IMG/VR virus record: IMGVR_UViG_3300037782_000038 | Location: 1-46,537 of that record | Origin: a virus | Lineage: Duplodnaviria > Caudoviricetes | Length of the DNA stretch: 46,537 nucleotides | Direction: 5' to 3' (one strand) | Part shown: piece by piece, positions 1-46,537 of the stretch | Layout of the letters: each line of letters opens with the position of its first letter | Position numbering within the stretch: the first letter of the stretch is position 1 | Made by a program: the position numbers and the translations under genes | The notes under the pieces: generated by a model | What the model saw: only the letters and a program-made list of their open reading frames with translations | Databases searched by the model: none | Told to the model about the DNA's origin: nothing

Positions 1-1905
1 AACTCATAAGGATTTACAAACACTCAAATCATCAGCACACTTACGCTTGATGATTTTGGTCATGTAACAGGATTGACCAAGTAGGCGATAAACTTTTTTG
101 CAAGCGATAATTATCAGAACTGGAGGATAACTGACGATAATGACACTCCTATAGGGAGCGTCACGTCAAACAGGCTTATAAAGTTTGCCGGCACAGGGTC
201 TGCGTCGACAAGCTACGATGATGGCACAGGTGTACTCACGATTGACGCTACAGACACAACCTATACCGCATCGGCTGGAATTCAAATTGTAGGAGGAGAC
301 ATACAGCACTCAACTTCATCAACAGGAAATGTTACCACAACAGCCGTTGAAGTAATAGCATCGTTAGACATTGACGCATACGGACACGTTACTGACCATG
401 CATTGAGAGTTCTTAATTATGACAATTACTCGGCTTGGAATATTACAGACGGGATACAGATAGGAGGAGTAACTTCAGGGCGTACTATTCAATTTACAGG
501 AGGTGGGACTACAACTGTCACGTATGATGATGTCGCTGGGCAGGTTACAATTTCTTCAACAGATAGCGATACAATTTACGATATTACGTCTCCTTCAGCA
601 GCCACAACGATACAGCTTTTAGAGGATGCAAGCACTAAGTCTACAATAAGTTTTGCAGTAGATGCTGGCATAAGTCTGGATGGTACTACGGTTGACGAGA
701 TACGAATAGGACATGCTGACACGTCAACTGTTTCTAACTATAGCGGATCCAATACTCAAATAATCACGTCTATTAATTTTGATTCTTTTGGTCACGTTAT
801 CGGGTATACTGATGCGCCAATGGACACTTACGACAATTATGTTAGTTGGGGGTTGATAGTAAATTCTGTGTCTCCTGCTTTAGATATAACAAGCGGATTT
901 GAAGTGAATGTGGTTGGAGGGAGTTTAATAGACGCATCATTAACATCATCCGCCGGATCAGGTAACATAACTATTGACCATGATAACATTACATGGTTCG
1001 GGGTTTCTTCACCGATAGCTAGCGATCAAAGAATCGTATCTTGGACATTTGATTCTGTAGGACATATAAACGGTTTTGGAATAGTTACTGATGATCCTAA
1101 GCTGTTTAATATAAGAGGAGGGGATAGTGTTACAGGCACAGATGTTACAAAGCTTGATAATGTTGTTATTCAAGCAGGAAACGATCATACATATGTTAGC
1201 TCATCACCTACGCTAGCCTCTTTAGAAATAACAAATTCAACTTCAGGAAGCCCTCATGAAATAACCATCAAACATAAAGCTCCTCTTCCTGCAGAACCAA
1301 CCCTTGAAGATGTGACTGGGGCAGGGTATTTGTGGAACTTGAAGATAGAGGACGGACACGTTACTGATGTGAATCAGAACGTAAGGCCTACAGCATCGTT
1401 CCCGTCAAATAAGATAGAGATAACCGACAAGGATGACCCTACTAAAAAGGCTACGTTTGACGCTTCATCTATATCCACATCGACAACTGTTAATGTAGAC
1501 TTGTCAAAAGTAAACACAGCTGTTCAGCCGGGAGACAACGTAAGCAGCCTTACAAACGACGCCGGATACATCACATCTGCCCCGTCAACAACGCAGACTG
1601 ACTATATCTCTGTAACAATTGAGGCTCCGACAGATAAAGACTACATACTTTTAAACAAACTTCCGTTTGGAATGACTTTGACAAAGATGGAGTATCAAAC
1701 AACTGCTGGAGAGCCTACAATACAATTAAAAAAGGGATCCACTCTGTTAGACACTGCAGTTTCTGCCACAACAACGCAGGCCACAAAGACCTTTTCAGGA
1801 GGGATATCTTTAACAGACGCAGACTCATTAAAGCTCACTGTCTCTGACTCTGAAGGGGCAGAAGATTTGAATGTAGTAATTGTTTACACTTATACTTTAT
1901 CGTAA
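1..1905 (+). CDS. Tail fibre / repeat-containing virion protein, 5'-truncated by the window; in-frame stops at 7-9 and 82-84
   Basis: Frame 1 is open from 85 to TAA 1903-1905. Thr/Ser/Gly-rich, with recurring D-x-[FYV]-G-H-[VI] and DNYxxW motifs that continue upstream of the track's TTG start at 403 (LDDFGHVTG at 46-72, IDAYGHVTD at 370-396). Confidence 0.7.
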
Positions 1906-2597
1906 TGGCTCCACACATGATATTTTTCGAAGCTCCTTCGGGCCCTCCATCTCCAGTGACTTCAGGGTTGCTAATGTATATGGATGCGGGAAATTCCTCT
2001 TCTTATCCGGGAGCAGGGACAACGTGGACTTGTTTGCAGGGGTCAGGAGAGGCAACTCTTTTAGGAACAGGTGCGCCTGTATATAGTTCTGCAGACGGAG
2101 GGTATATAGATTTTAATAATGAAAGGTACGCTAATTCAACTTCTCAATTTACTGGATTGAATGCGTTAACTATATTTACATTTATAAAAATCCCAACTAC
2201 AGCTTCAAATTATGATCCAATTATATTTAGCAGAAGTGCTACAAGTATAACAGGACTAAACTTTGGATTTAACACTAGACTGGCCATTCACCATAATGGA
2301 ACTATAAAGACTAGCAACATAACCCCTCCTTTAAATGAATGGATAATGGTTGCTGTGTCTATTTCTTCATCATCTGCTATTTTTTATCAAGGTAGAAGCA
2401 CAGGTATAACAAGTAATTCAGTTTCAGGGACATACACAACCTGCGCTATGGATAATATTGGAATATGTATTGATAGAAATATTACGTTTAGAAATGGAAA
2501 TTTAGATATGTCTGTAGCAATGATATACAATAGAGCTTTGTCGGCAGCAGAAATTACAGAAAATTTTGATATTTTTAAAGGAAGATATGGATACTAA
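1905..2597 (+). CDS. Concanavalin A/LamG-like lectin domain tail protein (putative receptor binding)
   Basis: GLLMYMDAGNSSSYPGAGTTW N-terminus, LNEWIMVAVS and IYNRALSAAEITENF are LamG-3-type motifs. Start coupled to the upstream stop (TAATG). Confidence 0.8.
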   Translation: MAPHMIFFEAPSGPPSPVTSGLLMYMDAGNSSSYPGAGTTWTCLQGSGEATLLGTGAPVYSSADGGYIDFNNERYANSTSQFTGLNALTIFTFIKIPTTASNYDPIIFSRSATSITGLNFGFNTRLAIHHNGTIKTSNITPPLNEWIMVAVSISSSSAIFYQGRSTGITSNSVSGTYTTCAMDNIGICIDRNITFRNGNLDMSVAMIYNRALSAAEITENFDIFKGRYGY

Positions 2598-2853
2598 TAG
2601 CATTACATTAAATTTGGAAAAAGACGCTAAAAATTACTCTTTCTGGAGACAGAATGGCAAAATTTTTTTAACATACACTCATTCAGAATCGCAGGAAGAA
2701 TCAGCGGAGGGAGATGTAATTATTAGTAATTTAGTAAACTATATTGAAATAGATTTAAAAACAAAAGAAGAAATTGGAGTAGTCGATGAAAAAAACATGA
2801 TAGATTATAAGTTGGTGACAATATCAAAGCTATCTAACAACAGCATGAAGTAA
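2587..2853 (+). CDS. Hypothetical protein, possibly tail-fibre associated
   Basis: ORF fills the gap after the lectin gene. ATG at 2587 (MDTNS) preferred over 2566 because of the shorter overlap. Confidence 0.55.
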   Translation: MDTNSITLNLEKDAKNYSFWRQNGKIFLTYTHSESQEESAEGDVIISNLVNYIEIDLKTKEEIGVVDEKNMIDYKLVTISKLSNNSMK

Positions 2854-2860
2854 AAAAGAA

Positions 2861-3139
2861 ATGAACGACATTTTATCATACATAATACCACCTGTTGTAA
2901 CAGGAATTGTGTCTTTCTTCGCCGGAAGAAAGATGAATAAGTCTAAACTAGAAACCAACGAGCTTTCTAATGTCAAAGATTCTATCGAGATATATCGAGA
3001 CATTATCGAAGATCTAAAGCGACAAATAGAAGAGATGCGAAAAAATATATCTGAAATCGATGAAGATAATAAAAAATTACACGAAGATATTAAATCGCTT
3101 AAGGAGGAAAATGAAAAGCTTAGAAAAAATACGATCTGA
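2861..3139 (+). CDS. Putative holin (N-terminal TM helix plus coiled coil)
   Basis: Hydrophobic ILSYIIPPVVTGIVSFFAG followed by a heptad coiled coil; directly upstream of the cell-wall peptidase. Confidence 0.55.
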   Translation: MNDILSYIIPPVVTGIVSFFAGRKMNKSKLETNELSNVKDSIEIYRDIIEDLKRQIEEMRKNISEIDEDNKKLHEDIKSLKEENEKLRKNTI

Positions 3140-3524
3140 GAAAATATATCTGAAGAGATATTCGGATGATGGTGTACAGACTTTGGGAAAAATGGCTGTT
3201 GGAATGCATAGCTTTCATACCCTTGAACTTCCATGGAAAAACAATGAACGGAGAGTTTCATGTATACCGAAAGGGGAATACAAAGCTATCAAACATTCAT
3301 CGCCAAAGTTTGGGAAAAGCTTTTGGATCAGAGAGGTCCCGGGAAGGTCGGAGATCCTGATTCATGCTGGAAATTACTACACCGACATACTTGGATGTAT
3401 TCTTGTGGGGACCGGCAAAATGGATATAAATGGAGACGGGAACCCAGATGTTACGAGTTCCCGTCATGCTATGAATAAGCTGTATGATATCCTTCCGGAT
3501 GAATTTAACTTGGTGATTTTCTGA
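3111..3524 (+). CDS. DUF5675-family L,D-peptidase-like protein, probable endolysin
   Basis: TLGKM..TLELPW..SCIPKGEY..VPGRSEILIHAGN..DILGCILVG matches the DUF5675 His/Cys motif pattern. Start set at ATG 3111. Confidence 0.8.
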   Translation: MKSLEKIRSEKIYLKRYSDDGVQTLGKMAVGMHSFHTLELPWKNNERRVSCIPKGEYKAIKHSSPKFGKSFWIREVPGRSEILIHAGNYYTDILGCILVGTGKMDINGDGNPDVTSSRHAMNKLYDILPDEFNLVIF

Positions 3525-3975
3525 CAATCGAAATGGATCGTATTGCGGTCTGTTTTCGGTGAAGCAGTGCAGTACCATTCTTATTGTAAATTATAGGGTC
3601 ATCCGAGTCTATCTCTTCGATCTGGTATCCATCTCCCGGTGATACTATAATATTCTTTCCAGAGACAACCATTGAATCTAAGTATAAATCGGCCTGCCCA
3701 CTATCTCCAGATATCTTTATCATTGCCCACTGGTTAGACGTAGGGTCCTCTGCGACACCAACTATCTCGAAATATGATTCAAAATAATAAGCGATTCCTT
3801 CACCACTGAAGTATGTCCATTCAAAAGAGTCGATTGACTGTTTTTCAGATTCTATATCGACGAGGAACTGAACGACCTCAACACTTTTTTCGGTCGGGAC
3901 AACTGGCGGAGATGTCTTCGAGCAAGACACGAGCATCATGGCTAAGGCCATGAAAGCGAAAATTAAATTTTTCAT
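3505..3975 (-). CDS. Lipoprotein of unknown function (inverted moron in the lysis cassette)
   Basis: MKNLIFAFMALAMMLVSC is a signal peptidase II signal with lipobox LVSC; own TATATTTG box 28 nt upstream. Confidence 0.75.
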   Translation of the reverse strand: MKNLIFAFMALAMMLVSCSKTSPPVVPTEKSVEVVQFLVDIESEKQSIDSFEWTYFSGEGIAYYFESYFEIVGVAEDPTSNQWAMIKISGDSGQADLYLDSMVVSGKNIIVSPGDGYQIEEIDSDDPIIYNKNGTALLHRKQTAIRSISIVRKSPS

Positions 3976-4002
3976 TTTCTTTGGTTTTGAGATTAATATC
4001 TT

Positions 4003-4019
4003 CAAATATAGTATTTTTG
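4003..4019. promoter_or_regulatory. Back-to-back Bacteroidota sigma-A -7 boxes: TATATTTG (- strand, 4003-4010) and TATTTTTG (+ strand, 4012-4019)
   Basis: Both match TAnnTTTG and lie in the 59-nt gap between divergent genes; a TTTG at 3986-3989 could be the -33 box of the + promoter. Confidence 0.65.
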
Positions 4020-4034
4020 CCTGAAAGATTGATT

Positions 4035-4466
4035 ATGAGGATATTGCTAATTGCGCTTACAACCACTTTACTGTTTTCATGCTCAGCTCAAAAGCATTTG
4101 GAGATCGCCCTAAGAAAGGACCCGTCAATAATAAAAGATTCGGTCACTGTTGACACCATATACATGGCTCCAATGATCTTGGAGGATTCTGTAGTTTTGC
4201 CAAAGCTCAAGCCTTGCGAGATAAACGAAACGATAAACTTCGACGATGGCATCATCCATGGCTCGATTGTAATCGTGGGTGATATAGTTAAATATACGAT
4301 AAATACCCGACCTGTAAAGAAACCCGTTCGAATAACCCACAGGACCGTCACGATAAGAAAGAAGAAGCCGAAGCCGGATAGAATAGAGCAATTTATAGCG
4401 CTTGCGTGGGTAATTGCTATTATCCTCATAATTGGACTAATATCCAATATATTTCGAAGGAAATGA
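4035..4466 (+). CDS. Putative unimolecular spanin (N-terminal lipobox, C-terminal TM helix)
   Basis: MRILLIALTTTLLFSC lipoprotein signal, beta-rich middle, C-terminal FIALAWVIAIILIIGLISNIF-RRK; lysis-cassette context. Confidence 0.65.
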   Translation: MRILLIALTTTLLFSCSAQKHLEIALRKDPSIIKDSVTVDTIYMAPMILEDSVVLPKLKPCEINETINFDDGIIHGSIVIVGDIVKYTINTRPVKKPVRITHRTVTIRKKKPKPDRIEQFIALAWVIAIILIIGLISNIFRRK

Positions 4467-4476
4467 ATATTATTCA

Positions 4477-4484
4477 TATCTTTG
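4477..4484 (+). promoter_or_regulatory. Bacteroidota -7 promoter box TATCTTTG
   Basis: Intergenic, 25 nt upstream of ATG 4510. Confidence 0.6.
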
Positions 4485-4509
4485 TCCTGAACAAATAAAA
4501 TTCATTACA

Positions 4510-4782
4510 ATGACTAAGTTAAAACAAGAGCAATTAGACGCCTTAAGAAGTCTTCAACAACAAAGCGCTCAAGCTAAGATTGAAATGGCAGATGCGGAAA
4601 TCGCAAAGCTGTCAGCTGTAGGAAAATACAGAGCGGTTCAGGAAGAGTACAAAAAGCTAGAGAAAACTTTAGCTGAAGAGTACGGAGAGAACTGCACGAT
4701 CAATATTGATACGGGAGAGGTAACAGCTCCTGACGCAGGAGACAAGCAAGCTCCTAATGCTGAGATGAGCGTGGTAAAATAA
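4510..4782 (+). CDS. Small coiled-coil phage protein
   Basis: 90-aa helical ORF with LAEEYGENCTINIDTGEV, a pattern common in small phage proteins; promoter upstream. Confidence 0.7.
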   Translation: MTKLKQEQLDALRSLQQQSAQAKIEMADAEIAKLSAVGKYRAVQEEYKKLEKTLAEEYGENCTINIDTGEVTAPDAGDKQAPNAEMSVVK

Positions 4783-4791
4783 TAAAACCGC

Positions 4792-5643
4792 ATGCCTAAG
4801 ATAGTCACATACTCAACGGTAACTCCAAGTCCTACCGACCTAATCCCCGGTACTGACGTAAGCGATTCAAACAAGACTGTAAACTACACAGCTCAAGGGA
4901 TCGCAAATCTTGCGCCAGTTCCAAGCCTTGACGCTGTTTTAAATGTTGGCAATTCATCTAGTGTAGATGTCATCTTAAACTCTGAGCTGACTGTAAACAA
5001 GATCAACTTCTCTACGTCAACTCAGACAATATCTGCCGCAGGACAGATGGGATGGAATGACGACGAAGGAACGTTAGACTTAGGGTTAAAAGGAGGCTCT
5101 GTTGTACTTCAGATTGGACAGGAACTTGTGGTAAGAGCTCTGAATAAAACAGGAGCTCCACTTTTGGAAAGCGAATTTAGAGTTGTTCGAGTAACTGGAG
5201 CACAGGGAGACAGACTATCTATCGATTTTGCAGATGCTTCAGACGCAAGTTTAAGCCAGTCAACAATAGGCGTTGTCACCGAGTCTTTTGACAACAACCA
5301 ACAAGGTTTTGTAACAACGTTTGGGATAGTCCGTAACATCAACACAACAGGTTCTCCATTTGGAGAGAGTTGGGCTGAAGGTGATCCTTTGTATCTATCT
5401 GACTCAACTCCGGGGCATATAACAAACGTTGAGCCAACATCTCCAAGCTTTGTCGTAAGACTTGGCTATGTCGTGAGAGTGAACGCCAACAATGGGATGA
5501 TTTTCGTCAAGGTAGACTCCGGCTATCTTTTGGGCGAAATACACGATATTTTAATATCTGCCGCTCAGGATGGAGATGTACTGATTTATGAGTCAGCAAC
5601 AGGCTTATGGAAGAATGTTCAGCCAACCATGAATGTTTTGTGA
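4792..5643 (+). CDS. Virion fibre/appendage-like protein
   Basis: SLDAVLNVGN repeat element, GFVTTFGIVRNINT..EGDPLYLS..G beta-clip-like fibre domain, and the LGEIHDILISAAQDGDVLIYESATGLWKN tail motif. Confidence 0.6.
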   Translation: MPKIVTYSTVTPSPTDLIPGTDVSDSNKTVNYTAQGIANLAPVPSLDAVLNVGNSSSVDVILNSELTVNKINFSTSTQTISAAGQMGWNDDEGTLDLGLKGGSVVLQIGQELVVRALNKTGAPLLESEFRVVRVTGAQGDRLSIDFADASDASLSQSTIGVVTESFDNNQQGFVTTFGIVRNINTTGSPFGESWAEGDPLYLSDSTPGHITNVEPTSPSFVVRLGYVVRVNANNGMIFVKVDSGYLLGEIHDILISAAQDGDVLIYESATGLWKNVQPTMNVL

Positions 5644-5668
5644 TCTTACCTTTACAAGGTAACCAAGG

Positions 5669-5698
5669 ATGCCTCGCTTAGCGGGGCATTTCTTTTTT
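5669..5698 (+). terminator. Rho-independent terminator
   Basis: ATGCCTCGC-TTA-GCGGGGCAT hairpin followed by TTCTTTTTT. Confidence 0.8.
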
Positions 5699-5701
5699 CA
5701 T

Positions 5702-5709
5702 TAAATTTG
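5702..5709 (+). promoter_or_regulatory. Bacteroidota -7 promoter box TAAATTTG
   Basis: Immediately after the terminator and 16 nt before the packaging operon. Confidence 0.55.
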
Positions 5710-5725
5710 TCTAAAATTAAATACA

Positions 5726-5959
5726 ATGCAAATAATAAGAAGATTATCAGTAGGCCCGGATTACAAGAACGGGGCTATGCATTTTATACGAAATCAAAAG
5801 GTCTTGGGAGACACTCATGTCATTCATGAGATACGAGGGGTCGAGAGTGATTTTGGGGTTTGTTACGAGGTATGGGTAAAAGGTCCTGAAGAAAAGGTTA
5901 AGCTTTGGAAAGTGATCGAAAACATGCCCGTTATGGTGGAAATGTACATAGACTTTTGA
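5726..5959 (+). CDS. Hypothetical phage protein
   Basis: 77-aa ORF with an A-rich leader, tightly linked to the next gene. Confidence 0.7.
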   Translation: MQIIRRLSVGPDYKNGAMHFIRNQKVLGDTHVIHEIRGVESDFGVCYEVWVKGPEEKVKLWKVIENMPVMVEMYIDF

Positions 5960-5960
5960 T

Positions 5961-6530
5961 ATGAAATCACCTACTGACTTTATATGCGAGCCGAAAGATG
6001 GCCGGAGATACGACAATACCAAGAAGTTTGGAGATGTAGACTTTATCATAAGCTCCTCGGAAGAGGATCACAAAGTCTCCAACAGGATAGCGGTCGTTCA
6101 TGAGCTTCCAAGCAGATACGAGGGGCCTATTAAGAAAGGCGCCGAACTCATCGTACATCACAATGTGTTCAAATACTACAATGACATCAAAGGAAATAAA
6201 AAGAGCGGCAAGAGTTTTTTAAGAGACAATCTGTTCATGCTTGACTCTTATCAGGTGTTCGCATTTAAGAATCCGGGGTGCGAGTGGGTATCTTTAGACG
6301 GATATTCATTTGTAAAACCTGTGAAAGGGCAGGAGCTTCGTCCAATGAAAGCACACAGAGGGTTTGATGATTTAAGAGGGAGAGTAGCTATGAAAAGTCC
6401 GTATTTGAGTGAAAAAGGAGTAAAGATTGGAGATATGGTGTTCTTTGCTCCAGACAGCGAGTACGAATTTCGAATTGACGGAGAGCTGATGTACAGAGTG
6501 ATGGATCAAAGCATATTCGCTACGCTATGA
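5961..6530 (+). CDS. Tandem GroES-like (co-chaperonin fold) protein
   Basis: Two GroES-like halves: AVVHELP..IKKGAELIVH and FVKPV..GRVAM..GVKIGDMVFF..EYEFRIDGELMYRVMDQSIFA. Confidence 0.65.
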   Translation: MKSPTDFICEPKDGRRYDNTKKFGDVDFIISSSEEDHKVSNRIAVVHELPSRYEGPIKKGAELIVHHNVFKYYNDIKGNKKSGKSFLRDNLFMLDSYQVFAFKNPGCEWVSLDGYSFVKPVKGQELRPMKAHRGFDDLRGRVAMKSPYLSEKGVKIGDMVFFAPDSEYEFRIDGELMYRVMDQSIFATL

Positions 6531-6862
6531 AAAAGAAAGAAGAGTCAACGCTAGAGCTAAAAAAGAGTTTAATATCAGCGTCAAGAGATGCGGTAAAAGA
6601 GCTTATTGAGGTGGCCAAAAAGAAGATATTTGACACCTCCGCAAAAAGATACTCTACTGAAGAAGAGGACGACAGTCCGGAGGCTAAAGAGTTAGCTGCG
6701 GACAGATTAAAAAATGCGGCTGCAGCTAAAAAGACAGCCATATTCGATGCTTTTGACATCCTTGACAGAATAGACATGGAAGAAGAGGCTATTAAAGCCG
6801 CAGAAACTTCTGGAGGAGAAGTTCAGACAGGCGGATTTGCGGAAAGAAGAAGCAAAAAGTAA
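6527..6862 (+). CDS. Putative terminase small subunit
   Basis: Small helical ORF directly upstream of the large terminase; call is positional. Confidence 0.5.
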   Translation: MKKKEESTLELKKSLISASRDAVKELIEVAKKKIFDTSAKRYSTEEEDDSPEAKELAADRLKNAAAAKKTAIFDAFDILDRIDMEEEAIKAAETSGGEVQTGGFAERRSKK

Positions 6863-6867
6863 GACCA

Positions 6868-9117
6868 ATGCAGAGCTTAGGTATAGAGCATGATATTATG
6901 ATTACGTTGGAAGATGTGGTCCCAACCCCTCAGCTGTCCAGAGGGAATAGGCTGAAGAATTGGGAGTACGGATATAACGTCAAATATGATATCGTGATCA
7001 TATCTAAGGATGGGACTCTCGGAGAGATTGTAGAGATACAAGGGCTTCGAATAGGCCTACCTAAAGCTCCTTCAAAATGCCACTCAAGAAGCTCAGACCC
7101 GAAGAAACAATATTGGGAAAGAGAGAGCCAACCAGAGGATCTCAGGAAAATAAAAACTCTTTATCAATGGAATAAGAGACCGCCTGAATTTAAAAAGAAC
7201 TACGTATCCTACATAGAAGAGGAATTTGACAGAAGAGAAAACGGCTTTTGGTTCATGAGCAATGGTGAACCGGTGTATATAACGGGATCGCACTACATGT
7301 ACCTTCAATGGTGTAGTATAGACGTTGGATATCCTGATTTTAGATATGCAAACAAAGTTCTTTACTATTTTTGGGAAGCTTGCAAAGCTGATCCAAGATC
7401 ATATGGAATGATCTACCTTAAGATACGCCGATCAGGATTCTCTTTTATGGAGTCTAGTGAAGCGGTGAACTTAGGTACTCTTGCTAGCGACTCAAGGATA
7501 GGGATATTATCTAAGACCGGTGCTGACGCTAAAAAAATGTTCACCGACAAAGTCGTGAATATCAACAACAAGCTTCCGTTCTTTTTCAAGCCTATTATGG
7601 ACGGTATGGATAAACCGAAAACAGAACTTGCGTATCGTGTTCCGGCATCCAAGATCACCAAAAACAACATGCATACTGTCGGTGAGGATGATCAAGAAGG
7701 CTTGAACACCACGATTGACTGGAGAAATACAGAGGAAAACGCATATGACGGTGAAAAGCTATTATTCTTAGCTCATGATGAATCGGGTAAATGGGTCAAG
7801 CCAAACAATATCCTGAACAACTGGAGGGTTACCAAAACATGTCTCCGTGTTGGTAAAAAAATCATAGGCAAATGTATGATGGGCTCTACCTCTAACGCTC
7901 TTAGCAAAGGGGGAGAGAATTACCAAAAGTTATACAACGGGTCACGGGCAAAACAAAGGTCTGCGAACGGGCAAACAAAAACAGGGTTGTACGCACTTTT
8001 CATTCCGATGGAGTTCAACCTTGAAGGTTTTATCGATGTGTATGGCAATCCTGTGATGCGAAAGCCCGTAGAATCTGTTCTTGGAGTTGACGGGGAGATG
8101 ATCGATAATGGAGCTATTGACTTCTGGGACGCTGAGGTTGAGGCGTTGAAAAATGACCCGGACGCACTAAACGAACATTACAGACAGTTCCCAAGAACAG
8201 AGGATCACGCTTTCCGAGATGATAGCAAGGACTCTTTGTTCGATCTTACCAAAATATACGATCAGATAGATTACAATAACTCGTTCGTCAAAGGGCATCA
8301 CCTTACGAGAGGAAACTTTTCTTGGGAGAACGGGGTAAGAGACACGAAGGTGATATTTACACCGAGCAAAAACGGAAGATTCATATTGTCGTGGGTTCCC
8401 CCTGCAACCATGCAGAACAAGTGGTATGAGAAGAATGGGACAAAGTATCCCGCACTTTCGGAGATTGGAGCTTTTGGGTGTGATAGCTATGACATATCCG
8501 GCACAGTCGGAGGTGGGGGTAGTAACGGCGCACTCCATGGGCTTACAGGCACAAATATGGCGGACTATGCTCCGTCAAACGAATTCTTTTTGGAGTACAT
8601 CGCTAGACCAAAAACGGCTGAGATATTCTTTGAAGATGTCCTTATGGCAATAATTTTTTACTCAATGCCTATACTCGCAGAGAACAACAAACCAAGGCTT
8701 TTGTATCACATCAAAAACAGGGGGTATAGAGGTTTTAGCATGAATCGTCCAGACAAGCCGTACAAAAAGCTTTCGGTTACAGAGAAAGAGCTCGGAGGGA
8801 TACCTAACTCGAGTGAAGACGTAAAACAGACTCATGCCGCAGGGATTGAGTCATACATCAATGAGTATGTAGGAGTAGGCGACGGGCAATTTAGAGAGGC
8901 TGGAGAGATGGGCGTAATGCCGTTTAATAGAACGCTGTTAGATTGGGCAAAATTTGACATTGCTAACAGGACAAGATTTGACGCTTCGATAAGCTCAGGA
9001 CTGGCTATAATGGCGACTAGAAGACATCTCTACCAAACTAAAAAAGAAAAGTCAAAAATAAAAGTTAACTTTGCGAGATACAACAACAAAGGAATGCAAA
9101 GCTCTGCAGTACAATGA
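6868..9117 (+). CDS. terL: Terminase large subunit
   Basis: Walker A-like LKIRRSGFS, Walker B LAHDESGK, coupling motif GSTSN, nuclease GCDSYD and FDASISSGLA; precedes portal. Confidence 0.9.
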   Translation: MQSLGIEHDIMITLEDVVPTPQLSRGNRLKNWEYGYNVKYDIVIISKDGTLGEIVEIQGLRIGLPKAPSKCHSRSSDPKKQYWERESQPEDLRKIKTLYQWNKRPPEFKKNYVSYIEEEFDRRENGFWFMSNGEPVYITGSHYMYLQWCSIDVGYPDFRYANKVLYYFWEACKADPRSYGMIYLKIRRSGFSFMESSEAVNLGTLASDSRIGILSKTGADAKKMFTDKVVNINNKLPFFFKPIMDGMDKPKTELAYRVPASKITKNNMHTVGEDDQEGLNTTIDWRNTEENAYDGEKLLFLAHDESGKWVKPNNILNNWRVTKTCLRVGKKIIGKCMMGSTSNALSKGGENYQKLYNGSRAKQRSANGQTKTGLYALFIPMEFNLEGFIDVYGNPVMRKPVESVLGVDGEMIDNGAIDFWDAEVEALKNDPDALNEHYRQFPRTEDHAFRDDSKDSLFDLTKIYDQIDYNNSFVKGHHLTRGNFSWENGVRDTKVIFTPSKNGRFILSWVPPATMQNKWYEKNGTKYPALSEIGAFGCDSYDISGTVGGGGSNGALHGLTGTNMADYAPSNEFFLEYIARPKTAEIFFEDVLMAIIFYSMPILAENNKPRLLYHIKNRGYRGFSMNRPDKPYKKLSVTEKELGGIPNSSEDVKQTHAAGIESYINEYVGVGDGQFREAGEMGVMPFNRTLLDWAKFDIANRTRFDASISSGLAIMATRRHLYQTKKEKSKIKVNFARYNNKGMQSSAVQ

Positions 9118-11555
9118 TAAAGGACAACAAAATATCCATTCCATATAAAAGCTTTCCATCGCAGTACGTTCCAGACTCTGTAAAAGAAACAGAAGATTTT
9201 GGCCGGGAGATAGGGCAAGCTATACAGTACGAATGGTTTTCCAGAGAGGGGGCTCAGACAGCTAGATTCTATTCTAGAAGAGATGAGTTTAGAAGAAGAA
9301 AGCTCTATGCAAGGGCAGAGCAAAGCGTTGTAAAATACAAGAATGAGTTGGCGGTAGAGGGAGACATGTCTTACCTTAACTTGGATTGGACTCCAGTTCC
9401 TATCATTCCGAAGTTTGTTGATATTGTGGTAAATGGCATGTCTGACAGAGAGTTTGCCATAAAAGCTCAGTCACAGGACGCCCTATCTCAAAAGAAAAGA
9501 TTCGATTTCCAAACTCAAGTTGAAGCTCAAATGGCTGCAAAAGAAGAGCTTGGAATGATGAAAGAGATGTTCGGAATTGATCCGTTCACAATGAACGAAG
9601 AAGAGATTCCAGCTGATGACGATGAATTGTCATTGTACATGCAGCTTAGATACAAGCCTGCTATTGAGATCGCAGCAGAGGTCGGTATTCAGGCTGTAAT
9701 GGAGGAAAACAAGTACGTCAACCTAAGAAAAAGGATGGACTATGACCAAGTTGTCTTAGGGATATCTGTAGGCCGTCATGAATTCCAGAAAGGGTCGGGA
9801 ATAAGGCTGTCTTATGTTGACCCTGAATACTGGATCCATAGCTACACTGAGGATCCATTCTTTTCGGATTGTTTTTACTTCGGTGAGGTAGAGAGAGTGC
9901 ACAACAATGAGCTGTTCAAAATAAATCCTAACCTTACTCCAGAAGACATTAAAGAAATCGCTTTGTCGTCTGAAGCATGGGCGAGGTATCAGGGGTTTGC
10001 CGTAGATAATAACACGCTAAACACCGAGCAGTCGACAATTCTTAGGTTCAATTTCAAGACAACAAAGAAGGTTGTCACGAAGATTAAATTGACAGACGAA
10101 GGAGGCGAAAGACCAATACCTAAATCTGATGACTGGGATCCACCTCAAGAAGAGATGGAGAAGGGCAGATTCAGAAAGATCGAGAAGGTTATTGACGTAT
10201 GGTATGAAGGTGTGATGGTCCTCGGCTGTGACAAGATCATAAAGTGGGAGCTTGCTGAGAATATGGTCAGACCTAAATCACCAAGCCAACATGCGCTTCC
10301 TCAATACTTTGCTTGTGCTCCTAGAATGTACAAGGGAGAGATTGAGTCGCTGACCAAAAGAATGATTCCTTTTGCGGATCTGATTCAGATGACTCACTTA
10401 AAGCTACAACAGGTCGTGCAAAAAGTGACACCAGACGGTGTGTTCATCGACGCAGATGGCCTTATCGATATAGACTTAGGAAATGGAGCTGCGTACAATC
10501 CGAACGAAGCTCTTAAACTTTACTTCCAAACTGGTAGTGTAGTCGGTAGAAGTCGGACAGAAGAGGGAGAGTTTAACCACGGAAGGATTCCTATACAAGA
10601 GCTTAACAAATCTGCCGGAGCTTCTAAGATTCAATCCCTTATCGCAAACTACAACTACTATTTGGATATGATTCGCCAAGTAACAGGATTGAACGAAGCT
10701 CGAGACGGATCGACGCCTGACCCAAGGGCGTTAGTGGGAGTTCAAAAGCTTGCGGCCCTAAACTCAAACACAGCTACGAGACACGTACTTGATGCTGCGC
10801 TGTACATGGTTAAATCCATGGGAGAGGCCTGCAGTTACAGGATAGCTGACATCATGAAGTACGAAGAACTTGGATTTAAGGATGCGCTGATTAACCGTAT
10901 TGGGAAGTACAACACAGCTATATTGGAAGAGGTCTCAGAGTTGTACTTGTACGACTTTGCGATAAACATAGAGGTTTCACCGGATGCAGAAGAAAAAGCA
11001 TCTCTTGAAGCTTCAATTAAAATAGCTCTTGATAAGAAAGATATCAACCTTGAAGATGCGATTGATATCCGTGAGATAAACAACATAAAGCTAGCTAATC
11101 AACTACTCAAACTCAAGCGAATCAAGAAGCAAGAGCGTGAGGAAAAAGCGGAGATGCAGAAGCAAGCAATGGCCTCAGAGAGCAACATGAAATCTCAACA
11201 AATAGCGGCTCAAACAGCTGCACAAAAGATTCAGCTTGAGGGAGAAACCAAAATGCGAATCGAGAAGATGAAAGTTGACGGAGAGATCGCTAAGATGGAG
11301 AGAGAGGCTGCGCTCAAGGAGATGCTCATGGATAAAGAGTTTGAGTACAACATGAGGTTAGCCGGAGTTAGAGAAGAGGCACAGACTAAGCGTGAGGAGA
11401 TGAAAGAAGACGAGAAGGCGAGAAGGATTGACAAGCAGAGCACTAACACCTCTAAAATAGCTGATCAGAAAAAGAACAATAAGGCGCCAATAAACTTCGA
11501 AAGCAACGAAGACACACTAGATGGTTTTGCCTTAGATTCATTTGGTCCTAAGTAA
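9114..11555 (+). CDS. Portal protein
   Basis: 813 aa, PIIPKFVDIVVNG and IRQVTGLNEARDG motifs, long C-terminal coiled coil; lies between TerL and scaffold. Confidence 0.85.
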   Translation: MIKDNKISIPYKSFPSQYVPDSVKETEDFGREIGQAIQYEWFSREGAQTARFYSRRDEFRRRKLYARAEQSVVKYKNELAVEGDMSYLNLDWTPVPIIPKFVDIVVNGMSDREFAIKAQSQDALSQKKRFDFQTQVEAQMAAKEELGMMKEMFGIDPFTMNEEEIPADDDELSLYMQLRYKPAIEIAAEVGIQAVMEENKYVNLRKRMDYDQVVLGISVGRHEFQKGSGIRLSYVDPEYWIHSYTEDPFFSDCFYFGEVERVHNNELFKINPNLTPEDIKEIALSSEAWARYQGFAVDNNTLNTEQSTILRFNFKTTKKVVTKIKLTDEGGERPIPKSDDWDPPQEEMEKGRFRKIEKVIDVWYEGVMVLGCDKIIKWELAENMVRPKSPSQHALPQYFACAPRMYKGEIESLTKRMIPFADLIQMTHLKLQQVVQKVTPDGVFIDADGLIDIDLGNGAAYNPNEALKLYFQTGSVVGRSRTEEGEFNHGRIPIQELNKSAGASKIQSLIANYNYYLDMIRQVTGLNEARDGSTPDPRALVGVQKLAALNSNTATRHVLDAALYMVKSMGEACSYRIADIMKYEELGFKDALINRIGKYNTAILEEVSELYLYDFAINIEVSPDAEEKASLEASIKIALDKKDINLEDAIDIREINNIKLANQLLKLKRIKKQEREEKAEMQKQAMASESNMKSQQIAAQTAAQKIQLEGETKMRIEKMKVDGEIAKMEREAALKEMLMDKEFEYNMRLAGVREEAQTKREEMKEDEKARRIDKQSTNTSKIADQKKNNKAPINFESNEDTLDGFALDSFGPK

Positions 11556-11581
11556 AATTCAATTCATTTATATATTTTTAG

Positions 11582-11589
11582 TAATTTTG
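11582..11589 (+). promoter_or_regulatory. Bacteroidota -7 promoter box TAATTTTG
   Basis: AT-rich gap, 15 nt upstream of ATG 11605. Confidence 0.55.
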
Positions 11590-11604
11590 TAAAAATTCAA
11601 TCAA

Positions 11605-12720
11605 ATGGCAATTAAGGTAGAAAGAGTTCCGGGACCGGGAGAAGAAGATTTTAAAGATCAAGAAAGTCAAGAAGGTCAAGAAGGTCAAGAAGGTCAAGAA
11701 AATCAAGACGGCGGAGAAGGTCAAGAAGGTCAAGACGGCGGAGAGGACCAAGAAAATCAAGACGGCGGAGAAGGTCAAGAAGGTCAAGACGGCGGAGAAG
11801 GTCAAGACTCCGAAATAGGAGAAGAACACGTTCTTAATTTTTTGAAAAACAAGTACGGAAAAGATGTTTCATCTATTGATGAGATCATATCAGAGCCTCA
11901 AGATATACCCGAAGATGTTCAAGCTTTCTTGAAGTACAGAGAAGAAACAGGGCGAGGGTACGAAGACTACTTGAAGCTCAACAGAGATATATCATCTGTA
12001 GGAGATGATCAGGTTCTTAGAGAGTATTACATGTCTCAAGAGCCAGACCTTGATCCGGAAGACATAGACGTGTTGATGCAAGACTACTCCTATGACGAAG
12101 ACATAGACGAAGAGTCCGACATTAGCAAGAAAAAGATTAAAAAGAAACGAGACGTTGCCAAGGCACGCAAATTCTTTGAAAGTCAAAAGGAGCAGTACTA
12201 CAAGCCGATTGAATCGGTAAGTAGCGATTCTGAGACTCAGGAGATAGTGTCTAAATACAACGACATCGTTAAGCAGGCAGAGGACACGGCCAAGACAAAT
12301 CGCCAAAAAAACGAGCGATTCGAAAAAGCCACCTCAGAGTTCTTCAGTAAATTTGAAGGTTTCAAGTTTAAAATTGGAGAAGGCAGAGAAGAGGTTTACT
12401 CGCCGGCTGACAAGGAAGCCTTAATGGAGAAGTCAAAACCCTCTAACTTCGTGTCGAAGTTTGTTGATGAAAACGGGTTCTTGAAAGACGCAGAAGGATT
12501 CCATAGAGCCATGGCAATAGCCATGGACCCGGATAAGTTTGCTAGACATTTCTACGAAAAAGGAATGACTGCAGCTACCGAAAGTTTTGATGAGAGCGGA
12601 AAGAACATTAATGGAAAAATGAATCGCTCGCCCGAACAGATTAGAAAGGACGGGATCAAAGCGCAAAGAGTCGACAACGGAAGAGACGGTGATCGGCTTG
12701 TGATTAAAAAAAGAAAGTAA
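11605..12720 (+). CDS. Putative capsid scaffolding protein
   Basis: Very acidic, low-complexity N-terminus; lies between portal and major capsid gene. Confidence 0.7.
   Translation: MAIKVERVPGPGEEDFKDQESQEGQEGQEGQENQDGGEGQEGQDGGEDQENQDGGEGQEGQDGGEGQDSEIGEEHVLNFLKNKYGKDVSSIDEIISEPQDIPEDVQAFLKYREETGRGYEDYLKLNRDISSVGDDQVLREYYMSQEPDLDPEDIDVLMQDYSYDEDIDEESDISKKKIKKKRDVAKARKFFESQKEQYYKPIESVSSDSETQEIVSKYNDIVKQAEDTAKTNRQKNERFEKATSEFFSKFEGFKFKIGEGREEVYSPADKEALMEKSKPSNFVSKFVDENGFLKDAEGFHRAMAIAMDPDKFARHFYEKGMTAATESFDESGKNINGKMNRSPEQIRKDGIKAQRVDNGRDGDRLVIKKRK
11659..11808 (+). repeat. In-frame tandem repeats of 9-nt units (CAAGAAGGT, CAAGACGGC, GGAGAAGGT) encoding QEG/QDG/GEG
   Basis: Read directly, including a duplicated QENQDGGEGQEGQDGGE block. 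Confidence 0.95.
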
Positions 12721-12739
12721 AACTTTAAACCTATAAGAA

Positions 12740-14131
12740 ATGGCTTTAGAACCAATTCCGGGATTTGAGCTTAGCCCATCGAGCAGCCAAGTTCCTTTGA
12801 AAAGAAACTATATCAACAACTTTGATTTCTTGGATCAGTACATGCCTGATATCAAGGAAGAGGAGTTCGAAAGATATGGAAATCGATCAGTAGCTTCATT
12901 CTTGAGAATGGTAAGCGCAGAACTTCCATTGGAGTCAGACTTGATGAAATGGACAGAGCAGGGTCGCTTGCATACTAAGTACACGAACTGTACTTCAGGT
13001 GCGGCTGCAGGAGCTGACACTGCGACAATCACTGTGAACGACACGATAACAGGGAATATCGCTGTACGTGTAGGACAGACTATTTCAATGCACCACAACG
13101 GAGGTACAGGAACAAACAAGGCGATTGTAACCGCTGTAAATCTTTCTGCTGGAACTTTCGATGTGGCATACTATGAAGCTGGAGGTCAAGCTTTTGCTCA
13201 GGACGAAGCTGTGACTATGTTCATCTACGGTTCTGAATTCAAGAAAGGAACCACAGGGATGGAAGGATCTCTTGAGGCTGATCCTCTGATCTTCGAGAAC
13301 TCTCCGATCATCTTGAAAGACAACTACGAAATCTCAGGATCTGACATGGCTCAGATTGGATGGGTGAAGGTAGAGACTGATCAAGGCCCGGGGTACTTGT
13401 GGTACTTGAAGTCTAAGAGTGAAACTCGTATGCGCTTCGATGACTATCTTGAAACCTCAATGATCGAAACTGTTCCTGCAGAGACTGGATCAGGAGCTAT
13501 CGCCACAACAGGAAATGTTGGAAACAAAGGTAGCGAAGGGTTGTTCTACGTTGTAAGCAACAGAGGTAATGTTTGGTCAGGTGGCCACCCAACCACTCTT
13601 GCAAACTGGGATTCAGTTATCGCTCGATTGGATAAGCAGGGTGCTATCGAGGAGAATGCGATATTCTTGAATAGAGCGTTTGGATTTGACATCGACGATA
13701 TGTTGGCGACGATGAACAGCTACGGTACAGGTGGAACGTCTTATGGATTGTTCGACAACGACGAGCAAATGGCTCTAAACCTTGGCTTCACAGGGTTCCG
13801 TAGAGGTTACGATTTCTACAAGACAGACTGGAAGTACCTTAACGACCCTACAATGCGAGGAGATTTGGCAGTAGGCGGTATCGACGGTCTATTAGCTCCT
13901 GTAGGAACAACAAGCGTGTACGACGAGATTATGGGTAAAAATGTCAAGAGACCATTCTTGCACGTAAGATACCGTAAGTCTTCTACAGAAGACCGTCGCT
14001 ACAAGACTTGGATCACCGGTGGAGCTGGTGGGGCTGAGACAGATGATCTTGATGCAATGAAGGTGAACTTCTTGTCTGAAAGAGCAATCTGTACGCTTGG
14101 AGCAAACAACTTCTTCATCTTCGAGCAGTAA
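12740..14131 (+). CDS. Major capsid protein
   Basis: 463 aa, position after portal and scaffold, terminator directly downstream, composition typical of HK97-fold capsids of this phage group. Confidence 0.85.
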   Translation: MALEPIPGFELSPSSSQVPLKRNYINNFDFLDQYMPDIKEEEFERYGNRSVASFLRMVSAELPLESDLMKWTEQGRLHTKYTNCTSGAAAGADTATITVNDTITGNIAVRVGQTISMHHNGGTGTNKAIVTAVNLSAGTFDVAYYEAGGQAFAQDEAVTMFIYGSEFKKGTTGMEGSLEADPLIFENSPIILKDNYEISGSDMAQIGWVKVETDQGPGYLWYLKSKSETRMRFDDYLETSMIETVPAETGSGAIATTGNVGNKGSEGLFYVVSNRGNVWSGGHPTTLANWDSVIARLDKQGAIEENAIFLNRAFGFDIDDMLATMNSYGTGGTSYGLFDNDEQMALNLGFTGFRRGYDFYKTDWKYLNDPTMRGDLAVGGIDGLLAPVGTTSVYDEIMGKNVKRPFLHVRYRKSSTEDRRYKTWITGGAGGAETDDLDAMKVNFLSERAICTLGANNFFIFEQ

Positions 14132-14154
14132 GATTGATAGAAGCTTAAATATCT

Positions 14155-14184
14155 AGGGGAGGCGTAAAACCCTCCCTTTTTTTT
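14155..14184 (+). terminator. Rho-independent terminator after the capsid gene
   Basis: GGGAGG-CGTAAAAC-CCTCCC followed by T8. Confidence 0.85.
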
Positions 14185-14209
14185 AAATTAAATCAAAATC
14201 AAAATCAAA

Positions 14210-14959
14210 ATGGCAAAGAACGAAATCAAAGACAAGTCTTACAAGCTTACAGGAGGGAGAACTCCCTTAAGCTTTAGCATCCCGGTGGAAGATAATCCTA
14301 GAACTAGGCTTATGTACTGGGATGAAAAGAAGGGCGTGAACCGTCCTTTGAGATACGCTCGAAATCAGCGCTCACCATTTATTGACGAGCAAGATGGAGA
14401 GGTGATTATGGAACCTATCGTTTTCATCGACGGAATGCTTACCGTCCCTAAAGAAAATCAGGTTCTTCAAGAATTTCTGCACTATCACCCAATGAACGGG
14501 ATTAAGTTTGAAGAGATTGACAAAGAGCGTGACGCATCAAAAGAGGTAGAGCGAATGGATATTGAGGACGAGGCTAGAATGAAAGCTAAAGACCTTGATC
14601 TTGAGACTCTCGAGGATGTGTACCGTGTTGTCTACGGGAAAGATCCTTCAAAAATGACATCGACTGAAATCAAGAGAGATGTAAGGGTGTATGCTCATAA
14701 TCATCCGGAAAGCTTCTTGAACGCTTTAAAAGGAGGTGATTTTCAGTACAAAGTTCTACTGAGAAAGATTCTTGACAGCAGATTGCTGTACTTCAAGAAC
14801 AACAACAAAGAGGTGTTTATGAACATCGACGGGAACAAAGGAAGGTTAATTTCTATTCCTTTCGGAAAAGATCCGTTTGACTATCTAGCGGACTACCTGA
14901 AAACTGACGGAGTGGACGAGCTAAATGCTCTGGAAAAAGCTCTCGAGAATCAGGAATAA
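14210..14959 (+). CDS. Conserved head-module protein of unknown function
   Basis: 249-aa ORF in the position taken by a conserved post-capsid gene in crAss-like head modules; positional inference. Confidence 0.65.
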   Translation: MAKNEIKDKSYKLTGGRTPLSFSIPVEDNPRTRLMYWDEKKGVNRPLRYARNQRSPFIDEQDGEVIMEPIVFIDGMLTVPKENQVLQEFLHYHPMNGIKFEEIDKERDASKEVERMDIEDEARMKAKDLDLETLEDVYRVVYGKDPSKMTSTEIKRDVRVYAHNHPESFLNALKGGDFQYKVLLRKILDSRLLYFKNNNKEVFMNIDGNKGRLISIPFGKDPFDYLADYLKTDGVDELNALEKALENQE

Positions 14960-14981
14960 CAATCGACATCATCAAATACAT

Positions 14982-15005
14982 AAGGCCACTAAATGTGGCC
15001 TTTTT
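14982..15005 (+). terminator. Rho-independent terminator
   Basis: AAGGCCAC-TAAAT-GTGGCCTT followed by TTTATTTTT. Confidence 0.8.
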
Positions 15006-15012
15006 ATTTTTG

Positions 15013-15020
15013 TATCTTTG
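15013..15020 (+). promoter_or_regulatory. Bacteroidota -7 promoter box TATCTTTG
   Basis: Between the terminator and ATG 15037. Confidence 0.6.
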
Positions 15021-15036
15021 CTAAAAAGCAGAAGAG

Positions 15037-15774
15037 ATGATAGACTCGGTAAGAAGCACCGTGCTCACCATATTAAACAAGAATAATTACGGAGTCATTA
15101 CTCCGGCTGACTTCAACCTATTGGCTAAAAAGGCTCAGCTTGAAGTTGTAGAAGATATAATGTTTAGGAGGAATAGAGCGGTCAACGAGGAAAATGCTAG
15201 GATGTCTGGAACCGGAGTATCTGACAAGACAAGAGAGCTAGCTGAGGATCTTGAAAGGTTAGTTGTATTCGAGAAGCAGCTTACTCAGAATGGAGCCGGC
15301 CAGAGTAAATATTTCCTTCCGTCCATAGCCACTACTCAGGATATTTTATATTCGCTTCAAAACGTTCTGTGTTACGATAATTCAGGGTTTGTAGGAGAGG
15401 CAGAGAAGGTAGATTACAGGGACCTTGTCAGACTGAGAATGGCCGATTTAACACCCCCGACGGCTAAGTACCCGGTGTACGTGGTCTCAGGGGATTCGAT
15501 TCATGTTTTTCCAGAAACGTATAACAGCACAAATAGCGTAAAAGCTACATACATAAGACATCCAAAGGATCCAAAATGGACCTACATAAATATCCTCGGA
15601 GGCGCTCCCGTCTTCGATCAGACAATAAACGACTATCAGGACTTTGAGGTTCCTGAGAAGTACCACGATTCATTGGTAGTGAAAATATTAAAAGATTGTG
15701 GCGTTGTAATAAGAGAGGCTGAGGTAGCAAATTACGCAGCTTCAGAAGAAGCCGAGGACCAACAAGTGAATTAA
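15037..15774 (+). CDS. Tail ring / head-tail adaptor (tubular protein A-like)
   Basis: ILNKNNYGVITPADFN..KAQLE N-terminus and ATYIRHPKDPKW..EVPEKYHDSLV C-terminus typical of ring proteins; first gene of the tail operon. Confidence 0.65.
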   Translation: MIDSVRSTVLTILNKNNYGVITPADFNLLAKKAQLEVVEDIMFRRNRAVNEENARMSGTGVSDKTRELAEDLERLVVFEKQLTQNGAGQSKYFLPSIATTQDILYSLQNVLCYDNSGFVGEAEKVDYRDLVRLRMADLTPPTAKYPVYVVSGDSIHVFPETYNSTNSVKATYIRHPKDPKWTYINILGGAPVFDQTINDYQDFEVPEKYHDSLVVKILKDCGVVIREAEVANYAASEEAEDQQVN

Positions 15775-15775
15775 G

Positions 15776-16699
15776 ATGGCATACATAAGTCAATATCAGT
15801 ATTACGAGAATAACGGAAACACTCCAGAGAATGAAAGCTGGGGAAGTTATCAGTACGTGTCTCTAGACGACATCGTCAATAACTTCATGCTAATGTACAC
15901 CGGTGATCGTAGCCTTGTCAACAATGAGCCAAGATTCAAAATTCTTTTTCATGCAAAAAAGGCAATACAAGAGCTGAATTATGACGCAATGAAGGAGGTA
16001 AAGGTCTTGGAGTTGGATGTTGATGAAACGATTCGACTTGTCTTGCCCCACGACTACGTCAACTGGGTAAGAATCTCAATGTATAAAAACGGAAGGCTAT
16101 ACCCTTTATCTGAAAATAGACAGGTAAATTTTGCTGACGCCTACCTTCAAGATCACCAAGGGAAGATTCTGTTTGATCAGAACGGCGAGATCATGAAGCC
16201 TCAATTCTCGACAGTTGACTTGGACAGGATAACAGGGCAGCAAAAAACCATGTATCTCAACGACGGTCATCAATTTGATGGGGAGTACGGATATCAATTC
16301 GAGGGGATGTGGTATTTCGAAGCTCACCTTGGGCAGCGTTTTGGACTGAACACCGCAACGGCAAACTCGAACCCTACTTTTAGGGTTGATAGAAAAAACG
16401 GGGTTATTCATTTCTCCTCACAAATGTCTGGAGAGAAGTGCGTGATTGAGTATATTTCCGACGGAATGGAGAACGGTGACGACTCAAAAATAGGGGTCAA
16501 TAAAATGTTTGAGGAATTCGTGTACGCATACATAAGACATGCAATCCTAGACAACAAACTAGGTGTTCAGGAATACATAGTTAAAAGAGCTTTCAAGAAA
16601 GCCAACGCATTGAAAAGAAATGCGAGAATAAGAATGTCAGACATACATCCCGGAAGGCTCCTTATGGATCTCAGGGGTCAAAATAAATGGTTGAAATAA
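15776..16699 (+). CDS. Second tail ring / structural protein
   Basis: YVSLDDIVNNF, LPHDYVNWVRIS and IEYISDG motifs; lies between the ring and stabilisation genes. Confidence 0.65.
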   Translation: MAYISQYQYYENNGNTPENESWGSYQYVSLDDIVNNFMLMYTGDRSLVNNEPRFKILFHAKKAIQELNYDAMKEVKVLELDVDETIRLVLPHDYVNWVRISMYKNGRLYPLSENRQVNFADAYLQDHQGKILFDQNGEIMKPQFSTVDLDRITGQQKTMYLNDGHQFDGEYGYQFEGMWYFEAHLGQRFGLNTATANSNPTFRVDRKNGVIHFSSQMSGEKCVIEYISDGMENGDDSKIGVNKMFEEFVYAYIRHAILDNKLGVQEYIVKRAFKKANALKRNARIRMSDIHPGRLLMDLRGQNKWLK

Positions 16700-19600
16700 T
16701 GCCTAAGATAGTAAGAACATTTTCGTCCGGAGTAATGAACAAGGCGTTTGACGACAGGCTTGTGCCTAACGGTCAGTACAGGGACGCTTTGAATGTCAGG
16801 ATAACGTCTACAGAGGATGACGATGCAGGGGTTGTTGAAAACCTTCTGGGGAATGAGCAAATGTCCGTTCTTACTTACAATGACACTCCTTTGAGCTCGG
16901 ACGCTGTTTGCATCGGATCCGTGGCCGACATCAAAGAAAACAAAGTTTATTGGTTTGTCCACGATCCGAGCTATCCCGGTTCAGTGACAGGAAAAATCGA
17001 CCTTATTGTAAGCTATTCCGACCAGTCAGATGTAGTTGACTATCATGTCGTATCGATAAATGACGGGTCAGGAGCTAATACAACGCTCAACTTCAACCCT
17101 AGCTATCTGATTAATGGGGTAAACGTGGTTGACGAATTCTTGTTTTTTACAGACAATTACAACCCTCCTAGGGTAATTAATACCCAAAAAAAATATTCTC
17201 TACCGGGAATTATATCAGATGGTATTACCGCTGAAGAATTGATGGTTATAAAGAAGCCTTCAATAGAAGCTCCTGTAGTAGCTCCGAAAACCTTACCTAT
17301 AGAGTCTACTTTCTGCAAGGAGAGGTTTTTATCTTTTTCCATAAGGTATCTGTACGCAGACAATCAATACTCTGCACCTTCACCATTTAGCGACATTCCA
17401 TTTATTCCAGAAGATTTTGGGATAAACCCGTCAACGGGATTAAATACCGGAATGCTGAACACCTTTAACGCTGCAGATGTCAGCTTTAATACGGGAAGTG
17501 AGCTTGTAAAAGGGATAGACATACTATTTAAAGACTCTGCAAACAATATCCTGAGAGTTGCCGAAAAAATCAATAAAGACAAGCTAGGGCTGTCTGATAA
17601 CTCCACGTATACATACACCTTTACAGGAGACAAGATTTACACCGTTCTTCCAGAGTCAGAGTTACTTCGCCTATACGATAACGTACCGCTTAAGTCTTTA
17701 GCTCAAACCATTATGGGCAACCGATTAATGTATGGAAACTATGTAGAGGGGTATGACATGGTCGACGGAAGCGGCAACCCTGTAAAAATAGACTATGCTG
17801 TAGAGGCGCTTAGCGTAGGAACCGGTAGAGTTTCGGTAACTCCTTCGTATTCGGATTACTCTTATACGATAAATGGATACGGGAATTCTTCCACAGACTC
17901 TATTCTGCTTCTAGATCTTGCCGGGAAGACACTTAAGGCTGGAGCTGGAGCTCAGATATCAATGAGGATAACGCACCACTCTTTTGGGGGGCCGCTTCCT
18001 TACCCAGTAACAGGAGGGGCTTCGTTTGACCTTACGTTTTCATTCATACTTGACAAGGACTACGATAACGCATATGAATTAGCTACGAGTGAAGCTTTCC
18101 AAAATGCGCTTGGGACATCGGCAAATATTGAACCTTTAGGAACTGCATGTAACGCCTTTACCCTTACAGACATTTTTAACTGCGAATCCCCAAGCGTGAA
18201 CGGTTCTTTCACCAAAACAGCTTCTGGATTCTCGGCAGCAGGCCAAGGGATTGGTGATAATGTAGCTGCGACAATAGGGAGCGAGGTGATAGGTATTCCA
18301 ATACCTGCGAATGTCCTTACCGATGGAGCTCAATCCATCATAGAATATTACACAATTGACAGCGCAGACATTGTGTTCTACAACACGTTATCTTCAAAGA
18401 GTCTTCACAGTAACAGGAATTACGAGGCTGGGATTGTGTATATGGACGATTTCGGAAGGTCTTCAACGGTACTCCTTAGCGAGAACAGCTCTGTATATAT
18501 TCCATGCGATAAGTCTGATAGCAGAAACTATCTTAGAGTAACCATACCGGACACTCAGGTAGCTCCAGAATGGGCGTCTTACTATAAGTTTGTGCTGAGA
18601 CAAGACAAGTCAGATTACGATACGATATTCTCGTATATATATTACCAAGACCCAAATGACGCATCAAGCTATTACTTCCTTTTAGAAGGAGAGAACGCTC
18701 AAAAAGTAAGCGAAGGTGACTACCTGACCATAAAGACAGACTCCACGGGAGCTCTTGACGCTTGCGAAAAGGTTATTGTTGAAGAGAAAAGCGTAAAGCA
18801 AGACGGCTTTATATCGGGAGCAGCCGCAGGTGTATACATGAAGGTTACGCCAAATAGAGCGGTGTTCACAGGGACTCTACCTACGATTATAGATGGGCCA
18901 AAAGCAACTGATTCAACAAACTACTTCAGCGACACAGATGCATTGGCAGGATTTAAAATAACGAACGGCGACAACATTCCTATTCCTGCCGGAAGTTTTA
19001 TCGATATAGATATCGAGTTTAAGAGAAACGGAAGAAGTTTTGCTTGCGGGACTGTAGAGTACACGTTAAAGAAAACAGTGCGAGCAAACCAAAGCCATGA
19101 CAATATTTTTGACTGGGCTATAAATGAGGGGGTGTCGGTTTCTGACGGGAATAGTTTCGTGGACGGGGATGAAACTCCAAACACAAATGTTTTTTACCCA
19201 AACGGAGGGGTTCCTTACGCTCATGCAACGCCTGCATCGTGGCCTGCATTCACTCAAGGTGAGAATAAATACTTCTTCACTCAAGACGGCGCTGACCTTT
19301 ATCTGTACGTGAGAAGCGGAACACCTAGATGCGTAAACATATTCAACAGTTACGAGGGGATATCAAGGGCATCGGTGAAGCTAACTGTTAGGTCAACCAA
19401 TACACCTGCCGTTTTTGAGACAATCCCAGAAGAAGCCCTTCCAGATATTTTCTTCGAGAACGATCAGGTCTTTGACATCGCAGGAGACAATCATTTTGGA
19501 AATGTTCAGGATCAGAATGTCAATACAGGAGATCCTGCCATTCTAGACTTAACGTTCTTCAATGCTTACTGCTTCGGAAATGGAGTTGAATCATACAAAA

Positions 19601-21069
19601 TAGAGGACTCTATATCTGGAAAACTGTTCAGGCCGGGTGGGCGTGTAAGGTCGTCTTCCGATACTGACTACAAGCAAGTGAGAAGAGATGTAGATATAAC
19701 ATGGAGCGGCATTTATAACGACGAGACCAACGTAAACAAATTCAACGAATTCAACTCTGCGTTATTAAATTACAAGCACTGCGAAGACGAGTTCGGCTCT
19801 ATACAAGTAATTGACGGAAGGTCTACAGACGTCCTTGTCCTCCAAGAGAATAGGATAAGCTACGTGCTTCAAGGTAAAAACCTATTATCTGACGCAGCAG
19901 GAGGGGGCGCAATCACATCTGTGCCGGAAGTGCTAGGGACTCAGGTTGCTCGTAACGAAGAGTACGGGATAAGCATAAACCCTGAGAGCTATGCCAAGCA
20001 TGGATCGATGAAGTTCTTCACCGATACAAAAAGAGGGTCGGTGATATCTTTGATTGGAGGGAGTTACAGCTCCGAACAAATGAGCGTTATCTCAGACGCA
20101 TACATGTCACCATGGTTTAGAGACGCCTTTCAAGACTCTATCGGTAAACAGAAGATAGGAGGATATGACCCTTACTTTAAGGAGTACATCTTATCAATGA
20201 ATGACAGAGATTTACCGGGACCTCAAGTGTACAGGGCGTGCGGTTTTACCGAATCAATTGACCTTGTTCCAAATGAAGCCAACGATATTTTTGTTGATTT
20301 TGGAGATGTCGTTGGCGAGGTGACGATAGATTACACAATCAGCGGGAACCTGTCTGGAGCTAATGTTGTAATTATCGCTACATATGCCGGAGGGAGTTTC
20401 TTGGAGGGGCCAATCAACACAACAGGGTCTGGAAGTTTCACGTTCCCGAAATCATTCTCTTCGGTAGAGAACGCAGTCATTACAGCTGTTGCAGACGGCG
20501 GAGAGGATGTATCGATTGACCTGACTGTTAATTGCGTAGAGCGACAAGAAGTAACTGTTGTGGAGATTGTTTTGTCTACGCTCGAATCTACCGGACAATT
20601 TATTCATACCAATTATAGATATAAAGAATCAACGTATGTATCTCCAACACAGTCAAGGCAAATTCAAATGCAATCAGGGGTTGTCGGATCTGTACTTTCG
20701 TCATACATCAGTTTCGTTGGATACCAAGGCTCTGGAAGCGTTCCAACAAACGGTAGTGATGTCAGAATATCCGTCAAAAAAGAATTCTCAGATGACTTTG
20801 AGTTCAATCCCGACATTCACAAGCTAAAGCTTCTAAGAAGCTCAACGCTTTACGGGAACAACATAAACGACGCAATAACAGCAGAAGGGTTAGCAACAGA
20901 GGCAACTCCTATCAACACGACAGGAGCTCCTGACGAATACTATGCAGAGACGTCAATGCCCGCTTCTGGAGACTACCTGTACATTATATGGGATTTAAGA
21001 AGCTCTGTTCAAATTGACGCCGGATATGACGCTTCAGATGCAAACGCAGCTTGCGCATTAACTTGTTAA
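16699..21069 (+). CDS. Tail stabilisation (muzzle / P22 gp10-like) protein, main part
   Basis: GVMNKAFDDRLVPNGQYRDALNV start, LFFTDNYNPPRVIN, GNRLMYGNY, YGISINPESYA, IGGYDPYFKEY. ATG at 16699 is coupled to the upstream TAA. Confidence 0.8.
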   Translation: MPKIVRTFSSGVMNKAFDDRLVPNGQYRDALNVRITSTEDDDAGVVENLLGNEQMSVLTYNDTPLSSDAVCIGSVADIKENKVYWFVHDPSYPGSVTGKIDLIVSYSDQSDVVDYHVVSINDGSGANTTLNFNPSYLINGVNVVDEFLFFTDNYNPPRVINTQKKYSLPGIISDGITAEELMVIKKPSIEAPVVAPKTLPIESTFCKERFLSFSIRYLYADNQYSAPSPFSDIPFIPEDFGINPSTGLNTGMLNTFNAADVSFNTGSELVKGIDILFKDSANNILRVAEKINKDKLGLSDNSTYTYTFTGDKIYTVLPESELLRLYDNVPLKSLAQTIMGNRLMYGNYVEGYDMVDGSGNPVKIDYAVEALSVGTGRVSVTPSYSDYSYTINGYGNSSTDSILLLDLAGKTLKAGAGAQISMRITHHSFGGPLPYPVTGGASFDLTFSFILDKDYDNAYELATSEAFQNALGTSANIEPLGTACNAFTLTDIFNCESPSVNGSFTKTASGFSAAGQGIGDNVAATIGSEVIGIPIPANVLTDGAQSIIEYYTIDSADIVFYNTLSSKSLHSNRNYEAGIVYMDDFGRSSTVLLSENSSVYIPCDKSDSRNYLRVTIPDTQVAPEWASYYKFVLRQDKSDYDTIFSYIYYQDPNDASSYYFLLEGENAQKVSEGDYLTIKTDSTGALDACEKVIVEEKSVKQDGFISGAAAGVYMKVTPNRAVFTGTLPTIIDGPKATDSTNYFSDTDALAGFKITNGDNIPIPAGSFIDIDIEFKRNGRSFACGTVEYTLKKTVRANQSHDNIFDWAINEGVSVSDGNSFVDGDETPNTNVFYPNGGVPYAHATPASWPAFTQGENKYFFTQDGADLYLYVRSGTPRCVNIFNSYEGISRASVKLTVRSTNTPAVFETIPEEALPDIFFENDQVFDIAGDNHFGNVQDQNVNTGDPAILDLTFFNAYCFGNGVESYKIEDSISGKLFRPGGRVRSSSDTDYKQVRRDVDITWSGIYNDETNVNKFNEFNSALLNYKHCEDEFGSIQVIDGRSTDVLVLQENRISYVLQGKNLLSDAAGGGAITSVPEVLGTQVARNEEYGISINPESYAKHGSMKFFTDTKRGSVISLIGGSYSSEQMSVISDAYMSPWFRDAFQDSIGKQKIGGYDPYFKEYILSMNDRDLPGPQVYRACGFTESIDLVPNEANDIFVDFGDVVGEVTIDYTISGNLSGANVVIIATYAGGSFLEGPINTTGSGSFTFPKSFSSVENAVITAVADGGEDVSIDLTVNCVERQEVTVVEIVLSTLESTGQFIHTNYRYKESTYVSPTQSRQIQMQSGVVGSVLSSYISFVGYQGSGSVPTNGSDVRISVKKEFSDDFEFNPDIHKLKLLRSSTLYGNNINDAITAEGLATEATPINTTGAPDEYYAETSMPASGDYLYIIWDLRSSVQIDAGYDASDANAACALTC

Positions 21070-21072
21070 GAT

Positions 21073-21606
21073 ATGGCTTACTTTATAGACGCACCAACAT
21101 TCGCACAGGCAAAATCTGTGTTCATTGACCAAGACTTAACCACATTTGCCGTTGATGGCTGGTATGCTTTCGATGGAATTGCTAGGTTTCAGACAAACGG
21201 AAGGTTAGGACCGGCTCAGAACTGCCCACTATGTCCTGCAACAGAGACGCTTACTTGGTATACCTTGAATGATGCTACCGGGCAATATGCATCTCAGGTT
21301 GAATCTATTCAGCTTCTTGTATTCCAAAACGGACAGAATACACTGAATACGTCCTCTATACCTTCGAACGGAGCGATAGGGCTGTATAATGGGTCCATAA
21401 CTTACACGTTTCACGTCGAATGGAAAGACAATGTAGGAGGGCTTCCGAAAGTTGGACTGAGACTATCTATAGGCACAGACGGGGTTTCAAATGACGTAGC
21501 CGTTCAGGAGTTCCCCCTTGCTGACTATGGGCAGACTTACACCTTGACACACACTGAGATTATCGCAGGGTCTCAGTCTAGATACTTTAAAATAGAGACT
21601 TACTGA
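21073..21606 (+). CDS. Hypothetical tail-associated beta-rich protein
   Basis: 177-aa ORF within the tail operon, CxxC linker followed by a beta-sandwich-like domain. Confidence 0.65.
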   Translation: MAYFIDAPTFAQAKSVFIDQDLTTFAVDGWYAFDGIARFQTNGRLGPAQNCPLCPATETLTWYTLNDATGQYASQVESIQLLVFQNGQNTLNTSSIPSNGAIGLYNGSITYTFHVEWKDNVGGLPKVGLRLSIGTDGVSNDVAVQEFPLADYGQTYTLTHTEIIAGSQSRYFKIETY

Positions 21607-22391
21607 TGATTGATACGATAGGATATAGCCCGAAAGCACAGGGATGGACCACTAGGTACTCATTCACGCCAGAACACATGGTTTGGCTGAACAATAATTT
21701 CTATACCTTCAAGGGTGGAAATATATTCAGACACCACACATCTCCTACTATCAATTCATTCTACGGAGAAGTGTTCCCGTCAAAAATACAGTTTGTAGCA
21801 AACGACGCTCCTATTCAGTCTAAACTTCTGAAAGCTGTAACTATAAACGGAACAGCTCCTTGGGATGTTGAGGCAGCCTCCGATATTAGATCTACAGGGT
21901 TTATTGAAAGCACATGGTTTGAAAAAGAGGAAGGAGAGTTCTCTACGTATCTTCGAACAAGAGGCAATGATGGGATATCAGAGAATGAGCCAGAACTTCG
22001 ATCGATAAGAGGGATCGGAAAATCTTTACTGATAAGCACTGGCCCTACAGCGGCAGAAATAAACTTTTCAACATCTGTAACTATAGGTAGCGGAATAAGC
22101 ATTGGGGATAGGCTATACTTTTTGTTGCCCCCTTATGTAAATCCTGTCTTTTTTGGCATTATTACAGACGTAGATATAGACCTTTCTGTGTCTGTAAACC
22201 AAATAACAGTCGATACAACTGCCGGATCAGTTCCTCCAATACAAGATCCAATGATTGCCTATGCTAAGAACTCAGTGGTAGAGTCTTACGGACTTCTCGG
22301 TCATTATTACGACGTGACGCTTACCACAGATTCCACCGAAAGAGTAGAGTTATTTTCAGTTGGAGCTGAGGTGATGAAAAGCTTCGTATAA
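21606..22391 (+). CDS. Tail stabilisation protein, separately encoded C-terminal part
   Basis: TIGYSPKAQGWTTRYSFTPE..NFYTFKGGNIFRH, FEKEEGEF and GLLGHYYDVTL..ELFSV resemble the C-terminus of one-piece stabilisation proteins. Confidence 0.6.
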   Translation: MIDTIGYSPKAQGWTTRYSFTPEHMVWLNNNFYTFKGGNIFRHHTSPTINSFYGEVFPSKIQFVANDAPIQSKLLKAVTINGTAPWDVEAASDIRSTGFIESTWFEKEEGEFSTYLRTRGNDGISENEPELRSIRGIGKSLLISTGPTAAEINFSTSVTIGSGISIGDRLYFLLPPYVNPVFFGIITDVDIDLSVSVNQITVDTTAGSVPPIQDPMIAYAKNSVVESYGLLGHYYDVTLTTDSTERVELFSVGAEVMKSFV

Positions 22392-22396
22392 ATCAC

Positions 22397-22404
22397 TATC
22401 TTTG
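22397..22404 (+). promoter_or_regulatory. Bacteroidota -7 promoter box TATCTTTG; transcript probably leaderless
   Basis: Only 4 nt between the box and ATG 22409. Confidence 0.55.
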
Positions 22405-22408
22405 CCTT

Positions 22409-22822
22409 ATGGAGGAATTAAAGATAAGGCACATAACAGACAAAGACCACTCAGAGATTCTATCAAAATGGTGGAATGATTGGGGGTTTAACCCTGTTCC
22501 GCTTGACTTTCTTCCAAAGACAGGATGGGTAGCCCTTTACGGGGATCGGCCTATCCTTGCAGCATACATGTACACTACGGACTCTAAAGTGGCTTGGCTG
22601 TCTTGGTTTATATCAGATAAAAACTTTGGAGACAGAGGGGTAAGGAACGAGGCTATCAAAAAGATGTTGATGATAGCTGAGATTACTGCAGACGCAAGGG
22701 GAAGGAATTTTATGTATGTCAACTTTGGCGCTGAGAATACGTCAAACATACAGAACGTATGCGAGCAGACAGGATTTAAAAAGGGTACGATTACTCAAGA
22801 AATGATAAAATCATGGGATTAG
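22409..22822 (+). CDS. GNAT-fold acetyltransferase-like protein
   Basis: IRHIT..WW..W..PILAAYMY..VAWLSWFISD..EQTGF pattern; a GNAT before ejection proteins is a common podovirus arrangement. Confidence 0.6.
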   Translation: MEELKIRHITDKDHSEILSKWWNDWGFNPVPLDFLPKTGWVALYGDRPILAAYMYTTDSKVAWLSWFISDKNFGDRGVRNEAIKKMLMIAEITADARGRNFMYVNFGAENTSNIQNVCEQTGFKKGTITQEMIKSWD

Positions 22823-23466
22823 AAACAGCAGCGCTTGTCAGTATAGGAGCTAAAGCAGTGGGGGCTGGAATGTCTTTCGCTCAAGCCAGCAGGCAGAAAA
22901 AATTGCAGAGAAAAGCCGAAAGAGAGGCTAGTATAGCTCTTCAGGAAGCTAGAAACAGGCTTAGCACAAACTATATGGAGGATCTTGAAATTGCCAAAGA
23001 GCCGTTCGAGTTAGCAAGAGAAGCTTCAATGGCGGCATCAGCTCAGATGATTGAAGCTGCAAGAGAGTCAGAGAGAGGAGTTGCTGGAGCTGCAGGCAGA
23101 ATTCAGTACGCTACAGATAAAAACCAAAGACAGATAGCCTCTCAGATGGCACGAAGTATGGACGCTCTTAATAGAGCAAAAGCTACTGAGGCGTCTAGAT
23201 TGGCAAGCAAAAGAGCCGGGATCGACCTGCAGGAATCGATAGGAGCTCAGGTAGCAGCTGGAGATGCGGAGTACAGAAGAAACATGCTTATGCAGCGTGG
23301 TGTAGACGCTATATCGTCAATGGCAGGAGATGTGAATGAGCTAATCCCGCTGTACGGCAAAACAGAGGACTCAGGAGAGACTGATGGTCAAAAAGCTGAT
23401 GAGACTGGAGGGGTGAATATTTTTGACATAAAGTCGGACCCAATGGGTTATTTTAATATAGGGTAA
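22813..23466 (+). CDS. Internal virion / ejection protein 1
   Basis: Gly/Ala-rich hydrophobic N-terminus, Ala/Gln-rich helices; positional. Confidence 0.6.
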   Translation: MGLETAALVSIGAKAVGAGMSFAQASRQKKLQRKAEREASIALQEARNRLSTNYMEDLEIAKEPFELAREASMAASAQMIEAARESERGVAGAAGRIQYATDKNQRQIASQMARSMDALNRAKATEASRLASKRAGIDLQESIGAQVAAGDAEYRRNMLMQRGVDAISSMAGDVNELIPLYGKTEDSGETDGQKADETGGVNIFDIKSDPMGYFNIG

Positions 23467-23468
23467 GC

Positions 23469-25241
23469 ATGGGATTCTACGGATACGACAGAAGAAGAAG
23501 GAGAGATAACGTCGTTAATTGGTCTAAGGTTAGTCAAGACATTGGAAATACAATCGTTCAGGGCGCTAAAGACAGAGAGGCGAAAAGGCAGGAACTTGAT
23601 GAGAATTCGAGAGTTGCTGAAAAGTTCGTAAAAGACGTTCCTCAAGGTCAGAATGAGACCTTGAACACCGCCATGATTGACCTCTCTGGGCAGATGGCTA
23701 ACAGGCTTCTTGAAAACAAAAAACTCCTCAAGTCGGGAAAAATATCACCAACGGAGTACAACAAAAACATTCAGACAGTAAGAGATGAGATAGAGCTCTT
23801 GTACAAAGGAGTGAACGGTTGGAATGAAACATATGCTCAATCTGCTGATCGCTTGCAAAAAGGTGTATCTGCCGGGACAGAGCGATTCATTATGTCAGAG
23901 GCTGAAGGGTATGCAGACTTCAGCAACACAAAAATGATCCTTGGCCCAGATAACAAAATTGTCGCTGTCAAGGTGGATGATGAGGGAAAGCCTATAGAGG
24001 GGTCCTCAATCCCTGTTCAAACACTATTTGGTAGAGTCGCTCAAAAGGTAGACAAGATCGATGTAGACGGAGAGCTAGATGCTGCGTCAAAGTCTTTAGG
24101 GAGTGACATCAGAGGCTTCGCTAATGATGAAAGGTACGGGACGATCTCTGACATCATGAATACCAAAAGGTATAAAGAGGCTGAGGACACTTATATCGAG
24201 TCACTGCTTACGAGTCCGCTGCAGGCCGGTAATATTCTTCACGATTGGGTAGGAACCACTAAGGACGGGAGAGATTATGAGTTTACGACAAACGAGGATG
24301 AGGCAAAAGAAGATGACTCAAAGATACTCCTTGTAAGAGACAGAAGCGGAAATCTCGTTCCTGAATTATCAACAGAGCAAGAGGAATGGATGCGTGACCA
24401 GATTCGAAAAGGACTCCGATCGAGACTTGATTACGAGAGTGATGTTAAGCTAAATCAGAGAAGCGGGTCTACTAAAATTACAGCTGCAGAGAGAAAAAAC
24501 ATGAGCAGAGCTGAATCTTTATACACTCTTTATTCTGGAGATCCTAACAAAATACAGGAAGGATTTAGCCTCTTAAGAGGTCAAAAAGACAAGAACGGAT
24601 ACGAAGTGACTGATATAAAAAGGAGTAGCAATTCGCTAATTCTTACGGTAGAAGATAGTAAAGGGAATTCAAGCGTCGAGAATATATCTATCGGAAATGA
24701 TCCGCAGTCATTTGTAACCGGCCTAATGAATAGATTTTTTGGAGATGCCTCTGGGGTTCAGTATTTAGACTTCGGGGGTGCTGCCCCGGGGACAGGCGTT
24801 AGTGAAATGGACATTACAAAAATAGCGTCTGAAAAACAAGACGACAGCAGGTTCTCTACCTCTTCAGGAGTATCGATAATCGCACGGGGAATATTAATGA
24901 AGGATGGCGAGCATATTATAGGGCGTATAACAGAAGACAGCGACGTTAGGAACATTAAAAATAGAATTGAGAAGGCAATAGTAGAATACGCTCCTCAAGA
25001 GATGGCCGAAAATATGTCTATAAATGTAGACCCTAGCAATGATGACGGCCTCATTATAGCTTATGGCAACTCATCATGGTCTATAGATTTAGATAATAAC
25101 GCCGAAACGGTAGATAAGCTTGATGCGATTCTTCAGGACATAAGAAACATGCATTACGGCTCATTAGGTTCAGGTAGCGAAAACGTTCAGTCAAAGACAA
25201 ATGCTCCAAGAGCAAGTGAAAACGGAGGAAGTTCTAGATAA
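23469..25241 (+). CDS. Internal virion / ejection protein 2
   Basis: 590-aa ORF between the small and giant internal proteins; positional. Confidence 0.55.
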   Translation: MGFYGYDRRRRRDNVVNWSKVSQDIGNTIVQGAKDREAKRQELDENSRVAEKFVKDVPQGQNETLNTAMIDLSGQMANRLLENKKLLKSGKISPTEYNKNIQTVRDEIELLYKGVNGWNETYAQSADRLQKGVSAGTERFIMSEAEGYADFSNTKMILGPDNKIVAVKVDDEGKPIEGSSIPVQTLFGRVAQKVDKIDVDGELDAASKSLGSDIRGFANDERYGTISDIMNTKRYKEAEDTYIESLLTSPLQAGNILHDWVGTTKDGRDYEFTTNEDEAKEDDSKILLVRDRSGNLVPELSTEQEEWMRDQIRKGLRSRLDYESDVKLNQRSGSTKITAAERKNMSRAESLYTLYSGDPNKIQEGFSLLRGQKDKNGYEVTDIKRSSNSLILTVEDSKGNSSVENISIGNDPQSFVTGLMNRFFGDASGVQYLDFGGAAPGTGVSEMDITKIASEKQDDSRFSTSSGVSIIARGILMKDGEHIIGRITEDSDVRNIKNRIEKAIVEYAPQEMAENMSINVDPSNDDGLIIAYGNSSWSIDLDNNAETVDKLDAILQDIRNMHYGSLGSGSENVQSKTNAPRASENGGSSR

Positions 25242-25244
25242 CAT

Positions 25245-28200
25245 ATGGAAGATTTAGATCAAATACTTAAGGATTACGTAGCTACCTATCAGAACCCAAA
25301 GTATGGAGGAGACTGGGACATTGTAAATAACAAGTTTCCTGAGCTTTCTGAATATGATCCTCAAGTCCTTAAGGATTATGTAACTACCTATCAGAACCCA
25401 AAATATGGTGGAGATTGGGGTGTTGTAAACAGTAAGTTCCCTGAGCTTTTCCCAGACGGATATACAGCGCCTGAGAAAAAAGAGACTCCAGCCCGTGAGA
25501 GTGAATCTCTAAAAGATCTACAGACATTGAATCTGGATCTTCGTTCTGCGGTAGACGACGCTATAGTCTATTCTGAACAGGCTAAGATGACCGAAGTTCA
25601 AAAGTCAGAGTCAAATAAAGACGATGCGTTGAAAAGCATAGCGTCAGGAGAATACGTAGACGAGCTTGAGAAGTATAAAAATCCCGACTATGCGTATGAA
25701 AACAAAAAAGAGAAATACGAGAGTCCAGAGAAAATAAAACAAAAAGCCTTCAACGAGAAGCTTAAAGAAAACATCATCTCTCAAGCTGAGAAAAAAGCTG
25801 GAAGACCGCTTACCCAAGACGAGCTAAGGTCTTTAGAGGACGACCTGTACAAGAAATTTGACATGGGTCTTGATTTGTCTGGAGACGGAAAGTACAACAA
25901 CATGAACTATGTTGGCAGTTTAGCCAAGAAGTTTGGAGCTGCTGCAGCTGACGTAGCATTGACAATCGAGTCATACGCAAGTCCAAACCCGGCTAGAAGA
26001 GCGATAGCTCCTATAGAGCGAAAAGCAGCACAAGAGTGGTCCAGAAAGAACACAATACAGCGAGAATATGATGTACTTGAAGCTCTTGAGAACGGCAATG
26101 TGCTTGGAGCCCTTGGAGCTGCCGGAGAAACTACTGCAGAGTCTCTTCCTATAATGGCTGTAGGAGCGGTTGCTGGTGCAGCTTCAGGAGGTACTGCAGT
26201 ACCTCTTGTAACGGTTGGACTTATCACTTCAGGACAGACCCACTTGGATGTCAAAGACGAAGAGTGGTACAAAGAGATGAATCCGTATCAACAGATCGGA
26301 TACTCTCTTGGAATGGGAGCATTTGAGGCTGTGGGGGAGGTTACCGGAGCAAAAATATTAAGTAGAACCATTGCTGACGTTGTAAAGAAAAGTGCGAAAG
26401 ATCAGGTCGAAAAAAGGATCGGAGATATTGTAAAGGGATACCTAAAGTCACAAGGCCAAAATTTCAAAGAAGAGGCTGTTGCCGAAGCTGTTACTGCAGC
26501 TGGACAGGGCGTTATTGAGCGTGTAACCAAGGGAGAAGATTTTGATGATTTACTCAGGGAGATAATTAATGCGTCAATCACCGGAGGTTTAGCGGGTACG
26601 TCAATAGGATCTTTAAAAACTCCTAGAGTGGCTCTAGATATAGCGATGAGCTTTACTAGGAAATCGCCATCAGTCAAAGAGAAAAGAGCTGAGATATCTC
26701 AGCTTACTGCGGATTACAATAAAGCCGTCCAAGACGGAGCTTCAGAGGTCGTGCTCAACGAGTTCGAGACTAAAATTAAAGAAGCCACTACCGATCTTAC
26801 ATCATCGCTCAAAAAGAACGTAGCGATGTTCGAAAATATGGATGAGGCTACCGCAGAAGAGCTCCTAGGTTTACAGCAAAACATAGAGAGCCTAGGGCAG
26901 GCGATCAAAGAAACTGACAACGAGGCTGTAATTGAGTCTCTGAATGAAAAAAGAAAGCAATACGCCGAGCGTATGCAGACCATTTTAGACGATGCAACAG
27001 GTCGATCTGCATACATCCGAGATGGAAGAAGATTTACAAAAGAGGAATTCACGTCAATGATTGAGGAAGCTACTCCTGAGCAATTAGCTAAAGGGGAATG
27101 GAGCGTAAAGAACGATCCAGATGTTTCTGATATGCTGGCATCAAAACTACAAGAAAATGAAAAAACCGATGAAACCCCAGAAGAAAATGTCGAACCAGTA
27201 CAAGAAGAAGCCGACCAACAAGATGTGCAACAGGAAGAAGAAGTAACCGTTGAGGATACTGAAGAACCTGTTCTCACGAGAGAGCAACAAGTAGAGGCTG
27301 ACTTGCTAGAGGAGGAGCTCAAGGCTCAGGAGGAAGCTACGACAAAAGAAGAGGAAGTTACTCAGGAAGAGGCTACGACGAAAGAAGAGGCAGTTCAGGA
27401 AGAAGTTATTCAAGAGGAAGAAACAACTGCTAAAATAAGTGAAGGGTCTCAAGCTGACGAGCAGGTAAAAAGAGTCAAAGAGTTACCTGAAGAAGCGGAA
27501 GACGGATCCACCTTGAACACAGACGGAACAGTGTATGAGGACGGAGGGTTAGTTACTCCTCTTGCGTCTGTGAACGTATCTCAAAAGGATTTTTCAATTG
27601 ACAAGATCAATGAGTTTTTAGATAGGTTTAAGGATTTACTTGGTAACCAAGCTGTAAAAGTAGGGATATATAAATTTCCTAACAGCGATCAGGTATCGAT
27701 CGACTTGAATCTGATCGTTCCTGAAGCCAATCAGGATGTTGCAGTAGAGTTTGCCAAAAACTCTGGACAGAAATCTTTATTCAATCTATCAGACTTCTCT
27801 TACATAGAGACCGGGGCCGACGGGCAAAACACAACCGAGTACACCGTTGATGAAATGGCTGAGATTGTAGAGGCTCTTACAAATGGAGAACTACCTAACA
27901 TAAATAGAGATATTTCTACTCCTGAGTCTAAAGAAAAGTCCACTCCTAAAAAAAGAAAGTCGACACTTAAAGAGCCGGTGCTTGTGTTCCGGGATCAGAA
28001 AGCTTTGAATAAGTTCAAGGCTATACCTAGCCTGTCTAGAGCTATTGCAAACGCAGCTCTTGGAAAGTTAAAGGTCGGAGAGAATAAGATTGAATTGAAG
28101 CGTGGGTATAAGATAACTGATCTGCTTAAGGCTATTGCGGCTGATAAAACAGGAGGGATTACCGTTGAGAACGCAGGCAGCTTAGAAACTGAAGCTAAGG

Positions 28201-31200
28201 TCGACGAAGTTACAGGAACTCCTGACTTAAAAGCGACAGATTACATTGTTGAGGATGTTGATATGGATATCGATGAAACAATCGATATTAATGAAATATC
28301 GACTCCTGAGCCAAAGAAGAAGGAGGCTCCAAAGAAGAAGAAGGAAACTCCAAAGAAGAAGGAGACTAAAAAGAAAGCTCCAAAGAAGAAGGAAACTCCA
28401 AAGAAGAAGGAGCCAACCGATCAGGATAAAAAATTCATCGATGGATACATCGCAATGCTCCTTGCTACAGGGTTTCCGAAAGGAAATATCAAGGAGAACA
28501 CAGCTCTTGGAGAGATCGCCATCAAAACGATGAACGGAATTGCATTCTTAAAACTTACTGCAGACGGATGGGTTTCTGGGATGCCTGTGCGCACAAAAAC
28601 AGGAAGTATTGCTATACGCCCAATACCAGAAGGCGAAGGCGCAATCAATTTCGGAAAAAACAAAGAGATCGCTATTGAGAATGCATCGGTAAGAGCAAAA
28701 AGGTTTAGGTTAAGAAGCGATGCGGAGACCGGTGTTTCACAGTCTGATCAAGACGTTATCGGGGCAGATGTCGAGGCTATTGAGACTGAAATGGCAGATG
28801 CGGGTAGTGGGATTATGAACTTAGATAATATCGTTCCAGAAGAGTCTGCAACAATGGACGCAGGGTCCAGAGTCACAGAGCAAGAAGCAAGAGCGTCTGG
28901 ACTTCCGTCGCTATCTGCGCTCATGAAACCCTTTGAATGGTTTAAAGGGTTGCGTGGTATTGTCGGAATATCCGATCCTCTAGCGACCGGAACAACGAAA
29001 GACTCTCAAGGAAATAACATGGAGGTTCATGGAGGGCTTTTATGGAACATCAAAAATGCGGCGCAAAGAGGTATGGCTTGGGCTTCTGTGAAAGAAGATA
29101 CTGCCAGAAAGTCTGCGCAACAAGCTATTAACGTGTATAAGGCTCATAAAGCCGAACTTGAATCTTTATGGAAGTCCGGGAAAATTCCTTTTGGACACGT
29201 TCCTTTGTTCATATTTAGAATGACGGACACTTCTATACGGTCTAACGAGGCTGTGTTTAGATGGATACTTCCGTCGATAAAGAAAGTTGGAAAATTAAGA
29301 GATAAAGCTGCGCTTGTTGAGATAAAAAAAAGGGTAAAAGAAAATTCCAAAAAAGGCGGGCCTATAGGTAGGGCAAATAAGGCTCTATATGACCTTATGC
29401 AGAAAACCAAATCGCAGTCGTTAAGCGAGCTGATGGAGGCTATCATTAAAAATCCTACTGATATTCCATTGAACGCACGAACCGTGCTCACAAACCTCGT
29501 GTTTAGCGATTCAGGACAAGGAAGGATTGCCAAAATACTAACAGGAGGAAGGTCTCCATTATCGTCTGAAATATTCAGCTTTCCAAAGCTACATGAAAGT
29601 ATCTTTGATGCAGACATGGCAAACCTACCCGCAGGGTACTTTGCGGTCATGCAAGGGGTGCAGATTCTTAAGGAAGACGGATCCGAGATGTCCGTGGACG
29701 ACATCGTTGTTACAGACAGCCCACATCCGAATTACCAGTTTGGCCTGAAGGGTCGCCCTATTGCTATACCAAAGGAGACGTATCAAGTATCAAAAATGTT
29801 CCCTGAGATAGCGGCCAAAACAAAAGAGCAGATGGCTGTCAGCGAAGGGAAGAGCCCTAATAGAGCGATGACTCAGTCTCACACTACGTTCTACACTCCG
29901 GATGCTTTTGCAGGAGCTGAAGTGAATACAAGGCCTACCGAATTAGATATGGTTATAGGGGCTATGAGACTTGCGTTTCCAAGTGTTCAGGTTACATCGA
30001 ACAGAGTGGAGTTTCAGCGTGTAATAAACGATTCTTCAACTCGAGTTCGGGAGTCTAACGGAATGAAGATATACGGGGTTACTGCAAACGGAATAATTTA
30101 TCTAAATCCCGATATTGCAAACATAACTACTGCAATACATGAGTTTGGACACATATGGATAGATTACCTTAAGACGTCAGAAAAAGGAGCTAGAATACTT
30201 GAAAAGGGATTGGCTCTTGCGAAAATGACAGACCAATACAAAGTCGAGCTTGAGAAGTATCCGGACGATCCTAGACTAGCTGCAGAAGAGGCATTGGTGG
30301 AGCTTATCGCTACAAAAGGATCAGCCATCATTAATGCTGCTAAACGAAGAAACTTCAACAATTGGTTGAGTGATGCGTTCCAGTACATCAAGAACACATT
30401 CACTAAGCTCAGCGACTTCATGAAAGAGTCTGACGCAAAGTTCCAAGACAGGCTAGATAAGATGACTGTAGAGGACTTTGTCAACATGTCGCTTGCGGAT
30501 CTATTCTCAATGAGCACGATAACCGGAGGTCCTATTAGTGGAGAAGGGCTTCGGATGTCCATGAAGAAAGACTTTGAAGACGGAACAGGAAGAGATTTCG
30601 ACTTTTCGTCAATGGATAGCATTATAAATTATGCTCGAGATAAAGGGTATAGCGACTTCGCAATAATGGAGGTCTTAAGGCTGCGTGGATTCAAGGTAAA
30701 GGATATCAAAGCCAAGCTTGAGGTAAACGTGAGAAAAGCGAAGGGTCCTGTACCGGCTGAGTTTTCTTTAGTTGAAGGGGGCATGAAAGCGGGTGTTGAG
30801 CTGTTTAAAGATCTTCGCAAAAAGATGGTTAGCTGGCACGCTACCAGAAAGAATAGAACCGGCAAGGCGCCGTCAAGCGCTCAAATAAGAAAGCATTACA
30901 TCGACACGTTAAACAAGTCTCCTTTATTCGAGAATCTGTCTGAGAACGACAAGATACGCTTGTTGCTTGCAGTAGACAGATACTTCGGTATTAAGGCAGG
31001 AAAGGAGATATCGAAAGATATAGCCAGAAAGAAAGAGAAGTTAAGAAACTCTAAGTCTTCGGAGATCAAGAAAACTCAGATCGAGCTTAACAAGTTTATC
31101 CGAGAAGTGCTGATACCTGTTGGGTATACGAAAAACCAGATATCTAGACTTATCACAGCTGTATCAAGAGCTACAGATTCCGGAAAGCTAGAAGCTATGA

Positions 31201-33908
31201 AGGTCAAAGTAATGGAATTGGCCGACAAAAAGATTGAGGAGACTAGACAGAAGCTCATAAAAGACATTCAGACCGCAGCCAAATCCAAGGGCAAAATTAT
31301 AAAAAGCGCCTCGGGCAAGCGATCAGCCAATAGAGTTGACGCAGACACCCAGAAGTATTTTGAGTTCGCAAAACAGGTGATATCAAAGTCTATGTCTGGA
31401 GACATTTCAGCTCTCCAAGACCTTTTATATGAGCTGGAGAACAATGTGGATGTTCTATCAGCGGTTGCCGCTTTGTCAAATTCTGGACCTAATGCACCGG
31501 GTATAACGTCTGAGGCTAGAAACAAAGCGCTTCAGTACCTTGCGATATCTGACTTTATCAACATCGCCGATATGTCATATGATCAGGTCAATGAGCTCTA
31601 TTCAAGAGTGATGACCATACAGAAGATTGGTGCAGCTAGATTTGCGGATTTCGTGGCAGAGAAGTCTCAAGCAATACAGGAATTGAAAGACAGAGCTCGA
31701 GAAGAGATAAAGGAAGGGTGGGGAGATTCTATTTATGATGAGAATGGAGAAGTCTTGAGTAAGAACGAATACGAAGCTCGTAAAAAGAATTTCTGGAAGT
31801 CTAAAGACGGAAAATCATTCTTTGGAAAGATAGTGCCGTACCTCCAAAACCAATTCTCTTACAACGTTCCATCGTTTGTAAAGTTCGTAAGAAATACCAT
31901 TGGACACTTAGGTACGTTCGCCAATGAATTAGATAGAAAAGGATCTATATTCAAGGAGTACATCTACGACAAGCTCAACCAAATGGATAGCGACTTTAAG
32001 AAGGGGTACTTCGATGCTAAAGATACGCTTGACTCCATGGCTGAACAGATTGGTTTCAAGAACTATAGAGACTTCACCAGAAAGCTAGCCTCTAAACCAA
32101 ACTTGTTTATAGAGGGTCTGAAAGGAGATAGAAGTAGAGAGTTTACTACAGGAGAGCTTCTTCGTATATATGCGCTTAGCAAGAACGAGGTTCAGTTTAG
32201 CAAGCTTCAAGACATAGGATTTACGGTAGAGAAAATAGATGAGATTAAAGCTCATCTAGGGCTTGACATAATTCAAATGGCTGACTCTATTGTGGATTGG
32301 CTCAGTACGTCTTATTATGACTCGATAAACAAGGTTTACAGGTCAGTCAGAGGGATAGACCTTGGGTATGTCCATAATTATTTCCCTACAGAGACGCTAT
32401 CTCAAGCTTCTCAGGCAGACATCGACGGAAGTAACTTCAACAGGATATTTGACGCCATGACTGCTCCTGCTCTGAAAGACAGGATAGATACAACTAGCGA
32501 GATAAGCATTGTTCCGGATCTGAATTTTGTCGACATACTCGACAAGCATATTGACCGAATGGAAAGGTTTAAGGCGTATGCCGAGGGGACTAGAGACATC
32601 AATTATTTCATGCAGATAGAGGATGTGAACAGGCTCCTTGAGATAACAGGAATGAAGCGGATAGTTCGAGCGCTTATAAACCATTCGATTAACCCGGAAG
32701 CGAACAGTTCGATTGTTGATACTACTTGGATGACAAAGATGTACAGCTTATTCACAGGATTCGTTCTAGCGTTCAAGCTTATCCAGATACCGAAGCAGGC
32801 TACATCATTTATAAACGCATGGTCGGAGTACAAATATTCCGACACGAAAGTGCCGGGAGTCAACACCACCATGTTCATGGTAGACATGGCTGATGTGATA
32901 CTTCATCTCCCAAGGTATGTGAAGATGGCCTACAAAATGTCTCCTGAGTTCAGGGATCGTTTTGAGAAGGGAATGAGAGGGGAAGTCTACTCTCTTGAGA
33001 CAGGACGTGGAGTGTTTAAGAAAGTATCCAAAAAAGATGGAATCGTAGCCAAAGGCGTTAGAGCGATGAGAGCAGCATCAGGAGCTCCAACTGTTCTCGG
33101 GGACATCATCGGGGTTATGGGGTACATGGCTAATTACAAGCGTAACATTAAGAACGGGATGCCTCACGAAGAGGCTCTAAAAGCGTTTGAGAATTACAAC
33201 GCTACTCAGCAGTCTAGGAGAGCCGGAGAAAAGAACAGTCTACAGGTCTCAGATAATGGATACGCCAAAGCTTTGACACTATTCGGTAGCACCACATACC
33301 TTTACATGAATGAGGTGATGCAGGCGATGACAAATATGTCTCGTGGTGACTTCTCGAAGAAAAATATCAAGAAGCTAGCTGCCTCACTTGGGATGGCGAA
33401 CGTGCTCTTCGTGATGATGTCGAACGTAGCAAAACTAGCCTTCGGGGACGATGATGACATGGAAGAAGTAATGGTGGGCATGCGAGATGCAATGCTTGGA
33501 TTAAACCTTGTCTATCAATTCCCTATACTTGGAGCTGCCGTTGAGGAAGTTGTTCGATCATCAAGAGGACAGCGGACATACGGGGACGGTGGGATGATCA
33601 ACCCGCTCACTGTATTCTTCAACCGAACCAAGAAGGATTTTAAAAATGAAGACTACGAGTCTGTGGCTAAAAAAGTGATATCAATAACGCTTGGAACAAA
33701 TGTCGATCCGATCATCGCATTGGCAAACTTATTTGCAGGAGACACAAGCGACGAAAATGTTTACGAAGCCCTAGGTATATCAAAAAGTTACAGACCTTCT
33801 TCTAGCGGAAAGGAATCAAGCGACAGTTTGTTTGATGAGATAGATATAGACAGCGAGATTGAGCTAGAAGATGATCTTAACCTTGACATTGACATATTCG
33901 ATGAATAA
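25245..33908 (+). CDS. Giant internal virion / polyvalent protein with zincin-like HExxH domain
   Basis: 2887-aa ORF. Gly/Ala hydrophobic segments near both ends, acidic and Lys-rich linkers, IYLNP..TAIHEFGHIW..AEEALVE metallopeptidase-like motif. Confidence 0.75.
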   Translation: MEDLDQILKDYVATYQNPKYGGDWDIVNNKFPELSEYDPQVLKDYVTTYQNPKYGGDWGVVNSKFPELFPDGYTAPEKKETPARESESLKDLQTLNLDLRSAVDDAIVYSEQAKMTEVQKSESNKDDALKSIASGEYVDELEKYKNPDYAYENKKEKYESPEKIKQKAFNEKLKENIISQAEKKAGRPLTQDELRSLEDDLYKKFDMGLDLSGDGKYNNMNYVGSLAKKFGAAAADVALTIESYASPNPARRAIAPIERKAAQEWSRKNTIQREYDVLEALENGNVLGALGAAGETTAESLPIMAVGAVAGAASGGTAVPLVTVGLITSGQTHLDVKDEEWYKEMNPYQQIGYSLGMGAFEAVGEVTGAKILSRTIADVVKKSAKDQVEKRIGDIVKGYLKSQGQNFKEEAVAEAVTAAGQGVIERVTKGEDFDDLLREIINASITGGLAGTSIGSLKTPRVALDIAMSFTRKSPSVKEKRAEISQLTADYNKAVQDGASEVVLNEFETKIKEATTDLTSSLKKNVAMFENMDEATAEELLGLQQNIESLGQAIKETDNEAVIESLNEKRKQYAERMQTILDDATGRSAYIRDGRRFTKEEFTSMIEEATPEQLAKGEWSVKNDPDVSDMLASKLQENEKTDETPEENVEPVQEEADQQDVQQEEEVTVEDTEEPVLTREQQVEADLLEEELKAQEEATTKEEEVTQEEATTKEEAVQEEVIQEEETTAKISEGSQADEQVKRVKELPEEAEDGSTLNTDGTVYEDGGLVTPLASVNVSQKDFSIDKINEFLDRFKDLLGNQAVKVGIYKFPNSDQVSIDLNLIVPEANQDVAVEFAKNSGQKSLFNLSDFSYIETGADGQNTTEYTVDEMAEIVEALTNGELPNINRDISTPESKEKSTPKKRKSTLKEPVLVFRDQKALNKFKAIPSLSRAIANAALGKLKVGENKIELKRGYKITDLLKAIAADKTGGITVENAGSLETEAKVDEVTGTPDLKATDYIVEDVDMDIDETIDINEISTPEPKKKEAPKKKKETPKKKETKKKAPKKKETPKKKEPTDQDKKFIDGYIAMLLATGFPKGNIKENTALGEIAIKTMNGIAFLKLTADGWVSGMPVRTKTGSIAIRPIPEGEGAINFGKNKEIAIENASVRAKRFRLRSDAETGVSQSDQDVIGADVEAIETEMADAGSGIMNLDNIVPEESATMDAGSRVTEQEARASGLPSLSALMKPFEWFKGLRGIVGISDPLATGTTKDSQGNNMEVHGGLLWNIKNAAQRGMAWASVKEDTARKSAQQAINVYKAHKAELESLWKSGKIPFGHVPLFIFRMTDTSIRSNEAVFRWILPSIKKVGKLRDKAALVEIKKRVKENSKKGGPIGRANKALYDLMQKTKSQSLSELMEAIIKNPTDIPLNARTVLTNLVFSDSGQGRIAKILTGGRSPLSSEIFSFPKLHESIFDADMANLPAGYFAVMQGVQILKEDGSEMSVDDIVVTDSPHPNYQFGLKGRPIAIPKETYQVSKMFPEIAAKTKEQMAVSEGKSPNRAMTQSHTTFYTPDAFAGAEVNTRPTELDMVIGAMRLAFPSVQVTSNRVEFQRVINDSSTRVRESNGMKIYGVTANGIIYLNPDIANITTAIHEFGHIWIDYLKTSEKGARILEKGLALAKMTDQYKVELEKYPDDPRLAAEEALVELIATKGSAIINAAKRRNFNNWLSDAFQYIKNTFTKLSDFMKESDAKFQDRLDKMTVEDFVNMSLADLFSMSTITGGPISGEGLRMSMKKDFEDGTGRDFDFSSMDSIINYARDKGYSDFAIMEVLRLRGFKVKDIKAKLEVNVRKAKGPVPAEFSLVEGGMKAGVELFKDLRKKMVSWHATRKNRTGKAPSSAQIRKHYIDTLNKSPLFENLSENDKIRLLLAVDRYFGIKAGKEISKDIARKKEKLRNSKSSEIKKTQIELNKFIREVLIPVGYTKNQISRLITAVSRATDSGKLEAMKVKVMELADKKIEETRQKLIKDIQTAAKSKGKIIKSASGKRSANRVDADTQKYFEFAKQVISKSMSGDISALQDLLYELENNVDVLSAVAALSNSGPNAPGITSEARNKALQYLAISDFINIADMSYDQVNELYSRVMTIQKIGAARFADFVAEKSQAIQELKDRAREEIKEGWGDSIYDENGEVLSKNEYEARKKNFWKSKDGKSFFGKIVPYLQNQFSYNVPSFVKFVRNTIGHLGTFANELDRKGSIFKEYIYDKLNQMDSDFKKGYFDAKDTLDSMAEQIGFKNYRDFTRKLASKPNLFIEGLKGDRSREFTTGELLRIYALSKNEVQFSKLQDIGFTVEKIDEIKAHLGLDIIQMADSIVDWLSTSYYDSINKVYRSVRGIDLGYVHNYFPTETLSQASQADIDGSNFNRIFDAMTAPALKDRIDTTSEISIVPDLNFVDILDKHIDRMERFKAYAEGTRDINYFMQIEDVNRLLEITGMKRIVRALINHSINPEANSSIVDTTWMTKMYSLFTGFVLAFKLIQIPKQATSFINAWSEYKYSDTKVPGVNTTMFMVDMADVILHLPRYVKMAYKMSPEFRDRFEKGMRGEVYSLETGRGVFKKVSKKDGIVAKGVRAMRAASGAPTVLGDIIGVMGYMANYKRNIKNGMPHEEALKAFENYNATQQSRRAGEKNSLQVSDNGYAKALTLFGSTTYLYMNEVMQAMTNMSRGDFSKKNIKKLAASLGMANVLFVMMSNVAKLAFGDDDDMEEVMVGMRDAMLGLNLVYQFPILGAAVEEVVRSSRGQRTYGDGGMINPLTVFFNRTKKDFKNEDYESVAKKVISITLGTNVDPIIALANLFAGDTSDENVYEALGISKSYRPSSSGKESSDSLFDEIDIDSEIELEDDLNLDIDIFDE
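25266..25449 (+). repeat. Two copies of a 34-aa (102-nt period) repeat at the N-terminus of the giant protein
   Basis: LKDYVATYQNPKYGGDWDIVNNKFPEL and LKDYVTTYQNPKYGGDWGVVNSKFPEL. Confidence 0.95.
27157..27246 (+). CDS. Candidate overprinted 29-aa basic peptide nested in the giant gene
   Basis: MKKPMKPQKKMSNQYKKKPTNKMCNRKKK* in the +1 frame, with A-rich leader CAAAACTACAAGAAA-ATG. Confidence 0.35.
   Translation: MKKPMKPQKKMSNQYKKKPTNKMCNRKKK
28311..28415 (+). repeat. CCAAAGAAGAAGGA tandem repeats encoding PKKKE(A/T)
   Basis: Read directly; about six imperfect units. Confidence 0.9.
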
Positions 33909-33939
33909 AAAAAAGCGGGATCCCCTTTCGGAGTCCCGC
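33907..33939 (-). terminator. Rho-independent terminator ending the - arm
   Basis: On the - strand, GCGGGA-CTCCGAAAGGGGA-TCCCGC followed by T8, at the convergence point of the two arms. Confidence 0.8.
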
Positions 33940-33984
33940 TAGTGAACCAGCTAAATATGACATGTAAAAGTGCAGTAGTGATTA

Positions 33985-33992
33985 CAAATATA
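33985..33992 (-). promoter_or_regulatory. TATATTTG -7 box pointing at the terminator about 50 nt away (possible sRNA promoter)
   Basis: CAAATATA on the + strand; no gene-sized ORF between the box and the terminator. Confidence 0.45.
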
Positions 33993-34057
33993 TGAAAAAG
34001 ATGTGATCCTGCTGGTACAATTAATCGAAAATCTTACTTTTATCGTAAGTGATTTGA

Positions 34058-34336
34058 TTAATAATATTGAGCGTCAGATCCTGCGTTAAGCAGGTCAAGG
34101 AACTCATCTAAATCCTTTTCTATTAACGTCGAGAGGAATATTTTTTCGTCTCTTCTGGATGCCTCGACAAAGAAGTACGTGTTGTGCGTCTCACTATCGT
34201 CATGGTTTACGCTAAGTAGCGTACATAGCAAATTGTCGTCGGATCTCCAGAAATCTTTGACTGATTTGAGCACCGCTTCTTTTTCGTGACCACACATCAC
34301 AGACAGCATAGCTGCTGCGTGCAGGTCAATCATCAT
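34058..34336 (-). CDS. Hypothetical protein (92 aa)
   Basis: ATGATGATTGA coupling with the VRR-NUC stop suggests a start at 34336 rather than 34531. Confidence 0.55.
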   Translation of the reverse strand: MMIDLHAAAMLSVMCGHEKEAVLKSVKDFWRSDDNLLCTLLSVNHDDSETHNTYFFVEASRRDEKIFLSTLIEKDLDEFLDLLNAGSDAQYY

Positions 34337-34580
34337 GATACTCTCCATCGAAGACTCTTGCTGAGACTCCATGGTCTCGGAGCTCTTTGATTCTGTATTT
34401 TTGGAGCTTTGTTGGCTCCCCTCCTTTTCTTTTGACCTCGATAAACTTGACATCACTTCCTTTTGGGATTGCCAGAACGTCCGGAATCCCGTTTTTATTT
34501 GTCTGAATAAGTTTGATAACATAGTAACCATCTTTTTCTAGTTGTTTAATTAATTTCGCTTGAACCTTACTCTCTCTCAT
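34326..34580 (-). CDS. VRR-NUC family nuclease / Holliday junction resolvase-like
   Basis: ESKVQ..GIPDVL..FIEVKR..PTKLQ PD-(D/E)xK signature. Confidence 0.9.
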   Translation of the reverse strand: MRESKVQAKLIKQLEKDGYYVIKLIQTNKNGIPDVLAIPKGSDVKFIEVKRKGGEPTKLQKYRIKELRDHGVSARVFDGEYHDD

Positions 34581-35827
34581 AGGAAATCCTTTTTGAAGTG
34601 AGATAAAGTATACGATTTTTTATTCAAAACCGCTTTGTAAATACGCTCTTCAATACCTCCTCTGGTAAAAATCCAGTAGACCTTATTGAACTTTCTGTCG
34701 ATCGTTGTCATTCGATCCCTGCTCTGCCAGTAGGTTGTGGCTGAGAATTCGATGTTGTAGTACACTAGATACTCTGCGTTCTTTAGTGAAACCCCTTCTC
34801 TTCCAGCCCTTACCTGAAGAGCTATGTTTTTATCGGTAGAATCGAACTCTTCTTGAGACTCGGTGAGCTGATCTCCAAATACCTGCTTGAGCATCTCTAA
34901 CTCTGCCTTGAATACGTAGAATATTCCAATCTTGCTTCCGGCAAACCTCTTTTTTATGAAGTTTGCCTTGGCAAGATCGATGATGGCTGACAGGCCAGAA
35001 TCTTCGAGTATCACGCTACCAGAGTATATCTGGTGAAGTTTTTGTTGCAGTTTCACTGGGGTGTCTGCAAGTATAAAGTCGCCCATAAACGGGACGACTA
35101 AATCTTTTTTGAGCTTATCAGCTATCATTGTGATCATCGGAGACGGTTCAACAAACAGCATTTCCTCGTCTATCTTTGACTTGAATCCGGCTTCTGATTG
35201 ACTCTTTCTGATCGTATACGGCTCCATTTTCTTGATGATGTCCTCCTTACCTTCTTTGTAGTCGTTGTGCCGTCTGCCGTTTATCATTTTGGTTTTTACG
35301 TCAACGTATACGTTTGCAAAACGGTAGAAATTAGAGAACTCAGAAAATGGTGATTTAGGCAGAAACGACACCTGATGATACATCTGACTGAATGATTCAG
35401 GAGTTGGTGTTCCTGACAGATATACAACCCGAGCTCCAGTGTTCTTGACTACCTGAGCCACTTTTTTCTGTCTACCAGAGGGTTTTGGAAATGCCCCTAT
35501 GGAATGCGCCTCGTCAATGATAACGTGGTCCACACCGCCTGTGTCAACTTTATGAAGACTCTCGTAATTGATCACGATTGATTCATAGCTAGGGGATAGT
35601 GTTTTTATGTCTTTCTCGATGCTAGATATCGCTTTTTTCTTCGTGATAAAAAGGACCTTCTTGGCTCCATTATTGTCGCATATCTGAAGCGAACACAAGG
35701 TCTTACCTGTTCTCACTTCCATGGCTAGGTATACAAATCCGTGCCTTCGGATGATATCCGTTCCGTCCTTTATAACCTCTTCTTGGTAATCTCTCCATTT
35801 TATCATGTCTCTTTTATTTTTCTGCAA
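34577..35827 (-). CDS. SF2 (SNF2-like) helicase
   Basis: RDYQ, EVRTGKT, IIDEAH, LSGTP, GREGVSL and QSRDR motifs. Confidence 0.9.
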   Translation of the reverse strand: MQKNKRDMIKWRDYQEEVIKDGTDIIRRHGFVYLAMEVRTGKTLCSLQICDNNGAKKVLFITKKKAISSIEKDIKTLSPSYESIVINYESLHKVDTGGVDHVIIDEAHSIGAFPKPSGRQKKVAQVVKNTGARVVYLSGTPTPESFSQMYHQVSFLPKSPFSEFSNFYRFANVYVDVKTKMINGRRHNDYKEGKEDIIKKMEPYTIRKSQSEAGFKSKIDEEMLFVEPSPMITMIADKLKKDLVVPFMGDFILADTPVKLQQKLHQIYSGSVILEDSGLSAIIDLAKANFIKKRFAGSKIGIFYVFKAELEMLKQVFGDQLTESQEEFDSTDKNIALQVRAGREGVSLKNAEYLVYYNIEFSATTYWQSRDRMTTIDRKFNKVYWIFTRGGIEERIYKAVLNKKSYTLSHFKKDFL

Positions 35828-36009
35828 TACTGGTTCAGTCCTCTAAAGTAGCAGTCGTATGTAGGGTTGCCCCACTGCGCCTTCAGGATGCCTAATGTGG
35901 TCGACACAAACTTTTCACCGTTTGTCACAACGGTAAAGTCATTCACTCTCACGTTGTCTGGAAATGGAGCGAGATCCATCACCATGTCTTTGTATTCTTC
36001 AAATGTCAT
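35803..36009 (-). CDS. Hypothetical protein
   Basis: 68-aa ORF filling the gap, co-oriented with neighbours. Confidence 0.6.
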   Translation of the reverse strand: MTFEEYKDMVMDLAPFPDNVRVNDFTVVTNGEKFVSTTLGILKAQWGNPTYDCYFRGLNQYCRKIKET

Positions 36010-36020
36010 AACCTGATTTT

Positions 36021-36046
36021 AAAAAGCCCCGAGGTTATCCCGGGGC
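36021..36046 (-). terminator. Rho-independent terminator
   Basis: On the - strand, GCCCCGGG-ATAAC-CTCGGGGC followed by TTTTT. Confidence 0.75.
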
Positions 36047-36160
36047 CAATTGAACATTGACAGTAATATCGAGATGATATGTCGTGAGATGATTTCTGCC
36101 CGATTTAACCATAAATAGCTTACTGCCCCCACCCTTACGGAGTTATAGCCGCAAACGTTT

Positions 36161-36622
36161 TTAATCAGAAACCATTTGTCTTATTTTCCAAAAAGCATCC
36201 CTATACTTTGGGTTCGAGTCAGTCTCGTAAGTCTCTGCCTTTTTTATTCCGGAATGGACGCTCGAATGATCCTTTCCTACTACCCTCCCTATCTCTCCAA
36301 GAGACTTGTAGGGAAATTTTTGGTGAGCTAGGTAAAAATACAAATACCGAGTCTTCACAAGAACAGGGTCCCTAGAGATACTCTTGATAAGGTTCCAGTC
36401 AGTACCTAGTGCTTCACACACCTTGAACAGAAGATTCTCCAGATCCGGATCCGTCTTCTTCTTTTGGTCCTGACCCAAGATCTTCTGTATCCATGTCTTC
36501 TCCTTCTCCAGATACTTCATTTTCTTCGGTATCTCCCCCGTCTGGTAAAGTGCTTCCCTCATCTTGGGGTTCTCCTCCAGCTCCTGAATCAACAGTCGTA
36601 GAGGGCTCTTCTTTTTTAGCAT
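36161..36622 (-). CDS. DnaA domain IV-like helix-turn-helix protein
   Basis: IKSISRDPVLVKTRYLYFYLA..SLGEIGRVVGKDHSSVHSGIKK parallels the DnaA C-terminal signature SLxEIGxxFGxRDHTTV. Start codon uncertain. Confidence 0.8.
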   Translation of the reverse strand: MLKKKSPLRLLIQELEENPKMREALYQTGEIPKKMKYLEKEKTWIQKILGQDQKKKTDPDLENLLFKVCEALGTDWNLIKSISRDPVLVKTRYLYFYLAHQKFPYKSLGEIGRVVGKDHSSVHSGIKKAETYETDSNPKYRDAFWKIRQMVSD

Positions 36623-36827
36623 CTTTCTCAAGTTTAATTATACCTTTCTTTTTAATGTGCTCAGCAAGTCTGCCTGACTGAGCCTCGGTTACAGGAACCG
36701 GTATGGTCAACCCTCTTTTGCCGGCTATGTTCAATAGCTTGATAACCTCTTTTTCGGTGGTTGTAACAATAACCTTTCCTGTTTTTGCGGATTCTTTCAC
36801 CGCCTTGATCGAATTGTTCATAATCAA
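36414..36827 (-). CDS. Hypothetical protein, basic N-terminal half and acidic disordered tail overlapping the next gene
   Basis: Start coupled to the upstream stop; the last ~69 codons overlap the HTH gene in another frame. Confidence 0.6.
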   Translation of the reverse strand: MIMNNSIKAVKESAKTGKVIVTTTEKEVIKLLNIAGKRGLTIPVPVTEAQSGRLAEHIKKKGIIKLEKDAKKEEPSTTVDSGAGGEPQDEGSTLPDGGDTEENEVSGEGEDMDTEDLGSGPKEEDGSGSGESSVQGV

Positions 36828-37033
36828 TCGATTTTTAATTGGTTACTCTTCTGCTCGGGGACTTTTGTTACCGTCCTTTCAAGCATTAATCTATCTTGGC
36901 TTATCACCTCTTTCATTTGGACTCTGACGTGCTTGATGATGTCTTCCGGCCTTAGAGGCGAATTGGTATTCATGATATTATACAACTCGATGTACGAATC
37001 ACGAAGTTTTTTCTTAGATATAAGATTGCTCAT
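36824..37033 (-). CDS. Hypothetical protein
   Basis: 69 aa, 4-nt overlaps with both neighbours. Confidence 0.65.
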   Translation of the reverse strand: MSNLISKKKLRDSYIELYNIMNTNSPLRPEDIIKHVRVQMKEVISQDRLMLERTVTKVPEQKSNQLKID

Positions 37034-37338
37034 AGCTCGTGGATTTCATTGGGTTGAATGTTAGATAAATAAAAATGGATCCCCTCGGATTGTCCGAGCG
37101 GAGATTCATGCTCCTTGACCACTACCTCAGTCAATGACTGCAGCTTGTCAATTTTAGTCTCATCTACATAGGTATCAACACCTCCGGATGTCCCGTATAT
37201 CACAACATCGTACTGGTTGTGGCCTATACTCTTTAAAGCTTCGTTGTGTATCATTTCGACCAAAACGTCTAAAGTTGTAGCTACGCCAACACGATCAAAA
37301 TCTCCGTTGTAAACCAGAAACAAATCTCCTTTTTTCAT
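37030..37338 (-). CDS. Hypothetical protein
   Basis: 102 aa, A-rich leader, ATGA coupling downstream. Confidence 0.65.
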   Translation of the reverse strand: MKKGDLFLVYNGDFDRVGVATTLDVLVEMIHNEALKSIGHNQYDVVIYGTSGGVDTYVDETKIDKLQSLTEVVVKEHESPLGQSEGIHFYLSNIQPNEIHEL

Positions 37339-37416
37339 GTCGTATTTTTTTTAAATCCGAAATCGGGGAGGTCGCTCACTGACAAACGACGCTCCCGTCA
37401 AACGGACATCCATAGA

Positions 37417-38313
37417 TCATTTAAGCTCTCCAAGAATTTCATCAAAAGTGTCGATGATAGCTCTTTTGTAGGTTTTAAACTCATCTGAGCCAAACTTTAT
37501 TTGCTGAAGGTTATTTTTGCATTCAGTAAGATATTCTGAAAGCTTCTCTTTATCGCTTTTTTGAGCATACTTAAGCTTCTCTATAAGCTCGTTTTTAACA
37601 CGAGCCTTTTCTTGAGCTTCTATCTCTTCAGCTCTTTTGAGCTTTTCGTCATGATGCGCCTTATCTGAAACCAAGTTTGAGATAAGCTCTTCGAACTGAG
37701 TCTCGTCCATATTCCTAAGATCACGCTCCTCAGTGTCAAACATCTTAAGCGGGAGGTATTTACGCTCTCTTTGTAGCTCAAGGACATCTAGCTCTTTTTG
37801 CTTCTTAGCTTCTTGAAATTTTTCCTTGATTGTTTTGAAGTAAGACTCCCAAATATCATCATCCATCAAAGCGTAGTCGAGCTCTGAGTCACCAAGAACT
37901 TCTTGGTAAGGCTCAAGAAGAGCCTCTCGCTCTTGGCGAATTTTATCTCTGCGCTTTTCTTCCTGTATCTCATGATACTTCTCTATCTGAAGAAGGTCAT
38001 CCTCCATTCGTTTGTTGACCTCAACCTCTTGGTTTTTGATCGCATCAACAAACCGGCCCCCGGCTAAGAAAAGTTTCTTAGCATCTTTATGCCACGGTTC
38101 AATTCCTTTTGTTCGAATGTCTCTCAATCTTAATCGCAGTTCTTTTGCTTTGTCCGGAGTGTCCGGATCGTCAACGTCTAAAGTTAATGCTTTTTTGTAT
38201 TGCTCAGTGAGAGCCTCCCGTTTTGATAATATCAACGGGAGGTCCTTCACTAATGGCATCACTTGACTTTCTGTTAGTCCATGGGACTCTGCTACTTTTA
38301 CAATGTTACTCAT
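37417..38313 (-). CDS. Coiled-coil phage protein of unknown function
   Basis: AKELRLRLRDIRT..HKDAKKLFLAGGRFVDAIKN followed by a long charged coil; next to SSB. Confidence 0.7.
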   Translation of the reverse strand: MSNIVKVAESHGLTESQVMPLVKDLPLILSKREALTEQYKKALTLDVDDPDTPDKAKELRLRLRDIRTKGIEPWHKDAKKLFLAGGRFVDAIKNQEVEVNKRMEDDLLQIEKYHEIQEEKRRDKIRQEREALLEPYQEVLGDSELDYALMDDDIWESYFKTIKEKFQEAKKQKELDVLELQRERKYLPLKMFDTEERDLRNMDETQFEELISNLVSDKAHHDEKLKRAEEIEAQEKARVKNELIEKLKYAQKSDKEKLSEYLTECKNNLQQIKFGSDEFKTYKRAIIDTFDEILGELK

Positions 38314-38325
38314 ATTTGTCTGATT

Positions 38326-38808
38326 TTAAAATAGAGGTTTACCTGAATTCATTTCAGATTTTTTGCCTTCAAAAGGATCAGATGCGTTCTCTTCGGAAGA
38401 GATGTCAGGTCCCGGAGACGGTTCAGCTTGTCTTCTTCTAGAGCTTCCACTATTAGGGTTAGAGCTTCCGTCTTTCTTCCCTTCTGATCCTCCAAGAAGG
38501 ACAAGGTTAGTTCCTTTAATAGTTGTTGTGTACACGGTGGCGCCTTCTTTATTCTCATAGCTTCCGTAAACAATTTCTCCATCTACAGATAAAAGGTCGC
38601 CTTTCTTTACGTATGGATCGATCACTTTTTCAGCTACAGGACCCCAGAATTCTACTCTATGCCACTGCGTGTCTTCTACAGTCTCTCCATTTTTGTCTTT
38701 CCATTTTTTGGATGTAGCCAAGGAGAATCTAGCTACTGTTGATTTTTCGAAGTTCTGCACTTCTGGGTCAGCGCCCACACGCCCAATAAGGCTTACATGA
38801 TTTTTCAT
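38326..38808 (-). CDS. ssb: Single-stranded DNA-binding protein
   Basis: NHVSLIGRVGADPE..FSLATS..TQWHRVEFWG..KKGDLLSVDGEI OB-fold, with flexible tail. Confidence 0.95.
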   Translation of the reverse strand: MKNHVSLIGRVGADPEVQNFEKSTVARFSLATSKKWKDKNGETVEDTQWHRVEFWGPVAEKVIDPYVKKGDLLSVDGEIVYGSYENKEGATVYTTTIKGTNLVLLGGSEGKKDGSSNPNSGSSRRRQAEPSPGPDISSEENASDPFEGKKSEMNSGKPLF

Positions 38809-38829
38809 ATCGGTTGTTTTAAAAATTAG

Positions 38830-38903
38830 TACCCTCGGCAGGATTCGAACCTGCGACCGTCTGCTTAGAAGGCAGATGCTCTATCCAGCTGAGCTACGAA
38901 GGC
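38830..38903 (-). tRNA. tRNA-Arg (TCT)
   Basis: GCCTTCGTAGCTCAGCTGGATAGAGCATCTGC-CTTCTAA-GCAGACGGTCGCAGGTTCGAATCCTGCCGAGGGTA folds into a full cloverleaf; no encoded CCA. Confidence 0.95.
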
Positions 38904-38922
38904 AAATAAAACTATTTAGTTG

Positions 38923-39120
38923 CCAGTGAGGTGAGGGTCGAACTCACAACATAACTTCTATTTACTAAAGAGGTAATCTGTAGTTTCGGTTATATTCTTT
39001 ATTTCAAGATTTCTTGTATAAGTGTATTAACACTCCCTACTCGTAAGACACATTCTAAATTTCTTCGTTATGTCAATACTAGGACGCATCCTAGCTGTAT
39101 CTCCATTGATACTCTCACCG
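38923..39120 (-). ncRNA. 198-nt tRNA-like RNA with a large insert (unassigned; some tmRNA-like traits)
   Basis: Acceptor-like stem CGGTGAG/CTCACTG plus G, D-like arm GTATC-AATGGA-GATAC, hairpin GCTAGGA-TGCG-TCCTAGT, long domain closed by GACATAAC/GTTATGTT, T-arm GTGAG-TTCGACC-CTCAC. Confidence 0.75.
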
Positions 39121-39123
39121 ATA

Positions 39124-39348
39124 AAAACCATTCTGTCCTCTCCAATTGAGGAATGCTTTAATGCTTCCTGATGCCAAATACCCCGCATATTCTAAATAAC
39201 CTGATTGGGACAAGTTGCCTCTACATTTACTTCATATTCATTCAAGCCTAAGCACCTCTTGGATGGTGCTACCCTCATCGACAGTTGAATCCGATACATG
39301 CAATCCTACCCTAGGTTTGAGCTGCTTGTAATGAATCAGAATGGTTTT
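39124..39348 (-). ncRNA. ~225-nt structured RNA, unassigned
   Basis: Perfect 12-bp terminal stem AAAACCATTCTG/CAGAATGGTTTT enclosing several nested helices; fills the gap between tRNA-Ile2 and the tRNA-like RNA almost exactly. Confidence 0.65.
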
Positions 39349-39349
39349 G

Positions 39350-39423
39350 TGGTCCCTGCAGGGCTCGAACCTGCGACCGCCTGATTATGAGTCAGGAGCT
39401 CTAACCAACTGAGCTAAGGAACC
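39350..39423 (-). tRNA. tRNA with CAT anticodon, most likely Ile2 (lysidine type) rather than Met
   Basis: GGTTCCTTAGCTCAGTTGGTTAGAGCTCCTGA-CTCATAA-TCAGGCGGTCGCAGGTTCGAGCCCTGCAGGGACCA. Paired G1-C72 and no GGG/CCC anticodon stem exclude an initiator; the body resembles bacterial Ile2. Confidence 0.9.
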
Positions 39424-39432
39424 TGTCTTAGA

Positions 39433-39684
39433 TTAAGGTGACACCTCCTCAAAGTTCTCTTGGAAATACTCTCTACTAACCAGCCACATATCGTTGTGGT
39501 TGTCCGGATTTTGGGCGATCATGTCACCAATCTTTGGAGACCCATTTTCAATATCTGAAATAGATATTCTTACAGGAGCCCCATCAATATATAAATTCTT
39601 TTTTCTGACGTAACGATCAATCATTTCGTCAGTTACCGGAGCCATCTCCGATACGTTTGTTCTTTTGTACTTCTTAAATTCCAT
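39433..39684 (-). CDS. Small phage protein of unknown function
   Basis: FKKYKR..PKIGDMIAQNPDNHNDMWLVSREYFQENFE, a pattern seen in small phage proteins. Confidence 0.75.
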   Translation of the reverse strand: MEFKKYKRTNVSEMAPVTDEMIDRYVRKKNLYIDGAPVRISISDIENGSPKIGDMIAQNPDNHNDMWLVSREYFQENFEEVSP

Positions 39685-39688
39685 TTGA

Positions 39689-39784
39689 TTAATTTTTGAT
39701 CCACTCTTTTATTCTCCAAGCAATCAGAACGTAGATCCCGACCACTATTGGGAGTGTTATTGCTACTTTTAATACGTCTACCAT
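39689..39784 (-). CDS. 31-aa single-pass membrane peptide (below the ORF-track cutoff)
   Basis: MVDVLKVAITLPIVVGIYVLIAWRIKEWIKN*; start overlaps the upstream TAG and the ORF fills the gap exactly. Confidence 0.6.
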   Translation of the reverse strand: MVDVLKVAITLPIVVGIYVLIAWRIKEWIKN

Positions 39785-40008
39785 GTTATTTTTATTTCGC
39801 CAGTTTTCCAATTCGTTACAACAGTCTGGGACACCTTGGCATCATTCCTCTTAATCACTGTAAATCCTTTGCCACTGCGGTCTGAGTGATGTATCTCTAC
39901 CTCTGAAGGCTTAACGTATTGATGCAAAGATAGATATTTTTTCAACATCGTTTCCACAATGGAATCCCTTCTTTCAGTAATATTTTGGATCTTTTTCAAT
40001 TGCTCCAT
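39778..40008 (-). CDS. Hypothetical protein
   Basis: 76 aa, co-oriented and packed with neighbours. Confidence 0.6.
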   Translation of the reverse strand: MEQLKKIQNITERRDSIVETMLKKYLSLHQYVKPSEVEIHHSDRSGKGFTVIKRNDAKVSQTVVTNWKTGEIKITW

Positions 40009-40246
40009 TTCCTAAATCTTTGTTTTTGATAAATTCAACAACGGTGAATATCTTTGTTTTGGTAGGATTGTAACCTACTCTTTTTTGAAACTGTCTCAAG
40101 GTTCTACTTCCTTCAAGATCGTCTTTGTCTTGGATTCGGGTGATCACCCAGTCAGACTGAACCCCTCCTTTCTTAATTCTACCGGAGGGGGTTTTTCTAT
40201 CTATTCTGTACCTGATTTCTCCGAACCATATTGTCGGGCCTCTCAT
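39974..40246 (-). CDS. Hypothetical basic protein
   Basis: 90 aa, ATGA-coupled to the primase stop. Confidence 0.6.
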   Translation of the reverse strand: MRGPTIWFGEIRYRIDRKTPSGRIKKGGVQSDWVITRIQDKDDLEGSRTLRQFQKRVGYNPTKTKIFTVVEFIKNKDLGNGAIEKDPKYY

Positions 40247-42654
40247 AGTGCCATCTTTGTTTGTGGAGGATCAGGTTTTTTCTGAAAATGTATCCATCTA
40301 CCTATAGAATCTCTACCGTCCTCCGGTTCAACGCCTTCTTTAAATATCCAATACAGTTTAAGCCACTTGTAGAACGTCCCCTGAGCAATAGCTCTTTTCG
40401 CTTTTGGTGCAAAGTCAGGATACTCAGAAATAAAGTCATCGTAAACGTCCTTTTTGTACATCTTGTTTCCTGCGTAAAAGTGAGGATATCTGTCGCTTCC
40501 TTCTGTTAACCCGCAGAATTCGATAAACTCATGCGTGGTCTCACTTGACAGCTTACGGATCCCTAGGTTGACAAATTCGCTCTTGATCAATCCATGGTTT
40601 AAGAACTTTCGAAGACAAGCTATCATGTAGTTGTCAAATCTTAACCACTCTTCGTCATCCCAAGAGCCGAACAGTCTCCCTCCAAACTCATCCTCCGGAG
40701 TGAAATCCTTGCTGTAGTAATGGTGAAGCTCGAGCTCCCACTTTCTACGCTCAAACGAATTCCCGGCGCCCTTGAGGGCATAGTTCGTGGTGACTATAAT
40801 CTTAGGAGATCGTTCGAAAGGAATCTTAATCGCATCTTTGTTCTTTTTCTCCAATGTAATCCCCTCGGTGATAAGCGAGAACAACCGCTCAAAGCTGAAG
40901 TTCTTTTGAACATCATCAAAGCAGATTATTTGCGTATCCTTAGAAACCAATTGATACGGAAATGACTTGTCAAAAGCGAACATCTTACCGTCGATCGACA
41001 CAACCTTTCGCATGTGCGAAAGAGCTTTCACGTACAGTCCCTTACCCGTTCCTCCTTCAGGAGTCTCCGATATCACCTCATCATTGAGGATTGTGGCCGG
41101 ACAATAACTCGGGTTTTTGAACCCACTGAGTAAGAACCCTATTGTAGACTCCATAGCGTCAATCCGTGCCTTCTTATTGCCTGAGATGTTATGGAGAAAC
41201 TTTCTGTAGTTGTTCTCATAATTCTCACGGACCTCAAAGTCACGGTCAATCACCTGATTGCTCCAAACGTACCGGCCTAAGTCAATATAGTCAATCATCT
41301 CCACGCCATCCTTATTGACTCTCACGGCGCAGTTACGATAGTACAAGTACGAATACTCATCTGTATCCTCCACAAATTCGATATCTATTGGAGACAAGAG
41401 CGATAAGAAGTCATCCTTGAAGTATTTCGTTTTCTCAGCAAAGTAATTGTACACATGTTGATCCTCCATATTCAGCAAGTAATCAAGCACAAAGTCCTTG
41501 ATGTGTTGCTCGGTGGCGTCCTCTACCAAGTTATTGGTGATTCGAACATAGATGTACGCCTGACCGTCTTCAGGATAATACTTCCAAAATCCACGCTCCT
41601 CAAGAAAGACTTTAAAAGCCAGAGGGATAATAGAGACAGCTCCGTTCTTAGAAATTTTCCAGAAGACCGGAGATTCGTTCTTCTTCTCTCTATCACGGAT
41701 TACTTTCTCGACTAAATCACCGTCAACACCCTCTGATTCTAGTTCACGGTGAATTTCTTTTTTTGTCTTTCCTTGCTTTATAGCCTGATCAACAGCCTTT
41801 ATCTTCTTCTCGTCCTCAAAATACTTTGTACCAAAAAGGTCTGTTTTTGAGTATGCGCTGTTAACCAGCTGATCAATCTCTCGCTCTGAAAATCCTTTCT
41901 GAGCGTAACTACCTAGCACGATAAGTGCAGTCGATTTTGACACACCAAACTCGTTGAATGCCATGGCCAAAGTAAACGCATTGTTGTTTCGCTGTCCCTC
42001 AACCATTGGATACCTCTTCTCCCACCATTTCACCAACCGCTTGACAATATCTCGCTCATCTGTTAGCGGTATGGTCACTGTATCGCTAGTTATCGAGTGC
42101 TGTACAGGATCAGGAGCGTCTTCTACATGCCAAACCTCGCTATCCTCGTTGATGTATATATCCGGATCGTAGCTTTCGTAGCATACCCTAGATAAATTCT
42201 TGGACGTGGTGTCGAAGTGCTTCTTGTCGTCAAAGTAATTCTGAAGCGCATTAAAGTAGCTCAGATGGTCCTCTATCGAGTCAGGTATCTTGACAAGTAC
42301 CTTAAGCCCCATTCCGCTCGGAGATATAAAGACCGAGTAGACATATGGGTCTTTCTTAAGGACAGACTTCTTCATCTTGACGAGATCTATGGAGTCGTAG
42401 TTGTCAAAGTCAAGGCATATGAACCCGCTGTGAGCTTCACATGCTGAGTCCGACCTCTTGGTAAATTTACCTGAGAAGCATATCGACGGCAGTCCTTTTT
42501 TGAGCTCCTGTCTTTTCTCCTTGTTGTCCTCGTTTCGTATTTGGGTTATCAGTTCTTCACTATGCCCTTCCTTTATTCTTGCGAGCACCTCATCGATACT
42601 CCTATAAAAAGGAGTATTTACATCGCTGATGTGTCGGAAAACAGTTACTATCAT
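40243..42654 (-). CDS. Primase-helicase (VirE-N/BT4734-like primase domain, PriCT, SF3-like P-loop ATPase)
   Basis: KKGLPSICFSGKF..HSGFICLDFD..FISPSGMGLK; EGQRNNNAF (PriCT); PEGGTGKG, ICFDD and IIVTTNY. Confidence 0.85.
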   Translation of the reverse strand: MIVTVFRHISDVNTPFYRSIDEVLARIKEGHSEELITQIRNEDNKEKRQELKKGLPSICFSGKFTKRSDSACEAHSGFICLDFDNYDSIDLVKMKKSVLKKDPYVYSVFISPSGMGLKVLVKIPDSIEDHLSYFNALQNYFDDKKHFDTTSKNLSRVCYESYDPDIYINEDSEVWHVEDAPDPVQHSITSDTVTIPLTDERDIVKRLVKWWEKRYPMVEGQRNNNAFTLAMAFNEFGVSKSTALIVLGSYAQKGFSEREIDQLVNSAYSKTDLFGTKYFEDEKKIKAVDQAIKQGKTKKEIHRELESEGVDGDLVEKVIRDREKKNESPVFWKISKNGAVSIIPLAFKVFLEERGFWKYYPEDGQAYIYVRITNNLVEDATEQHIKDFVLDYLLNMEDQHVYNYFAEKTKYFKDDFLSLLSPIDIEFVEDTDEYSYLYYRNCAVRVNKDGVEMIDYIDLGRYVWSNQVIDRDFEVRENYENNYRKFLHNISGNKKARIDAMESTIGFLLSGFKNPSYCPATILNDEVISETPEGGTGKGLYVKALSHMRKVVSIDGKMFAFDKSFPYQLVSKDTQIICFDDVQKNFSFERLFSLITEGITLEKKNKDAIKIPFERSPKIIVTTNYALKGAGNSFERRKWELELHHYYSKDFTPEDEFGGRLFGSWDDEEWLRFDNYMIACLRKFLNHGLIKSEFVNLGIRKLSSETTHEFIEFCGLTEGSDRYPHFYAGNKMYKKDVYDDFISEYPDFAPKAKRAIAQGTFYKWLKLYWIFKEGVEPEDGRDSIGRWIHFQKKPDPPQTKMAL

Positions 42655-42834
42655 GTCTAATTTTAGTTAAAAGTGTACGCTGATGTCAGTGTCATGTCAT
42701 AAAAGTGCTATGGATGTAGCTGATTATCAGTGAGATGTCGAAAATGTCACAAAATCTCCTATATTAGAAAAAATAAAAAGTAAATACATAGTTTTATTTA
42801 TTACGTATATAGGAGACATTGACATTCTTGACAT
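42655..42834. other. Putative replication origin
   Basis: ATGTC(A) repeats on the left, inverted (T)GACAT repeats on the right, a 10-bp inverted repeat around an AT-rich core and a CTGATTATCAG dyad; directly upstream of the primase. Confidence 0.6.
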
Positions 42835-43566
42835 TCACAGTTCTTCGTTAATGAAATACTCTTCAATGTTTTTTGTAGCATTCACTCCGAAGTATTCGTT
42901 GTAATTGGACACCGCTTTCTCCACCTTGTTCCTTCCTGATCGGAGGAATTCATCGCTACAGGTATAGAAGCCTAGTGTATCGGTCTTCTTGCATATCACC
43001 AAGAACCCTACCTTTCGGTTGAAATTCTCGCTGTATATGTAGGCCTGTGCGTCGTAGTGGTATCGGCGGGCTGATGATCTGAATCTTGCGATATCTCCTG
43101 TTGTCTTCAGGTCGATCACATAGTCAGCCCTAAGTATGTCAGCTTTGCTCTTAAACAGAAGTCCAAAGAGCTCAACGATGGATGCTTTCTCATGGCCAAC
43201 CAACCCTCCATAGATAAGTCCATTGAAGTATGGATGAGCCTTCATAATGTTACCTAATCTTTGAAGCTCTAGCGCTTCACTTCTTAGTAAAAACTTCCGG
43301 CCACCATTAGCCTCTGAAAACTCCTTGTAGGCTTTTGCATTCCTACTACCGGCATCGACCAGTTTGAATTCAGGTAGCTTGTGATCTTCAAGCATGTAGG
43401 TGTGAAAGTATGATCCCTTCATCAGGTTCAATATATCCTCGTCTAGAGGATTCTTGAATTGATTGATGTTATACAGTAGAGCCCCTATATCGGAGTAGGA
43501 GAGATACTTTCTCCCCTCCCCGTTATAGTATTCTAGGTCTGATTTAAGAATAGACGCATTAATCAT
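42835..43566 (-). CDS. PD-(D/E)xK exonuclease (RecE / exonuclease VIII, DUF3799-like)
   Basis: LSYSDI..GSYFHTYMLE..KSKADIL..VIDLKTT..YHYDAQAYIY. Confidence 0.85.
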   Translation of the reverse strand: MINASILKSDLEYYNGEGRKYLSYSDIGALLYNINQFKNPLDEDILNLMKGSYFHTYMLEDHKLPEFKLVDAGSRNAKAYKEFSEANGGRKFLLRSEALELQRLGNIMKAHPYFNGLIYGGLVGHEKASIVELFGLLFKSKADILRADYVIDLKTTGDIARFRSSARRYHYDAQAYIYSENFNRKVGFLVICKKTDTLGFYTCSDEFLRSGRNKVEKAVSNYNEYFGVNATKNIEEYFINEEL

Positions 43567-44471
43567 AACAGATTCTTTATCATGTTCTCAGTCTTGGTAT
43601 CGATCTCGTAGAATTCTCTAAGGGTATCGACAATGGTATCGAACCCAGCAGATCGATTCGACTTAACGAATTCTTCGATCTTGTTCCAATGCTCATGACT
43701 GTCAGCTGAGACCTCTTCTTTCTGCTCAACGATCTCCTTTATCGCAGCTACGGCATTCAGAGTAGGCTTGTAGCTGATTCGAATGTTCTGAAGTATCGTT
43801 TGGAATCCGAGCGCCTTGTTCTCTTTTACATAAGCGACGCAATTGTCCCACTTCTCTCCGTTCACATCAAGTTCAGGAAGCTCTTCTTTTGCAGGAGCTG
43901 TTTTAACCTGTTTGCTCTTTGGCTCTTCTTTTTTTGCTGTTGACTTTTCCTTAGCCTCTTTTTTCACAGTCTCTTTTTTCACAGGAGCAGGAGCAGGCTC
44001 AGGCATTCCGCCATAAACAGGTGGAACCTCATCGTCTGTGTACAGATAATGTCCAAGACCGTGCATACCAATGTTTTTTACTAGACATCTCATGATTGCC
44101 TTATTGACATCGAATGTCGAGATAGGATTTACCGTAAAAGTCTTGTACTTGGTCTTGATCTCATAAGGATCATCCTTCATTGAATTGTAAGAATGGTCAA
44201 GCACAGGTAGCCACATGCCTAAGGTGTCTCCATTTACGGTGACCTCTGTCATGACGATGTATCCATGATTTGAGTTTCCAAAGTAAGGAAGCCCTGTTGC
44301 TTGATCCTTGAGCACTTTATAGGTAGCATCAGGATACCGTCTTTTTAACTCTGCCCAAGCATCTGCCCAAGAAAGATACTTGATTTGATCCTTGCCTGTC
44401 CCCTTTATCTTTATTAAGTCATTTAGGTTTACGCCAGCAAGCGTTTCAAAAACTGTTTTCTTGTCACTCAT
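43563..44471 (-). CDS. Sak3/DUF1071-like single-strand annealing protein with C-terminal extension
   Basis: YLSWADAW, MWLPVLD, NKAIMRCLVKNIGMHGLGHYLY; paired with the exonuclease. Confidence 0.85.
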   Translation of the reverse strand: MSDKKTVFETLAGVNLNDLIKIKGTGKDQIKYLSWADAWAELKRRYPDATYKVLKDQATGLPYFGNSNHGYIVMTEVTVNGDTLGMWLPVLDHSYNSMKDDPYEIKTKYKTFTVNPISTFDVNKAIMRCLVKNIGMHGLGHYLYTDDEVPPVYGGMPEPAPAPVKKETVKKEAKEKSTAKKEEPKSKQVKTAPAKEELPELDVNGEKWDNCVAYVKENKALGFQTILQNIRISYKPTLNAVAAIKEIVEQKEEVSADSHEHWNKIEEFVKSNRSAGFDTIVDTLREFYEIDTKTENMIKNLL

Positions 44472-44857
44472 TTTGATTTGATTTTATTGGTTATTGATTC
44501 AATTTGTTCTGAAATTATTCGAGCCTTCTCAAAGTCGTCCACCGCTACAGCGAGGTCTCGGTCCTGATGAAGAAAGTAAAGGTCTACCTTAAGGGATTGC
44601 AAATATAGAGATTTAGTCCCTTGAACCCACCCCTCTTTAAGTAGTAAATCTACTTCATAAGGTTTGAGCTCATCGTAAAAGTCCCTCTTAACTAAGGTGT
44701 TATAAACCTTTACCTCTTCTGTAATCAAGGATTTAACAATCTTATATCCGTTCTTGAAAACTGCTTCTTCTGTCGGGGTAGATATTTGCGTTGTCCCGTA
44801 GGTCAACCTAGATTCTACTGCCTCTTGAAACAGGTCTATCATATCTCGCTCAACCAT
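44468..44857 (-). CDS. Hypothetical protein with C-terminal UVR-like motif
   Basis: AVAVDDFEKARIISEQI resembles the UvrB/UvrC coiled motif. Confidence 0.6.
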   Translation of the reverse strand: MVERDMIDLFQEAVESRLTYGTTQISTPTEEAVFKNGYKIVKSLITEEVKVYNTLVKRDFYDELKPYEVDLLLKEGWVQGTKSLYLQSLKVDLYFLHQDRDLAVAVDDFEKARIISEQIESITNKIKSK

Positions 44858-45621
44858 CTATCTATCATTTTTTTGTATTCAGGAATCTCATTGTACAAAT
44901 TCTCCCATACCGCTACAGCATGGTTGATATTCTGTTGGGTGCATTCGAACCCGTTGACCACGAAGAAGTTTTGAATCTCGTGAGGAGGAACGCCACTCAT
45001 ATAGCATAGATACATGACCAATTGCCGTGTCCTGCTCAGAACTCGCTTTCTGTTTTTTCGGAATAGTCGCTCTCGGGTCACTCCGTAAACCCCTTCGGCA
45101 TTGCTTACATGCCTTTCAAAAATTTCTTGATTTACCATTGTATTTGCTTTCTTTTTTAATTGCGATAGGATTGTATCTCTTTGTATCATATAGATCGTAG
45201 AATACACAGACGGATCAAACCTTCTAATTTGCTTCACTAGATGAACGTGAGGTCGGATAATTGAGTCGTCTCCATGGAGCGTGCTAACCAAGTCAGTCAG
45301 GATCTTTTTCAACCTTTCATCCTGCTCGTTGTTAATCAACGACATGTATGCACCCCTGTCTATTTTCGAAACATCAGGCTCAAAAATGAGCATATCTAAC
45401 GCTCTTTTTCCGTCGGGCGATAGGTGGTTGCTTATGGTCATTACGGCCATCAGCAAGAACTTTGTTCTGTTCTCGGTGTAGCCGTTGACCTTAAGATCAG
45501 CCCACTCAATCCATTCAGCTCGAGCCTCTCGAATAGCCTTTTCTACCGACGTGTATTTACCGAACTTTTGGAGTCCGTTCTCGCAGGCATTTATTTTCTT
45601 CAATATAGGCTCTAACTGCAT
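44839..45621 (-). CDS. Protein with a C-terminal DnaA domain IV-like region
   Basis: VYGVTRERLFRKNRKRVLSRTRQLVMYLC parallels DnaA's 'dl.s..R...i...RqiamYl'; recognition helix is divergent. Confidence 0.6.
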   Translation of the reverse strand: MQLEPILKKINACENGLQKFGKYTSVEKAIREARAEWIEWADLKVNGYTENRTKFLLMAVMTISNHLSPDGKRALDMLIFEPDVSKIDRGAYMSLINNEQDERLKKILTDLVSTLHGDDSIIRPHVHLVKQIRRFDPSVYSTIYMIQRDTILSQLKKKANTMVNQEIFERHVSNAEGVYGVTRERLFRKNRKRVLSRTRQLVMYLCYMSGVPPHEIQNFFVVNGFECTQQNINHAVAVWENLYNEIPEYKKMIDRWLSEI

Positions 45622-46003
45622 TCCAATAATTTTTAGTCTGTTTGTATTTCATTCCGTTTGGACCACCGTTCCAGCATCGAGCGATTTGCTCGAGGGTGCT
45701 CTCTGAGTGATAGTATTGATACACCACAAAGAACATCTCTATGCTCTTTGCTCTGTCCCATCTATCATCAAGCGTGTACCTGATGTCTGAACCCCATAGC
45801 TGAAGTATGCGGTTAACTTCTCTGACCATAACAGGTCGAATCTGCAAGCAGCCTACAGCTAATTCACTCTCACGGTAAGCGCTGTCAATCCCTCTGCTTT
45901 CTACATAGATCATCGCTTCGACTAGATGAATGATCGAGTCGTTGCTTGCCGATGCGCTCCATCCTGAAAGCGCAATCAACATCCCGATAAATAACCGTTT
46001 CAT
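45557..46003 (-). CDS. Exported lysozyme-like protein (i-type/destabilase or SLT-like)
   Basis: Signal peptide MKRLFIGMLIALSGWSASA; AMIYVESRG, AVGCLQI and ARCWNGGP motifs. Confidence 0.75.
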   Translation of the reverse strand: MKRLFIGMLIALSGWSASASNDSIIHLVEAMIYVESRGIDSAYRESELAVGCLQIRPVMVREVNRILQLWGSDIRYTLDDRWDRAKSIEMFFVVYQYYHSESTLEQIARCWNGGPNGMKYKQTKNYWNAVRAYIEENKCLRERTPKVR

Positions 46004-46503
46004 AGATCTAATTCGATATCAGTAAACAGCTCCTTGGCATTTTTTACGTAGTTATTCCAGCATGCTTTCATTACTAGCTTGTAAGCCTTGTGCAACTGTT
46101 TGAAGGAAGCTATTTGGTCAGTCTCTTTCCTGTAGATTATTCGCATAGCATCCACCATATGGTAATCTGCCTTGTATCTGTCACGAGATGCGATGTCCGC
46201 AATCTCAAATGCCGACTGCATCTTACCGACGAGCTCTGCTTTAACCTGCTTTGCCCGTTTCATTGCATGATCGATCATTTCAACGGAGTTATTATTTCTC
46301 TCCGCATCGTCGAGCGCATTTTTAAGCTCTCTAGCAATGGAAGAAAACAGGAAGTTGTCGATGATCATTTTCATCTTGTCGCTGTACATTTTAGCAAGTT
46401 TATTCTTGGTGTACAGGTCAATGCTTCCTCTGTCGTATAGCGCCTGAAAAGCAACGAAGACAAGGTTGCCTCCGTACCGCTCGTTTATCTCGTCTACCGA
46501 CAC
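46000..46503 (-). CDS. Hypothetical protein
   Basis: 167-aa helical ORF with GTG start, ATGA-coupled downstream. Confidence 0.6.
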   Translation of the reverse strand: MSVDEINERYGGNLVFVAFQALYDRGSIDLYTKNKLAKMYSDKMKMIIDNFLFSSIARELKNALDDAERNNNSVEMIDHAMKRAKQVKAELVGKMQSAFEIADIASRDRYKADYHMVDAMRIIYRKETDQIASFKQLHKAYKLVMKACWNNYVKNAKELFTDIELDL

Positions 46504-46537
46504 CTTACTATCGTATCTGCTGAATGCCTGACATCGG

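Follow-up and report, generated by a model that had tools for sequence, protein, structure and literature searches.

Genes and features of the locus

The window, by which we mean the whole 46,537-nt stretch of DNA analysed here, is a virus record of 46.5 kb with a completeness of about 77%. Its terminase is 46% identical to that of Flavobacterium elemo phages and also matched Cellulophaga, Tenacibaculum and Maribacter phages (87 records). Relatives of its primase number in the thousands, and the best 119 are all at 58% identity or below. Together, these matches mark it as a flavobacterial-type phage with no close sequenced relative. Elsewhere in the window, DnaA C-terminal helix-turn-helix domains occur in two ORFs (36161-36631 and 44839-45621) and a GroES-like gene lies at 5961-6530.

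The cassette considered here is located in a replication block on the minus strand, with primase and four small ORFs on one side and ssb on the other. Along that strand the order is tRNA-Ile2(CAU), a 229-nt clamped segment, a 198-nt tRNA-like RNA and tRNA-Arg(UCU), followed by ssb. The features of the locus are the following.

39778-40008, minus strand: 76-aa ORF upstream of the 31-aa ORF, enclosing the promoter-like element
39924-39932, minus strand: promoter-like -7 element, TAnnTTTG(C), candidate transcript start for the cassette
39689-39784, minus strand: 31-aa ORF upstream of the 83-aa ORF
39433-39684, minus strand: 83-aa ORF that stops 9 nt ahead of tRNA-Ile2 and has no family match
39350-39423, minus strand: tRNA with a CAU anticodon, most likely tRNA-Ile2, with no encoded CCA
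39121-39349, minus strand: predicted released RNA of 229 nt, consisting of C74 of the tRNA trailer, a 12-bp clamp, a 201-nt interior and the 3-nt tail UAU
38923-39120, minus strand: 198-nt non-decoding tRNA-elbow RNA
38904-38922, minus strand: 19-nt A/U-rich spacer, its first base C74 and its last base U-1 of tRNA-Arg
38830-38903, minus strand: tRNA-Arg(UCU), with G1-U72 and no encoded CCA
38326-38808, minus strand: ssb, 21 nt downstream of tRNA-Arg with no terminator between

Both tRNAs were found where an earlier note on this DNA had placed them (39423-39350, CAU, and 38903-38830, UCU, on the minus strand), and the gaps of 1, 3 and 19 nt that it gave are correct. ARAGORN labels the CAU tRNA as Met, from the anticodon alone. 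When aligned with T5 tRNAs, it scored 48 against the annotated tRNA-Ile2, 40 against fMet and 35 against Met, and among the E. coli matches listed 13 of 15 are annotated as tRNA-Ile. These comparisons bear out the Ile2 identity given in the note as the best reading, and the tRNA most likely reads AUA after lysidine modification by the host. In 19 large ORFs AUA is the commonest Ile codon (42%) and AGA the commonest Arg codon (49%), which accounts for the presence of these two tRNAs. The two are 81% alike over 59 nt and mispair with each other in a model of the 594-nt precursor, which is a limit of that model.

We compared four of the 16 listed sequencing runs with the cassette; among the 16 is a single RNA run, which contained 4% of the sequence words. 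Identical contigs from two further pond runs cover 38967-39305 and show that the cassette was not misassembled; one pond-run contig (X3 record 12, 39026-39234) crosses the point where the two orphan RNAs between the tRNAs meet. Contigs of runs X4 and X5 span the elbow RNA (38911-39105 and 38911-39070) and not the 229-nt segment, an absence of cover that proves nothing. The elbow RNA is present in contigs of two further studies, with 6 and 3 differences. A 53-aa ORF at 39188-39027 was rejected as a chance ORF; it runs into the elbow RNA and has no PHROG, Pfam or tblastn match.

The elbow RNA and the clamped segment

The 198-nt RNA has the following parts.

39120-39114 and 38930-38924, minus strand: acceptor stem, 7 bp, CGGUGAG/CUCACUG, with C1-G72
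39112-39097, minus strand: D arm, 5 bp, with an AAUGGA loop and G18-G19
39095-39078, minus strand: 7-bp hairpin with a UGCG tetraloop, at the anticodon position
39074-38948, minus strand: variable region, 127 nt
38947-38931, minus strand: canonical T arm
38923, minus strand: discriminator G (G73)

The tRNA-like RNA that had been proposed at 39120-38923 is real: it has acceptor, D and T arms, a unit of this elbow type arose in 1 of 20,000 dinucleotide shuffles of the 445-nt stretch between the tRNAs, and its whole fold has a z of -2.7 relative to shuffles. Its ends are U-1 and C74, and it departs from the usual tRNA body at C1-G72 and A8. The stability of the insert is at shuffle level (z +0.07), and a local alternative fold competes with the helix that closes the variable region. 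As a separate observation, this helix (39073-39067 / 38955-38949) looks like the outer boxes of attC-like palindromic elements; no integrase was recognised in the window.

The RNA has no anticodon loop and is unable to decode. Read as a decoding tRNA, intron-containing forms included, it has no 5-bp stem with a 7-nt anticodon loop, no U33 and no purine 37, and it gave no Rfam tRNA match at E up to 10. An intron-containing tRNA surfaces only at a lowered ARAGORN threshold, which calls many false genes, and was rejected. A one- or two-piece tmRNA was also rejected; the RNA has G3-C70 rather than G3-U70 and no ARAGORN or Rfam match to tmRNA. Neither orphan RNA contains the permuted T-then-D order.

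Within the 229-nt segment, three elements can be named.

39337-39348, minus strand: clamp 5' arm, 12 nt, 100% complementary to the 3' arm
39124-39135, minus strand: clamp 3' arm, 12 nt, terminating in a U run
39137-39151, minus strand: small hairpin with a D-loop-like AAUUGGA loop, just ahead of the clamp 3' arm (MFE fold, pair probability below 0.8)

The earlier note called this segment a structured RNA. That description suits the closing stem, a perfect 12-bp helix whose 14-pair score was equalled in 3 of 2000 shuffles and whose pair probabilities were 0.72-1.0 in the whole-precursor model. It does not suit the interior, which has no stability beyond shuffles (z +0.58) and no pair at a probability of at least 0.8, and the whole fold of 39348-39124 reached a z of only -1.7. 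Rfam families (theta/HDV-like and other ribozymes, 6S, SRP, RNase P, CRISPR repeat and ToxI) gave zero matches in 39124-39348 at E up to 10, and Rfam contains no family that fits either orphan RNA. The AAUUGGA hairpin was considered as a domain of a permuted tRNA or YrlA and rejected, there being no matching T arm.

Real and altered spacers were compared in a partition-function calculation that also included tRNA-Ile2 and the elbow. For the real spacer the expected number of pairs with the flanking folds was 0.4, and the two acceptor stems formed beside it (0.98 and 0.99); the spacer also remained self-contained in the 594-nt precursor model. Shuffled spacers formed 2.7-55 pairs with the neighbours in 40 of 40 cases. 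When the interior alone was shuffled and the clamp left intact, at most 0.6 pairs formed with the neighbours in 20 of 25, so in this model the clamp alone suffices to insulate the flanking tRNA folds. It would also guard the ends of an excised RNA.

tRNA-elbow arrays in related phages

Among 80 loci of relatives picked by primase alone, we found 30 elbow units in 21 loci, all 30 on the primase strand as in the window. U-1 is present in 27 of the 30 and C74 in 28, CCA is encoded in one, and a canonical anticodon arm is missing in 25. The majority have the acceptor AGUCAGG/CCUGACU and a Leu-type D arm. The elbow-array design is apparently common in Bacteroidota phages, as one 25-base elbow signature of this family occurs in about 1,300 stored viral stretches (an estimate from 6 of 64 parts). 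A scaffold set of 135 loci was also retrieved; there C74 is partly fixed by the search pattern, and the primase-picked counts are free of this.

These counts bear on a reading of the 198-nt RNA as a class II (Ser-like) tRNA gene in decay, in which an insertion and the loss of the anticodon loop have left nothing but a cut site. G73 with a long variable arm corresponds to the serine identity set (partial text of PMC5389517), A8, G2-U71 and the 4-nt loop are non-canonical, and the insert is no more stable than shuffles. However, all four stems are fully paired, the consensus bases of the T and D loops are intact and the stem at the anticodon position is a closed 7-bp helix rather than an eroded one. 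Both variant sites that are listed, only 2 of the 6 and 3 differences noted above, fall at positions unpaired in the MFE fold (55 and 79), and non-decoding elbows are the rule in the clade. We consider decay quite improbable.

No convincing sequence homolog of either orphan RNA was found, and their interiors therefore have no covariation of their own. A blastn search of 38920-39348 against 50,697 phage records gave 4 short matches, none of them T4- or T5-like. Blastn and nhmmer searches of 86 loci, including the 80 primase-picked ones, found no homolog of either RNA, the 135 scaffold loci gave a single weak match inside an ORF, 29 genome-bin loci gave no convincing homolog and an exact 22-base pattern had 0 matches. 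Matches of 15-54 nt were obtained in 6 of 50 whole relative records (of 82), at E 0.007-0.08. A 90-nt likeness to a spacer of locus L233 was equalled by 5 of 3000 pairwise shuffles but by 20 to 56 of 300 family-wise; pattern scans for it returned that one sequence again and nothing else (5 viral stretches and 24 from metagenomes), and folding the two sequences together gave a poor consensus. A resemblance of the elbow insert ends to an intergenic stretch of crAss cr53_1 was rejected. Its 10 viral matches come from a single clade and have no tRNA context, the 3' arm is broken in 2 of the 10 and a local hairpin accounts for the motif.

The 42 loci retrieved with a T-arm pattern contained only ordinary tRNAs and an unrelated, unannotated 90-nt tRNA-like element, located upstream of the DNA polymerase gene (L004:1446-1535, crAss cr130_1; also L108, L110 and L127). 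This element has an acceptor and a T arm, a hairpin with a UGCG tetraloop where the D arm would be and a compensatory change between variants. Blohavirus-like crAss phages have, ahead of an HNH gene, a multi-hairpin non-coding stretch in which some hairpins show paired changes (L005:1500-1660 and L351-L360); it has no connection with the cassette.

In the sampled arrays 134 of 192 inserts and spacers, the window's two included, have no relative in the sample, so orphan status is normal in elbow arrays. End-to-end stems of at least 10 pairs close 9 of 59 non-coding spacers between elbow units, the window's included, against 1.06 expected from shuffles that did not hold the A-rich trailer/U-rich leader bias in place, and a few of the spacers counted as non-coding contain a hidden tRNA or short ORF. 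For coding spacers the count is 1 of 11 against 0.4 expected. Modules swap freely among the relatives' arrays, and three families show double changes in small samples of related sequences: a 4-member family with one member inside an elbow and three between elbows (6 of 19 pairs), a 2-member spacer family (5 of 19) and a 6-member insert family (2 of 12). This covariation is suggestive of selection as RNA for some payloads; it concerns the relatives and not the RNAs of the window.

Several modules in these arrays have features of their own. One, at L042:1066-1171, L156:303-402, L179:1671-1773 and L219:1392-1501, is found both as an elbow insert and as a free spacer and has a covarying helix, an invariant core and a possible 6-bp pseudoknot of its 5' part with the core-hairpin loop; none of its Rfam matches reached the gathering score in the two of these four loci that were scanned. 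L164:2401-2543 and L219:2420-2560 share a clamped spacer RNA of 140 nt (76% identity) that has double changes in all four helices, long invariant single strands and no Rfam match. A GAC..GGAAAGAC hairpin closes 11 spacers 3-8 nt before the next elbow, where it replaces the end-to-end clamp (for example L042:880-900, L187, L224 and L233:1940-1962), and may be a processing or 3' protection signal.

The earlier note suggested that the two orphan RNAs might act together, and looked to co-occurrence of both in related phages. In that case they would form one functional two-part RNA or RNP in a fixed ratio. They are adjacent with a 3-nt gap, have similar D-loop-like hairpins and share an 11/12 near-repeat (39186-39197 and 39049-39060) with a GAAG motif ahead of each, which could be chance or a common purine-rich loop. 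However, complementarity between them is at chance (257 of 300 shuffles as good), cross pairing is zero in the precursor model and no relative or locus was found to carry the two together. A pattern that links both D-like loops gave 20 viral stretches, none with a tRNA or homolog. The free shuffling of modules among relatives also speaks against a pair, as does the lack of any RNA-binding or RNA-repair partner gene recognised near the cassette by family searches of this record, about 77% complete. Joint action is very improbable in our estimation, and the two RNAs are most likely independent passengers rather than a pair.

It could also be that the elbow is processed and the 229-nt segment is only an insulated spacer, whether former cargo or an insert in decay, with the clamp kept for the folding and cutting of its neighbours and the excised piece degraded. 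Within the segment the support is for the clamp alone, which by itself insulates in the model, and no homolog was found, as for most sampled modules. Against this, the clamp-closed RNAs of T5 are annotated as stable even though T5 RNA interiors are likewise near shuffles (z -0.1 to -1.7, three of four not clearly above shuffle stability), so a weak interior is compatible with a stable RNA. Moreover, spacer modules of relatives covary, and 229 nt of filler between two tRNA folds is costly for a compact phage. We regard a mere spacer as rather unlikely, though deserving of serious consideration.

Processing model and comparison with known systems

Matches of the TAnnTTTG(C) type number 18 in the window against 6.5 expected, and 39924-39932 is the sole minus-strand promoter-like match between 33731 and 44599. 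This site (39932-39924) matches TAnnTTTGC, the Bacteroidota -7 consensus. A single transcript would start at this promoter-like site, near 39925, and run through the cassette into ssb. RNase P would cut at 39423, 39120 and 38903, where each of the three tRNA folds starts, and RNase Z after the discriminators at 39350, 38923 and 38830, the two decoding tRNAs and the anticodon-less elbow serving as cut marks for these host enzymes. The predicted products are two tRNAs, the 198-nt elbow RNA, the 229-nt clamped RNA (39349-39121) and an ssb mRNA, whose leader of 21 nt would start where tRNA-Arg 3' processing cuts. In the folding model the clamp would keep the long spacer from misfolding the neighbouring tRNA folds. 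The 198-nt and 229-nt RNAs would then be end-protected small RNAs, stable by analogy with T5 RNAI, RNAIII and RNA1, and in the phage would probably act as protein-binding or decoy RNAs. We favor, with a probability of roughly 0.55, the idea that the cassette is a miniature T5-type tRNA operon in which tRNA folds are cut marks that release two end-protected small RNAs.

RNase Z scored above the family cut-off in four of five Bacteroidota-labelled genome bins tested, which are linked to the host only via binning of related phage contigs. The enzyme cuts after the discriminator, and a C directly after the discriminator reduces its efficiency in studied enzymes (partial text of PMC7479834). The tRNA-Ile2 trailer has such a C and is double-stranded from its second base, which counts against an RNase Z cut. 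Release of the middle RNA by tRNA 3' processing and RNase P, as the earlier note had it, is plausible and has precedent, given U-1/C74 ends as in relatives and RNase Z in most of the bins; its length, however, would be 229 nt (39349-39121) rather than 225 nt, assuming a cut just after the discriminator.

No consensus terminator was found on the minus strand inside the cassette or before ssb, in line with the claim that there is no internal terminator, but the UUUUUAU after the clamp may be a long-loop terminator or pause. The clamp and its U-tail would in that case tune read-through into the elbow, tRNA-Arg and ssb. The clamp has an 8-bp core followed by UUUUUAU that matches an upstream A run, and many clamps of relatives are A-rich at the 5' side and U-rich at the 3' side. 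The 201-nt loop, on the other hand, is far beyond terminator consensus, and no promoter-like TAnnTTTGC lies between the clamp and the downstream essential replication genes. We give such a role for the clamp hardly any credence. The earlier note also had the two RNAs made in equal amounts, for which there is no support; stability and a possible pause at the clamp U-tail would decouple their amounts.

Within the processing model that we favor, the diversity of orphan RNAs and their location in an early/replication block are compatible with a role as decoys or protein ligands in the conflict between phage and host. That the cargo counters a host defence or binds a host RNA-handling protein is a speculative proposal that we consider rather unlikely. 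More speculatively, and on balance unlikely, tRNA elbows and end-to-end clamps could be a modular chassis in Bacteroidota phages for hundreds of functional small RNAs, grafted in or between elbows as a fast-evolving arsenal against host defences, with the window's orphans as two payloads. If at least some payloads are selected as RNAs, the arrays would be an overlooked store of phage non-coding RNAs. The function of the stable RNAs in the T4 and T5 tRNA clusters has been open for decades, and the cassette, which is compact (594 nt), self-contained and has two true tRNAs as built-in processing controls, makes the question easily tested.

Several known RNAs share single features with the cassette. 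Theta (HDV-like) ribozymes likewise lie directly 3' of phage tRNAs in Bacteroidota phages, but start at the cleavage G and cut off their own trailer (partial text of PMC10879173), whereas the window's trailer starts C-A-A-A-A, measures 229 nt with an end-to-end clamp and matches no ribozyme family. YrlA Y RNAs (Rfam RF02553) also mimic the tRNA elbow; this reading was rejected, the 20-bit match (cut-off 69) joining the T arm of the elbow to the D arm of tRNA-Arg across the boundary, and no Ro60/TROVE gene was matched in 30 ORFs scanned of the record, about 77% complete. Allo-tRNAs share elbow mimicry and a long variable arm with G73 (partial text of PMC5389517), but the elbow RNA has a 7/5 fold rather than 8/4 or 9/3 and a tetraloop instead of an anticodon loop, and was rejected as an allo-tRNA.

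The unannotated AGUCAGG/CCUGACU Leu-type arrays of related Bacteroidota phages are alike in clade, strand, gene region, U-1/C74 ends, non-decoding inserts and clamped spacers. The window's elbow differs in its CGGUGAG/CUCACUG acceptor, G73 and D arm, and at 198 nt is longer than all 104 units of 100-200 nt sampled by an identical rule (longest 191). In the literature (subscription-only papers, the original T5 work and bioRxiv supplements lying outside its scope) we found no description of these arrays and no function for the T5 RNAs.

The cassette was presented in the earlier note as a candidate for an undescribed system. That is not supported, as an equivalent layout is annotated in T5, and rnaC and rnaD of T4 are also known. 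T4 RnaC and RnaD (species 1 and 2 RNAs; NC_000866) are small stable RNAs cut from the tRNA-cluster transcript (partial text of PMC2330249), seen by Northern blot and with function still unknown (partial text of PMC9697503). As predicted for the window's RNAs, they derive from a tRNA transcript, and RnaC terminates in a T arm. They lie at the cluster end, however, whereas those of the window lie between two tRNAs; RnaC has no D arm, and there is no sequence similarity.

In the T5 record (AY543070) rna1 (tRNA-like), rnaI, rnaIII and tRNA-His abut in transcription order with gaps of 0-4 nt, and rna2, rnaIV and rna2H are located elsewhere; all are annotated as stable RNAs of unknown function. Laboratory growth of T5 does not require its tRNA region, although that region counters PARIS via a tRNA (partial text of PMC11464382). 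RNA1 and RNA2 belong to the elbow type, with acceptor, D and T arms around large non-decoding middles, and RNAIII, RNAIV and RNA2H are multibranch RNAs closed by a terminal stem. A covariance model built from the elbows of relatives ranked T5 RNA1 first (28 bits) and matched the window's elbow end to end but weakly (13.2 bits, E 0.05-0.07). The window's RNAs share no sequence similarity with those of T5 and are larger (198 and 229 nt versus 103-172). CCA is encoded by most of the T5 genes (E. coli-type maturation) but is absent from those of the window; the window's elbow differs in the distinct tetraloop hairpin that takes the anticodon position and in its enlarged variable region, and only two true tRNAs are present, inside a replication operon. 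As in T5, the orphan RNAs abut tRNAs on one strand with gaps of a few bases, the elbow keeps acceptor, D and T arms around a large middle with no decoding loop, and the 229-nt segment is closed by a terminal stem at its predicted processing boundaries. The cassette thus has the architecture that defines the T5 cluster, without sequence homology to it.
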